From positions 1 to 64,000 of the forward strand of contig JAWMAR010001726.1 in NCBI GenBank assembly GCA_036785375.1: 64,000 nucleotides of DNA. Direction: 5' to 3'. The notes below the pieces were generated by a model that saw only the letters and a list, made by a program, of their open reading frames with translations, had not been told where the DNA came from and searched no databases. A program made the translations under genes and the position numbers. This document shows positions 1 through 64,000 of this stretch, piece by piece. Numbering within the stretch: position 1 is the first letter of the stretch; every line of letters starts with the position of its first letter. The stretch comes from Leucoraja ocellata (taxonomy: Eukaryota).

Positions 1-1694
1 CTACATGCACACAATTCATTATATATTTCACCTATGCAACCCATACAGAGCTATGATACACTCACTGAACATCCTTATCCATGGAAAGTTACTCCAAATG
101 CCAGACCTTAAAAGCAAGGCTAACATCCATCTGCCACACTTGTAAAAGCTGATCAGAAAAGCTACAGCTCAGTTGGCAATCGAGTATTTTAAATTGGTTT
201 GTGGTCAGAGTTTGGAAGCACATCTAGAAGGGTTTGAGATGGCACAAGGCGTCACTGCTGAGGAAAGAGCCAGCGAGGAAGTTGCTGCTGGGAGATCCAT
301 TAAAAATAAGTGATAACTCAATGGCCATGTTAATCTTAAGAGCAGGCAGCATGTAAGTTTTAGGACTTTTTTTCTTCAAAGTCTGCTGCACACATTGGTG
401 ATGTTTCACCTAATCCAATGTTAATACTTTCTCCAAAAATCAATCTTGACCATCTTCTGCTCTCTCAAGCGCCTTCCTTAGCCGTGATGTTAAAATATTG
501 AATATATCTTGAAATAAGAAAAAAACACACATACACACATAACATATTGAGCTATTTCATTCAATTCATCATCCCTGTGCCATCTCTTTGAAGGAGCATT
601 CCAATGTGATCCAATTAGTGGCTGTTTTATCCAATTAGTCGCAGTCATCTGGTCTTTTCTCACAGTGCAGTAATTATTCCTTGTTGAACCTTCATTCAAG
701 TTTTTTTTTCATCATTGATTTTGTTAGCACCACTCTTTAAAAAAATCATAGCTTTGCAGATCTTAACAATTTATGAGAAGAAATTAAATTTAATCTCTCT
801 TCTAGTTATTATCCTTTTCTTTATTTTAATTTTGAGCTGGGGGCAACTATCTTTCGTGATGGAAAAGGCTTCTCCCTCTGCATTTGATCAAAATCTTAAA
901 TGTAAATCTAATAAACCTTCAACTAATTTCTTCTGCTGTAGATGAACCAGTGCCAACTTCCATAGCTTCTCAGCATAATTATATCATCCTGCACACCTTT
1001 CAAAGCTTTGAATTATTTTAAAAATGCAGTATACAGAACTCTACACGATTTTCAGTGATTTATAAACATTTAACTCCAAGTTCGTTTATTATTTATAAAG
1101 CTGACTATTCCAATATTTTTGTTTTGTTTTTAATCAGCTTCATCAACACATTATTTTAAAGTGTGTCCATGTAAACCAATAGATCCTTGTATTTCTGCAT
1201 ATCTTTTGAAGATTGTACCATTTTTATTTATAGTATGCTCTTTCATTCTTCCTCTCAAAAAATGAATCAATTCACTATTCTTTACATTAGATATGATCTG
1301 TCAGGTCTGTCAATTCAATCAGGCTGTCTATGGCCTCCTTTATTCAGCTTCAACCATTGCCTGAATTTCCAAGTTTTGTCTCATCCATGGGATGTAAAAA
1401 TACGCCTGTATGCATGAACTCAGATCTATATGAAAAGGATCAGTGTGAAACATAAAATACAGAAGCACGTGAAGTTAGTACTATTTATGCTCCACCAGTT
1501 GTTGCCCAGCTACTTGTAAGATCAAAAAATAGGTAATTCCAACTTGAAGAACAATGTTAAACTTCCCTCAAAAGTAGGAAGAAAAAAGAATGACTTCAAA
1601 ATAATTTGCCCCAACATTAATTAATTCTAACTTTAACTCATTTTAGTTTTAATTGATTTTAATTTTAACTAATTTTAATTCTGTAAAAGCAAAT

Positions 1695-1830
1695 GCTGCA
1701 TGCTTAGCCTCCTGGTCTACTCTCTTTATACACATGACTGTGTAGCTAAGCACATCTCAAATTTCATCTATCGTTTTACCAATGACACCACTGCATTGGA
1801 CAAATCACTGGTGGCGATGATGAGTTCGAC
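1695..1830 (+). mobile_element. Rex1/Babar-type LINE reverse-transcriptase fragment (decayed)
   Basis: Translates as LSLLVYSLYTHDCVAKHISNFIYRFTNDTT, matching the Rex1/Babar RT motif LSPLLxSLYTHDC...KFADDTT. Confidence 0.75.
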
Positions 1831-1832
1831 AA

Positions 1833-3580
1833 TAACAATAGACAATAGGTGCAGGAGTAGGCCATTCGGCCCTTTGAACAGGCACCACTATTCAATGTGA
1901 TCATGACTGATCATCTACAATCAGTACCCTGATCCTGCCTTCTACCCATATCCCTTGACTCCGCTATCTTTAAGAGCGCTATCTAACTCTTAAAAAGTAT
2001 TTCCTCATCTGCATTCCAAATGGCTTACCCCTTATTCGTGAACTGTGCCCCCTGGTTCTGGACTCCCCCAACATCAGGAACATGTTTTCTGCCTCTAGCG
2101 TATCCAAACCCTTAATAATCTTATATGTTCCAATAAGATCCCCTCTCATCCTTCTAAATTCCAGAGTGTACAAGCCCAGCCGCTCCATTCTATCAACATA
2201 TGACAGTCCCGCCATCCCGGGAATTAACCTTGTGAACATACGTTGCACTCCCTCAATAGCAAGAATGTCCTTCCGTAAATTTGGAGACCAAAACTGCAAG
2301 CAATATGCCAGGTGTGGTCTCATTAGGGCCCTGTACAACAGCAGAAGGACCTCTTTGCTCCTATACTCAGCTCCTCTTTTAAAGGCCAACATGCCATTCG
2401 CTTTCTTCACTGCCTGCTGTACCTGCATGCTTACTTTCAGTGACTGATGAACAAGGACCCCAGATCTCGTTGCACTTCCCCTTTTCCCAAGTTGACACCA
2501 TTTAGATAATAACCTGCCTTCCTGTTTTTGTCACCAAAGTGGATAACCTCACATTTATCCACATTAAACTGCATCTGCCCACTCACCCAACCTGTCCAAG
2601 CCACCCTGCATCCTCATAGCATCGTCCTCACAATTTACACTGCCACCCAGCTTTGTGTCATCTGCAAATTTGCTAATGTTACTTTTAATCCCTTCATATA
2701 AATCATTGACGTATATTGTGAATAGCTGCGGTCCCAGCACGAAGCCTTGCAGTACCTCCCGACTGGACTATTGCAACTCACTTCTCCTTGGCATCAACTC
2801 CACCTACATCAACCGACTCCAACTGGTCCAGAACGCAGCTGCCCAACTCATCACCCACACCAAATCCTGGCATCACATCACTCCAGTCCTCAAACAACTT
2901 CACTGTCTTCCCATCTCCCACCGGATCACTTACAAAATCCTGATACTCACCTACAAAGCCCTCCACCATCAGGCCCCCCCCCATATCTCACTGACCTCCT
3001 CTCCCCCTACCAACCCTCACGGTCCCTCAGATCCACATCAGCTGGTCTCCTCTCCATCCACGTCCAACCTCTGCAGTTTTGGGGACAGCCTTCTCCAGGG
3101 CAGCTCCCAGGCTCTGGAACTCCCTCCCCCAACTGATCCGCAATTCCGTGTCCCTCACCATCTTCCAGTCCCACCTCAAGACCCATCTCTTCACCTCTGC
3201 CTATCCTTAGCCCCACGTGCCGTCCCTTTTCATCTGTGCATTAATTGCCTCATATTGTGTTTTGTATTGAATTCTGTATTTACTTTGTGTACTAGTCATG
3301 TCTCTACTATTTATTTCATTCCCCTTACATGTTTTTCCTCTACCTGCTAAATTTTTGTAAGGTGTCCTTGAGACTCTTGAAAGGCACCCATAAATAAAAT
3401 GTATTATTATTATTATTATTATTAATCCACTAGTCACTGCCTGCCATTCTGAAAGGAACCCGTTAATCCCTACTCTTTGTTTCTTGTCTGTCAACCAATT
3501 TTCGATCCATGTCAGCACCCTATCCCCAATACCATGTGCTCTAATTTTGCCCACTAATCTGCTATGTAGGACATTGTCAG
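1833..3580 (-). mobile_element. CR1 LINE, 5'-truncated, split by an L2 insertion
   Basis: Minus ORF 1979-2428 (RPHLAYCLQFWSP...RRMRGDLI) is the CR1 ORF2 C-terminus, with a (CTATTGT)n-type 3' tail at ~1833. CR1 sequence resumes at 3427 (WIENWL...QRVGING). Confidence 0.92.
2757..3426 (+). mobile_element. L2 LINE 3' fragment nested in CR1
   Basis: SRLDYCNSLL...LQLVQNAAA...HITPVLKQLH.LP...YKALH is the L2-clade ORF2 C-terminus. Ends in AATAAA plus an (ATT)n tail at 3402-3426. Confidence 0.9.
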
Positions 3581-3889
3581 GTTTGCCAACAAAAGGGAGA
3601 TAGAACATCAGGTCAAGTGTTGCCCAAATAATAGCCTCCATAAGATGAAGGAGCTAATTGTTGAGTGCCTAAGATCATTGTGTACCATAGTCAATGAGGA
3701 AGCATAACTACTCTGCATGATTACTTGTTCCATTGGCCTTTCCAAACTGGGCTTGCAAGTCTCAAAAGACAATTGTGACAAGCCAGGGACAAATCAATCT
3801 CCTGACTGTACTTAGCAAGGGTGGAAGCTTTACATCTAAATTTACACATCAAAAGTTAATACTATAGATCCCACACAGAGGATAGAGCG

Positions 3890-4775
3890 AGCTTTAAAAA
3901 CTGGATTAGAGGATATCAACTACAGGGCGAGGTTAAGCACGTAGTTTGTTTTCTCTGGAATGTCGAAGGTTATAAGCAGACTTCAAAGGAGTATGTAAAA
4001 TTATGGGAGCATAGATAGGGTAGGCAGTCAGAGCCTATTTCCCTTGATGGAAATGCCTAATACTTGAAGGCATAGCTTTAAGGTGAAAGGGGCACAGTTT
4101 TGAAGGGGATATGGGAGGGGGTTGGGGGGATTTAATTTGCAGGGTATGGTGAGCACAAGGAACTTGTCACTGGGGCTGGTACTAGATGTGGATATGATAG
4201 TAACATTTAAAATTTTTGGATAAGCACATGGATTTGCAAGAAATTGAGTGATATGGATTATGTGCATTTAGTTAAGGGTTGGTCTTGGCATCATGTTCAG
4301 CACACATATTGTGGGCTGTATGGCTTGTTACATTGCTGTACTGTTCAATGTTCCATGTTCCTAGAAATAATGAAATCAATAAAAAAAGAAGAAAATATAA
4401 AAAGAGTACATCAGCAAGAAATTTAAAAATATGTTTGGTGATCTTCTGTAAGCATTTAACAAGCAAGAAAAAAAACATAATCAGATTTGGGGCAGAAACT
4501 ATAACAACATTTAAAAGACAAGGTAGACAAAAGTGCTGGAGAAATCCAGCAGGTGCAGCAGCATCTGTGGTGCGAAGGAAATAGGCAACGTTTCGGGCCA
4601 AAACCCTTCTTCAGGGAGAAGAAAGAGATTTAAAAGACACTTGGACAGATACTTCGATAGGAAAAGTTTGGATAGAGATGGGCCAAACATGAGCAGGTGG
4701 GACTAGTTTAGATGGGGCATCTTGATCAGCATGAGCAAGTAGGGCCAAAGGCCTATTTCCATGCTCTATGACTAT
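3890..4775 (+). mobile_element. Decayed CR1 3' fragments (two pieces)
   Basis: Degenerate CR1 3' sequence (cagagcctatttccc...agggcatagctttaaggtgaaaggggca...; catttaaaagacacttggacag...gggccaaaggcctatttccatgct). Confidence 0.7.
4521..4627 (-). mobile_element. Penelope-like pLTR micro-insertion with hammerhead-like core
   Basis: 12-bp TSD ATTTAAAAGACA (4509-4520 / 4628-4639). Minus strand reads CTGAAGAAGGGTTTTGGCCCGAAACGTTG. Confidence 0.8.
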
Positions 4776-5636
4776 CAGTCATCATAAATAGCTGGATTCC
4801 ATTATTTAGAAATAATGACATTTTATATCTGAGAAAGAGAGAGCTTTGATACTACTGGCAGCTATTCATTCCAACAAACATGACAACAAGCATTGAACAC
4901 TTTTTTTCTTAATCTCTAACAACAAGGACCTCATTACAAATATTCACGTAATAATATTGCTGCATCTTATGACAAATTGGACGCGTAATTACATAGTAAT
5001 ATACCACATGGTTTTCTCCCTTTGAAGAAAACTTTATACATATTTATAAACAGTCATTACAGAACTTGGCCTGAGTAAGCCTTGGGACTGCCCGTTAACA
5101 ACAAAGAATGGATTATTAGCCATATGTCCTTCTTCACAATGGAACTATCTGAAACCATGTCACTCTGCAATGCTAATAACTTGATGACAATTAGGATGGT
5201 AACCTTCAAAACCCTTATAACATTTTTATTTGAACATGATATCTTTAAAGTGCTGAAAATGCCATAATTTATTATCAATCAAAAATGTCCTGGAATTGAG
5301 ACCAGTTTTAGTCATATGGCAAGAATGGCAGATTTCCTCCACTGAGGAAAATGAGTGACCAGCTTATTTTGAAGAATTCCAGATTTATTTAATTCTTGAA
5401 TTTAAGTTCTCCATTTAGAGGGATTCAAACTTGTGCCCTGGATCAATGGTCCAGAAATGAGGGTGTTGATCCACTAATTTAACCCTTACAGGAATTTCCT
5501 CCGTTGACTCACAATACAATTATTTGTGGCATAATTGCCATAAAAAACAAGGTCTATGTCCCTTCAAGATGTGAAATATCATGCAGATTCAGTGTGTGAG
5601 CAATGGGAAATATGTTCATACTGTGCATTCAAGACT

Positions 5637-5762
5637 ACATAGAAACATAGAAAATAGGTGCAGGAGGAGGCCATTTGGCCCTTTGAGCCAGCACCGCCAT
5701 TCATTGTGATCATGGCTGATTGTCCCCAATAATAACCCATGCCTGCCTTCTCCCCATATCCC
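5637..5762 (-). mobile_element. CR1 3'-end fragment
   Basis: catagaaacatagaaaataggtgcaggag... is the reverse complement of the CR1 3' end with its (TTCTATGT)n tail, as at 42540-42607. Confidence 0.85.
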
Positions 5763-5801
5763 TACACTTTTGTATTTTGTTTTACAAGCTATTGATCCAT
5801 A

Positions 5802-6088
5802 AGGGTAGCACAGCAGTAGAATGGCTGCCTCACAGCGCCAGGCACCCAGGTTTGTTCCTGACTACGGGTGCTGTCTGTAGAGTTGGTACATTTTCCCGGT
5901 GATGACGTGGGTTTTCTCTAGGTACTCTGGTTTCCTCCCACATTCCAAAATGCAGGTTTTTAGGTTATTTGGCTTCTGAGAAATGTCCTGAGTGTGTAGT
6001 ATAGAACTAGTGTGTGTGTGATTGCTGGTCGGCGTGGATTCGATGGGCTGAAGGACCTGTTTCCATGCTGTCTTTCTAAACAGAAAAC
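5802..6088 (+). mobile_element. tRNA-derived V-SINE (HE1-like)
   Basis: A/B-box-like head, central ggtttcctcccacattccaaa V-domain core, CR1-like tail; one of ~10 copies in the window. Confidence 0.85.
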
Positions 6089-6229
6089 TGATCTATCCTT
6101 TTTTTTGACATGATGAGTTGATAAAGTGGGCAACGCAATAGCAGACAGAATTTATTTCTGAAAATTATATGTGAATTTATTCCGTGAGGACTATCGAGAT
6201 GTGAATATTTTCAAAGTATTAAAGAAACT

Positions 6230-6720
6230 TTGCTGAGGAGAAAAGTCTCTCACTTAACTTTGGATAACTAATCAATTCCCCCCTCAGCCTTCTCCATTCA
6301 AAGGAAATCAAATATAACCTATTTGTTCTCTCCATGTAACTAAAGCATGCCATTCCAGGGAACGTCCTGGTGAATCTTCTCTGTACTCTCTCCAATTCAA
6401 TTATAACCTTCCTACAGTGTGGCGATGGAACTGTACATTATACTCCAGCTGTGGCCCAAACATGCTTTTTAAAGATAATTCATGTTCCCTTCAACTATGC
6501 CCTGGTTATAAAAGAACATTTCGATATGCCTTCTTCATCACCTTACCTACTTGTGCTGTCACCTTTGAGGTACCATGGATTTGTACATCAAAGCCCTTTT
6601 TTGGCAATACTCCATTGATCATACCATTCATTGTTTCATCCTATCCTTATGTGTCCTCTTAATGTGCATAACCTCACACTTATCAGTATTAATAATCTGG
6701 ATTGCCTTGCACATCTTCCC
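6230..6720 (-). mobile_element. Old decayed CR1 fragment
   Basis: Degenerate match to the reverse complement of the CR1 ORF2 3' region (gtgaatcttctctgtactctctcca...aactgtacattatactccag). Confidence 0.6.
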
Positions 6721-7419
6721 CGATCAATATCATTTTACAGAGACATAATGGCATAGAGCTACACAGCATGGAAACAGTCCCTTTGGCTTTCCCACCACTG
6801 ATGTCAGACTCACCAATCTGTACTTTGCTGGCTTGTCCTTGCATCTCTTAAATAATTGTACAACATTAGCCACCCTCCAGTCTTACCACAGAAGTATACC
6901 ACAGCAATAGGGCAATTTACAATTTCTGGTCTATATGGCACAGGATCCAACACACTTCCTGAACTCTCTACCCATAGTGATGGCTATCTACACTAATTCC
7001 ATTGTCAGGAGGATCAGCAATATCAATTCTCTTTATCAGAATCATTCTGCAGTGAAGAGCAGAATGCGAGTAAACACTAGGCCTCGGGCAGCAGATGTAT
7101 GGGTCTTGCTCTCAGAACTCATTCAAAATAGTTTAAAAGTTATTAAAAATAATGAATTAGAAATACCATTAAAAAAAATTCAGAAGTTTATGGTTAGTGA
7201 AGTGAAGTTCAGTAAACTCATGCAAATGAATGAGACCGAACTGATGACATCAGCCACTGTCATAAACCTCAGAGGTTCGATACTAAATACATCCAACTCT
7301 TAACTCAGCAGACCTGCTGCCCTGTGAGATGACACAACCAATTGTTCCTTAAGGAACCTTCTGTCTCAGTGGGCACAATCCAGACCCTTATGTGATAAAC
7401 AGAGTTAATCTTGTTGCAT

Positions 7420-8690
7420 GAATGGGAAAGACCACATATATAATAGAGGATATATCTAGTGAGGCATTTAAAAGAATGTTAGCTGATATAGTATTAGTGG
7501 ACAGTTAAAGGTATTTGCAAAAATGCCCAATGGTAGGTTGTTGCAGAAATTCAGGGTTCATGGATTTAGGGTAAAATGGGTTGAGAATTCGGTGAAAGAC
7601 TGAAATTGAAAAAAAATAGACATAAACAGGAAATTTGAAGACTGCCAAGCTGTTACTCATGAGTACGAAAGAATCAATGCTGAGCCAGATTCAATTACAA
7701 TCTAAATATATGACTTGGATAAAAACGTGAATGCAATCTTTCCAAGTCTGCTAATGACACTTTATACAAAGGAGGAGTAAAGTCAAAGGGATGTAGATCT
7801 TGAGTGGACAAAAGTTATCATAAACCATGAAAACATGGCTGTCCAGGAACAGGCCCTTTGGCCCACAATGTCCATGAGTCCAAATCAAACTAATCTCTGC
7901 CTGATGTGATCCATATCTCTACATATCCTTGTTCCCAAATCATGTGATAATACTAAAAAAAACACAATTATTCACTTTATTCGGGAAAATAAACAAACAG
8001 TGCTTCTTAAATGTTGAAAAATTAATTAATATTGAAGCTCAACATTTTTTAAATATTCTTGCACACTGAATAAAAAATTAATATCCACTATTTGCAACGA
8101 AAGAAACATGAATAGAATATTGCAAGCAGACTAATGTGCAATAGGAAGGAAGTCTTGCTGCAAGTCTTTCTTCGTTGAGAAAAATAACTGGATTACTATA
8201 GAAACATAGAAACATAGAAAATAGGTGCAGGAGCAGGCCATTCGGCCCTTTGAACCTGCGCCGCCATTCAATATGATCGTGGCTGATCATCCAACTCAGT
8301 ATCCTGTACCTACTTTCTCTCCATACCCCCTGATCCCTTTAGTCACAAGGGCCACATCTAACTCCCTCTTAAATATAGCCAATGAACTGGCCTCAACTGG
8401 CCTACAATGTGCAGTGTTGGCTCCTACATTCAAGTAAAGTTATTCCTGTCTTCGTGGTCTGCTATATATTGGTCTCCAGGAAATGTGGCTACTTGGTGCA
8501 ATAACATGATGCATTCTCCAAAAAATAAAAGATGGGTGAATTTACTGAAGCACAAAAGATTCTGAGAGCTTTATAAGGTGTGTGGTAAGATGCTGATTCC
8601 CTGAATAGAGAATCTAAGACTGCTGATCTAGATCTCAGGATAACATATCATTGAAAACATAGAAGATTTTTTTTTACATAATCATTTGCT
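7420..8690 (+). mobile_element. Old decayed CR1 with a younger minus-strand CR1 3' fragment (8198-8400) inserted
   Basis: Degenerate RT-like stretches (tttccaagtctgctaatgacac resembles SKFADDT). 8198-8400 is near-identical to the reverse complement of the CR1 end at 42410-42607. Confidence 0.6.
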
Positions 8691-8731
8691 TATCCTTGGA
8701 AATTTCTACACCAGAACACTTTCACTGCTCA

Positions 8732-8744
8732 TTTATCTATCTAT

Positions 8745-8779
<35 letters not shown>

Positions 8780-9090
8780 TCTATTTATTTACTTACTTAT
8801 TTGATTCTTTATTTCGAACAGAAAAAAAGAATAAAAAGCAAGTGTGAAACAGCATACAAAAAACAAAACAGGAATATTTATAAAGTGTCATAAACAATAT
8901 CTATAAATAAATGAAATCGTATGTGTCCGAAAAGGAGCAGGAAGAAGCCGAAGCTTATTAAATCCCATCCCTTATTCAACTGCTTATAATTATCTTATAC
9001 AAATTTAGCAGCTATATGTACACCATATGTACACCAGCAACTATATGTACAACAAATTATTTACATTTATACTCTAATCAAATATTTACA
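8732..9090 (-). mobile_element. (TATT)n microsatellite tail plus probable LINE 3' UTR (clade uncertain)
   Basis: (tatt)n run followed by ...cgaaaaggagcaggaagaagccgaagcttattaaatcccatccc, a pattern typical of minus-strand LINE 3' ends. Confidence 0.45.
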
Positions 9091-9156
9091 AATTTAGTGC
9101 ATTCATTTTTGGGGTTGATACATACTTTGATTGTTAGGGAATTCAGGCATATGGAA

Positions 9157-9256
9157 GGTAGACACAAAATGCTGGAGTAATTCAGTGGGACAGGCAGCAT
9201 CTCTGGAGAATTTATGTCTACCTTTGATTTAAATCAGCAGTTCTTTTCTACATACC
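9157..9256. mobile_element. Penelope-like micro-insertion with internally inverted pLTR pieces
   Basis: 14-bp TSD TCAGGCATATGGAA (9143-9156 / 9257-9270). ggtagacacaaaat... faces ...tttatgtctacc in inverted orientation. Confidence 0.75.
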
Positions 9257-11264
9257 TCAGGCATATGGAATCAGATAGAGAGATGTTAAACTTAAGGGTC
9301 AGACATGAGTCTAAGTTGTGAAGGAGGCTTGATGGACTGTGCAGCATGTTCTTGCTCCTTTTCTCTGTTTTTAGATGTATGTGGAAGCATTACTGTTCAT
9401 TTATAAATACATTTCCTACCCTGTTCCAAATATGCAATGTGACTCGTTAAGCCCATAGGTAACACCATGATTGGTATTCTTCTAAAAAGTATCTCTGTGA
9501 ACTTCAGTAGGGGAATACTGAAATTGGCTTGTGTTACATTCATTTTGACTAGCACATTCCCGCAATGGAATCATTTTATGTAGTAAATGACTGTATCTAC
9601 ACAACTTGTAGAAAGATATAGTAATTTACGGACATATGTTTATTTATAACCCAATGCTAAATAGATTATAACATTCTGTAAGTAGCAAATGAGAAGAACA
9701 TTCATTTTTTATATTCAAATTGAAAGCCACTGAGCAGTTTGATAATCGAAATTCAGCACCAACTTTTCAAAGCTGAACATTGGAAAATAACTTTTGCTTA
9801 GATGTAGCCATTTTATTTTAAGCTTAGAACATGCCTCCAGGCCTATGGGCCTTTAGATTTACTTATAGAGCAACTCCGCCAAGCGAACTATATTCGCAGT
9901 TAAGGTGAAACAAGTCTTCATTTTAAATGCAAATGGTCAGTTGAGGGAAATTTAAGAAACATAAACAAAATTACATGTATAAAATGGGTTATTTGGATGT
10001 TAGTTCATGACCGAAAAGCAAAGTTGGGGGTCATGGAGGTTTAAAATGCTGTGGGGTGAAGTTGTTCACAGTTAATGCATTGTGATGGAGTATGTAAAAT
10101 AGTGTCTGAGTTATAGTCCTCTAAACTGATATATGTAATTGGCATAAAATTGAATGTACCTTGATTCACTTGTATCCCACGTGCAAACTCAATCTCATTC
10201 TTGAAATCAACATTCAATTTGAATTCAAAAGACAATCTGCTCAATCTTTACTTCACCCTCAGACCCACCCCCAATTGATCACTTCCTTGATGCAAAATTT
10301 CATACGGAAAACTGCACACGGAAGAGAAATGAAAATTCACATTAAAAAATTGTTAACAATGCTTTGTATCCTTCCCACAAATGCACATTTATTTACAGGG
10401 ACCTTTTCTAAATTATGAATGCTTCATCTCTTCTCCCAAGCATCATAATGTTTGTGTAAATGGACATGCCGCCAAATCAGGAAACCAAAAAGCAAGTTGT
10501 TTTTGCAATGATAGTAAAAGCCAGTCCTTTCAGAGTCATCATTAAAATTAAATGAATCAATTAAAGTAAGTCAAAGTAGGATTATACAAGTGCGTTCTTA
10601 CCCAAAGTTCAGCTTCCTTCTGTCTACTCACTCTGCCATTAAGCAGCAACAGTTTTGTAGGCACTTCAGCAAATGAAGGAATCCGCCAGAGGTCACATGT
10701 ATGACTAATAATCTTAGCTAATCTTGCTGTACGTTGGGGAAGACAGCTATAGATTCTACACACAGCCTGCAAAGTTAAACCACATCCTGTTGGTTCAGCT
10801 TTTTTTTTTACATAAAATATCTACAAAGAGTGTTGTTAGATATTTTTTGAACTGCATCACACATTCAGGGACTTAAATGCATACCCTTCCTGAGGGAACA
10901 TTGATTAAAGAAGGGTTTAAACCCTAATGGGCATTTTATTATTTGACAACGGGCACCTGTGGCAACTTCTCCTTTTTTTTGGTCATATTTAGCAACTGCT
11001 GGCACAAATATTTTGCAAGCAGTAGAAAGTTCCAACCCATTAATCAAAACTGTTTCATTTTAAGAGTGCAACCTCTACTATTTGCATAAATACAAATTTT
11101 ATTTTCTATTCCAGTAATAGGTTTCATCAGCTGACATGATTTGTTCTCAAAGATTTACTTAGAATTTTATTTCATGGGATTTATAAATAGTTGGATCAAC
11201 AATTCATCATCACATCATTACATCTCAAAACATAACAGATTTGCACAATAAATATTTCAATATT

Positions 11265-11736
11265 CAGCGCCGACCACAGAATAGTACTGGGTACCATCCA
11301 CCGTGAAGCGTCGGATGTGGAACTGGACCTCTGCCTGCTTGAATCACACTTCGGGCTTCAATGTCCAGAGCACAGGCTACTTCAGGGAGACAACATTCTG
11401 CTGGGATGGATTGATAGTGACCTCGGGCTGTTGAGGTTGATATTTGGCTGCGTCCATTGTTTAAATCCAAAATTCCCGTTTTGGATCGTCGGGGTCACCA
11501 ATATGGTGGGCGAATAAGGAAGCCACGTGTGGTGAAACAAAGAGTTATTTTTTGACAAAGTAAAAAGAACAGCACACACACGAATGGGGGAAGGTTAACC
11601 CTGGGTTCATTATATGTACCAGGACACACCCCTAAATCCTGAGACAACTCCTTCCCGCCAAACCCAGTCATGTGACCCTGACCCCAACTGCCGAGGGTTC
11701 GCACAGTAAGTGGCCTAACTACCAGGTGGCACCACA
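11265..11736 (-). mobile_element. Gypsy LTR retrotransposon remnant: 5' LTR, PBS and gag N-terminus
   Basis: LTR 11736->11502 (TGTGGTG...CACCATA), PBS TGGTGACCCCGACG (11500-11487), then ATG at 11457 reading ...VSLK*PVLWTLKPEV*FKQAEVQFHIRRFTVDGTQYYSVVGA (Gypsy gag LKLPxFW..PExWFxQAExQF motif) with stops. Confidence 0.85.
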
Positions 11737-11968
11737 ATATTCCAGAAAAATCTATATAGAGAAAGGATTTTATCAATGATTAATTAGCAAGCGTTGGATA
11801 GACTAGGTTGTTTATGTTGAAAAGAGGTATTGGAATAGGTCTTAATGGATTAAATGTGAGTTCTCTATGTTGTAATTTGCAAGATTCTTAATTCAGAATA
11901 TATATGTTTTTCAATGCTATTCTATATTTCATACTATTTTAATCCTAATTTCTTAAGAATGTCTTAAT

Positions 11969-12012
11969 GTTATATGGTTATATGGTTATATGGTTACATG
12001 GTTATATGGTTA
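11969..12012. repeat. (GTTATATG)n microsatellite, CR1-tail-like
   Basis: Five copies of the 8-mer; the same motif forms the tail of the CR1 at 14369 (taaccatataac). Confidence 0.7.
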
Positions 12013-12077
12013 ATGAAGAAGGCAAGATTGTATCTGTCTGGATTTTCAAAAGATATTTGTAATAACTCGACTGATAT

Positions 12078-12370
12078 TAGTTTAGTTTAGAGATATGGCA
12101 AGGAAACAAGCCCTTCACTCCACTAAGTCTACACCAATGAACAATCAGAGTACACTAGTTCTATTCTATGCACTAGGGATAAATTTACATGAGCCAATTA
12201 ACCTGCAAACCTGCACATCTTGGGAATATGGGAGAAAACCAGAGCATCCAGAGCATACCCATGCGGTCAGAGGGATAAGTCTGTACAGACAGCACCTATA
12301 GTCAGGATCAACCCTGGGTCCCTTGTGCTGTAAGGCCACAACACCACACCTACACCATTGTGTCACCCGC
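12078..12370 (-). mobile_element. V-SINE (HE1-like)
   Basis: (TTTAG)n tail on the plus strand, core and tRNA-like head as reverse complement. Confidence 0.85.
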
Positions 12371-13849
12371 TTACTGTCTACTTCTTAATGTTGAGCATTG
12401 TTGGTGGGAGATTCTCTGAATGGAATACATTGTAATATTGCTAGCTGGTATTTTTTCCCCTCCGTTATGGCAAATGATACTGTTTCTGTGAACTGTAGCT
12501 GAATAATAGACAATAGACAATAGGTGCAGGAGTAGGCCCTTCGAGCCAGCACTGAAGATAGGTCAAACAACACAATATGAAAGCAGCTAGCCAATTGTCA
12601 GATGGATTAAATCAAATTGATGCAGAGGATTTAACCTAATGTGATGCCTTCCACTGACAGAAAATTCTAAATCCTCACATAATACGTATACTATATTATG
12701 ACTTTTGGTTGATACCGGATCCAATGTTATCTTTAATAATTTACAGGCCTCTAACAAAAATAATCTTTTGCAGGATGCACACTAGGATCGGTAGAACGTA
12801 CGGCAAGATACGAGACTTTTGTTGCCGTCTTCTGAAGTCAGTGAAAGGCAGATTATGCAATAGTGTTGCCGTAAATATTCCAAGATTTTCATCTTCTTTC
12901 CAAGAGATTGATCGTAGTGTGATGATTAATGTCATCAAGTTAGCCTCTGCACAATTGGCTAAATAATATAAATATGCTCACTGCCTACTAACGAGGAACT
13001 ATTTTGTTGGCCACATTGTTCACAAAAACCCTTTCAAACCAGTGCTCTGAAAGTAGTCTCGTGAGATTAATGGAATAGGCATAAACGCTATGATGATTAA
13101 TGATAATTTCTCTAAAAGTTTGACCCAATATCCGCCTTAAGTACTTTAGGTTAAATGTAGAATATATTTTATGATAATGATATTCACTTTAAATGAGAAC
13201 TATTAGTCATTTTCATTTAAATATTGCAAGAATTGTATTCATGGTTTTTGAGTCCAATTTTCTCTTTTTCCTCACCACAGGTAATCAGTCATCATTTAAA
13301 TAAAAGGAAATTAAACATAGTACATTATTTTTCCACTGTAAAATACTTTCATGATTTAGTTGCCACATTCATCTGAAAGGTATTGCGCCTAGTCAAAGTT
13401 TCAATCAGATTGGATTCCATGTTTATTTGTGTTTAAATATCACATGATTTATATAGTTTACAACAGTAATTTATTTGCATTACAGTAATCTAAGTGTTAA
13501 TTGAAATATGGGCAGTGGGGCCATATTTCATGGGTTGTATTTCAAAAGCAATGTACTCCATCCTATGCTGATCTTACCAACTTGTGCCAGCACTAACATT
13601 TTTCACATAGTCCTTTTGCCAATACTACTAGTCTGGCATAGTTTGTGTGCAAAAGTCACTCCACTGATAGATTGAGCTCTTATAAGGGCACCTACATCTC
13701 AAAACTAAAAGTTCCCCATGGGCCCTGGATCAATGCCCCCCAAATTTCTATGCAAAGGTTCAGTGGAGATCTGTTTAGGGAACAACATTGCCATGTTTTG
13801 AAAAAGCTTTGTGGATGCAAGGGTAACTCACACCCCGAGTTGCTAAGTC

Positions 13850-15462
13850 AAATCATAATCATAATCATACTTTATTAGCCAAGTATGTTTTGCAAAATAA
13901 AGAATTTGATTTGCCGTAGTCATACCGATAAAAAGCAACAAAACGCACAAAATACATTTTAACAAACATCCATCACAGTGACTCCCCCACATTCCTCACT
14001 ATGATGAAAGGCAAAATAAAATTTCAATCTCTTCCTTTGTTACCCCGTGGTCGGATGCCTCGAGCCTTCTGTTGTCAGTGCAATCTTGGCACCCTCAACT
14101 GTTGGTCAGGTCCTCCGCATCGGGGTGATCACGCTCCCGCATTGGGAGCATCTCAGCTTCCCCACGCCAGGTGATCGAACCTCCTGCAACTTTGGAGCTT
14201 CTCGACATCATCTCTACCCAAGACTGCGAGCTCTTCGATGTTGAAATCGTAGGCCACGGTTGGAGCGTCTATCCCAAGGAAGGGATCACAGGCTCTGATG
14301 GTAAGTCCACGGCCCTGCGGTGGGGCTCAAAGTCAGTCTCGAGCAAGGCCGCCAACTCCATGATGTTATATAACCATATAACATATAACAATTACAGCAC
14401 GGAAACAGGCCATCTCGGCCCTACAAGTCCATGCCGAACAAATTTTTTTCCCCTTAGTCCCACCTGCCTGCACTCGTACCATAATCCTCCATTCCCTTCT
14501 CATCCATATGCCTATCCAATTTATTTTTAAATGATACCAATGAACCTGCCTCCACCACTTCCACTGGGAGCTCATTCCACACCGCCACCACTCTCTGCGT
14601 AAAGAAGTTACCCCTCATATTACCCCTAAACTTCTGTCCCTTAATTCTGAAGTCATGTCCTCTTGTTTGAATCTTCCCTATTCTCAAAGGGAAAAGCTTG
14701 TCCACATCAACTATGTCTATCCCTCTCATCATTTTAAAGACCTCTATCAGGTCCCCCCTTAACCTTCTGCGCTCCAAAGAATAAAGCCCTAACTTGTTCA
14801 ACCTTTCTCTGTAACTTAGTTGCTGAAACCCAGGCAACATTCTAGTAAATCTCCTCTGTACTCTCTCTATTTTGTTGACATCCTTCCTATAATTTGGCGA
14901 CCAAAATTGTACACCATACTCCAGATTTGGCCTCACCAATGCCTTGTACAATTTTAACATTACATCCCAGCTTCTATACTCAATGCTCTGATTTATAAAG
15001 GCTAGCATACCAAAAGCTTTCTTTACCACCCTATCTATATGAGATTCCACCTTCAAGGAACTATGCACGGTTATACCCAGATCCCTCTGTTCAACTGTAT
15101 TCTTCAATTCCCTACCATTTACCATGTACGTCCTATTTTGATTTGTCCTGCCAAGGTGTAGCACCTCACATTTATCAGCATTAAACTCCATCTGCCATCT
15201 TTCAGCCCATTTTTCCAAATGGCCTAAATTACTCTGTAGACTGTTAGGCTGCAGAGCGACCGAAGATACGATCCGGAAATCACTCGCATCTCCGGCAAGG
15301 TAAGAGATTGAAATAATTTCCCCCGACTCCTTCCCCCACCCTCCAAATAAAACAAACCAGAGAACACTAACACATACTTTAAAAACACACTAAGAATAAC
15401 AAAAAAGATGAAAAGACAGAGAGACCATTGGCGAGGCTGCCATCACTGACGTCACCACTCGG
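13850..15462 (-). mobile_element. GC-rich non-autonomous Rex/Babar-derived retroelement, split by CR1
   Basis: Head atggcagcctcgccaa (15428-15445 rc) shared with 57955-57970 and 59396-59412; (ATGATT)n tail at 13851-13870. Confidence 0.65.
14369..15241 (-). mobile_element. Young CR1 LINE, 5'-truncated, open ORF2 C-terminus (254 aa)
   Basis: WQMEFNADKCEVLHLG...RPNLEYGVQFWSP...RRRLRGDLIEVFK; 5-bp TSD TGTTA (14364-14368 / 15242-15246). Confidence 0.95.
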
Positions 15463-15538
15463 AATGAATTGAGATAACTAGAAGATAATCATTATTGTGT
15501 TACACAAAACAAAACAATTTGGAATTGCATATTTGTGA

Positions 15539-15606
15539 GGTGAGATGGAAGACATTTGCCAATGGCCTCTGCTCCCGAGAGGACCAAAAGGCTTAAGAAG
15601 AAGAAG
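15539..15606 (+). mobile_element. RTE-type LINE 3' tip with (AAG)n tail
   Basis: 10-bp TSD ATATTTGTGA (15529-15538 / 15607-15616); ends ...ggcttaagaagaagaag. Confidence 0.65.
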
Positions 15607-15650
15607 ATATTTGTGAAAGTCTTATTCAATTGATCTGGATAATAGCGTTG

Positions 15651-15710
15651 GTTACACAGAAAAGCTGGAGAAACTCAGCGGGTGCAGCAGCATCTATGGA
15701 GCGAAGGAAA
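15651..15710 (-). mobile_element. Penelope-like 60-bp micro-insertion
   Basis: 15-bp TSD TGGATAATAGCGTTG (15636-15650 / 15711-15725); the insert matches the reverse complement of 46003-46060. Confidence 0.85.
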
Positions 15711-18700
15711 TGGATAATAGCGTTGCTGTGTGATATTCCACTATGTGGAATTTAAACCATGTCAGTGCACTAAAGCTTCCAAAATGTTCTTCCTGCCAAG
15801 ATCACACTTTTTCACATTGTGATCTGGACATCAACATTATGCTATACATTTGCCAATTTATTTTCTATGCACAGCTTCTCATTGGAAGTATACAAGCCAA
15901 ACATATTCCTTTATTAGGAAATAGGCATTTTTACAACTCACAAAATATTTGTGGCTAAATTCAGGCAAGCAAACAGAGGCTGAAACATGAAATGTTGTCA
16001 ATTCACCCATTCCAATGAGATACACATTTTAATATTTAATTTTAAATTTACACATCTAGATTTAGTAGTAAGTCTAAAAAGAAGCAAGGTAATTATTTTT
16101 CAGCTATATCCTAGTTTGATCTCAACAAATTCTTGAATACAGTTCACAGCAGCTACATTTATTCTTGCAGCTTGTCATGTTATTGTTATTTAATCAAATC
16201 AATTTGAACAGATAACACATCAAACAAAACCAAGATAAAGTTAAAACAAATGCAGATAATACTGAAAGCATGCAGATCAGGCAGTAATTGCAGAAAGAGA
16301 ATTAAAAGATTCATGTTGAAGACACATTGAGAGAACAGAAGAAAATTAAGTTGGAAGGACCTAAGGTTGTTGGGATATCTTAATTAGGTAAACATTTAAG
16401 TCGACATACACATTTGAAGAAAATAGATCATCAAAGATTAATGAGGCACCACAGGGGTCAGACTGTATCTGTCGAAGATAAAGTTCGTAGTTGAAGTACA
16501 ATATGTTTTAATTTAATCACATTTGACCTTCAGAATACAGAGAAGATCATAAACCAATGAGAAAACCATGCGGGGATGCAAGCTGTAATCTGTTTTAGGA
16601 AATTCAGGAAATAGATTGATGATGCCTTACCATGTAAGTGCACAATATATGACATACACTTCCTCACATACACTGCTCAAGGCTTGAAACAGTCCTCCCA
16701 GGCAAGTTTGTAAGTCTTACATACTTCCTCCCATCTTGTGAATCCATTGCTTATAGTATGGTCAGTTGCCATAGGAACAGTGCAGGTCAGATGTTGAGAC
16801 TGCTGTGTCCTGCTCAATTTTGTTCAGGAATATGATTAGGTGTTGTTGGACACTTGAAAATCATATGCTTCCTCTAATAACATTTAATGTGGCAAATCTT
16901 CTGCTCAGACACCATTATTTTTTAGAGTGTTGTGAGTTTCTTCTTAGAAGTCCTAAAGTCCAGGACTAACACAACTTGAAGTCAGTGCATTTGTGTCTTG
17001 TGTTATGCCATCTATGTAGACTAACAGCCCTGTGCCTGCACTTTCACTGTCAAATACAACTTTGACAGCTGGTGAGAGCAAGGGCAGAGGCTTGCTGGTT
17101 ATGAGTGCAGCTGGAAATGCCAATGTACTTGAAGATGAATGAGGACAACACAAGTAGAAAAAGTGGGATCCAGGGAAAGACAGCTGGTGATCTTGCGGCC
17201 AAGGGAAATGAGTCCTAATTAAAAAAATGTTTAAACTCTGCAGATGCTGGAAATCTGACATATGAAACAGAAAATTTTGGAAACATTCAGCAAGTCAGAT
17301 AACATCTGTGGAAAGAGAAACAGTTGGCATTTCTGATCAGGGACGCTGTATCTAGCCTGCTGAGTTTTGAGCATATTGTTTTTAGTTCTGCCCAAGTTAC
17401 GTGAATCTTTAAATATAGCTGTCATTTTTTTATGACACAGGTTGTGAGTCTCAGTATAGGTGAAATGGAAGCTGGTTGGCAGTTTGATCATAGGAAACCT
17501 CCATCAACCACAATGACAGAAGGGTACATTTTAGCCTGGTATCAGCCCACTTCTTTAATAAGAACATTTACTTGCAATGGCTTGCAAGGTCATTTTGGAC
17601 AATAGCTGTGAGTGAACCTCATGACTATGTATCCCGAGTCACATTGCTCACTGTATGTTGTGACACCAAGGTTTCTTGCTCTACAAGGCAGAGGTGAATC
17701 ATTCTGACATTTTAATGATCAGCTTGAACTTTTATTTCAGAATTATTGTAGGCATATTTAACCAACTGATGTTTAATTCTCAGAAGTTGGGTTAAAAATT
17801 CATGTCACTTGGTCATTAGCCAAGTATATCCACACCAGTCCAGTGGGTTTAAAATAGAGCAATTGTACTGGCTGCCCTCAAAGTCAGTAACTTAAAACCT
17901 GATCTTTGTTTCTCTCTAGATGTTGGCTGACCTGCAACCCCCATTCCAACAGAACTGTATGAGTTTCTTCACCAGAAGATTTGTTGCTGTACAAGATGGC
18001 AGCACATTATTACCTGATCTTAGGCAACTAGGAATGGGTAATAAATGTTAACCTTGTCAGAAAATCATAACCTAAAAATAATGAGCATAAAAAATAATTT
18101 GCTGTTGGTGGAAGGTTCAAACAAAACATGCACTGAATTATCACATCAGGTCGGTTCCAAGGAGTGAGAAACAGAATTCTACACTGGCATTTGGCCCAGC
18201 TGAGATATCTGATCATAATGAAATAATAATTATTGTTTATACCCCCCACCCCATTCTGATGCCTTTTCCACCTTCCTATGCTTCAGATGTCTTCAGTTGA
18301 ATTCCATTTCCATTTTGCATATCCTTAGATTAGTTTGAAGTTGATATATCTGAAACCATGCGAACAACCTGTGTGGACCAACCAGCTGGAGTAAAAACAG
18401 ACATCTTACAACATCTTGCTTCTGCATTCTCAGGTTCCAACCTGTTTCAAAAGGGCATTCATCATTGTGGTGCCCAGTAAATAATGTACAGATGTCAGGG
18501 GTTATGGGGCAAAGGCAGGAGAATGATTTTGAGAGGGAAAGATACATCAGACATGATTGAATGACGGAGTAACTTGATAGGTTGAATGGCTTAATTCTGC
18601 TCCTATAACGTGTGAACACCCCTCTTACTTCAGAAACATCACAGACCATCTCTTCTACTATCTTGGAAATGTACAACCCCAACTCTTTTGATGACTGCCT

Positions 18701-18761
18701 AATAAATAAGAGGAATGAATTAGAGGAAAGTCGGGCAGAACATGGTTCACCGAAGTAGAAG

Positions 18762-19072
18762 CAGCTTGGCAGCGCAGTGGTAGAGTTGTTGCATTACAGC
18801 ATCAGAGACCTGGGTTCGATCCTGACTGTGGGTGCTTGTCTGTACAGAGTTTGTACGTTAACCCCATGACCTGCCTGGATTTTCTCCAGGAAGCTCCGGT
18901 TTCCCCCACACTCCACACACAGGTTTGTAGGACAATTATAAATATAGCTATAAATATAAATTGTCCCTAGAGTATGTGGGATCGTGATAGTGTGCGGGGA
19001 TCGCTGGTCGGTGCAGACTCGGTGAGCTGAGGACCTGTTTCCGCACTGTATCTCTAAACTAAACTAAACTAA
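18762..19072 (+). mobile_element. V-SINE (HE1-like)
   Basis: tRNA-like head with B-box gggttcgatcc, V-core, (CTAAA)n tail. Confidence 0.9.
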
Positions 19073-20384
19073 AAACAAAAGGCTGGAACTAATTACTTGA
19101 AATAGTGGTAGTAATCGCCATCCCATTTAAAGTTTTTTGATGAACATTTGAAGTGTTGTAACATATAAGGCTGTGGAGCAGAATTGGACAAGGGAATTAG
19201 TTCTTCAGCTGGCACAAAATGGTGGATTGTGGTCTGCTTTGTTACCACAGCTTTCTGTGTTTTATTCCCTGCTGCCTCATGATAACATTCGCACTCTTGG
19301 AATTGTTTCCTGAAAGCACAAGAAAAAAAGGACAATTGGGATGACAGGGAGATGATAGCATTCACCGTGAAAATGATCTAAACTTACCAATGAGGGAAAA
19401 TTTTACACAACATTATGGCAGGGGATTTATTTGCTTTACTAAAAAGTGAAGAGAATATTAATTATATCTTGTCGCATCCTGCAGCTTGTAATTTTTAAAC
19501 CATGTTTGCTTCAACACTATAAATCTCTTACCTGGGATCACAGAGCAGGCAGCTGATCTGTACAACTAAATGCTTTTGGTTATGCCCAGGTCAATCCAAA
19601 CATAATGTAAAATTATGTTTCAAGTAAATATTCCAAGGGACAATGCCAGTATGAAAATGTTATGTTATTACTACACTGGCAAAAGTAAAGCAAAAAATGG
19701 AGTGATTGCTAGATTTATTCAAAATACAACAGATATTTGTACATCGATGACAAACAGAGTGCTTTCACCAAAGCTAAAATGATGTGTTAATCATCGTTTT
19801 TGTTTTTAGCTGGATAAAGGGTGCCATCATAACATACTCCTTGCAAATAGGAAATGGCAGATAGTATTTCACTCAGGGAAGACTTTGAAACCAATGAAAT
19901 GAGAAGCCAAAAATGAATCATTCAAGTTATTTGCTAAATTTAAGATGGTCATATTAATACGACATATTGCACATAATTAGTTCGCTTTTGAAGTGCGGCA
20001 GGCTTTTTGATGTCCAGCTCAAGGAGATATTTCCTGCAGCCGGATGCATGCATTATGATGGGTTTAGTACAAATGAAAAGATTTTCTGTGTTAATTAGGC
20101 ATTGCAGCAAATTTGGCAGAAGGGATTTTGCACAGAGCAAACCACAATGACAAAGTGAGACGATAACCTGTTTTAGTTCCGTTGGTGAGGAATAGAATAA
20201 GAACATGAAATGCAATATTCCCTCATCCCGCAGAAGGTTAAAGACCCTAATTCTAATCTTTCCAAAGGAACCCAATATAAAATCCAAATGGATTTTATCA
20301 TGAATCCCTTTGTACATATTAGAATTTATCAGGAGGCACTCAAGATCATTCACAAATGCCCCATTTTGCACTATTATATCTATA

Positions 20385-21775
20385 TTTTAATTTTACTGCC
20401 ATTCAATCATGGCTGACCTATCATTCCCACTCAACCTCATTCTCCTGTCTTCTCCCCATAACGTTTGACCCCCTTACAAACACAAGCCTTTCAATTTCCG
20501 CCTTAAGAAACATTCAAAGATGTGCCCACAGCCGCCTGTGGCAATGAATTCCACAGATTCATCACCTGTCTAAAGAAATTCTTCCTCATCTCGTTTGTAA
20601 AGGTAATCCTTTTATTCTGAGGTTGTGCCCTCTGGTTCTATACTCTTCCACTAGTGGATACTTTCTCTCCACTTCCATTCTATCCAGCCTTTCACTATTC
20701 AGTAGATTTCAATTCGGACCCTCATCATCCTTCTAATCTCCAACGAGTACAGGCCCAGAGAAATCAAATGTTCATCATAAGTTATCTAATCATGGAGGAT
20801 TTGAATCTCCTCTGGACTCTCTCCAAAATCAGCACATCCTTCCTCCGATATGGTGCCCAACACTGCTCGCAAAACTCCAAATGTGGTCTCACCAGCACCA
20901 TATAAAGCCTCAGCATTACATTGCTGCTTTCACATACTGGTCTCACGAAATGAATACTAACATTGCATTTGCCTTCCTTACTACCGATAGAACTTGCAAA
21001 TGAACATTTTAGGAATACTGCACCTACTCCCAAGTCCCTTTGCACGTCCAATTTCAGAATCCTCTCCCCATTTAGGAAATAGTCTACGCCTTTATTCCTG
21101 CTAACACAGTGCATGATCACAGGCTTTGCTATATTTCATCTACCACTTCTTTCCCCATTTCCCAACCTGTCAAAGTCCTTCTGCAGCCTCCCTGCTTCCT
21201 CAACACTACCTGCCCCTCCATCTATATTCCTATCATAGACAATAGACAATAGGTGCAGGAGTAGGCCATTCGGCCCTTCGAGCCAGCACCATCATTCAAT
21301 GTGATCAATGCAGATCATCCATAATTAGTACCCCGTTCCTGCCCTCTCCATATCCCTTAACTCACTATCCCTAAGAGTTCCATCTAACTCTCTCTTGAAA
21401 GCATCCAGAGAACCAGCCTCCACTGCCCTCTGAGGCTGAGAATTCCACACACTCACAACTCTCTGTGTGAAAAAGTGTTTCCTCACCTCCGTTCTAAATG
21501 GCTTACCACTTATTATTCAACTATGGCCCCTGGTTCTGGACTCATCTGCAAACTTGGCCACAAAGCCATCAATTCAATCATCCAAATCATTAATTTACAA
21601 TGTGAAAAGTAGCTGATCCAACACAGACCAATGTGGAACACCTCTAGTCACCGGCAGCAACCAGAAAAAGCCCTGTTTATTCCCACTTTTTGCACTCTGC
21701 CATTCAGCCAATCTTCCATCCATTCTTTCTAATACCACGGGCTCTCATGTTGTTTAACACCATTACGTGCGGCAC
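20385..21775 (-). mobile_element. CR1 (older subfamily) with nested younger CR1 3' fragment at 21236-21543
   Basis: LVRPHLEFCEQCWAPY...LERVQRRF on minus; the host resumes at tcatctgcaaacttggccac (KFADD rc) after the nested piece. Confidence 0.85.
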
Positions 21776-23110
21776 GAGTTACGATGAGGGATTATGTGAA
21801 TAGCCCGCCAGCCTGCATGCACATCAATCTTCAAAGCAGCGGTGTGAAATCACAGATAACTGTTGTTGAACTGAATATAGGAAGATTCGAGAAACTAGAA
21901 CCACCAGCTGACATTTATGAGAGAGGGTTGGGAGCAGAGGGCACGTAATCCCTCATCGTAACTCCTCATAGAATAAAGATCAAACTTTAAAATGGTAAGT
22001 TCTCGTTTAATCTTACTATTATTACTGACTTGATGACCCGATGAAATAGGTTTTAAAGATTTATCTCAAGATTTTTTCCCCTAACTTCATGTTGAAATCA
22101 GAGAGACTACGTGAAGATTTCAAAGTTCTGTGATTTCATGCCGTGAACACGAGTCCATGCGTCACACACTGCATCAGTTGACCAAGGATGAGTGAACATT
22201 AATAATGCATTCAGACAAGACATAGATATAGACATACTGCTGCTTTTTAATGAACAAATAATAATAATAATAGTAACCCCTCTCATCTGGGAGAAAACTA
22301 TGAAACAGAACCTAAAATAGAGTTGGCAAATACCCCCGGTCTGTCAATGGGTTTGTTATAAAATGTTTGGAATGATCGTTCGTTTGACCAACCTGCAGCC
22401 GCTAGGATGTGGTCCAGCAGAACGTCCAAGCTGCTGATGTTATTGCAGACCTGGTGGAGTGAGATTTGAAAATGTCAGTGTTCACTCCTGCACAAGCCAG
22501 AACCCATTTTAACCACCTGGAGATGGTCTGTACTGATACCTTCTTATGAGGTTTTATGTAACTAACAAACATTGCTAGTTCAGAGCCTCTAAGGCTCTTA
22601 GTGACCTAACATACTGTTGTAGATGTGTGACCACACACAACCGAAGGTCCATGGGATATGCCAACAAATCTAGTTTGGGACCTGATGCCCCTGGTCTACT
22701 CTGCTTGAGTAAGTCATAAACATAAAATGTTATTTTGCCTGCAGATGTAACCATCCTGTCCAGTCGCAGCTTATGCAATGACTGGACCCGTCATGCTGTA
22801 ACCAGCGCAATGAGCATAACCACTTTGTAAATGAGTTTGACCAAGGACAGGGATGTAGCTGGAGTCTACCGGTGATGTGGCGTTAGCACAATGTTAACAT
22901 CCCATATCTCTGCGTACCTGGACCTGGGAGGTTTTGAGTCGAAGATACCCTTCATAAATCTGGATATCAGAAGGTGAGATCCGACAGAGTGGGTCCCGCT
23001 CTCCGCAGCAAATATGATGAGGGCACGTTTGGCACAGTTAATGGCACTATAACTTAATTTTTGTCAAAGACCCATTCGAAAATGAACTTCAAGTCGTCAG
23101 TCATCCATGC
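21776..23110 (-). mobile_element. DIRS-type tyrosine-recombinase retrotransposon remnant (YR plus terminal repeats)
   Basis: Minus strand: ISRFMKGIF..KPP...WDVNIVL...LIALVTA*RVQ...KQSRPG...LCVV...KPHKKVSVQTISRWLK...FKSHSTRSA...ILAAAGWSNERSFQTFYNKP (R / HxxR / W / Y signature). 23-bp inverted repeat at 21776-21798 / 21942-21964. Confidence 0.9.
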
Positions 23111-23134
23111 CGTATTATATGTAACCAGTCCTAA

Positions 23135-23232
23135 CCAGTCTGAAGAAGGGTCTCGGCCCGAATTGTCACCCATTTCTTCTCTCCAGAAATGCTGCCTGTC
23201 CCGCTGAGTTACTCCAGCTTTTAGTGTCTACA
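23135..23232 (+). mobile_element. Penelope-like pLTR fragment (mutated hammerhead core)
   Basis: CTGAAGAAGGGTCTCGGCCCGAATTGTCACC followed by ...gctgcctgtcccgctgagttactccagc. Confidence 0.8.
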
Positions 23233-24994
23233 CACATTGAACAATTATGCACAGTAGGGTTGCCAAGTACAGAATAATCTTTGATGTCATGTTTGTACTT
23301 CAAAAGGCCTCTGATGTGGCCAATAATTTGGTAATTTTCCATTGCTGCCAGCAGGAAATGGTATTCAATCAAAAGAAAGAGATGAAGGTGACTGAATTGT
23401 TCCATTACTAACACAGATGACAAAAATAATTGGTTGTTCTTTAGCAATTCTGTACAATTGTACGCGACTGATGATTTAAAAAAAAAAAAAACTGGCATGC
23501 CTATAAGCCTCTGAAATTTAGAATAATAAAGAATAATTTTCAAGATACCAGGCAATGAACAGCAAGTACATAATTCGAACACAATAGCTACAAACATTTA
23601 AACAAACTGTTGCTCGTAGAGTACATGCTCTTAAAATGTGATTGGCCTTTCGATGATAATGCACTGTAGTTAGTCATCTTTATCCAGTCCTGATCAAAGA
23701 TCCTATAACAGAGCAAGATAGGCCACTCCTATGAAATGCAATGGGCTGACATGTAGTACACAACGGAGCGGAACGTGGGCATTTTCTTTTGTTCATTTCA
23801 GTAACCGGAGCCTACCCAACCCGACCCGACTCGCAGTGTAATCAACGTTGCGAGGGAATGGTTTGTGAGTGTGATATATGGTTAGATTCATAATTCTGTT
23901 AGTTCATCATTCTGTTAATTCTTGTTAAAGAATAAAATGTTTATACATTTTGACTCTGGTAATTTTCTTTTTTAATGTTTTTTTTAATAATTTCTTTTTA
24001 AATGGCTCATATGCTGTGTTTGAGTTGATTTTAAATTACACTTGCACTTCACAACTGCAGTATTTGGGAAAATAATAGCAATATGAAAATTCCAGTTGCT
24101 CTAGCCCTGGAATGTTACTTAATGTTTTTGTGTCTATGGAGTTATTTCTCAACAATAAAATGGGTCTGTTCTTCCCAATAGCCAGAGAGTGGAATGAGAT
24201 CTGTCTGTAATTTGTTTTGAGCAAGATTTACAAATGATGTATAACTTAAGGATGGTTTTATTCAGCGAGCATACAACTGATTAGATTTTGCTCGAAAGAA
24301 CACACATACATAAATGTGATATAGATGTACAGTATATAATAATATAACACACACATTTACATTTCTTCCAACTTTTATATCCAATGATGAACTTTATTTC
24401 AAACTAGACAAGGGACAACATTAAATTAAAAAAACATTGTAAACCTCCCCGCAACTTCACTTTGGTGTCTCGGCTGTGCTGATCTGGGCCAGACTCCCCG
24501 CACGCTGTGGAAGGAACATCTATCGCTTTTATTGTGATTTATTTCTCTTTTTAACACTGAATATCTGATAACGACACATTAGCAGCATATGGAACCAATA
24601 TTGCACCAACCCACTCAATTTTAAATAATTCATAATAGAAATCCATTAAGATGGTTAACACTTTATTTCTGACAAGCATAATAAAATTTACATAATTCAC
24701 ATTATTCTGTGCGCGAGATATACAGGGTTGCAGTGTTCAGCATATCAGCTAACCAGTGAAAGTGTTGTACAATTCAACATATGTAACATAATGGTAGCCC
24801 CACCCTTCTTACACCAAAGAGCAAAACGTCCAACGTAGATACAATAATAAATAAATCGCCATTTGCATTGTTTTGAGCTGCTAACAAATCACAATTTCAC
24901 ACAATGAACATAAGACGGCAGTCATTTGACAAATACTGCAGTTCGGTGTAGGAGATCATGTCGGCGAGTATTCTGGACCCATTGTCGACATCTG

Positions 24995-26345
24995 AAATAA
25001 CAGAGAGGTAGAAAGAAAATGCTCTTGAGAATAGTTTTACAAGGATGTTGCCATGAGGCAGCTAGTACTCCTGCACCTATTCCAGCACTATCTAAATGGC
25101 ATTAAGTTGGGAAAAGGGGAAGTACAACAGGATCTGGGGTTCCTTGTACAACAGTCTATGAAAGTAAGCATGCAGGTACAGCAGGCAGTGAAGAAAGCGA
25201 ATGGCATTTTGGCCTTTTTAACAAGAGGAATTGAATATTGGAGCAAAAGGTCCTTCTGCAGTTGTACATAGCCCTAGTGAGACCACACCTGGAGTATTGT
25301 GTGCAATTTTGATCCCCTGATATGAGGAAGGACATTCTTGCTATTGAGGGAGTGCAGCGTAGGTTTACAATGTTAATTCCCAGGATGGCGGGACGGTCAT
25401 ATGCTGAGAGAATGGAGCAGCTGGGCTTGTACACTCTGGAGTTTAGAAGGATGAGAGGGTATCTTATTGAAACATATAAGATTGTTAAGAGCTTGGACAC
25501 ACTAGAGGCAGGAAACATGTTCTGATGTCGGGGGAACCAGGGGCCACAGTTTAAGAATAAGTAGTAAGCCATTTAGAATGAAGATGAGGAAACACTTTTT
25601 CTCACAGAGAGTGGTGAGTCTGTGGAATTGGAGGCAGGTTTTCTGGATGTTTTCAAGAGAGAGCTAGATAGGGATCTTAAAAGTAGGGGGATATGGGGAG
25701 AAGGCAGGGGATATGGGGAGAAGGCAGGAAAGGGGTACTGATTGTGGATGATCAGCCATGATCACATCGAATGGCGGTGATGGCTCGAAGGGCCAAATGG
25801 CCTGCTCCTGCACCTATTGTCTATTGTCTATTGAGGCTTCGACTGTATCTGAGACAAAGGGGAGCACCCAGCTCTAAGATCTGAACTATAGTATATAGTG
25901 ATCTGTATATATCACTATAGTATATAGTGGGCTGTATATCTGTCTATAGTATATAGGGGTCTAAGATCTGAACTATAGTGAGAGTTCGGGCAGACTTAAT
26001 AACATTCTCAGTATTAAACAGAGTCAATATGTTCTTATTCTGCATTAAATAACAGAGAGGTAGAAAGAAAATGCTCTTGAGGAGAAGATTTTTACAAGGA
26101 TGTTGTCATGAGGCCTCGACTGTATCTGAGACAAAGGGGAGTACCCAGCTCTAAGATCTGAATTATAGTGAAAGTTCGGGCAGACTTAATAAAATTCTGT
26201 ACAAAACAGAGTCAATATGTTCTTATTTTGCATTAAATAACAGGGAGGTAGAAAGAAAATGCTCTTGAGGAGAACATTTTTACAAGGGTGTTGCCATGAG
26301 GACTCGACCATCTGAGCTCAATGATCTAACTACAGTGAGAGATTG
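24995..26345. repeat. ~190-bp tandem repeat (3 copies) forming the THAP intron
   Basis: aaataacagagaggtagaaagaaaatgctcttgag...ccatgaggc...cgactgtatctgagacaaagggg starts at ~24995, ~26047 and ~26235. Confidence 0.85.
25059..25832 (+). mobile_element. CR1 3' fragment inserted in the THAP intron
   Basis: MQVQQAVKKANG...RKDILAIEGVQRRFT, (CTATTGT)n tail, flanked by a TGAGGC duplication. Confidence 0.9.
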
Positions 26346-27261
26346 AACAGAATAAATACAATTCTCAATATGCCACAGAAGTAATAAATGTTTTCTTACC
26401 TTTCCTCCTTAATGGGGAACCTGAAGAAAGATGTTGCGTCCCCTACATTGCCGATTGGAGCAATTTACCACAGAGCAGAATGCAACACTAGTAGACGTGG
26501 ACGCCATGGCCAAAGTGAAGATTGTTTGGATTTGAGAGCGGAGGCGGAAGCAAAGATCCTATCTTTGGGTGGAAGCAAGATGGCGGAAGCAAGATGGCAG
26601 AAGCTGATTACGAAAATGGGTCCTATAATTACCCATGAGTCTGCCCATGACCGTACCACGTGTTTTGCGTAGGAGTTGTCCATCTTGCTCCTCTAAAGGA
26701 TCTTTGGTCCTGATTGAATGTCAGTTCACCATGAGCGTGTCCCCAAAATGTCCAGTAGATGGCTCTGTAAACCAATTAATATTATGAAGAACATTTGGGA
26801 AGCTGTAAATCATATTGAACAGATTTCTTAAATTTTGAAAAATGGTAAAACAAAAACAGTGAACGTTTTGAAATCAAGGGGGTACACTTAAAGCCTTATT
26901 AGGAGAGTTGAAAACAATGAAGGGGGAGTTGAAATTGAGGAAGAGATGTTCTGTATGTCCAGTGGACCAACATATCCACCATATATACTGCTACAAGGCA
27001 GCTGCAGCAGAGGATGCCAATGACAGGAGACAAATCCTGAGACACTTGCAATATTATTATACTGCAATATTGCAATACACTTGCAAGACTATTAGAAGTT
27101 CACGGACTTCAAATTAATGCATCTTCAAATGTCGAATCCCACCTAATCAGCCATAAATTACTGGTAAACACATCCCCATTCCTTGATGAACCAAGAATCT
27201 TTATCAATACCATCTGACATCTAAAATTATCATGCATCACAGCTCCTCGGTTTGCACTGTA

Positions 27262-27550
27262 GTGCAGCAGTGGTATTCCTGCTTCACAGTGCAAGAGACG
27301 CAGGTTCGATCCTGACTATGGGTATTGTCTGCATGGAGTTTGTCCATTCTTCCTGTGACAGCGTGGGTTTTCTACAAGTGCTCCGATTTCCTCCCACACT
27401 CCAAAGATGTGCGGGTTTGTAAGTTAATTTGCTCTGTAAATTGTCTCTAGAGTGTAGGATAGAACTAGTGCACAGGGTGATTGTTGAGCAGCGTGGACTT
27501 GTTGGGCCGAGGGGCTGTTTCCACACTGTATCTTGAAACTAAACTAAAAC
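27262..27550 (+). mobile_element. V-SINE (HE1-like)
   Basis: B-box ggttcgatcc, V-core, (CTAAA)n tail. Confidence 0.9.
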
Positions 27551-27663
27551 ACAATCAGATAATATGACAGAATGTAGTTGGCCATTTTTGTCCAGTCCCG
27601 ATTGAATGCCAGTTCATCATGTTCAGCAAATAAATACTGCTATTGCTGGAAACTAGAAATAAA

Positions 27664-27963
27664 GTGACACTGCTGGTACAGCTGCTGAGTCACAGCACCA
27701 GAGACCCTGGCTCGATCCTGACCTCGGGTGCCATATGTGTGAAGTTTGCACATTGTCCCCTTGACTGCATGACTTGCCTCCGGGTGCTCCAGTTTTTTCC
27801 CACTTCCAAAAGACACAAGGATTTCTAGATTAATTGCCTTCTGTAGAGTATTAAGAGTGCTTGAGAGAGCAGGATAACATTGAACTAGTGTGAACAAGCA
27901 AACTCGGTGGGCCGAAAGGCTTGTTTCCATGCTATATCTTTAAACAAAAGACAACTAAACTAA
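27664..27963 (+). mobile_element. V-SINE (older subfamily)
   Basis: Same architecture as the neighbouring copy, more diverged. Confidence 0.8.
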
Positions 27964-28562
27964 AAAGAAATGCTAGAACCATTCAGTCGGTCAGACAGCA
28001 TCCATGGAAAGAGAAACAATGTTTTAGGTTGATAAAATGTTGGTGCTGAAAAAGAAAAAAATCAAACATATTTAAATGATTCCTACATTTTTCCTTTTTA
28101 TGTAATTTCAATTTTAAAGCATATATTCCCTGTACTGAAATAATTTATACAGACATAAATTGCTTTATCCAGTCATAAAATGTAGCATAAAATTTCAATT
28201 GTTCTGATCACAAAGACAACATTACTCATACAGAAGTGCACTATTAGAAATCTCTCAACACTTAAGTGAAGATTGTCTCTCCTTCCTCCCTCATGAACCA
28301 ACATGAACATTCCCAAAACTAGCTGCATTGAAGAGTTTATGCACACATTTTCTATCTTCAATAGCACTCGAGTGTGGGCATAATGCAACCAGAATTGAAT
28401 TATCAATAGATACAGACCACATGTTCTTGAAGTCTGCTTGATGTAAAGAATTGAGTCTCAAAGTTATTTGATAATTTAATTTAGCATTTATTGCTTGACT
28501 AACCAGCATTAAAAATAAGAAACATTTTTATAGGCCTTGTTGGACACAAATGTTGTAATCTA

Positions 28563-29010
28563 ACTGGACTAAGTGGACACACGGGAGGCCTGATCCAGTC
28601 ACATGAGAGGCCTGGTCCCCCAACACAACACGTTCCTCCAAAGCAATATTTCACCACTCACCCATAGCCTCCAACTGCGCAGGCACGGCTCATTTCCCCT
28701 CATCCCCAGCACTCTCTCCCCCTCCTCTTCACCCTCCCTCTCCTTTCCCGTACCATCAGTCACTCCCTCCCTCCCTCCCTCCCTTCATAGCTCCTCTCCC
28801 CTCCTTACCACCCTCCTATCCCTCTATCCCCCATTCTCCCTCCTCACCTCCCCCACTTTCCCCTCCCTCTCCCTCCCTACCCGTTCCTCTCCCTCAATTC
28901 CCCCACGCTCCCTCCTCACCTCCTCAGGATTGCGAGATTGCCACTCCTCTGACCGGAGGTTGCCTTGACTGGAGGCCGTGCCGACCAGAAGCCGCACCGA
29001 CCAGAAGTCG
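28563..29010 (-). mobile_element. Helitron-like non-autonomous element 3' part
   Basis: Reverse complement resembles 39940-40437 (C-rich tract, ccactcacccatagcc..caactgcgcagg) and ends ...cacttagtccag. Confidence 0.6.
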
Positions 29011-29296
29011 CGCCGGGCAAAGGTGGGCACAGATGGTGACTCACAGTGGATGCGGCCAATCAGTGCGATGGTGCAGGAAGGGGCGTCGCCGTTCTTTTGT
29101 CAAAGAACTATTAGAATTTTCTCCTGTGAGGAGATCTGTCAAAGGAGAATTACACATGTTGTTATATGCAGCACTTAAAAACGTTGGCACAACAGCTGGG
29201 GAAAATACCAAAATATATACAACCAGCTTTTTGGAATTACAATGCAGTATTGTTAGAAAAATAGGTTCTGGCCAATGAACTTCCACAATCTTTTTT

Positions 29297-29516
29297 GGTT
29301 TAGTTTAGTTTAGAAATATAGCAAGGAAACAAGCTCTTTGGCCCACCAAGTCCATGCCAACTGGTGATCCCCGTAACACTAGCACTATCCAGCACACGAT
29401 GAACAACGTACGATCTTTACTGAACCTAATTTACTGAACCCTACAAATCTGTACATCTTTGGAGCACGGAGTCATGGAGAGAATGTGCAAACTCCAATTA
29501 GACAGCCCTTAGTGAG
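29297..29516 (-). mobile_element. V-SINE fragment
   Basis: (TTTAG)n tail and reverse-complement core. Confidence 0.8.
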
Positions 29517-29614
29517 GAGAGAGAGAGAGAGAGAGATAGGGATGGAGGGAGGGTGGGTGGGAGGGAAGAAGGGAGGGTGGGAGGGAGGGAGGGAGGGAGG
29601 GAGGGAGGGAGGGG

Positions 29615-30135
29615 TACATATATTTGGATGAAAATGTACAAGGCATGATGAGTAAGTTTGCAGATGACACTAAGCAGGTGATATCGGAAACAGTGAAGAT
29701 GATAATCTTGAATGCAGCAGATTCTTGAGCAGCTGGACAAGTGGGTTGAGGAAAGACTAATGGAGACATTATAGAGGTGTGTAAATTATGAGGGAAATTG
29801 CTGGGATAAGTGCAGTGAATATTTTACATGGTGTAATGAATCAAGAACCAGAAGACATTGGTTTATGTTGATAGCGGAAAGATTTAATCTAATCTGAAGG
29901 TAATTTCTTTCCACTCAGATGGTGGTGGATGTATGTAATGAGCTGCCAGAGATACCTGTAGATGAGACAGATACTATAACAGACACTTAAAAGACCCTTG
30001 GACAGGTTCAAGTTTAGTAAAGGTTGGGAGGGAAATGGACCAAATGTGGAAAAGTGGGACCAGCTTAGATGGGCATCTTGGTCAGCATGAGCAAGTTGGG
30101 CCAAAGGGCCCGTTTATATGCTGTATGAGGCTATG
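29615..30135 (+). mobile_element. Decayed CR1 3' region
   Basis: agtaagtttgcagatgacactaag (SKFADDTK) followed by a CR1 3' UTR. Confidence 0.75.
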
Positions 30136-31219
30136 ATAGTACATTTTGAAAGTCTTCTTGGATATGTTATTCCAATGACCATTACTTAATTAAATACATG
30201 TTTTTCACATAATATTGTTCATTGTATGTTTTCAATCACTAGTGATGTATGTATTAGATAATTAGTCTATTGTACTGTAGGTTTACTTTGGCTAACTTTC
30301 AGATGTGCTCTTGCTTCACAAAGCCTACTTTACTTATAATTATTTGGAGCAGATTAATTTTAGCCTGGAAATTTTAACTAGGGTTGCAATTTTTAACGTG
30401 CATGTGGTTTTGACTATCATATTTAGTGGATGAGAATTTGTTTAGTATTTCTCTAAAACCTTCAAACCAGCACCAAGAATTAGCGGCTAGCTATTACAGA
30501 GCAAGCTGAATTCCCAAGCAGAATTTGGCTGGCTAGGAGTCTTTAAGCCTCGTATGTTTTAATTTGCTGCATCCATGGCACCTTGGAGATTATCAATCCC
30601 TCTTGTATCAATTGCTATTTATACAAGGATCACCTCGTGAATCACATTGTAAACAGAATATTTATATTAATGTGAGCAGAAAAGGGATAATGTTGAGACA
30701 AATGGAAAGAGGTCACAGTACTCCGACTTCAGGAGGGGATGTGTCTTGAGGGAGTCAGTGTTATGATCAAAGAATGCTGAATGTCAATGCGTATAAAGGT
30801 AGACAAATCTCCTGGGCCTGATCAGATATATCCAAGGACACTGTGGGAAGCTAGAGAGGAAATTGCAGGTGTCCTGGCTGAGATTTACGAGTTATCATTA
30901 AATACAGGTGAGGAGCCAGAAGACTGGAAGGTGGCAAATGTTATGCCTCTATTTAAGAAGGTGTTGGAATAATTTACACGAGATGTGAGGGGGAGTTAAC
31001 TTCCTCTTTATTTGCAATAACTTGTCAGACACAGAGAACAGTCAAGCAAGAGACTGTTCTACAGACTCAAAGCAAGGAACCTTTTTATACTCTATCATAT
31101 TTGACAGGGACATATGTTTACACAGTGGGTATTGTAATGCAGTATTCTGCCTTTCCCCCAGCAGCGCAGCCTTATTACTAAAAAACAGAACATGCAGGTG
31201 TCCAAATACTTGACTTCAT

Positions 31220-31545
31220 GGGGCGGCATGGTGGCGCAGAAGTAGAATTGCTGCCTTACAGCACTTACAGTGCCAGAGACCCGGGTTCAATCCCGACCAT
31301 GGGTGCTGTCTGTACGGAGTTTGTACATTCTCCTCGTGACCACTTGAGTTTTCACCGAGATCTTTGGTTTCCTCCCGCACTCCAAAGACGTACAGGTTTG
31401 TAGGTTAATTAGCTTGGTACAAATGTAAAATTGTTGCTAGTCAGTGTAGGATAGTGTTGATGTGTGGGGATCGCTGGTCAGCGCAGACTCAGTTGGCTGA
31501 AGGGCCTGTTTCCACACTGTATCTCTTAAATAAAACTAAATTAAA
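31220..31545 (+). mobile_element. V-SINE (HE1-like)
   Basis: gggcggcatggtggcgcag...gggttcaatccc head, V-core and tail. Confidence 0.9.
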
Positions 31546-31574
31546 CCAGACATGTTTAGCCTAGTACAGAAGGA

Positions 31575-32215
31575 GTGGCTGGCTCGCCGACAGTCTGTCT
31601 TGTCCTTTTCTCTCTTTGTTGTTTTTTACTACGTGTTAAATGTATGTTTTAGTGTTCTTTAGCTGTTTTATGTGGGGGGGGCGGAACTTAAAAAAAATCT
31701 CTTACCTTGACGGAGATGCGATTCCTTTCCGTATCGTATGTCCGTCCACACTGCGGCCTAACATCAAGGAGCTGGCGGTCTCTTGCTGGGAATCAAATTC
31801 GGGAGCTCCAACCACTGGAACCTGCAGGACTTAACATTGTCGAGCTCGCGGTCTCTTGGTTAGGGACCGACTTCGTGTGCTCCAGGCCGCAGGAGCTTTC
31901 ACCTGATCGTGGGAGCCTCTACTGCCGCAATATGGGGGCATCGATCGCCGGCTGCGGGAGCTTCGATCGCCCCGACTGTGGATGGTTCACCTGCCCCATC
32001 CGCGGGAGAATAAAGAGTGAAGAAGCTTAAACTTTATTGCTTTCCATCACAATGAGAAATGTGGGAATCCGCTGTGGTGGATGTTTATGTCAACTTTTAA
32101 CTAGTTGTGTGTCTTGTTGCTTTTTCTAGTATGACTGTGTGGTAAATTGAGTTTCACTGTACCTTAATGGGTACATGTGACAATAAAATACCTTTGAAGC
32201 TTTGAACCTTTGAAG
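31575..32215 (+). mobile_element. GC-rich non-autonomous Rex/Babar-derived element
   Basis: 3' tail tttcactgtacc...ggtacatgtgacaataaa(cctttgaa)n; internal similarity to 57640-57860 rc (NIVELAV...). Confidence 0.7.
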
Positions 32216-33715
32216 GAAATCTTTACTGGAACAAAGTTTAATTTCCACAGTACGAAGTGCTCCCATGATCATGACAAGATTCCCACAAAAGGTTGCAAGG
32301 AAAAGCCTGGAAATTATAGGCCAGTGAGTCTAACATCTGTGGTCAGAAAGTTACTAGAGAGTATTCTGAAGGATAAGATGTACATAAATTTAGATAGACA
32401 AAGGCTGATTATTGATAGTCAGCATGTGGGAGATTGTGTCTTATGAATCTGATCCAGTTTTTTGAAAATATAACCAAAAGTGGGCAGAGCTGTAGATTTC
32501 AACAGGCAATCAGCAAGACATTTGACATGGTTCATCATGGTAGGCTGCTCTGGAAGGTTAGATCACATGGGATTCGAGAACTAGCCAACTGAATAGAAAA
32601 TTGGCTTAGGGTCAGAAAGCAGAGGGTGATGGTAGAGGTTTGCTTTTCGGACTGAAGGCCTGTGACTAGTGGTGTGCCACAGGGATCAATGCTGGGCAGA
32701 TTACTGTTTGTCATCTATATCAATGATTTGGATGAGAATGTACAAGGCACGATTTGCAAGTTTGCGGATGACACCAAAGTGGGTTGTTTTGTAGATAGCC
32801 ACATGCCTATCAAAGGTAACAGCTGAATCTTGAACAGTTGAGGCAGAGGAATGGTTAATGGAGTTTAATGCAGATAAATGTGAGGTGTTGCATTTTGGAA
32901 TGTCCAACCATGGCAGGACCTTCATAGTAAATGGCAGAGCTCTGGGGAGTTTTGTAGAGCAGAGGGATCTAGGAGTGCAAGTACATTGAAAGTGACATCA
33001 CAGGTAGATAAGGTGGTCATGAAGGCTTTCGACACATCAGTCAAGGTTTTGAGTATAGATGTTGGGGTGTTATGTTACTGTTGGACAAGGAACCAGTGAT
33101 GCCACATTGTGTTCAGTTTTGGCCACCCCGTTATAGGAAAGAGGTTGTTAAGTTGGAAAAAGTGCACAGAAGATTTATGAGGATGTTGCCAGGACTTGAG
33201 GGCCTGAGCGATGGGGGAAGGTTGGACAGGCTAGGAATGCAGTAGGATGAGAGGTGATCTTATAGAGGTGTTTAAGATAATGAGGGGAATGAATAGGGTA
33301 GATGCATATAATCGTTTTCCAAGAATAGTGAAATCAAGAACCAGAGGACAGGTTTAAGGTAATAGGAGAAGGATTTAATAAGAATTTGAGGGGCAACATT
33401 TTCACATTGGTTATATGGAATGAGCTGCTGGAGGAGGTAGTTGAGGCAGAAATTATAACATATTTAAAGGCATTTGGACAGGAACATGGATAAGAAAGGT
33501 ATAGAAGTATATGGACCAGGTGAAACTAGTGTAGATGGGGCACATTGCTCGGCATGGACAAGTTGGGCCCAAGGACCTGCTTCTGTGCTGAATGACCCTA
33601 TGAATCTAAATGGAGCCTACAGTTGCAAGGCTGCAGCCAGGCAGAGCAAATCTTCAGTCAAGTATTGACATGGGAGTTCATGGCCCAAAGTGTTTATGCC
33701 AGAACAGGAAATCAT

Positions 33716-33840
33716 AAGGTTCTCAACCCGAAATATCACCTATTACTTTTCTCCAGAGATGTTGCCTGAGCCTTTGAGTTACTTCATGATTTTGTGCCAT
33801 TCTTCAGTGTAAACCAGCATCTGCTCTTCCTTCCTACACA
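33716..33840 (+). mobile_element. Penelope-like pLTR fragment (degenerate)
   Basis: aaggttctcaacccgaaatatcacc...ctccagagatgttgcc...gagttact. Confidence 0.65.
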
Positions 33841-34552
33841 ATCACACACTACTTGCTGGTTTCCTTCCAAGTTATTATCACTAATTTTTTAATTGCTAGA
33901 TCTGAATCATTGTATTCTCTGTGGGAATACCTTCAAAAGAATAACTGCAACAGGTCGAGATGGTGGCTACTGCCACTTTTATAAGAATAACTGGGAGAGA
34001 ATAAATTCTTGGCTTGTCAAAAAATTATATCCGCTGCAAATAAATCATTTTATCAAGCAGCGATGAGCAATAGGTGAGCAATAGATAGCAATCTTTGGGA
34101 TTGGTACAGAGCTTGGTTAGGTTAACTCATGTAGCTTGCCTAACAGAAAGAAATGATGGAATCCATCTTGGTCTGCAGGGATTCAAAATAGCAGCTGCAT
34201 GGTTCATTGAATATTTGGAAATTTGTTTGAATTTTGCATCTCCTCTTTAATTATAAAGATGAGTGGCAATTCATCCACAGTGCTGAAGGAAACAAATTAT
34301 GGGGATGACATTTGCTTTTAATTCCAAAGTAATTGGATTCAATAGGAAAAATGTTATTCCAATAAATTTAAATTTTATTAAAATGCTGTTTACTCTTGCA
34401 CAGTTGTCATGACAAATTGATATTGAACAGCTGTTTCTCAGCTGGAGCTACTGGATGACATGTATTCCCGCACCAATGTTATATGTAAGATTAGTAGCGT
34501 GGATGAATAAGAAATACAGACTATTTTTCAAAAATGTGATAGATCAATGGAT

Positions 34553-35142
34553 CTCAACACCTGGAGTATTGTGTGCAGTTTTGGTCTCCAAATTTGAGGA
34601 AGGACATTCTTGCTATTGAGGGAGTGCAGCGTAGATTCACAAGGATTCCCGTGATGGCCGGACAGTCATATGATGATAGAATGGAATGGCTGGGCTTGTA
34701 TACTCTGGAATTTAGAAGGATGAGAGGGAATCTTATTGAAACATATAAGATTATTAAGGGATTGGACACGCTAGGGGCAGGAAACATGTTCCCGAAGTTG
34801 GGGGAGTCCAGGACCAGGGGCCACAGTTTAAGAATAAGGGATTGGCCATTTAGAACGGAGATGAGGAAAATCTTTTTCACCTAGAGAGTTGTGAATCTGC
34901 GGAATTCTCTGCCTCAGAAAGCAGTGGAGGCCAATTCTCTGCCTCAGAAAGCAGTGGAGGCCAATTATCTGGATGTTTTCAAGAGAGAGTTGGATAGAGC
35001 TCTTAAAGATAGCCGTCAGGGGATACGGTGAGAAGGCAGGAACGGGGTACTGAATGTGGATGATCAGCAGTGAATGGCGGTGCTGGCTCAAAGGACCAAA
35101 GGGCGAATGGCCTATTCCTGCACCTATTGTCTATTGTCCATT
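34553..35142 (+). mobile_element. CR1 3' fragment with an internal 30-bp tandem duplication
   Basis: QFWSPNLRKDILAIEGVQRRFT; aattctctgcctcagaaagcagtggaggcc occurs twice at 34903-34962. Confidence 0.9.
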
Positions 35143-35687
35143 GTCAAGCAATGACTGCATATGACTTATGTAGTTCTTCTACATTAGAAATATGTCTACC
35201 AATTCATTGTTCCATGGTGAGATTTAACACGTACGATTTCATCCAGTACATTGGTGTTTTTAAAAAAAGTGATTGCCAAAATTTGTTTTCAGTAATTGCT
35301 GCAGAAGCCTTTTTAAAAGCAACCAATTTTATTAGCGCAGATAAAATAACTGAAATTTCATGTCCTATAAGAATAATCCATGTTTGGAAAAAAAGTTTTA
35401 AGCTAAAATAAGCTCAGTTGTAAAAATACAACATATGCTGCTGTACCAATGTTTCCAATATTTATGTAGCTTCTGATTCTATTTTCCAGATACATCCTAA
35501 ATAATTATCTTTTAGGAAAATGTGGCTCTGCCTTATATGTATATTATATATGCAATGTATACAGTAGATCTTCCATAATACTCAATCACAAATGAATATA
35601 TGAATGGCTCAAAATGATTTTCCCCGAGTGAAGTATTCTTCCTGATGGGTCTGTATACCAATGGTTACTTCTGTTTCCATCTGACCT

Positions 35688-36003
35688 TTAGTTTAGTTTC
35701 GAGATACAGCGTGGAAACAGGCCCTTCGGCCCACCGGGTCTGTGCCGACCAGCGATTCCTGCATATTAACACTATTCGCCAAACACCAAGGACAATTTTT
35801 ACATTTACCAAGCCAATTTACCTACAAACTTGTACGTCTTTGGCGTGTGGGAGGAAACCGAAGATCTCCTAGAAAACCCACGAGGTCACAGGGAGAATGT
35901 ACAAACTCCGTACAGACAGCATCCATAGTTGGGATTGAACACAGGCCTCCGGCACTGCAAGCGTTGTAAGGCAGCAACTCTACTGCTGTGCTACCGTACC
36001 GCC
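35688..36003 (-). mobile_element. V-SINE (HE1-like)
   Basis: Full-length reverse-complement copy. Confidence 0.9.
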
Positions 36004-36940
36004 TAACTGTTTAATGAAATAATTTAATGCGCCATGCAATTACGAATAAAACATTTCAAGTAATAGATTTTATAATCTACTAATAAAACGTGATAGACAG
36101 GATATTTGATTAACTTTAAACTTACAGGAATAATGCGTGTGTACAATTAAATGACCTTTTGCCTGCTTCACCTATTGACTAGGAAATGGCTAATTAGTTT
36201 TTTTTTGCTGTCATATATAACCTTCAGAAAGATTTTTTAGTACCTAAGAAAAGCTAATTCTCTCACCTTTTGTTAAGAAGATGATTAGCATGGAGTTGTT
36301 AAGCGATGCTGCATTCATTTATTTTCACAAGATGATCATTTTTCAAATTTACATTTAAACAGCTATAAAATTGATTAGTTCTTATTTTTGAAATTTGCCC
36401 AATAGGGCATATGTTTACAAGTGTTTTTGTCTCAATTTATTTTAAGGTTTTGTATTTGTTAATTTCATTAAAGTTTGCCATCTGCCATTCAAAGACATGT
36501 CAAAAAAAAGACCATCTGTCTCACTAGCAGGATATTGCTCTCTGTGGAAAGCCAAAGTAAACCATTACCTTTTAACAAAGATGAAAGCTTCTGGCATGGG
36601 CAAGCAGAGCAAGTTATATGGTTTTCAGACAATAGAAAAATCAGTTGAAATTTTCCTGATTCATTGCTGAATGTACCGGCCACAATTAGTTCCATTGTGG
36701 TCAACTTAACTTAACTCAAATATTCTGTTACGTTCTTGCATGGATACATCCGGGAGATAGAATAAATCTGCTGTCCCTATCCTTGCTTAGGTATCAATGC
36801 ACGCTCACAATGTCGGAAAGCCAAATAATCTAATGGACGCAATGCCTAAAAGCCAAATACCCGAACCGGTGCAACGCTGAAAAGCTGGCGCAATGGCGAA
36901 AAGCCAAATATATGCGACGCCGAAAAGTCAAATAACGGAC

Positions 36941-37126
36941 NNNNNNNNNNNNNNNNNNNNNNNNNNNNNNNNNNNNNNNNNNNNNNNNNNNNNNNNNNNN
37001 NNNNNNNNNNNNNNNNNNNNNNNNNNNNNNNNNNNNNNNNNNNNNNNNNNNNNNNNNNNNNNNNNNNNNNNNNNNNNNNNNNNNNNNNNNNNNNNNNNNN
37101 NNNNNNNNNNNNNNNNNNNNNNNNNN
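36941..37126. other. Assembly gap (186 N)
   Basis: Run of N. Confidence 1.
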
Positions 37127-40100
37127 ATCTATCATATCATCATATCATATCATATACATTAAAAGTCTTATCTTGTACATGTCTATATGTGTATATGTAT
37201 GTGTATATGTGTGCGTATATGTGGTTGTCTTTACATCTTCACAAAAACACTATGCGGTAACAATTACATTTTTACATATTCTGATTGACATTTTCTCCCT
37301 CGAGGCCGAGAACACCTTCACTGAACATTTTATGCTTTATTTCTCGACATTACATTAAAAGTAAGTAAGGTTTAAAAACATCAAAAGACTTTGCATTTAA
37401 AATGACCAGCTTTCACTGATGACGTCAAAATGGCTTGGCTATCAGTGATCAGCTTCACTGAAGATTTCATCCTATATATTCACGTTATTCGCAATTAAAG
37501 CTTGAAAAATGCCAACTTTCATAAGATTTTTAGTGTTAAAATCAGACCTGCCAGCTTCCAACACATTTCGATCCAATTTTGCGACACAGGAGCACTGAAC
37601 ATTTCACCTCACAGGAGGGGGAGGGTGAATTGCCATTGCAACACGCAGGGCAAGTGCAATTGGGAGCTACAGGTGGGGAACAGGTGCATTGAGGGAGCAG
37701 AACCGACGGGCCTGCACTTGGTCTAGTATATAGTAAAACTCTCATCTTGTTTGTGTGTATATTGTGTATTTTTAGATTTTCGCAAAAACACTATGCGGTA
37801 ATGATAACATTTTTACATATTATGATTCACATTTTTCCCCTCTAAGTAGTGACCAACTTCACTGAAGATTTTAGGTTTTATTTCTCAACTTATTGCTGAT
37901 TAAAGCTTACAGATATAGAAACACTTCCTTTTAAAACCAGCTTTCACTGATGAAGTCACCATGAAGTTTGCTCGACTCGGAGCCTGTTTCACGCACACAA
38001 TTACTGCATGAGCTTCGAGTGATGTCACCCCCGCAACAGCTCCCCCCGCCCCCCCCCCCCCCCCCCTCCCGCCCTCCCGCCCAAGCTATTCATGCTCCCC
38101 CCCGAGATATTCACATTCCTCTCACCCGGGTTATTCGCACCTTCAACCCCCACTGCCATGACACCCTAGCTGGGGTTTTATGCGGCCATCAAGGAGACAA
38201 GGAGATCGCAGCGGTGAGGCCTGTCAGTTGGCCTGGTGGGAGTTGAGCTAGGGTTGCCACTTCGTTTGCCTGGTGCCTGGTGGAGAAGTTGCTGCCGTGG
38301 GCCAAGCCTGGCAACTGGGCCTGGGCTGGAGCCGATCCTGGAGCTGGAGTGAGGGCCGTGGCTTGGGATGGGGCCTTGACCGGTGCCGAAAAAGAAGCTG
38401 CCGGTGGAACCAAGGACAAGCCGGGTTCAGGGACGAGTCCGGAGATGAAATCGGGGCCTGGACTGGAGACCATCCAGTGGCCGAGCTGACAGCTGCAGTC
38501 TACAGCCTGGACCGGGCTGAGTATGAGAATCAGGCCGAGTTCCAGGCCCTGTTGCTGTCTACGACCTGGTTAGGTACACCCTCCCCCTCCCTCTCTACCC
38601 CCTCCCCCTTTAACCCCTTCCCCTCTACTACCTCCCCTCTCACTATAGTCCCGCCCCCTCCCTCTCAACCCCTCCCCTCCCTCTCCACACCCCATCCCTC
38701 TCTACCTCCTCCTCCTCCCTCTCTATGCTCTCCCTCTCCTCTCCCTCCTCCACTCCAACCAATCTACCCCCATCCCCTCTCTACCCCCTTCCCCTCCCTC
38801 TCTACCCCCATCTCTCCCAACCCCTTCCCCCTCCCTCTCTACCCTCTCCCTCTCCTTCCCCTCCCCTCCAAATCTACCCCCCTCCCTTTCTCTACTCCCC
38901 TCCCTCTGAAGATTTCATCCTATATTGCACGTTATTCACGATTAAAGCTTAAAAAATGCCAAATTTAACAAGATTATTACAATTAAAATCTTTCCTCCCA
39001 GCTTCCAACACACTTCGATACAAAGTTGCAAGACAGAAACACTGAACTTTTCACTTCAATGGGATATTTCAACAGAAGGGGGAGGCCAAATTGGTATTGC
39101 AATTGGAACTGCTGCGGCAGGGAGGGGAAGTGCAATTGGAATTGCACTCCCCTCCACTGATGAGCGAGGCAGGGGAGTGCAGGAATCATACATTTGGGAA
39201 CGGCTTCAGTTGCGTTGAGGGAATGGGTGAGTAGTGGAATATTGCATTGGGGGACCACACCATTGGGGGAGCAGATCCAATGGGTCTGCACTTGGTATAT
39301 TACTAAAACTCTCATCTTGTTTGTTTGCGTGTGGGTTTTGTCCCCAAAACTACGCCAAAAAGGTACATGATACAATTTTTGTGCCAACTTACTCACCATT
39401 GTCATGTGATGTAAATGAAAGAAGTTTTGTTCAGATTGATTGTATATTTTGCAAGTTATTGACTTTTAAACCTTAAAAGTACTTAAAACAGCGCCCAACA
39501 TGCCGGTTGCACCTGTGCAGTTGGGGGAGGCCAATCAGCCCTGCTCTCTGCTGTGGGTCAGAGGGCGGGGAGAGGCCATGGTGGGGACCCAGGGCATGGC
39601 CGCTGGGGCTGGGTCTGGTGGCGGCGGCACTGCTGCTCTGGGCCCGTGGGGAGGGAGAAAATCGGGACCCAGGCAAGGACGAGGCTGCAGCCTCAGTCTC
39701 TCTCTCCCTGGCTCCAGTCTCGGCTTTCCTCCCTCAGCAGCCCCTGCCTCAAGTACAACTTCATCACCAACATGGTGGAGAAAACAGGGCCGGCGGTTTT
39801 TTACATCGAGATCCTGGGGAGGTGAGTAAACTGGGGGGATTGAATGAGAGGAGGGGGTAGGGAGGGAGAGGGAGGGGAAAGTGGGGGAGGTGAGGATATA
39901 TTATGGCGGAGGAGGGAGGTTAGAGGGAGTGGCGGGGGGAGTGGAGCAGTGGGGGAGGTGAGGAGGGAGAGTGGGGTGTTGGATAGTGGAGTTAAGGATG
40001 GAGGGAGGGAAGGTGTGACTGAGGGTAGGGGAAAGGAGAGGGAGGTAGAGGTGAAGGGGAGAGTGGCAGAGGGGATGAGGAGCGAGAAAAGAAGAGGGTG

Positions 40101-40437
40101 AAGAGGAGAGAGTTCTAGGGGGTGAGGGGGAATGGAGGAGGATAGGGGTAGGAAGAGGGATAGGGACAGAATGGAGGAGGGGAGGGGGAAGAGAGAGGGC
40201 AGGGAAGAGGTGGGGGGGAGGAGGGTTGGTGGAGGCTGGGGAGAGGGAGGATAATGGAGGAGGGGAATAGCAGACTGAAGAGGGAGTGTGAGATGCATTC
40301 ACATTTATCTTATTTTTCACATTATTGCCATTATAAAATTTTAAAACATCAGCTGCGCCTGCTCAGTTAGGGGCTATAAGTGAGTGGTGGGATATTGCTT
40401 TGGGGGAATGGGGCCCAACGTGTCCCACTGTGTCTAG
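37127..40437 (+). mobile_element. Three head-to-tail non-autonomous Helitron-like units (37127-37726, 37727-39296, 39297-40437)
   Basis: Each starts with an AT-rich ...taaaactctcatcttg-like head and ends in a GC hairpin (e.g. GCAGATCCA-A-TGGGTCTGC) plus acttggtCTAG (CTAG lost in unit 2). No TIRs or TSDs. Confidence 0.75.
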
Positions 40438-40792
40438 TATCTATATAATTAAACTCAAATCTTGACCACTTCCTGTTTGAAGTGCATATTGATTTTAGAA
40501 AAAACACTACCACATACGGCTGTGATTTTTGGCCATCTTACTCAGTCCCACTCCGCTGTGCAGGACAAGATGATTTTTCCCATCGATTAAAAATAAAAGA
40601 CATTAATGTTTTTTAAATGTTGAGATTCTATCTCCTTTCAATCATGCCATGAAGGCCACGCCCCTTCTGATGGGAGGGGGAGGGACTATAAAACCTGAAA
40701 GTGTATGTGGCGCACCTAAGACGGTGTGACCACCTCGATTTAATTTAATTGAGACTGCCTCAATCTCTGCAAGATGGGGGTGCGAGAGATCA

Positions 40793-42607
40793 CCTTGAGA
40801 GATCAAATGTAGGTCCCTTGCAGTCAGAAACGGGTGAATTGATCATGGGGAACAAGGACATGGCAGACCAATTGAATAACTACTTTGGTTCTGTCTTCAC
40901 TAAGGAAGACATAAATAATCTGCTGGAAATAGCAGGGGACCGGGGGTCAAATGAGATGGAGGAACTGTGAAATCCAGGTTAGCCGGGAAGTGGTGTTAGG
41001 TAAATTGAATGGATTAAAGGCCGATAAATCCCCAGGGCCAGATAGGCTGCATCCCAGAGTACTTAAGGAAGTAGCCCCAGAAATAGTGGATGCATTAGTG
41101 ATAATTTTTCAAAACTCTTTAGATTCTGGAGTAGTTCCTGAGGATTGGGGGGCAGGTAATGTAACCCCACTTTTTAAAAAGGGAGGGAGAGAGAAAATGG
41201 GGAATTACAGACCAGTTAGTCTAACCGGTAGTGGGGAAACTGCTAGAATAGTTATTAAAGATGGGATAGCAGCACATTTGGAAAGTGGTGAATTCATTGG
41301 ACAAAGTCAGCATGGATTTATGAAAGGTAAATCATGTCTGATGAATCTTATAGAATTTTTCGAGGATGTAACTAGTAGAGTGGATAAGGGCGAACCAGTG
41401 GATGTGTTATATCTGGACTTTCAGAAGGCTTTCGACAAGGTCCCACATAAGAGATTAGTATACAAACTTAAAGCACACGGTATTGGGGGTTCAGTATTGA
41501 TGTGGATAGAGAACTGGCTGGCAGACAGTAAGCAAAGAGTAGGAGTAAACGGGTCCTTTTCACAATGGCAGGCAGTGACTAGTGGGGTACCGCAAGGCTC
41601 AGTTATGGGACCCCAGCTATTTACGATAAATATTAATGATTTGGACGAGGGAATTGAATGCAACATCTCCAAGTTTGCGGATGACACAAAGCTGGGGGGC
41701 AGTGTTAGCTGTGAGGAGGATGCTAGGAGGTTGCAAGGTGACTTGGATAGGCTGGGTGAGTGGGCAAATGCATGGCAGATGCAGTATAATGTGGATAAAT
41801 GTGAGGTTATCCACTTTGGTGGCAAAAACAGGAAAGTAGATTATTATCTGAATGGTGGCCGATTAGGAAAGGGGGAGATGCAACGAGACCTAGGTGTCAT
41901 GGTACACCAGTCATTAAAAGTAGGCATGCAGGTGCAGCAGGCAGTGAAGAAGGTGAATGGTATGTTAGCATTCATAGCAAAAGGATTTGAGTATAGGAGC
42001 AGGGAGGTTCTACCGCAGTTGTACAGGGTCTTGGTGAGACCACACCTGGAGTATTGCATACAGTTTTGGTCTCCTAATCTGAGGAAAGACATTCTTGCCA
42101 TAGATGGAGTACAGAGACGGTTCACCAGACTGATTCCTGGGATGTCAGGGCTTTAGTATGAAGAAAGACTGGATAGACTCGGTTTGTACTTGCTAGAATT
42201 TAGAAGATTGAGGGGGGATCTTATAGAAACTTACAAAATTCTTAAGGGGTTGGACAGGCTAGATGCAGGAAGATTGTTCCCGTTGTTGGGGAAGTCCAGA
42301 ACAAGTGGTCACAGTTTAAGGATAAAGGGGAAATTTTTTAGGACCGAGATGAGGAAAACTTTTTTCACACAGAGAGTGGTGAATCTCTGGAATACTCTCC
42401 CGCAGAACGTCGTTGAGGCCAGTTCATTGGCTATATTTAAGAGGGAGTTAGATGTGGCCCTTGTGGCTAAAGGGATCAGGGGGTATGGAGAGAAGGCAGG
42501 TACAAGATACTGAATTGGATGATCAGCCATGATCATATTGAATGGCGGTGCAGGCTCGAAGGGCCGAATGGCCTACTCCTGCACCTATTTTCTATGTTTC
42601 TATGTTT
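40793..42607 (+). mobile_element. Young CR1 LINE, 1.8 kb, near-intact RT domain
   Basis: ORF 40951-42156: KSPGPD...NYRPVSLT...QHGF...YLDFQKAFDKVPH...GVPQGSV...SKFADDTKLGG. Premature stop at 42154, C-terminus 42184-42513, (TTCTATGT)n tail. Confidence 0.97.
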
Positions 42608-42711
42608 ATATCATGACTCTCAGTCAGAGCTGTGAATAACACTGAACACATGCCTACTAATTGTGATTGGTTTTACTGACCTGTGAGTGCCCTTAATGTA
42701 GTTTGAACAAG

Positions 42712-42968
42712 AAAAGCAAATGTGGTGGTGATTTGTTGGTGTGAAAAAGCAAAGCAGATGTGGTGGGGGTTGGTTGGTTGGTTCGAAACAGCAAAGCAAA
42801 TGTGGTGGTGGTTGATAGGTTTGAAAAAGCAAAGCAAATGTGTTGGTGGTGGTTGGTTTGAAAAAGCAAAGCAAATATGGTGGTGGTGGTGGTTGTTTTG
42901 AAAAAGCAAAGCAAATGTAGCAGTGGTGGTTGGTTGAAAAAGTTAAGCAAATGTGATGGTGGTTGGTT
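42712..42968. repeat. ~40-bp minisatellite (aaaagcaaagcaaatgtggtggtggttggtttg)
   Basis: About six imperfect tandem copies. Confidence 0.85.
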
Positions 42969-43254
42969 TAATCACAACTCTCTGTCTGAGCTGTGAACCA
43001 ACTGAACACACTGAATGTCTACTGAATAATCTACTGAATACTATTTTCTATGTTTCTATTTGATAGGGGACGACCAGCCATGATCACAATGAATGGTGGT
43101 GCTGGCTTGAATGGCCAAATAGCCTCCTCCTGCACCTATTTTCTATGTTTCTATGTTTTCTAAGTATGAGTGCGGTTTTTAAGTGCTTTTTATTTGGTTT
43201 TTATGTGGTGGTTTGTGGTGTTTTGTGGTGTTTTATGTGGTTTTGTGGTGGTTT

Positions 43255-43625
43255 CACCCTACTTGAAACGGTATGAAACTGCATTTGAATTTGATGGCCT
43301 TGCAACCTGCTTGAAATGGCATGAAACTGCATTTGAATTTGGTGGCCTTGCACCCTGCTTGAAATGGCATGAAAATGCACTTGAATTTGGTGGCCTTGCA
43401 CCCTCCTCGAAATGGCATGAAACTGCATTTGAATTTGGTGGCCTTGCACCCTGCTTGAAGTGGTAGGTACTGCACTTGAATTAGGTGGCCTTGCAACCTG
43501 CTTGAAGTGGTATGAAACTGCACTTGAAATTGGTGGTCTTGCACCTGCTTGAAGAGGTAGGATACTGCACATGAATTAGATGGCCTTGCACCATGCTCGA
43601 AGTGGTATGAAACTGCACTTGAAAT
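43255..43625 (+). repeat. 47-bp minisatellite (ggtggccttgcaccctgcttgaaatggcatgaaactgcatttgaattt)
   Basis: About eight tandem copies; an inverted array lies at 44296-44620. Confidence 0.95.
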
Positions 43626-43628
43626 TGA

Positions 43629-43806
43629 CATTCCAAAGATGTGCGGGTTCGTAGGTTAATTGGCCACTGAAAATTGCCCCGGGTGTGTGACAAGTGGACG
43701 AGAACGTGAGATAATGTAGAACAAGTGCAACCGGGTGATCAGCGTGGACTTGTTGTGCCAAAGGGCCTGTTTCCGTGCTGTGTCCCTAAATCAAACTAAT
43801 CTAACT
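43629..43806 (+). mobile_element. V-SINE 3' half
   Basis: cattccaaagatgtgcgggtt...gggcctgtttccgtgctgt...ctaaa tail. Confidence 0.8.
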
Positions 43807-43824
43807 AGGTAAATGCAAGTCAAT

Positions 43825-44295
43825 TGCCAACAGGTGCAGGAGTAGGTCATTCACCCCCTCAAGCCAGCACTGCCATCATGGCTGATCATCCACAAATCCC
43901 ATTCCTGCTTTCTCCCCATATCCCTTGACTCACTGTCTTTAAGAGCTCTGTCCAGCTCTCTCTTAAAAGCATCCAGAGAACCAGCCTCCACTGCCCTCTG
44001 AGGCAGAGAATTCCACACTCACAGCTCTCTGTGTGAAAACGTTTTTCCTCATCTCCATTCTAAATGGCTTACGCCTTATTCTTAAACTGTGTCCCCTGGT
44101 TTTGGACTCCCCCAACATTGGGAACATGTTTCCTGCCTCTAGCATGTCCAAACCCTTAATAATCTTACATGGTTCAATAAGATCCCCTCTAAATATTCTA
44201 AATTCTAGATTATACAAGCCCATCCGCTCCATTCCATTAACATATGACAGTCCTGCCTTCCCAGAAATTAATCTGGTGAACCTACTCTGCACACC
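43825..44295 (-). mobile_element. CR1 3' fragment
   Basis: GVQSRFTRLI...RGDLIE...RGHSLRIR on minus. Confidence 0.88.
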
Positions 44296-44762
44296 CCCAA
44301 GTTTCATACCATTTCAAGCAGGGTGCAAGGCCACCAAATTCAATTGAAGTTTTGTACCATTTCAAGCAGGGTGCACGGCCTCCAAATTCAAATGCAGTTT
44401 CATACCATTTCAAGCAGGGTGCAAGGCCACCAAATTCAAGTGCAGTTTCCTACCAATTCAAGCAGGGTGCAAGGCCACCAAATTCAAGTGCAGTTTCATG
44501 CCATTTCAAGCAGGTAGCAAGGCCACCGAATTCAAGTGAAGTTTCATACCATTTCAAGCAGGGTGCAAGGCCACCAAATTCGTGCAGTTTCATATCATTT
44601 CAAGCAGTGTGCAAGGCCTCCCCTCCCATCGGAAGGGTCGTGCCCTTCATGGCATAATTGACAGGAGAGAGATTCTGAACATTTTTAAAACACTGATAAC
44701 ACTTTTATTTTTAATTGATGGGAAGAATCCTCTGCACCTGATGAGCCAAGGGGGACTGAGTG
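44296..44762 (-). mobile_element. Inverted copy of the 40438 Helitron-like family with a 47-bp array
   Basis: 44620-44762 is the reverse complement of 40540-40680; 44296-44620 is the reverse-complement 47-bp array. Confidence 0.75.
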
Positions 44763-44829
44763 TTTACAAATACACAAGACCAGATGTTAAAAGTCCAAAG
44801 TGCCAGATATCAATTTACTCTCGATGGTG

Positions 44830-45800
44830 ATGGGAGCCTTCTGCACTCACCTATGCTCCTCCAATGTTTAGAAAGGCTGGGCAGACACGTCATTGGGGTT
44901 ATCAAGTGGGCACCTACTTTCATCGATGTTTCGCTGATTGAACCCACAATGCCTCCAGTAGGCTCAGCGGTGTATTCTGGCGTCCAAGAACCACCCCCCT
45001 CTGCATCTGTCTAGTCGGTTATTTGGGAGACCAAATGGGGTCTTTCCTCTTCAGCCAGAGCCACTGCGTAACTCCACTCTGCCACACGTGATGTTTCTTT
45101 GATGGCCTGGCATAGGGCTTGTCGTCTGATCCCCAGGTCCTTCATCAGTCTTAAGGTAGATGTTCCCACGAATCCTCGACATCCAATTTCTACCGGGCAG
45201 ATCTTAGCTCTCCAACCCCGCTGTTCTGCCTCTGCTGCAAGCTCTGTATATCGCAGTTTCTTTCTTTCGAAGGCTTCCTGCACAGCATCCTCCCAAGGGA
45301 CTGTGAGCTCCATAAAATACACCATGTGCTGAGAGTTCGACCAGAGCACAAGATCAGGCCTCATGTTGGTGGTGGCTATCTCTGATGGAGATGTAAGCCT
45401 TTGGTCTCACTATCAGATGCCTTCCTCCACTGCTTCTTGAGCTGCCTTCTCTCCCGTATTAAGCATTCCATCTCCTTTTGCTGTCTGGACTTGCTTTCCA
45501 AAGCTGGTGTCATTTCCTTTTTGTCCCTTATTCTATATCGGTCTGCTCTACAGCCATAGATGATGTCCCCCATCTTATCAAGCTTTCTTTCAACTGTACC
45601 CCTTACTGTAAGATATGGGTCAAGTCTACATTTATGGTCTCCCATTCTTTCCTCTCTGAGGCTCCAGGCCATTTGACGCAAGGTTTTCTTCTGCTGATCT
45701 TTTTCTCCATTGCTGGTTTTCTTGGCTGGATGGGCTCCATATCTTCCTCTGCCTGCGTAACTGTGCTGGTGCCCTGCGAACGTTGGTGAGACTGCAGTCG
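44830..45800 (-). mobile_element. Internally deleted HERO/R2-like non-LTR retrotransposon (RLE endonuclease)
   Basis: RPDLVLWS...FMELTVPWED...AFERKKLRY...CPVEIGCRGF is a PD-(D/E)xK RLE domain. The upstream VKWP...RERRQLKKQWRKA region is fused directly to it with no RT. Confidence 0.85.
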
Positions 45801-45806
45801 CTGGAC

Positions 45807-46100
45807 TTCTCCGGATGGCATTAACATTGAATTCTACCAATTTTGCTAGCCCTTGCTGTCTCCTCCCCTTCCTTAAACCTCTAGCTGTCTCCTCACACCC
45901 TCCCATCCGCCCGCCCTCGGGCTCCTCCTCCTCCCATTTTCCTTCCTTCTCCCCCCCACCCCCCATCAGTCTGAAGAAGGGTTTCGGCCCGAAACGTCGC
46001 CTATTTCCTTCGCTCCATAGATGCTGTTGCACCCGCTGAGTTTCTCCAGCAATTTTGTGTACCTTTGATCTTCCAGCATCTGCAGTTCCTTCTTGAACAC
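45807..46100 (+). mobile_element. Penelope 3' end: GIY-YIG C-terminus plus pLTR with hammerhead-like motif
   Basis: PDGINIEFYQFC* followed by CTGAAGA-A-GGGT-TTCG-GCCC-GAAACGTC at 45971-45998. Confidence 0.85.
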
Positions 46101-46233
46101 AAGATATTCATCCAACCTTCCTCTCTGACTCGCCCACTCTAATCTCCGTCAAACTCCAGCATATCGCTTTTAAACGTTAGAAATGTGGATGGATAGGAGC
46201 CCTCTTTGTCTCTCTCTCTCTCTCTCCACATCA

Positions 46234-46775
46234 CTTTTTTTTTCTCTTTCCAATGACTTTATTCAACAATTGCATATTACAGTGTACCAAAAGTCCATAA
46301 ATGTTCAATGGTCACAATACATCAAGCAGTCATTATAATACAATGGTCCAGTTTTATTTACAATGCTCTCGACCCCTCGCGGTGACCAGCGTTCACGGCA
46401 AGCATCCAGCATCCCCATTGACACTGCGTATTTAGTCCCCAGGGACACGCGAGCATGGACATAGGCCCGGAAGAGGTGTAGGCAGCCGACTCTGGTGTGA
46501 CTTACTGCCTGGACCCGCGAATGAACATCTTGGCCAGGCCCAGGAGCAAACCGACAGGGAGATCCCTCCTTCCTGACCAGCCCTCTCCACTCCCTGCTCC
46601 ATACCCAAACACCAGGATTATGGGACTGAAATGCAAACCTTGATAAGCAGCCCCTTGATATATCCGTATAGGGGCAGCAACCTTACACCCGCCATATACA
46701 CGTGGAACACGGTCTCTTCCTCGCCGCAGAAGTTACAAGTGGCCGGCGAGCGCGTGAACGAAAATTTCAATTTTT
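46234..46775 (-). mobile_element. L1/Tx1-clade LINE 3' fragment
   Basis: CNFCGEEETVFHVY...RLLPL zinc-knuckle motif, LLLGLAK, then AATAAA and an A-rich tail on minus. Confidence 0.8.
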
Positions 46776-46947
46776 GCAGACAGCGGATGTGGGCCAGAAA
46801 CTGTTCTTCTTTGCTCTTTAAAAAAATGATACAATTCATCTCATTCTTTCAACGCCAGTCTTCACAAGTGTGATTTAAAAATCTCTGGAAGGTTTTTCAG
46901 GTTTATAATACTGATTTATTTTAAGGTGTAGCACTTTTGTTCAGCTG

Positions 46948-47068
46948 AGCACAAAGTGCTGGAGAAACTCAGTAGCTCAGGAAGCATCTATGGAGGAAAC
47001 GAGCAGACAGCATTTCGGGTTGGGACCCTTCGTCAGACTGATGCATCTGCAGTTTTGTGTGTCCCCAG
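46948..47068 (-). mobile_element. Penelope-like pLTR micro-insertion
   Basis: Minus strand CTGACGAAGGGTCCCAACCCGAAATGCT; flanked by similar ttttgttca copies. Confidence 0.75.
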
Positions 47069-47677
47069 TTTTGTTCATCTCTTGTGCCTGAGTTCATGGG
47101 ACTGCTAGTTAAGATTAGTGCATAATCTAGCAGGTTTATGCACGAAAGCGGAGAAACTGTAAGAGACCACATACCACAACGTGACGAGCATCCACTATTC
47201 ATATCACAATCTGACACACATGTATCTGAACCCCTGCTTCACAACAGATGTTATTACAGAACTCAGTCATTTGTTGCAGCGCAAACCAGATCTTTAAACC
47301 ACGGCATGTACAATACTTCCTGCAGTTACAATCACCAGAAGCCTCAAATTTCTAACCTACTTCATCATTTCACATTTGAACACCATGTTACACATAATTG
47401 CATCGTTTTTAAAGCTCTTTTTCCCCAGGAGGAGCCAAGTCAGCATTTCCTCCCATATTACGTTCTTCAGGGAAAAGAGCTCCTTGATAGCAGGTTTAGT
47501 TAAATTATCAAGACTAACTGATTGAATATGCATCATAGCATGTGCCTTATATAAAGAACCTAGGGGTCCTACATTGTGCGAAGATATTCAAAAACAGCTC
47601 ACGATTCTGCAATTGTCATGAAAGCCTTGTATTTTAGCCCCTTTCCATTTAGAGATAATGTCAAAGACATATACAGT

Positions 47678-48693
47678 AGCAATGTTACAAAATTTTGAGA
47701 TTTAAAAAATCAAGTCTGCAATTTATCCCATCAGATAACACTAAGTTTAATTTGACACCTAATTCACTTTCATAACTCAAGTAATAAAAAAGTTATGGCC
47801 ATTTTCATACCCGGAAATTAGCATCTTGTTCCCTATTGATTTTCTATGGAATAACAAAAAAGCTGTGATCGAGGACAGTCAAAAGCCCATAACCTTCTTA
47901 AAAATTAAGAGAACTGAATGAAATTTTCAGTTATCATAGATTGAACCATTCTGAAACAAATATAAAATAATCTTACTTGGAGGACCTGAAATTAAAGCAT
48001 ATAATTAGTTAATTACCCAATTGTAGCTAATTTCAAACTTCAATTACTAGATCTAAACATCTATCCATTTCTTAATAAATGATTAACATTTTTAAATAGC
48101 CTTTCCAAATAATATTCACAAATAATTCACAATAAAACATGATTTTTAAATCTCATTTACATCAATTTATAGGCCAAATGGAAGGAATTTAGTGTTCAGT
48201 TGCTGTAAATTCAAGTCAATTTAAATCGGCTTTCTTGTGGGTTCCTGTGAACGCGCTGGTTTAGAACGTTCACATTGCAGTGGATTAGTGCCCTCAAAAA
48301 TACTGCGGGATATAAAGAGCCCAAAATGAACTATTCGCTATAGAAAACTTTATATACAGGGTTCTTAAGAAGCCCCTTTTAATGTAAAAATAAGATACAT
48401 ACCTTTAATTGTTTGCTTTATAAAACCCTGGGGCTGCGAGAGGTCGCGGTTTGAGAGAGTGGTTTTTAAACTACTATAACTATTATACAAGGCCATAAAA
48501 ACTAATAATACCTTTTGCGACGGGGTCTTTCAGCGATTTTCCGTTAATGATTTACTAGGCTGAACATTTTCAATTGCAACAGCCTAGTAAAAATCGCGTT
48601 TTAAACCCGCCCCCTCTAAACAGCGCCAAAATCGCGCACACGGCCTGGGGGCAGATTCTCATCGACGATTCAGGTAGGTTTTGTAACATACCT
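47678..48693. mobile_element. Non-autonomous TIR DNA transposon, 9-bp TSD (Mutator-like)
   Basis: Ends AGCAATGTTACAAAA / TTTTGTAACATACCT; perfect TSD ATATACAGT (47669-47677 / 48694-48702). Confidence 0.8.
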
Positions 48694-48699
48694 ATATAC

Positions 48700-51230
48700 A
48701 GTGCAGGAACAGGGCCTTTGGGCCCTTCGTCCATGCCAACCAAGTCATATAACTGAGCTAGTCTCATTTGCCTGTACCTCCCCAATATCCTTCAAACCTT
48801 TCCTGCCCATGCACCTGTCTATGTATCTTATCTGGCCACCACCTGTCCACATCATTCTCTGTGTGAAAAATATTTCCCTTACCCCCAGGTCCCTTTTAAA
48901 CATTTCCACTCTCAACTTAAACCTATGCTCTCTAGTTTTAGACTCTTCTTCCCAAGGTGAAAGACAGTGGCTATTCATCTTATCTATCCATTATTATTTT
49001 ATATGGAATCATAAGGTCACCCCTCAGCCTCATATGCTCCTGGGAAAATAGACCCAACTTACCCAGCCTCTCCTGATAACTCAAACCCTCCTGACCCAGC
49101 AACATCCTCATGAATGCTTTTTGCACACTTTCCAGTTTAATGACATTCTTCTTATAGCAGGATGACCAGAACTATGTTCACAATACTCCAAATATGGCCT
49201 TACCAAAGTCTTGTATCTCTGTAACATGATATCCCAACTCCTATATTAATTTCTCTGACAAATGAAGGTAAGCATGTCAAATGTCCTTTTCACCACGCTG
49301 TCCGGTGTCGCTACCTTCATGGAACGATGTACCAGCACTCATACGTCTCTCTTTTCTACAACATTTGGTTGTGCAAGTACTACCCTGGTATGTTCTCCCA
49401 AAATGCAATACATTGCATTTTTTTCCGATTAAAGTCAAACCTCCTCAGTGTATTGTGCCCTGTGGATCAGGTAATCATAAATAATCATCCATGGCCCGGG
49501 GTGTACGTAGCTGCCACCCTCCAATCCAGCTGACAAAGCTATTGTTGCGGGAGCTCCGGAGAATCAGCCACCAACCTGGGACCTGCGAGCTCCCTGCGAG
49601 CTCCCGATGTTGTCATCCACTGGGCCCAGGGCCGAAGCCTCCGAGGTTCCGAAGTCGGGCCACCACCGCAGCGCCACCACAGCCCCAAAGTCGGCCAGCT
49701 TTGCGATGGTGAGTCCTGGCTTTGCCTCCGGCGCCTCAAGGTCAGTCCCAGTTGGCGAGCGCCAGCTCCGCGACTAGGCCTCAGCACAGACGGTATTCCT
49801 AAACTAAACTAAACTAAACTAAATCTAATCTCCCAAATCAGGCTACCATGTCTTGCTAATAATCATGCAGACACAATATACCTCAATACCCTCAGTCTTC
49901 TTGTTCATCTCTTCAAAAAAACACAATGAAGTTGATGAGAAATGATTCCTATCCACAAAGCTATGCTGACTATCCTTAATCAGTCTTTTCTTTTCCAAAT
50001 GCATGTAGATTCTACCTCTCAGAATCCCCTCCAATAACTTACACATGACTGGTTAGTCTCACTGGTCTTTAGATCCCAAGCATTTCCTTGCATCAATTCT
50101 TAATTAAAGGCACAACATTAACCATCCTCCCGTCTTCCCCTCCTCATCCATGGCCATTGAAGCATCTTTGCCAGTGGCCTCATAATGTCTGAGGATACAC
50201 TTGATCAAGTCCCAGAGATGTATTTACTTTAATGTGCCTTAAGACCTTTCAGCACCTCTTCTTCTGTAATATTGATTCTCGCTGAGGCATCACCCTTAAC
50301 TTTCCCGAGTTTCCTAGCATCCATGTCTTTCTTCATAGTAAATATAGGTGAGACATATCCATTTAATACTTTGCCCCTCTGCTATATCTTCACACATAGA
50401 TGACCCTGTTGTTTGTTAACATAGAAACATAGAAATTAGGTGCAGGAGTAGGCCATTCGGCCCTTCGAGCCTGCACCGCCATTCAATATGATCATGGCTG
50501 ATCATCCAACTCAGTATCCCGTACCTGCCTTCTCTCCATACCCCCTGATCCCCTTAGCCACAAGGGCCACATCTAACTCCCTCTTAAATATAGCCAATGA
50601 ACTGGCCTCAACTACCCTCTGTGGCAGAGAGTTCCAGAGATTCACCACTCTCTGTGTGAAAAAAGTTCTTCTCTTCTCGGTTTTAAAGGATTTCCCCCTT
50701 ATCCTTAAGCTGTGACCCCTTGTCCTGGACTTCCCTAACATCGGGAACAATCTTCCTGCATCTAGCATGTCCAACCCCTTAAGAATTTTGTAAGTTTCTA
50801 TAAGATCCCCTCTCAATCTTCTAAATTCTAGAGAGTATAAACCAAGTCTAATTCTAGAGAGTATAAACCAAGTTAAGGAGCCCTATTCCTTCCCTAGTTA
50901 ATTTTTTGCCCATAATATATACTTGTGGAATCTCTTTTGATTCTACTTTACCTTTTCTTCCAAAACAATCTCATGTCCCTGTTTTGTCTCATGATTTCCA
51001 CCTTAGGTGTATTACTATACCACTAAAATAATGTGCTTGTTTTCAGCTGACACATGCCTAGTTTTTCCTGACCAGACTTTCTGTATTACTCAGCAACCCC
51101 CGGGTTCCCTACTCCTGACAGTCTTGCCCTTCACTCTAACAGGAACATGCTGATCCTATCTCATGTTGAGAAGCCTCCTACCTTCCAGATGTATCTCTAT
51201 CTGCAAACAGCCTCACAGTCAGGATGGCTT
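48700..51230 (-). mobile_element. Long decayed CR1 with nested insertions (GC-rich fragment 49490-49825; young CR1 50419-50872)
   Basis: Minus ORFs KLLEGILRGRIYMHLE and RGDLIETYKILKGLD...; the young copy is near-identical to 42190-42607. Confidence 0.8.
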
Positions 51231-51879
51231 CAGGGCCCTCTAGTAATTCATTCAGGTTTTCACTCTCCTCCACCTGGCAGAACATACCCTCACCCTTAAC
51301 AAGTTAGTCATAGGAAAAGGCCCTTCAGCCTAATTTGGTCATGCCAATCTAGATGCCCTAAGTTAGTCCCATTTAGCGGTATTAGTCCTATATTCCTCCA
51401 GATTTTCAAATTAATTAATGGTCCAAGAGTTTTCTTTAAATGTTGTTACAGTACCTGCCTCATCTACCTCCACTGGCATCTCATTCCATATAACAACCTC
51501 TTTCTCTTTTGACTCATAAGGCCATTATAGTAGAATTAGGCCATTCGGCCCATCAAGTCTACTCCACCATTCAATCATGGCTGATCTATCTCTTCCTCCT
51601 AACCCCATTCTCCAGCCTTCTCTCCATAATCTCTGACACCTGTACTGATCAAAAATCTATCTATCTATCTCTGCCTTAAAAATATCCATTGACTTCGCCT
51701 CCACATCCTTCTGTGGCAAATAATTCCACAGATTCACCACCCTTTCCTCTCACTTTCTTCAAGATAAAGTTCAAGATCAAGATCAAGATAGGGGAGAATA
51801 AGTGTTCGGTATGGACTAGAAGGGCCGAGATGGCCTTTCTGTAATTGTGCTGTAATTGTTATATGTTATATGGTCATAT

Positions 51880-53425
51880 AAAGGTGTATCCATGAACACA
51901 CACATGGACCCCATGGGTGCGTGTTTTTTGTTGGTTATGTTGACCACTCCTTGTTCCAAATGTAGCCTGGCACCATTCCCCAAGTCTTCCCCTGCTACAT
52001 TGATGACTGTTTTGGGGCTGCTTCCTGCACCTGTGCAGAACTCATTAATTCCAACTTTCCTACTAACTTCCATACTGCCCTCAAATTCATTCGAGGTATC
52101 TCTAACCTCCATTTTCTCAATCTCTGTCTTCATCACAGGAGAGATGACCTCCCAAAGGTCTACTGCAAACCCACTGACTCTCACGGCTTTTTCGACTATA
52201 CCTCCTGCCACTGCAAGGGTGCAATCCCTTACTGACAATTTCTGCATCTCTGCTGCATGTACACAAACCTAAACCCATCTGCTCCCAAGATGGGGCTTTC
52301 CATTCTAGAACTTCTGAGGTATTCTCCTTCTTCAGTAAATTCTTCCCTACTTTTGTTATAGATGAAGTCCTCACCCATCTCTCCTCTGTGTCCCACAGTT
52401 TGGTCCTCATTCCCCCTCTCCATTGAAGGAAAAGGATAGTGCTCCCCACTTCCCAACTTTCACCAACCAGCCTCAGCAAACACATATTAGTCTCTGATAA
52501 TTTTGCAACCTTCAACATGATCCCACCAATCACATTTTCCAACTCCTTGGTTCACTCATCTGTTCCCACCCAACTTAACCTATCCCCAGGCTCTTTTCCA
52601 TTCAACAGTGGGAGATGTAACTCCCGATCCTAGACACCCTCTCTCACTTCCATCCAAGGATCCCAGCAGGCATTATAAATGAGATAAAGATTCATATGCA
52701 TCTCTTCCTACTTTGGCTTTGCATTTAGTTCTCCCAACATGACATCTGTTATATCAGAGAAACCAAGCATAGACGAGGCAACTGTTTCGCAAGCCACGTG
52801 CTCTGTTTGCTGAAGCTGGTAGCCAACCATTTTAACTGAGAGAGGCCATGCACAAATTTAAAGAGCAGTACCTCATATTCACTTGGGTAGCTGACAATAT
52901 AACAGTAGGAACATTGAATTCTTCAATTTCAAGTTATTCCCCCCCTCTCTTTCCCATTCCCCTCCCATCCAGTACACACCCATCTCTCCCACCACCTCCT
53001 ACTACCCCAGTCACTCTACTCCTTTTTTCCCCCATACACACCTCTCCCATCCACAAGTTCCATAATTTATTTTAGCCCCTTGTTCCCTTTCTACCTTTAT
53101 CCCTCCCTTTGGTTTTGTATTTTACTTCTCCTTTTCTTTCCTTATCTTACAATCTTGTGTCTTCTTTTCATCTCGAGTCTCTGGCACTTTCTCCACCATT
53201 CTACAAATCACCACTCTCTCTCTCCCTCAGTTGTATCCATTCATCATTTGCCTCATTCTCACATCTTTTTTCCTGCTTTTTCCCCATTACTCCATCAGTC
53301 TGAAGAAGGGTGCTGACCCTAAACATTGTCTATCCTTCCCCTCCATTGCTGGTACCCGACCCACTGAGTTCCTCCAGCACTTTGTGTTTTGCTCGATATT
53401 CCAGCACCTGCAGTTTCTTGTGTCA
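51880..53425 (+). mobile_element. Decayed Penelope (Poseidon-like) element: RT, GIY-YIG and pLTR
   Basis: KGVSMNTHM (resembles GVAMGTRM), ctacattgatgactgt (YIDDC), tatatcagagaaaccaag (resembles YIGETK), degenerate hammerhead core at 53300-53327. Confidence 0.8.
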
Positions 53426-54457
53426 TCATCAAGTGATTCATAGGAGTGGTAACCTGAATGTATTGCTATGTTACATCTAGATATTAATCAAGATGACCGA
53501 ATGGCCAACGAGGCATTTTTCAAAGAGGTGTCTCAGAAGGGAAGAACATGCATGGATGAGCTGGGTGCTGCCATGTACAGTTCACAGAGCCTGCATTGGC
53601 ATTGTCTTGGTATTAAAAACATGGCAAATGAAGATATTTCTCTTTATCACTATCCCAAAACCAACCCTTAACACCATAAAAAAAATGCAGGATCTGGTGC
53701 TAATTTGAAATTAGGCAAAATTATTGTTTGACCAATGATGTTGTTTTCAAATTGGCAACTCAGTGGTCTTGTAATAATTAAAGAGGTAACAGACACATCA
53801 GCCAAAGTTTATCTCCTCAATCTAATTGCCACTTCCAATTCAACAGGATTCCTAAACCCAACACATAAACATTCTTCTATTTATCATTATCTTGAGTATA
53901 AAATTAAACCAAGACGTTAACAAAAAACCCCTTAATAATCTTAAAATTATATATTTTTAATATTTCAAGGTTTGACTCACTTGACTTGTTTTTCTGAATA
54001 GGTATAAACATTTCTGAAAGCTCTATTCCTGTACCAATTTCACATAGTGCTGTGCTCCACAGATTACTTCTATGTGTGTTTCATCTCCTGTATTAAAAAC
54101 CCTGAAGTGGTCAGTCTTTTCAACACAATTAACGTTAGGTGTTCAGCATTTGCCAAGATATATTAACATGTTTCCTATCACTTAGTCATCCATTGGGAAA
54201 TTAAAACATTACCTCATTAGCAACTTAATTATGGATCATTTACTTTTTTTTACTTGGATGAAATGATGATGAAATAAACATTTAAAAACTAACTCTTTGG
54301 AAAAGTGACAGAAATATTTAAGCCTGATAGAAAGATTAATGGTATACAGAAGCTACTACTTGGTTAAATAGAAATTCTGTCCCAAAGGCACACAGCCAGT
54401 GATTCTCAATCCCAAATGTACTTTCAAACAAGTCACCAAATCAAGTTCAAGTCCCTT

Positions 54458-55245
54458 GTAGGCACAAACTGCTGGAGTAACTCAACTCAGGAGAAAGGAA
54501 TGGGTGACGTTTCGGGTCGAGACCTTCTTCAGACTAATGTCAGGGGAGTTGGCGGGACAAAGATAAGGGCATGTCCCACGAGCATGCGACTCCATGCGGC
54601 AAGCGCGACCTAACGTGGCCGCTTGAGCCGTACGGCCTCGTGGGGCCGGTCCCACTTCGATCGCCGGAGCCGCATGGAGTTGTGCGGAGCTGGTCTCGAC
54701 ATCGCACGGGGCTCCGAAAAACTGACCGCGTTCAAAAATTCCGTGCAGCAACGGCCTGCCAGCCCGCAGCCGCCTTGATGCCGCACTCACCACCTCGACG
54801 GGCGTCTTGACGCCGTACGTCACGAGCGAACTTCCCGCGGACTCCGCTCGAACTTCACGTCACTCACTCAACCTCCGCGCAGCCCCTGCTTCCGGTTTGG
54901 TCGCGCTTGCCGCATGCAGGTCGCATGCTCGTGGGACAGGCCCTATAGAATGTAGTCAGAGACTGGTGGGAAAACAGGGAAGGGGGAGGGAGAGGGAAAG
55001 CAAGGGCTATTTGAATTTAGAGAAGTAAATGTTCGTACCACTGTGGTCTAAGCTACACAACCAAAATATGAGGTGCTGTTGCTCCAATTTGTGCTGGGCC
55101 TCACTCTGACAATGGAGGAAGCGCAGGTCAGAAAGGTCAGGTTGGGAATGGGAGGGATAGTTGATGTGCTGAGCAATCGGGAGATCAGGTAGGTTAATGC
55201 AGACTGAGTGGAGGTGTTCAGCGAAACGATCGCCGAGTCTGTCTA
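54458..55245 (-). mobile_element. Penelope 3' fragment (GIY-YIG C-terminus plus pLTR), split by a MITE
   Basis: RLGDRFAEHLHSV...PIAQH...KLEQQHLIF; minus strand CTGAAGAAGGTCTCGACCCGAAACGTC at 54532-54506. Confidence 0.88.
54566..54944. mobile_element. PIF/Harbinger-type MITE (379 bp)
   Basis: ~45-bp TIRs AGGGC(A/C)TGTCCCACGAGCATGCGAC...; 3-bp TSD ATA; CpG-rich, so probably young. Confidence 0.9.
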
Positions 55246-55764
55246 ATCCGGTCTCATTTGTCTGAGATTGGCCCATAATTTTCTAAACCTTTCCTATCCA
55301 TGTACCTGTTTCAGTGTTTATTAAATGTTGTTATAACATCTGCCACAACTACCTCCTCTGACACCTTGTTCCATATACCCACCACCCTCTGAGAGAAAAA
55401 GTAGTCCCTCAGGTTTGCATTAAATCTGGCCCCTCTCACCTTAAATATATGTCCTCTTGGTTTTGATTCCCCTGCGCTGGGAAAAAGTCTCCATGCACTC
55501 ATCCTTTTTATTCCCCTCATTGTACAGAAACCTATCAACCCTAAATGTCCGGAACTCGCAAACTTTTGGAATCAGGGAGAGGTCTGTGTTTCAAGGGAAA
55601 TCAGCAATGAACAGGTAATCTTGGAAACCTCCAATAAGAGGAAGATGGCATCATCTGTTGACGAAATTTCTGTCAAGTTAATTTTGTTAATGCAAATGTA
55701 ATAATAAGCTTGTGGACAATAAGAAGGTGTTTATAATTGAATGGATGCTCTGATTAAGTTGGAG

Positions 55765-56730
55765 GAGGAGCCATCTTGGGGAGCAGCTGCTAACCAGCAG
55801 CCGTCCGTTTACTTCGCTTTTTTTTAAAGTTTTTAGTAAGTCCTGTGTTTCGTCCGTTGGAGAAATTGAATTTTTAATGTGGGGGGTAGGGGGCAATTTT
55901 ACTTCTAGGTCCCTACCTGGTCGGTGAGGCAGCTTTTTCTCCGGGCTGCCTGTCGACCCGTCCTCGTGGCCTACCAGCGGGCTTGGAGCGCCGTTTCCTG
56001 GCAGGGACCGCCCAGCACCTCGGCCTCAGTCGCGGAGCGGAGTGGGCGATGCCTTGCCTGGGTCGCCGCTCTCGATCGACGCGCTGGAGCTCCAGTGAGC
56101 TGTGTCCGCCGTGTTTGACACCTCCGGGCTGCGGGTCTGTGGAGCGGAGCGTGCGGCGCCGATTTCAACATCGGGAGCCTGGGAGCTCCAAACTGGCGCG
56201 GCCTTGTCGGCTTCGGAAGCCGCAGTCTCCAGCTAGGAAGCGGCCGTTCCAGGTGGCCCAGCCACTGAGAGGACTCTCCCAACGCCGGGGCAAGATCACC
56301 CGGTGAGAACGGCCAGGAACATCGGGCCTCCGTAGAGGCAATTGCGGTGGCCTCAATAGGCCTGACTTTGGGTGAACTTGGGGTTGGGGACTGGACATTG
56401 TGCCTTCCCCCACAGTGGTATTCATTGTGGGGGGATGATTTTTTTGTCTGTAAGTAATCCTGTTAGTCTTTGTCCAAGATGCCTGTCGGAAGGGAGAGTG
56501 GACGTTGGCACGCTTTAGCTGCCGCTGCTCTCTTTTTCACATTGTGTTTTTGATTTTTTGTTTTTGGACTGAATTCTGTTTTTAATTTTTAATTTGTGTT
56601 TCTGTGATGTCTTTATTATTTATTTTATTCTGATTATATGTTTTTTACTCCTGTTAATCTCTAAGGTGTCCTTGAGATTCCTGAAAGGCGCCCAAAAATA
56701 AAATTTATTATTATTATTATTATTATTATT
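55765..56730 (+). mobile_element. GC-rich non-coding retroelement with an L2-type 3' tail
   Basis: 3' end taaggtgtccttgagattcctgaaaggcgccc.aaataaaat(tta)n matches the L2 end at 3358-3426. Confidence 0.75.
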
Positions 56731-56797
56731 AAGTTGTGAAAACAGGGAGCAGCGTCAATGCTGAAATTGGTTACTAGGGCAAAAAAAGTGTTTAGCA

Positions 56798-58095
56798 AGT
56801 TTAGTTTAGTTTGGTTTATTATTGACACGTGTACCGAATTGCAGTAAACAGCTTTTTGCTGCATGCTAATCAGTCATCAAAAAGACTATACATGCTTACC
56901 ATCAAACCATCCACAATGTACAGATACAGGATAAAGGGTATAACGTTTAGTACAAGATAAAGTCCAGCAAAGACCAATTAGTTCAAAGGTCTCCAATGAG
57001 GTGGATGTGAGACCAGGACCATTCTCTAGTTGGTGAGACGACGATTCACTTGCCTGATAACAGCTGGGAAGAAACTGTTCCTGAATCTGGAGGTTTGCGT
57101 TTCCAACGTTTCAATGGTTCAATGGTTTAATGGTCCTTTCTTGTCACGTGTACCAAGGTACAGTGAAATTTGAATTACCATACAGTCATACAAAAAAAGC
57201 AACAAGATACATAACTACATAAAGATTAAACATAAACAGACACCACAGCAGCATGTGGGATTCCCCAAGGCTCACAGCATAAGTGGACAACCACCAGTTC
57301 AATGTCCGGGCAACACACACGCTCCTTCACTGTGATATTATCAGAGTTGTACCGACCGCTGTCACTCTCTCTGCAGTCCCTGTCCACCCAAACAGTCAGA
57401 AAGCTGTGTGGATGGCTTTCTGGCTGTTTGGGCGGACAGGGACTGCAGTCTAGACTCCAGGATGTCCTCATGGAGCGATGTCCCTGCAAACACTGAGATC
57501 ACTGCACTGACGGCATTCCCTCCGAGTCCTCACCAGTGCTGGCAGCACGTCCATCTAGTTTTTCAGTGACCTCACATTCCCCACTGTGATGGAATGTTGG
57601 GGCAATCGAAACATCTGCAGTCGGGCCAATCGACGTTCCCGTAGTTGGTGATCGAAGCCACCGCATCGGGGCGAACGAGGCTCCTGCGATCGGGGCAGGT
57701 CGAAGTTCCTGCAGTTGAAGCTCCCGACGTCGATCCCTAACAAAGGGACCGCCAGCTCCACGATGTTAAGGCGGTAGTGTGGATGTAGTAACGATACGGA
57801 AAAAGTCACATCTCTGTGGAGGGAGGAGATAACAAAAGTTTCCCCCAAGCTACCCCACCTCACTCCCACATAGTACAAAAACTAAAGATACACTAAAACA
57901 TACAAGTAAAAACAAACTAAAAACAACAAAAGAAGAAAGGGAAGAGACAGGTTGTTGGCGAGGCTGCCATGTATGGTTCCACTTGGTGATCCAACATTTG
58001 TACCTGTTCACTGATGGAAGAGGGGAGAAGAGGGAGATCGGGCGAGACTGGTCCTTGATTTTGTTGGTGGCCTTGCCGAGGCAGCATGAAGTCTA
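56798..58095 (-). mobile_element. Rex1/Babar LINE 3' fragment, split by insertion 57108-57989
   Basis: Minus strand RFRNSFFPAVIRQ (C-terminal motif) and tail ...ggtacacgtgtcaataataaaccaaactaaact. Confidence 0.75.
57108..57989 (-). mobile_element. Internally deleted Rex1/Babar element (5' UTR, APE start, 3' tail)
   Basis: TSD TCCAAC (57102-57107 / 57990-57995). SITVGNVRSLKN*MD and DRD...CCPDIELVVV are decayed endonuclease motifs; (ccattgaa)n tail. Confidence 0.8.
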
Positions 58096-59377
58096 ATTAG
58101 AGAGCTAGGTTGAGGGCTGTTGAAAGGAACAGTTGATGTTGCTGCAGAGAAGACAAAAAATAAAATCTCAGTTTTTCTAAGAAGTAATCAAGTCTGGAAA
58201 AAAGCTCAAGGTCTGCTGTAAGATTGCAGTATGGCTTTGATGACAGAATATAAGAGAGAGGAGAATTAAAAGGATGCATGACAACAGAAGGGAAATGCCT
58301 AGGAAGGCCAACATAAAATAAATGTTAGAAAGAAAGACACTGGTCTGGATCAACAACTAAAATACAAACATGAACAGATGTAGCCAAACTCCAGTAATGG
58401 GTTTGCTTTTATGCACAATGAAGCTTCTCGTAATACAAGGGAAATATGGAAAAAATCAGGAAAATAGAATAAAAGTCAGTAATCGTATTGTAAAGTTAAT
58501 ATAGGCAAGGTGGAATCTGCTTAATGGTCTTAATGCTACCGAGGATTTCCAGCAATTTTGTTTTTCTGATAGTCAAACTAATGACCAAATCAAGTACAGG
58601 ACAGCACTAGTAAAGGCCAAGATAAAATCATCTGTGTATTACTTTAAGCAAAGACCAAAATGCAACCCATTTAATTGCTACTGCTGAAGCTTTAAAATCA
58701 ATGTCCTGTACACCAGTGTCAATCCAAATGTAGGCTAAAGTGCTGAATCCCTGTGTTTCTGTTGGAAGGTGAATTATTACTTATGATCCTTTCTGATGAT
58801 TTGTACTGATAAGGCATGTAGCAATTTCAGGGCAAGCTCCCTTTTAAAAATATTCTAATTGCAGTGTTTTGTTTGGTTTTGGGCGTGGAATATTGGATGA
58901 CAATAAATGTGTCGGTTTTCACAAATAATTTTAATTAGCTCTGATGAATCAATAGAATATTACTCTCAGATGAAAGCATTGGATTTTAACCCCAGATATT
59001 TGTGAGGATTGATTGGGTCTGCAGCGAGTAGAATCTATCCCAACCTTGCGTATTGGTGTCTGCCAAGCTTTAAGTTGGTCTGGTCAGATTCACAATACAA
59101 AATTATTATGTCCACATAGCCAAAAAGTACAATGTCGTGAGGCAGGCTTATTGTCAGCAACTGAGTCCATAAAATGATTACTAAAATAAAGAGGATGATA
59201 ATTAATTGTGACATGAGGAAAAACATTGTTTACACATAATGTGGTTGGAATCTGGAACACGGGCCTACATAGAAGGGGCTATTTGGTGGAACTAGTGGGT
59301 TAGGTGGCATGAATACAATTTAGAGTAGAATAGGGTAGAACAGTGGTGAAGGCAGGAGATCTACTAATTCACAGCCA

Positions 59378-60160
59378 CTAGGGGCACCACATTGATGGCA
59401 GCCTCTGCCTATAGTCTGTCTGTTTTTCTGTCTTTAAAAAAAAAAAAAATAGTTTTAAATGTTTGTTTTGGAGATTTCCTTAGCTTTTCTATGTGGGGGA
59501 GGGGGGTGGGGTAAGGGGGAAATCGCTTCCCAGTTACTTCCTGGCGAGGATGCAACTATTCTTTGAGTCTCGTTCTCGCCCTCCTCCTCGCAGCCTACCA
59601 CCTGGATTGGAGTAGCCTTTCCTGCCGGGGACCCAGACCAGAGCTTCAACAGTGGCGACGCAGCACTGGATACATCACGGAGCGGGAGATTGCTTACTTG
59701 GATCGCTGTTGAAGCTCCGGAGTGCTGGGCCTGCTGCATCAACATCGGAGCTGTGGTTCGTAGAGTTTCCAGCGCGGGCGGCATCAACATCACGGAGTTG
59801 TGCCAGCGGGCTGCCAGCGTTGAATCTCCGCCCAGCGCGGCCTGTGGACTTAGGGAGCCGGTAGGAGGTGGCCGATTCGGATGTCCAAGCCGCTGAGGAT
59901 GTCCTCCAGTCCCGACATCGGACTTCCATCACCCCGGCAAGCGGGACGTTCGGGAGTCTCCTGACCACGGGAGGACAACAGAGGAGGATGACTGAATTTT
60001 GGATCCTTCCCTCACAGTGGGAAACTTTGATCCCACTGTGTGGAGATGTCTGTGTTAAAGTCTAACGTGTTCTGTGCTCTTTATTATTTGTATGGCGACC
60101 GTACATTTCACTGTACCAATTAGTACATGTGACAAATAAATGTATCTTGTATCTCAATCA
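59378..60160 (+). mobile_element. GC-rich non-autonomous Rex/Babar-derived element
   Basis: Head gatggcagcctctgcc, CpG-rich body, tail tttcactgtacc...gtacatgtgacaaataaa. Confidence 0.7.
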
Positions 60161-60830
60161 TCTAGATACAATCCTAACATCAGGTGCTGCTTGTGACTGC
60201 ATAGGTTTCTTTGGGTGATCCAGTTTCCTCTGACATTGCAAAAATCTTTAAGTTTATAGACAGACCAGTCAGTGCAAATTCTTCTAAGGCAGAAGATTCT
60301 TCTGTGGTAGAAATGGGCGAATTGATGAAAATATGGGATGGTAGAATGGGAATGTGTGTTTTTTTTCAAATGCTTTGTGACTAAATGATTATTGTGGTTT
60401 CAATCATATTCTTCTGTATTGTAACCATTCTGATTCTCAGAAAGTGGAGGGTATTTTATGCTCATGAAGGGGAAAAAGCCTTTGGAAAAGGAATCCTAAA
60501 TTTTCCTTTCAAAAGCATTGCTTCTTCTCTTGCCCTTGCAAAGAAAATCACACAAAATTACTTGTCTCGTTTTGGATTCATCTGGCTTTTAGATTCATAT
60601 ATTCCTGCCATGTTGACCCAGCAAGGAAACCAGAAAGAAGATCTTTCTCAAAGAGGTTTCTCATTAAAATAAAGCATTTGTGACTTATGATACCACTAAA
60701 CTCTATTTCTGATCGGCGTCTTTCTCTCCTGTTCAGGAGAACTTTTTAACATTTCAACTTAAGAAATTGTGATATTTTGGTACGCAAGTTCATAAGTTCA
60801 TAAGGTCTAGAAGCAAAATTAGGCCATTTA

Positions 60831-60965
60831 GTAAATGTAAAAAAAAGATTGTCCCTAATGGGTATAGGATAATGTTAATGTGCGGGGATCGCTGGTCAAT
60901 GCGGATCCGGTGGGCTGAAAGAGCCAGTTTCCGCGCTGTATCTCTAAACTAAACTAAAACTAAAA
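60831..60965 (+). mobile_element. V-SINE 3' half nested in a minus-strand CR1 3' end (60787-61045)
   Basis: SINE tail (ctaaa)n; host aggccatt|...|ctactccgtcatt. Confidence 0.75.
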
Positions 60966-62052
60966 AGGCTACTCCGTCATTCTGTCATGGATGATTTATC
61001 TTTCCCTCTCAGCCCCATTCTCCTGCCTTCACCCCATAACCCCTGACACCCTTACTAATCAATGTTATAACGGTCACTGGTGGTGGTGGCTCGTTACAAT
61101 GGTTGTTCTAACCATGCACTGAACGCCTGATCTGACAAAGTTACTATTGTCCTTATGCCTCTCTGTGTGGGTCCGTCAGATGGATGCAATGGGTTAGCAC
61201 ATGTTTACACTAATTTAATATCTGGACTGAATACGTGTTCTCCATTTTATCTCTAAGAGTCCTATAATAAATAGATTTTAAGAAACCTATATTTAACTCA
61301 CAATAGTTTTTTATCAGAAAATTAGCTATTTCATTTAGGCACAAATGTAGTGATTAAAGCAAAATAAATACTTGCATTTGGTGCAGTAGAGGGCGTCCTT
61401 TTGCAATTTTGAGTTGAGTGAAGTCATTGAAATTGAGCAGACTCAGCAATTTTATGGACCTGACCATATTTTAACTGTATTAGATATAGACAGCAGGTTG
61501 CAAATGTGTATAAATTGTCAGTTCACAGCACTGATCTCCCTCAATTAATGAACAATAATTTCTAGCTGCCAAAATCTTGAAGGACTGCAAAGTACTTACC
61601 CAGAAAATACTTCCAAAATGTGTGAAAGACCGATATTAAATTTGACCTTTGGTTAAGATTAAGTAAGAATGTGCATCTCTGAAAATATTAACAAGTCCTA
61701 CATATCTGATCAATTATTTTAAAGTGCAGCTAATGTTATTCAACACTCAGCCCTTTAACCTTTGAAAATTAGGAGACAGTTAGTCTCTTTAAGTGCACAG
61801 ATAATAAAGATGCACAAAATTGTCATTAAGCGGTTGCAGAAGTGTTACTGGAAACAATATATTAGACAGCTTTAACTTCTACCCCACCCCCTCAACTATG
61901 ATGAGTTGGAAATGTACAGGAGGAGATGGTTAAACTGTCAGATCTGTGAAGCATGGCCCTAATTTGCCATGCATGCACAGACTGCCAAAGCAAAGATGCA
62001 AGGAGATAAATGTATCTTTGTTCTTCATTGCTAAACCGATGCAAGAGTATTA

Positions 62053-62639
62053 AGGGCCTATCCCACTTAGGCGACTTTTTCAGCTAAGTTTTGAAATGTT
62101 CAAAACCTCTCGGTGACAGTTTGCTTGACCTTACATGACTTCTCCTGGCGTAAGTGCTGTCGTAGGTTGTCGTAGGCTGTCGCCAGGTTGATGCCATCTG
62201 AGGTTGGCTGTCGCCGGGTGTGACTTTGGTGAATTCAAGTGGTGGCAGCCTACATCATGCTACGTTAATCGGCTACAGTATCGGATTCACGAGAAGTCAC
62301 GTTGTGTCATTTGAAAAAAAGTGCACCGCTCCGCCTGTCTTCAGTTGACGCCGTCATCAGGGTCGTAGCTTGTCGTAGCTTGTCGTAGCTTGTTGCGGGC
62401 TGACGTAGGTTGACTTTGGTTGTTGTAGGCTGTCGTCTATACCATCGTAAGCTGTCGTGGGTGTTGTCGTGGGTGGACGTCACGTGTCACAAAGAATTGG
62501 GACGCTGGTATACGTAGCTTGTCGAAGTTTGGCGTCGACTACGTGGCAGTCTGTCGTAGACATTGTTTCTTGGCGTCACGCCACGACAGTGACTGTCGCT
62601 GGCTGTCGTCGAAAAAGTCGCCTAAGTGGGACAGGCCAT
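62053..62639. mobile_element. PIF/Harbinger-type MITE (587 bp) with internal (TGTCGTAGCT)n repeats
   Basis: 29-bp TIRs AGGGCCTATCCCACTTAGGCGACTTTTTC; 3-bp TSD TTA (62050-62052 / 62640-62642). Confidence 0.9.
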
Positions 62640-62979
62640 TTAGCCACGAGTACTACTCATCTCCTAACAGTGGAACTGAACATCAATTGGGTGAACACAT
62701 CCAGCAACTAAAGTTTTAGCACCTGCTTGGCATTAACAACCAAAGACAAGTTTGCCCCTTGAGGTATCCAAAACCTCTACATGAAGAGGTAGAACAGAAC
62801 TTATCCTATATTTTTCCCTCTCATCAGTGTCTCAGTTTTCCAACCTCTGCACTTTTTACTTTGATGTTCAGATCATTAAGAGTATCCAGGATTTTTCAAT
62901 GTACTGATATACATTTATGAGGGAACTGCTTTCCATAGAGTATGCATGAACTTTGAGAAACACATATGATAAGTAGAAC

Positions 62980-63075
62980 TTGTCTGAAGAAGGGTCCCAA
63001 CCCAAAATGTCACCTTTCCAAGTTGCTGCCTGACCTGCTAAGTTATTCCAGCATTTTGTATCTATCTTTGGTAGA
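62980..63075 (+). mobile_element. Penelope-like pLTR fragment (degenerate hammerhead core)
   Basis: CTGAAGAAGGGTCCCAACCCAAAATGTCACC...gctgcctgacctgctaagttattccagcattttg. Confidence 0.75.
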
Positions 63076-63149
63076 ATTTGCAAGATGACTGGAATAAGGT
63101 AAAGGGAATTAATCAGGGTAGGATAGCAAGCCGGTTTCAGCACTGTGAT

Positions 63150-64000
63150 CAGAAGTCAAAAGTTTGGAAAATAGTTTTGAATGTAGGAAAATGTGAGGTT
63201 ATAAACCTTGGTAGGTGAAATCAAAAGATAGACTATTATCTGAATAGGGAAAGATGACACATGAGTGGTATGGAAGAATCTCGGTGTCCTCGCGAATTAA
63301 AAGTGAGCCTGTAGGTAAAGTAATTTAATGCATATTGGCCTTTGTGCTAAGGTTTGAACATGAAAAATTGAGTCATTTTGCTACATAGTACTGGTTGCTG
63401 ATAAGGTTACATTTGCAGTACAGTGTACAAATTTGGTCCCCTTATTTAACAAAAGATATACAAGCATTGAAGGGAGTCCAGATGAAATTCACTTGGCTAA
63501 TTCTTGATATGAAAGGGATGTCTTATCATGAACAACTAGAAAAGCTAGATTATAATATTTCCTGGAGTTTAGAAGTATAAAGAGTGATCTTTCTGTAACA
63601 TATAAAATGCTCAGGAGGCATGGAAAGGTGAATGTTAAGATATTTCAACAAAAATGAATATCTTATACAACAAGCCAAAGTTACAAGATAGAAGGGAAGT
63701 TATTTAAAAGTGAGCTGAGTGGTAATTTCTTCTTGCAGGGTGTGTGAATCTCTGGAATTTGCTACCACTGAAAGTTTAAAGCTAGATCGCTGGAAGTATT
63801 TAAAAGAGGAGGACTGGGGCCAAGGCTTTTTTGTGCTGGCACAGAGAAGCCTCTGAGAGTATGAAATCAGCCATGATCATATTGAATCGTATAGGATCCA
63901 ATGAGAGATAGCTGAATGGATAGAAATTTGCCTTCATGGAAGGAAGCAGAAGATAATGATGGAAGGTTGCTTCTCGGACTGGAGGCCTATGAATAGTTGT
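63150..64000 (+). mobile_element. Decayed CR1 fragments
   Basis: LIRLHLQYSVQIWSPYL.KDIQAL.GVQ; a second CR1 piece (WIE...RKQKIMMEG) runs off the window end. Confidence 0.8.

Follow-up and report, generated by a model that had tools for sequence, protein, structure and literature searches.

A decayed, internally deleted P-superfamily transposon with an intron-split THAP remnant in the skate Leucoraja ocellata

The window analysed here, 64,000 nucleotides at the start of Leucoraja ocellata contig JAWMAR010001726.1 (GCA_036785375.1), contains a transposon at positions 23695-26706. It is best explained as a non-autonomous, internally deleted cut-and-paste element of the P superfamily that was inserted long ago in a cartilaginous fish lineage, probably in skates as judged from the named homologs, and is now inert, a reading to which we give a probability of about 0.88. 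The element is bracketed by two exact copies of GTCCTGAT, and its ends are composed as follows.

23687..23694, unstranded: target site duplication, left copy, GTCCTGAT
23695..23731, minus strand: imperfect 3' terminal inverted repeat of about 37 bp, 30/37 against the other end
26670..26706, minus strand: 5' terminal inverted repeat, with a fall in depth across this end in three DNA runs
26707..26714, unstranded: target site duplication, right copy, an exact match to the left copy

The perfect 8-bp target site duplication claimed in the original prediction, which was made from the sequence alone, proved exact at both positions, and its length agrees with the 7-8 bp given for the P superfamily (PMC3698922), as judged from the one copy examined. 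The terminal inverted repeats are also real, but the 10 bp first reported for them was too short: the terminal 10 bp match exactly, and beyond them the inverted match continues imperfectly, at 12/13, 21/26, 30/37 and 32/41 positions. Both ends start with CAAAG, which fits the P-superfamily terminal motif 5'-YARNG as quoted in PMC2820524. Among the N-free inverted 10-bp pairs lying 0.1-10 kb apart in the window (n = 2638), two carry a flush 8-bp direct repeat, namely this element and a pair inside two LINE ends, while 100 triplet shuffles with a mean of 822 pairs each yielded three such hits in total. The duplication at this one site agrees at 6 of 8 positions with the core of the motif targeted by Drosophila P, a GTCCGGAC-like palindrome (PMC2577343), a level equalled by 0.25% of sampled window 8-mers, and the reconstructed empty site, again a single one, is self-complementary at 12 of 20 positions.

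Inside the element, the remnant of a THAP domain is split by an intron.

26400..26507, minus strand: coding part of THAP exon 1, starting at the ATG and frameshifted once near 26432
24992..26399, minus strand: GT-AG phase-2 intron of 1408 bp, a unit of 165-190 bp present three times
24853..24991, minus strand: remnant of THAP exon 2 with two frameshifts and without a His codon, clear to about 24905 and continuing as a faint trace to about 24853

The two minus-strand exons and the phase-2 intron proposed earlier are well founded, with an ATG at 26507, a donor AAG/GTAAGA after 26400 and an acceptor TTTCAG/A before 24991, and the exon pieces are colinear with THAP proteins across the junction (tblastn with P0001, E 3e-10 and 7e-6). 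When a 40-residue piece was compared with longer proteins, all three candidates obtained were THAP proteins: P0001, an unnamed protein of 161 aa, P0002, a gene model of Amblyraja radiata, and P0003, a gene model of Leucoraja erinacea. Since these three homologs are continuous through the window's splice junction, they give the intron indirect support. A drop in RNA depth at the donor was rejected as evidence of splicing because the DNA runs drop likewise, and a tblastn match resembling F-F-x-P just upstream of exon 2 was discarded as a noncoding pyrimidine tract. Read through with X at the three frameshifts, the peptide scores 40.7 bits on a profile of four non-skate THAPs, against a maximum of 8.7 bits among 1000 shuffles; taken individually, none of six unjoined pieces of the region matches Pfam THAP. 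The earlier identification of a THAP domain with small frameshifts is therefore sound, but the peptide stops short of the H-F of the motif. PMC4168063 lists eight invariant THAP residues, of which the peptide retains C, C, P, W and C and lacks H, F and the last P; there is no His codon within 24904-24886 and no AVPT-like motif in the remnant. One nucleotide off the expected place, a segment picked after inspection gives a 9-residue match that extends toward about 24853, a match reached by 1.4e-4 of window positions, and this faint trace suggests that exon 2 decayed to about 24853 rather than being cleanly cut.

Could such a copy still encode a KP-type repressor or a domesticated THAP protein? 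Its splice sites and ATG are intact, its 5' end is relatively CpG-rich (observed/expected 0.64 in 26400-26706 vs 0.39 window-wide), and small P elements of Drosophila can encode repressors such as KP, an intact DNA-binding, dimerising protein of 207 aa (PMC7776569). Against this, about 70 codons contain three frameshifts, of which the first is private to this copy (in each of the three DNA runs, contigs from other copies have two extra letters in exon 1 and stay in frame), the THAP has lost its His, the Phe after it and the final Pro, and a leucine-zipper dimerisation region is lacking. In addition, none of 110 RNA reads is at least 99% alike to this copy, in a run from organism D whose flank differs by 2.7%. 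We consider a protein-coding role of this kind very unlikely, and the KP likeness suggested at first does not survive: since neither a zinc finger nor a dimer is possible, the skate copy cannot encode such a protein and behaves as an inert deleted P element, unlike KP.

The lean of the original prediction towards the P superfamily is borne out by a chain of protein matches. P0002 has 17 consecutive exon-2 residues in common with the window, scores 64 bits for THAP and 22.7 bits for the Tnp_P_element HTH (cut-off 23), and matches 6p5a, the P transposase of Drosophila, at E 1.5e-4. Over the last 100 residues of P0002, identity is 74% to P0006 and 77% to P0007, both of which combine a P-type HTH with RNaseH_N, GBD (the GTP-binding insertion) and RNaseH_C domains; P0006, in which the three acidic motifs (DDE) are preserved, matches 6p5a at E 3e-43. 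In relatives, an intron-split THAP is followed by a linker, an HTH and an RNase H domain with a GTP-binding insertion and the DDE residues. The PF05485 (THAP) scores of P0001-P0005 lie at 61-64 bits, and among the 16 relatives scanned a P-type Pfam cut-off is reached by 11 and a hAT family domain is present in none.

A hAT-type element related to THAP12/PRKRIR would also fit the 8-bp duplication, and the window THAP presumably does resemble that of THAP12, as had been pointed out. The THAP12-like stretch is recognisable, yet it is no pointer to hAT, since the same THAP subtype is present on the full-length P-type transposases P0089 and P0145, and the closest relative runs into a P-type HTH. 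Because the stretch sits on these two proteins and no hAT domain occurs in the 16 relatives, P is preferred over hAT, and a hAT origin appears extremely improbable. Membership of the P superfamily can be regarded as settled at the level of predicted proteins, the link being the chain of matches through P0002, with no single sequence seen to hold both the terminal repeats and the catalytic domain.

The remainder of the element consists of intron padding, a LINE insertion, a 3' part and short motifs near the 5' end.

25060..25831, plus strand, antisense to the THAP gene: LINE 3' end of 772 bp in the third intron unit, 72% match to 41863-42603
23732..24852, minus strand: 3' non-coding part, no transposase remnant
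26551..26567, unstranded: 17-bp palindrome of two terminus-like halves, in contigs at 556-891x flank depth, where it is mostly perfect
26571..26604, unstranded: 14-bp tandem unit, 2.4 copies, GCAAGAT being common to the unit and both terminal inverted repeats

The donor is kept by the first of the three intron units alone and the AG acceptor by the last alone, so splicing could have survived the triplication. The LINE end, which we take to be CR1-like, has a short tandem tail at 25814-25833, and the ORF of its counterpart at 41863-42603 bears RVT_1. Once the triplication and the LINE are subtracted, the element measures about 1.8 kb. A search with P0002, P0004 and P0006-P0008 (tblastn) found no catalytic-domain remnant within the element, and beyond residue 66 of P0002 there is no credible match in it (best other E 0.73). 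The 14-bp tandem unit is a candidate transposase-binding or promoter motif. The palindrome, with two terminus halves between near-identical 8-mers, was considered as a P-type excision footprint of this copy and rejected, because it is family-wide, no 25-bp skip is listed, and the flanking 8-mers differ in most contigs and are units of a tandem array; it may instead be an ancient excision footprint in the family founder. A stretch resembling the palindrome is also present in P0001, a more distant relative, within the translated 5' region. Rfam gave no match in 23000-28500.

Sequencing runs place this copy in a large and varied family. The 5' end is partly present in 20 of 24 listed runs, with no RNA run listed among them; the share of its words is 20-29% in five organism labels, and half is reached by none. 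The stretch 26317-27040 was compared with four of the 24 runs, one RNA and three DNA (X1, X2 and X4). Relative to the flank, summed depth in the DNA runs is 25-47x over exon 1, 97-186x in the bin across the 5' end, about 500-770x at the inner terminal inverted repeat and 5000-5900x at 26642-26666, values that are not copy numbers and are taken as orders of magnitude. The highest peak is a sister family whose terminal repeat diverges at 26670. These depths suggest that THAP-bearing relatives number in the tens, ends like the present ones in the hundreds and sister-type ends in the thousands. Most matching contigs are less than 95% alike to this copy (411/495, 454/587 and 448/583 in the three DNA runs), which itself has many private letters, and in X1 the match of one contig ends at 26705, where the contig enters other DNA, a second insertion site. 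In X4, seven contigs of other copies with a loose end at 26671 carry the 3' subterminal sequence 23735-23760 (by eye). Another copy, seen in 10 RNA reads, joins 26446 to sequence like that at 24063-24092 (27/30 letters, by eye), so the latter stretch is element DNA. As judged by eye, the loose ends matching these two stretches mean that both ends belong to one family and that other internal deletions exist; three further deletion joints were found among other copies. With the rest of the transposase gone and many related copies in the runs, the description of the element as a deletion derivative of a multicopy family can be upheld.

At the 5' end, each of the three DNA runs shows a drop in depth from 97-186x flank to single copy. 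A single contig covers the right flank in every one of them and extends 52-78 bp into the element with 0 (X1), 4 (X2) and 11 (X4) differences from the window. The right junction is thus common to organism labels A, B and D, between which the flank diverges by 0-2.7%; label A (X1) may be the window's own species. Because the same junction stands in three organism labels, the insertion is old, as judged from the right junction. Mobility in this lineage, claimed at the outset, is ancient for this copy.

A recent insertion from a currently active family could account for the perfect duplication and terminal 10 bp, and would accord with the uninterrupted catalytic ORFs P0006, P0009 and P0010 in the clade of relatives and with the 18-28 contigs per DNA run that are at least 99% alike to parts of the stretch, some of which are this locus itself. 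With the junction occurring in three labels with flank divergence of up to 2.7%, private mutations and a later LINE insertion, we hold recent arrival to be highly unlikely, although this evidence dates the present copy and not the whole clade.

As for that clade, identity to P0006 over the catalytic core among 249 well-covered proteins is at least 60% in eight (P0006 included), 50-60% in none and below 50% in 241. Seven of the eight form one branch (SH-aLRT 99) in a tree made by a quick method from 42 chosen rows, with no named THAP9 sequence among them and P0008 as a long branch; this branch is partly circular because the close group was chosen by identity. Among the best 120 of 484 matches to P0006, most rows are unnamed, the named proteins come from the snail Batillaria alone, and none is named THAP9. 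In JGI metagenomes, no relative of P0007 was found (104 pattern hits, none confirmed) and no match to the terminal inverted repeats.

The history of an old, deleted P-superfamily element can be pictured as follows. An autonomous family member would have supplied the transposase in trans, and its THAP domain would have bound motifs close to the termini, possibly the GCAAGAT repeats. By analogy with Drosophila P (PMC7776569), the ends would then have been paired in a GTP-dependent manner and excised; GTP dependence and 17-nt staggered cleavage are described as P-superfamily biochemistry in PMC7776569 and PMC10983969. Integration would have followed through an 8-bp staggered cut into a roughly palindromic site of GTCC type. 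The internal deletion probably arose by interrupted gap repair, and neutral decay after insertion would have brought, in no set order, the private substitutions, three frameshifts, intron triplication and LINE insertion.

Several described elements resemble this one in part. Drosophila P shares the 8-bp duplication, the palindromic GTCC-type target, an intron-split transposase and internally deleted derivatives, but has perfect 31-bp terminal inverted repeats (PMC7776569), whereas those of the skate element are imperfect and about 37 bp long. Zebrafish Pdre2, with THAP9 as its partner, likewise belongs to the P superfamily, with an 8-bp duplication, internally deleted copies and the THAP-HTH-RNase H-GBD layout of the skate relatives (PMC10983969); its terminal repeats, in contrast, are perfect 13-bp copies of CATACCTGTCAAC of other sequence, accompanied by 12-bp subterminal repeats. 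No Pdre-like subterminal pair occurs among the 25 longest of 47 inverted pairs in the skate element. The sister sequences, which are very abundant and have subterminal DNA in common with the skate element, can be modelled on BuT5, a P-associated MITE of Drosophila that differs in having no coding remnant (PMC3698922).

The closest parallel is Izanagi of medaka, a non-autonomous vertebrate P element with an 8-bp duplication and 27-bp terminal repeats, a degenerate THAP in three putative exons, a LINE inside and no catalytic domain (PMC2820524). The skate element has the same combination of non-autonomy, 8-bp duplication, degenerate multi-exon THAP and internal LINE. Since this architecture is already in print, the kind of element is known, and the novelty first ascribed to mobile vertebrate P-like families was overstated. 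The two nevertheless differ: their terminal repeats are unrelated beyond CAA (by eye), and Izanagi, according to the same source, is medaka-specific with 13-28 copies and classed as P through its THAP and termini alone, while the skate element is also placed through its catalytic clade. A regulatory role was shown for Izanagi and none here.

The dead skate element might, like Izanagi at medaka dmrt1bY (PMC2820524), have been kept as a cis-regulatory module of a host gene, which would be compatible with the preferred reading of an old, inert P-superfamily insertion. Such a role would suit the CpG-richer ends with tandem motifs, the fixation of the insertion across labels and the 1-3 RNA reads on the right flank. 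It is hard to reconcile with the failure to find a host gene, since only one of 42 long ORFs scanned has a Pfam match, that of the LINE reverse transcriptase, in a scan that would miss short exons, and with an RNA depth at background. The tandem motifs look, on our assumption, like ETS and YY1 sites. We regard a retained regulatory function as very unlikely.

Vertebrate P transposons with real ends have been reported from few fishes, namely Pdre of zebrafish (PMC10983969) and Izanagi (PMC2820524), and the elephant shark is described as poor in DNA transposons in PMC6817897, whose supplementary tables may list its P content. No description of a chondrichthyan P family turned up in the full-text literature searched, sharks, skates and Chondrichthyes included; Repbase, Dfam and most subscription papers lie outside that search, and the family may well be present, without a name, in repeat libraries generated automatically for skate assemblies. 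The copy points to a P-element lineage that is abundant in cartilaginous fish and seems little described.

Gene models in skates point to what such a family may have left behind. P0002 is an intact THAP-linker-coiled-coil-HTH model and, as a predicted gene, a better candidate for a KP-like protein than the window copy. P0003 is 95% identical to it over residues 1-199 and then passes into non-transposase sequence near the point where the catalytic exon of relatives starts; in a protein atlas look-up its C-terminus returned bacterial coiled-coil look-alikes only. In P0004 and P0005, THAP and linker are joined to a B-box and a TRIM coiled coil with no RING family match. These predicted gene models (P0002-P0005) may be annotation read-throughs.

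Taken together, the window element is real, of the P superfamily, old and dead, and the best lead is the skate gene models with THAP intact or fused to host domains; the significance of the inert copy lies in its family and these possible fusions. A wider scenario is tentative and, on balance, doubtful: the skate P clade, apart from THAP9/Pdre and nearer to invertebrate P transposases, would have amplified to thousands of copies, with members still keeping intact catalytic exons, and would repeatedly have supplied host genes with its promoter and THAP exons. The products would be a protein with THAP in place of the TRIM RING, one in which THAP is joined by splicing to the coiled-coil C-terminus of a host protein, and a KP-like THAP-zipper-HTH protein. 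If true, this would be the second P lineage of vertebrates, together with a group of young host-transposase fusions from outside tetrapods, which would extend the transposase capture documented in a tetrapod survey (10.1101/2020.05.07.082677) to cartilaginous fish. Zebrafish THAP9 excises and, according to PMC10983969, does not integrate. The skate clade would then be a candidate for the first P transposon of a vertebrate genome with demonstrated excision and integration of its own ends, and its abundance, defined ends and uninterrupted catalytic exons would offer a substrate-enzyme pair for the study of vertebrate P chemistry.

The element and a sister family, whose TIR differs slightly, have in common the 5' subterminal stretch at 26617-26670 of the window. 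In three sequencing runs, this sister-family stretch reaches about 5000-5900 times the single-copy flank depth, a value of summed contig depth and not a copy number, and the sister family is probably a very abundant P-type MITE. Related families also have a terminus-like motif about 100-150 bp inward of the 5' end, as seen in contig loose ends at 26541-26608 of the window. Here, a variant end starting with CACAG at 26541 occurs in one contig per run in two runs. The motif and variant end may represent either a nested insertion hotspot or a structural feature.

The wider window contains the following features:

40933-42611, LINE copy whose 407-aa open frame carries RVT_1
27259-27548, dispersed repeat of about 280 bp, also at 5805, 12077, 18774, 27690, 31267 and 35687
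43235-43616 and 44252-44629, an inverted pair of facing arrays that repeat a 48-bp unit
about 36940-37125, assembly gap (186 N in the window, most or all within it)

About ten 3' ends of the same LINE family are dispersed through the window. The 280-bp repeat, with what we take to be a B-box-like head, is probably a tRNA-derived SINE; Rfam gave no match within 23000-28500. The facing arrays are 88-92% complementary and spaced about 900 bp apart. No host gene was recognised in the window by a Pfam scan of 42 long ORFs (60 listed), which short exons would escape, and the sole matching ORF is the LINE.

Among gene models with a related THAP domain, P0003 (Leucoraja) and P0002 (Amblyraja) have an intact THAP-linker with 95% identity across 199 residues. 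Past this common part, P0002 continues into a transposase HTH, and P0003 into a host-like coiled-coil C-terminus, seemingly MORC3-like, a likeness that a search with this C-terminus did not confirm. In two Leucoraja erinacea models, P0004 and P0005, the THAP and linker of this element's P clade are fused with B-box and TRIM coiled-coil domains, and a Pfam scan of both found no RING family match. As predicted gene models, P0004 and P0005 are candidates for a host-transposase fusion.
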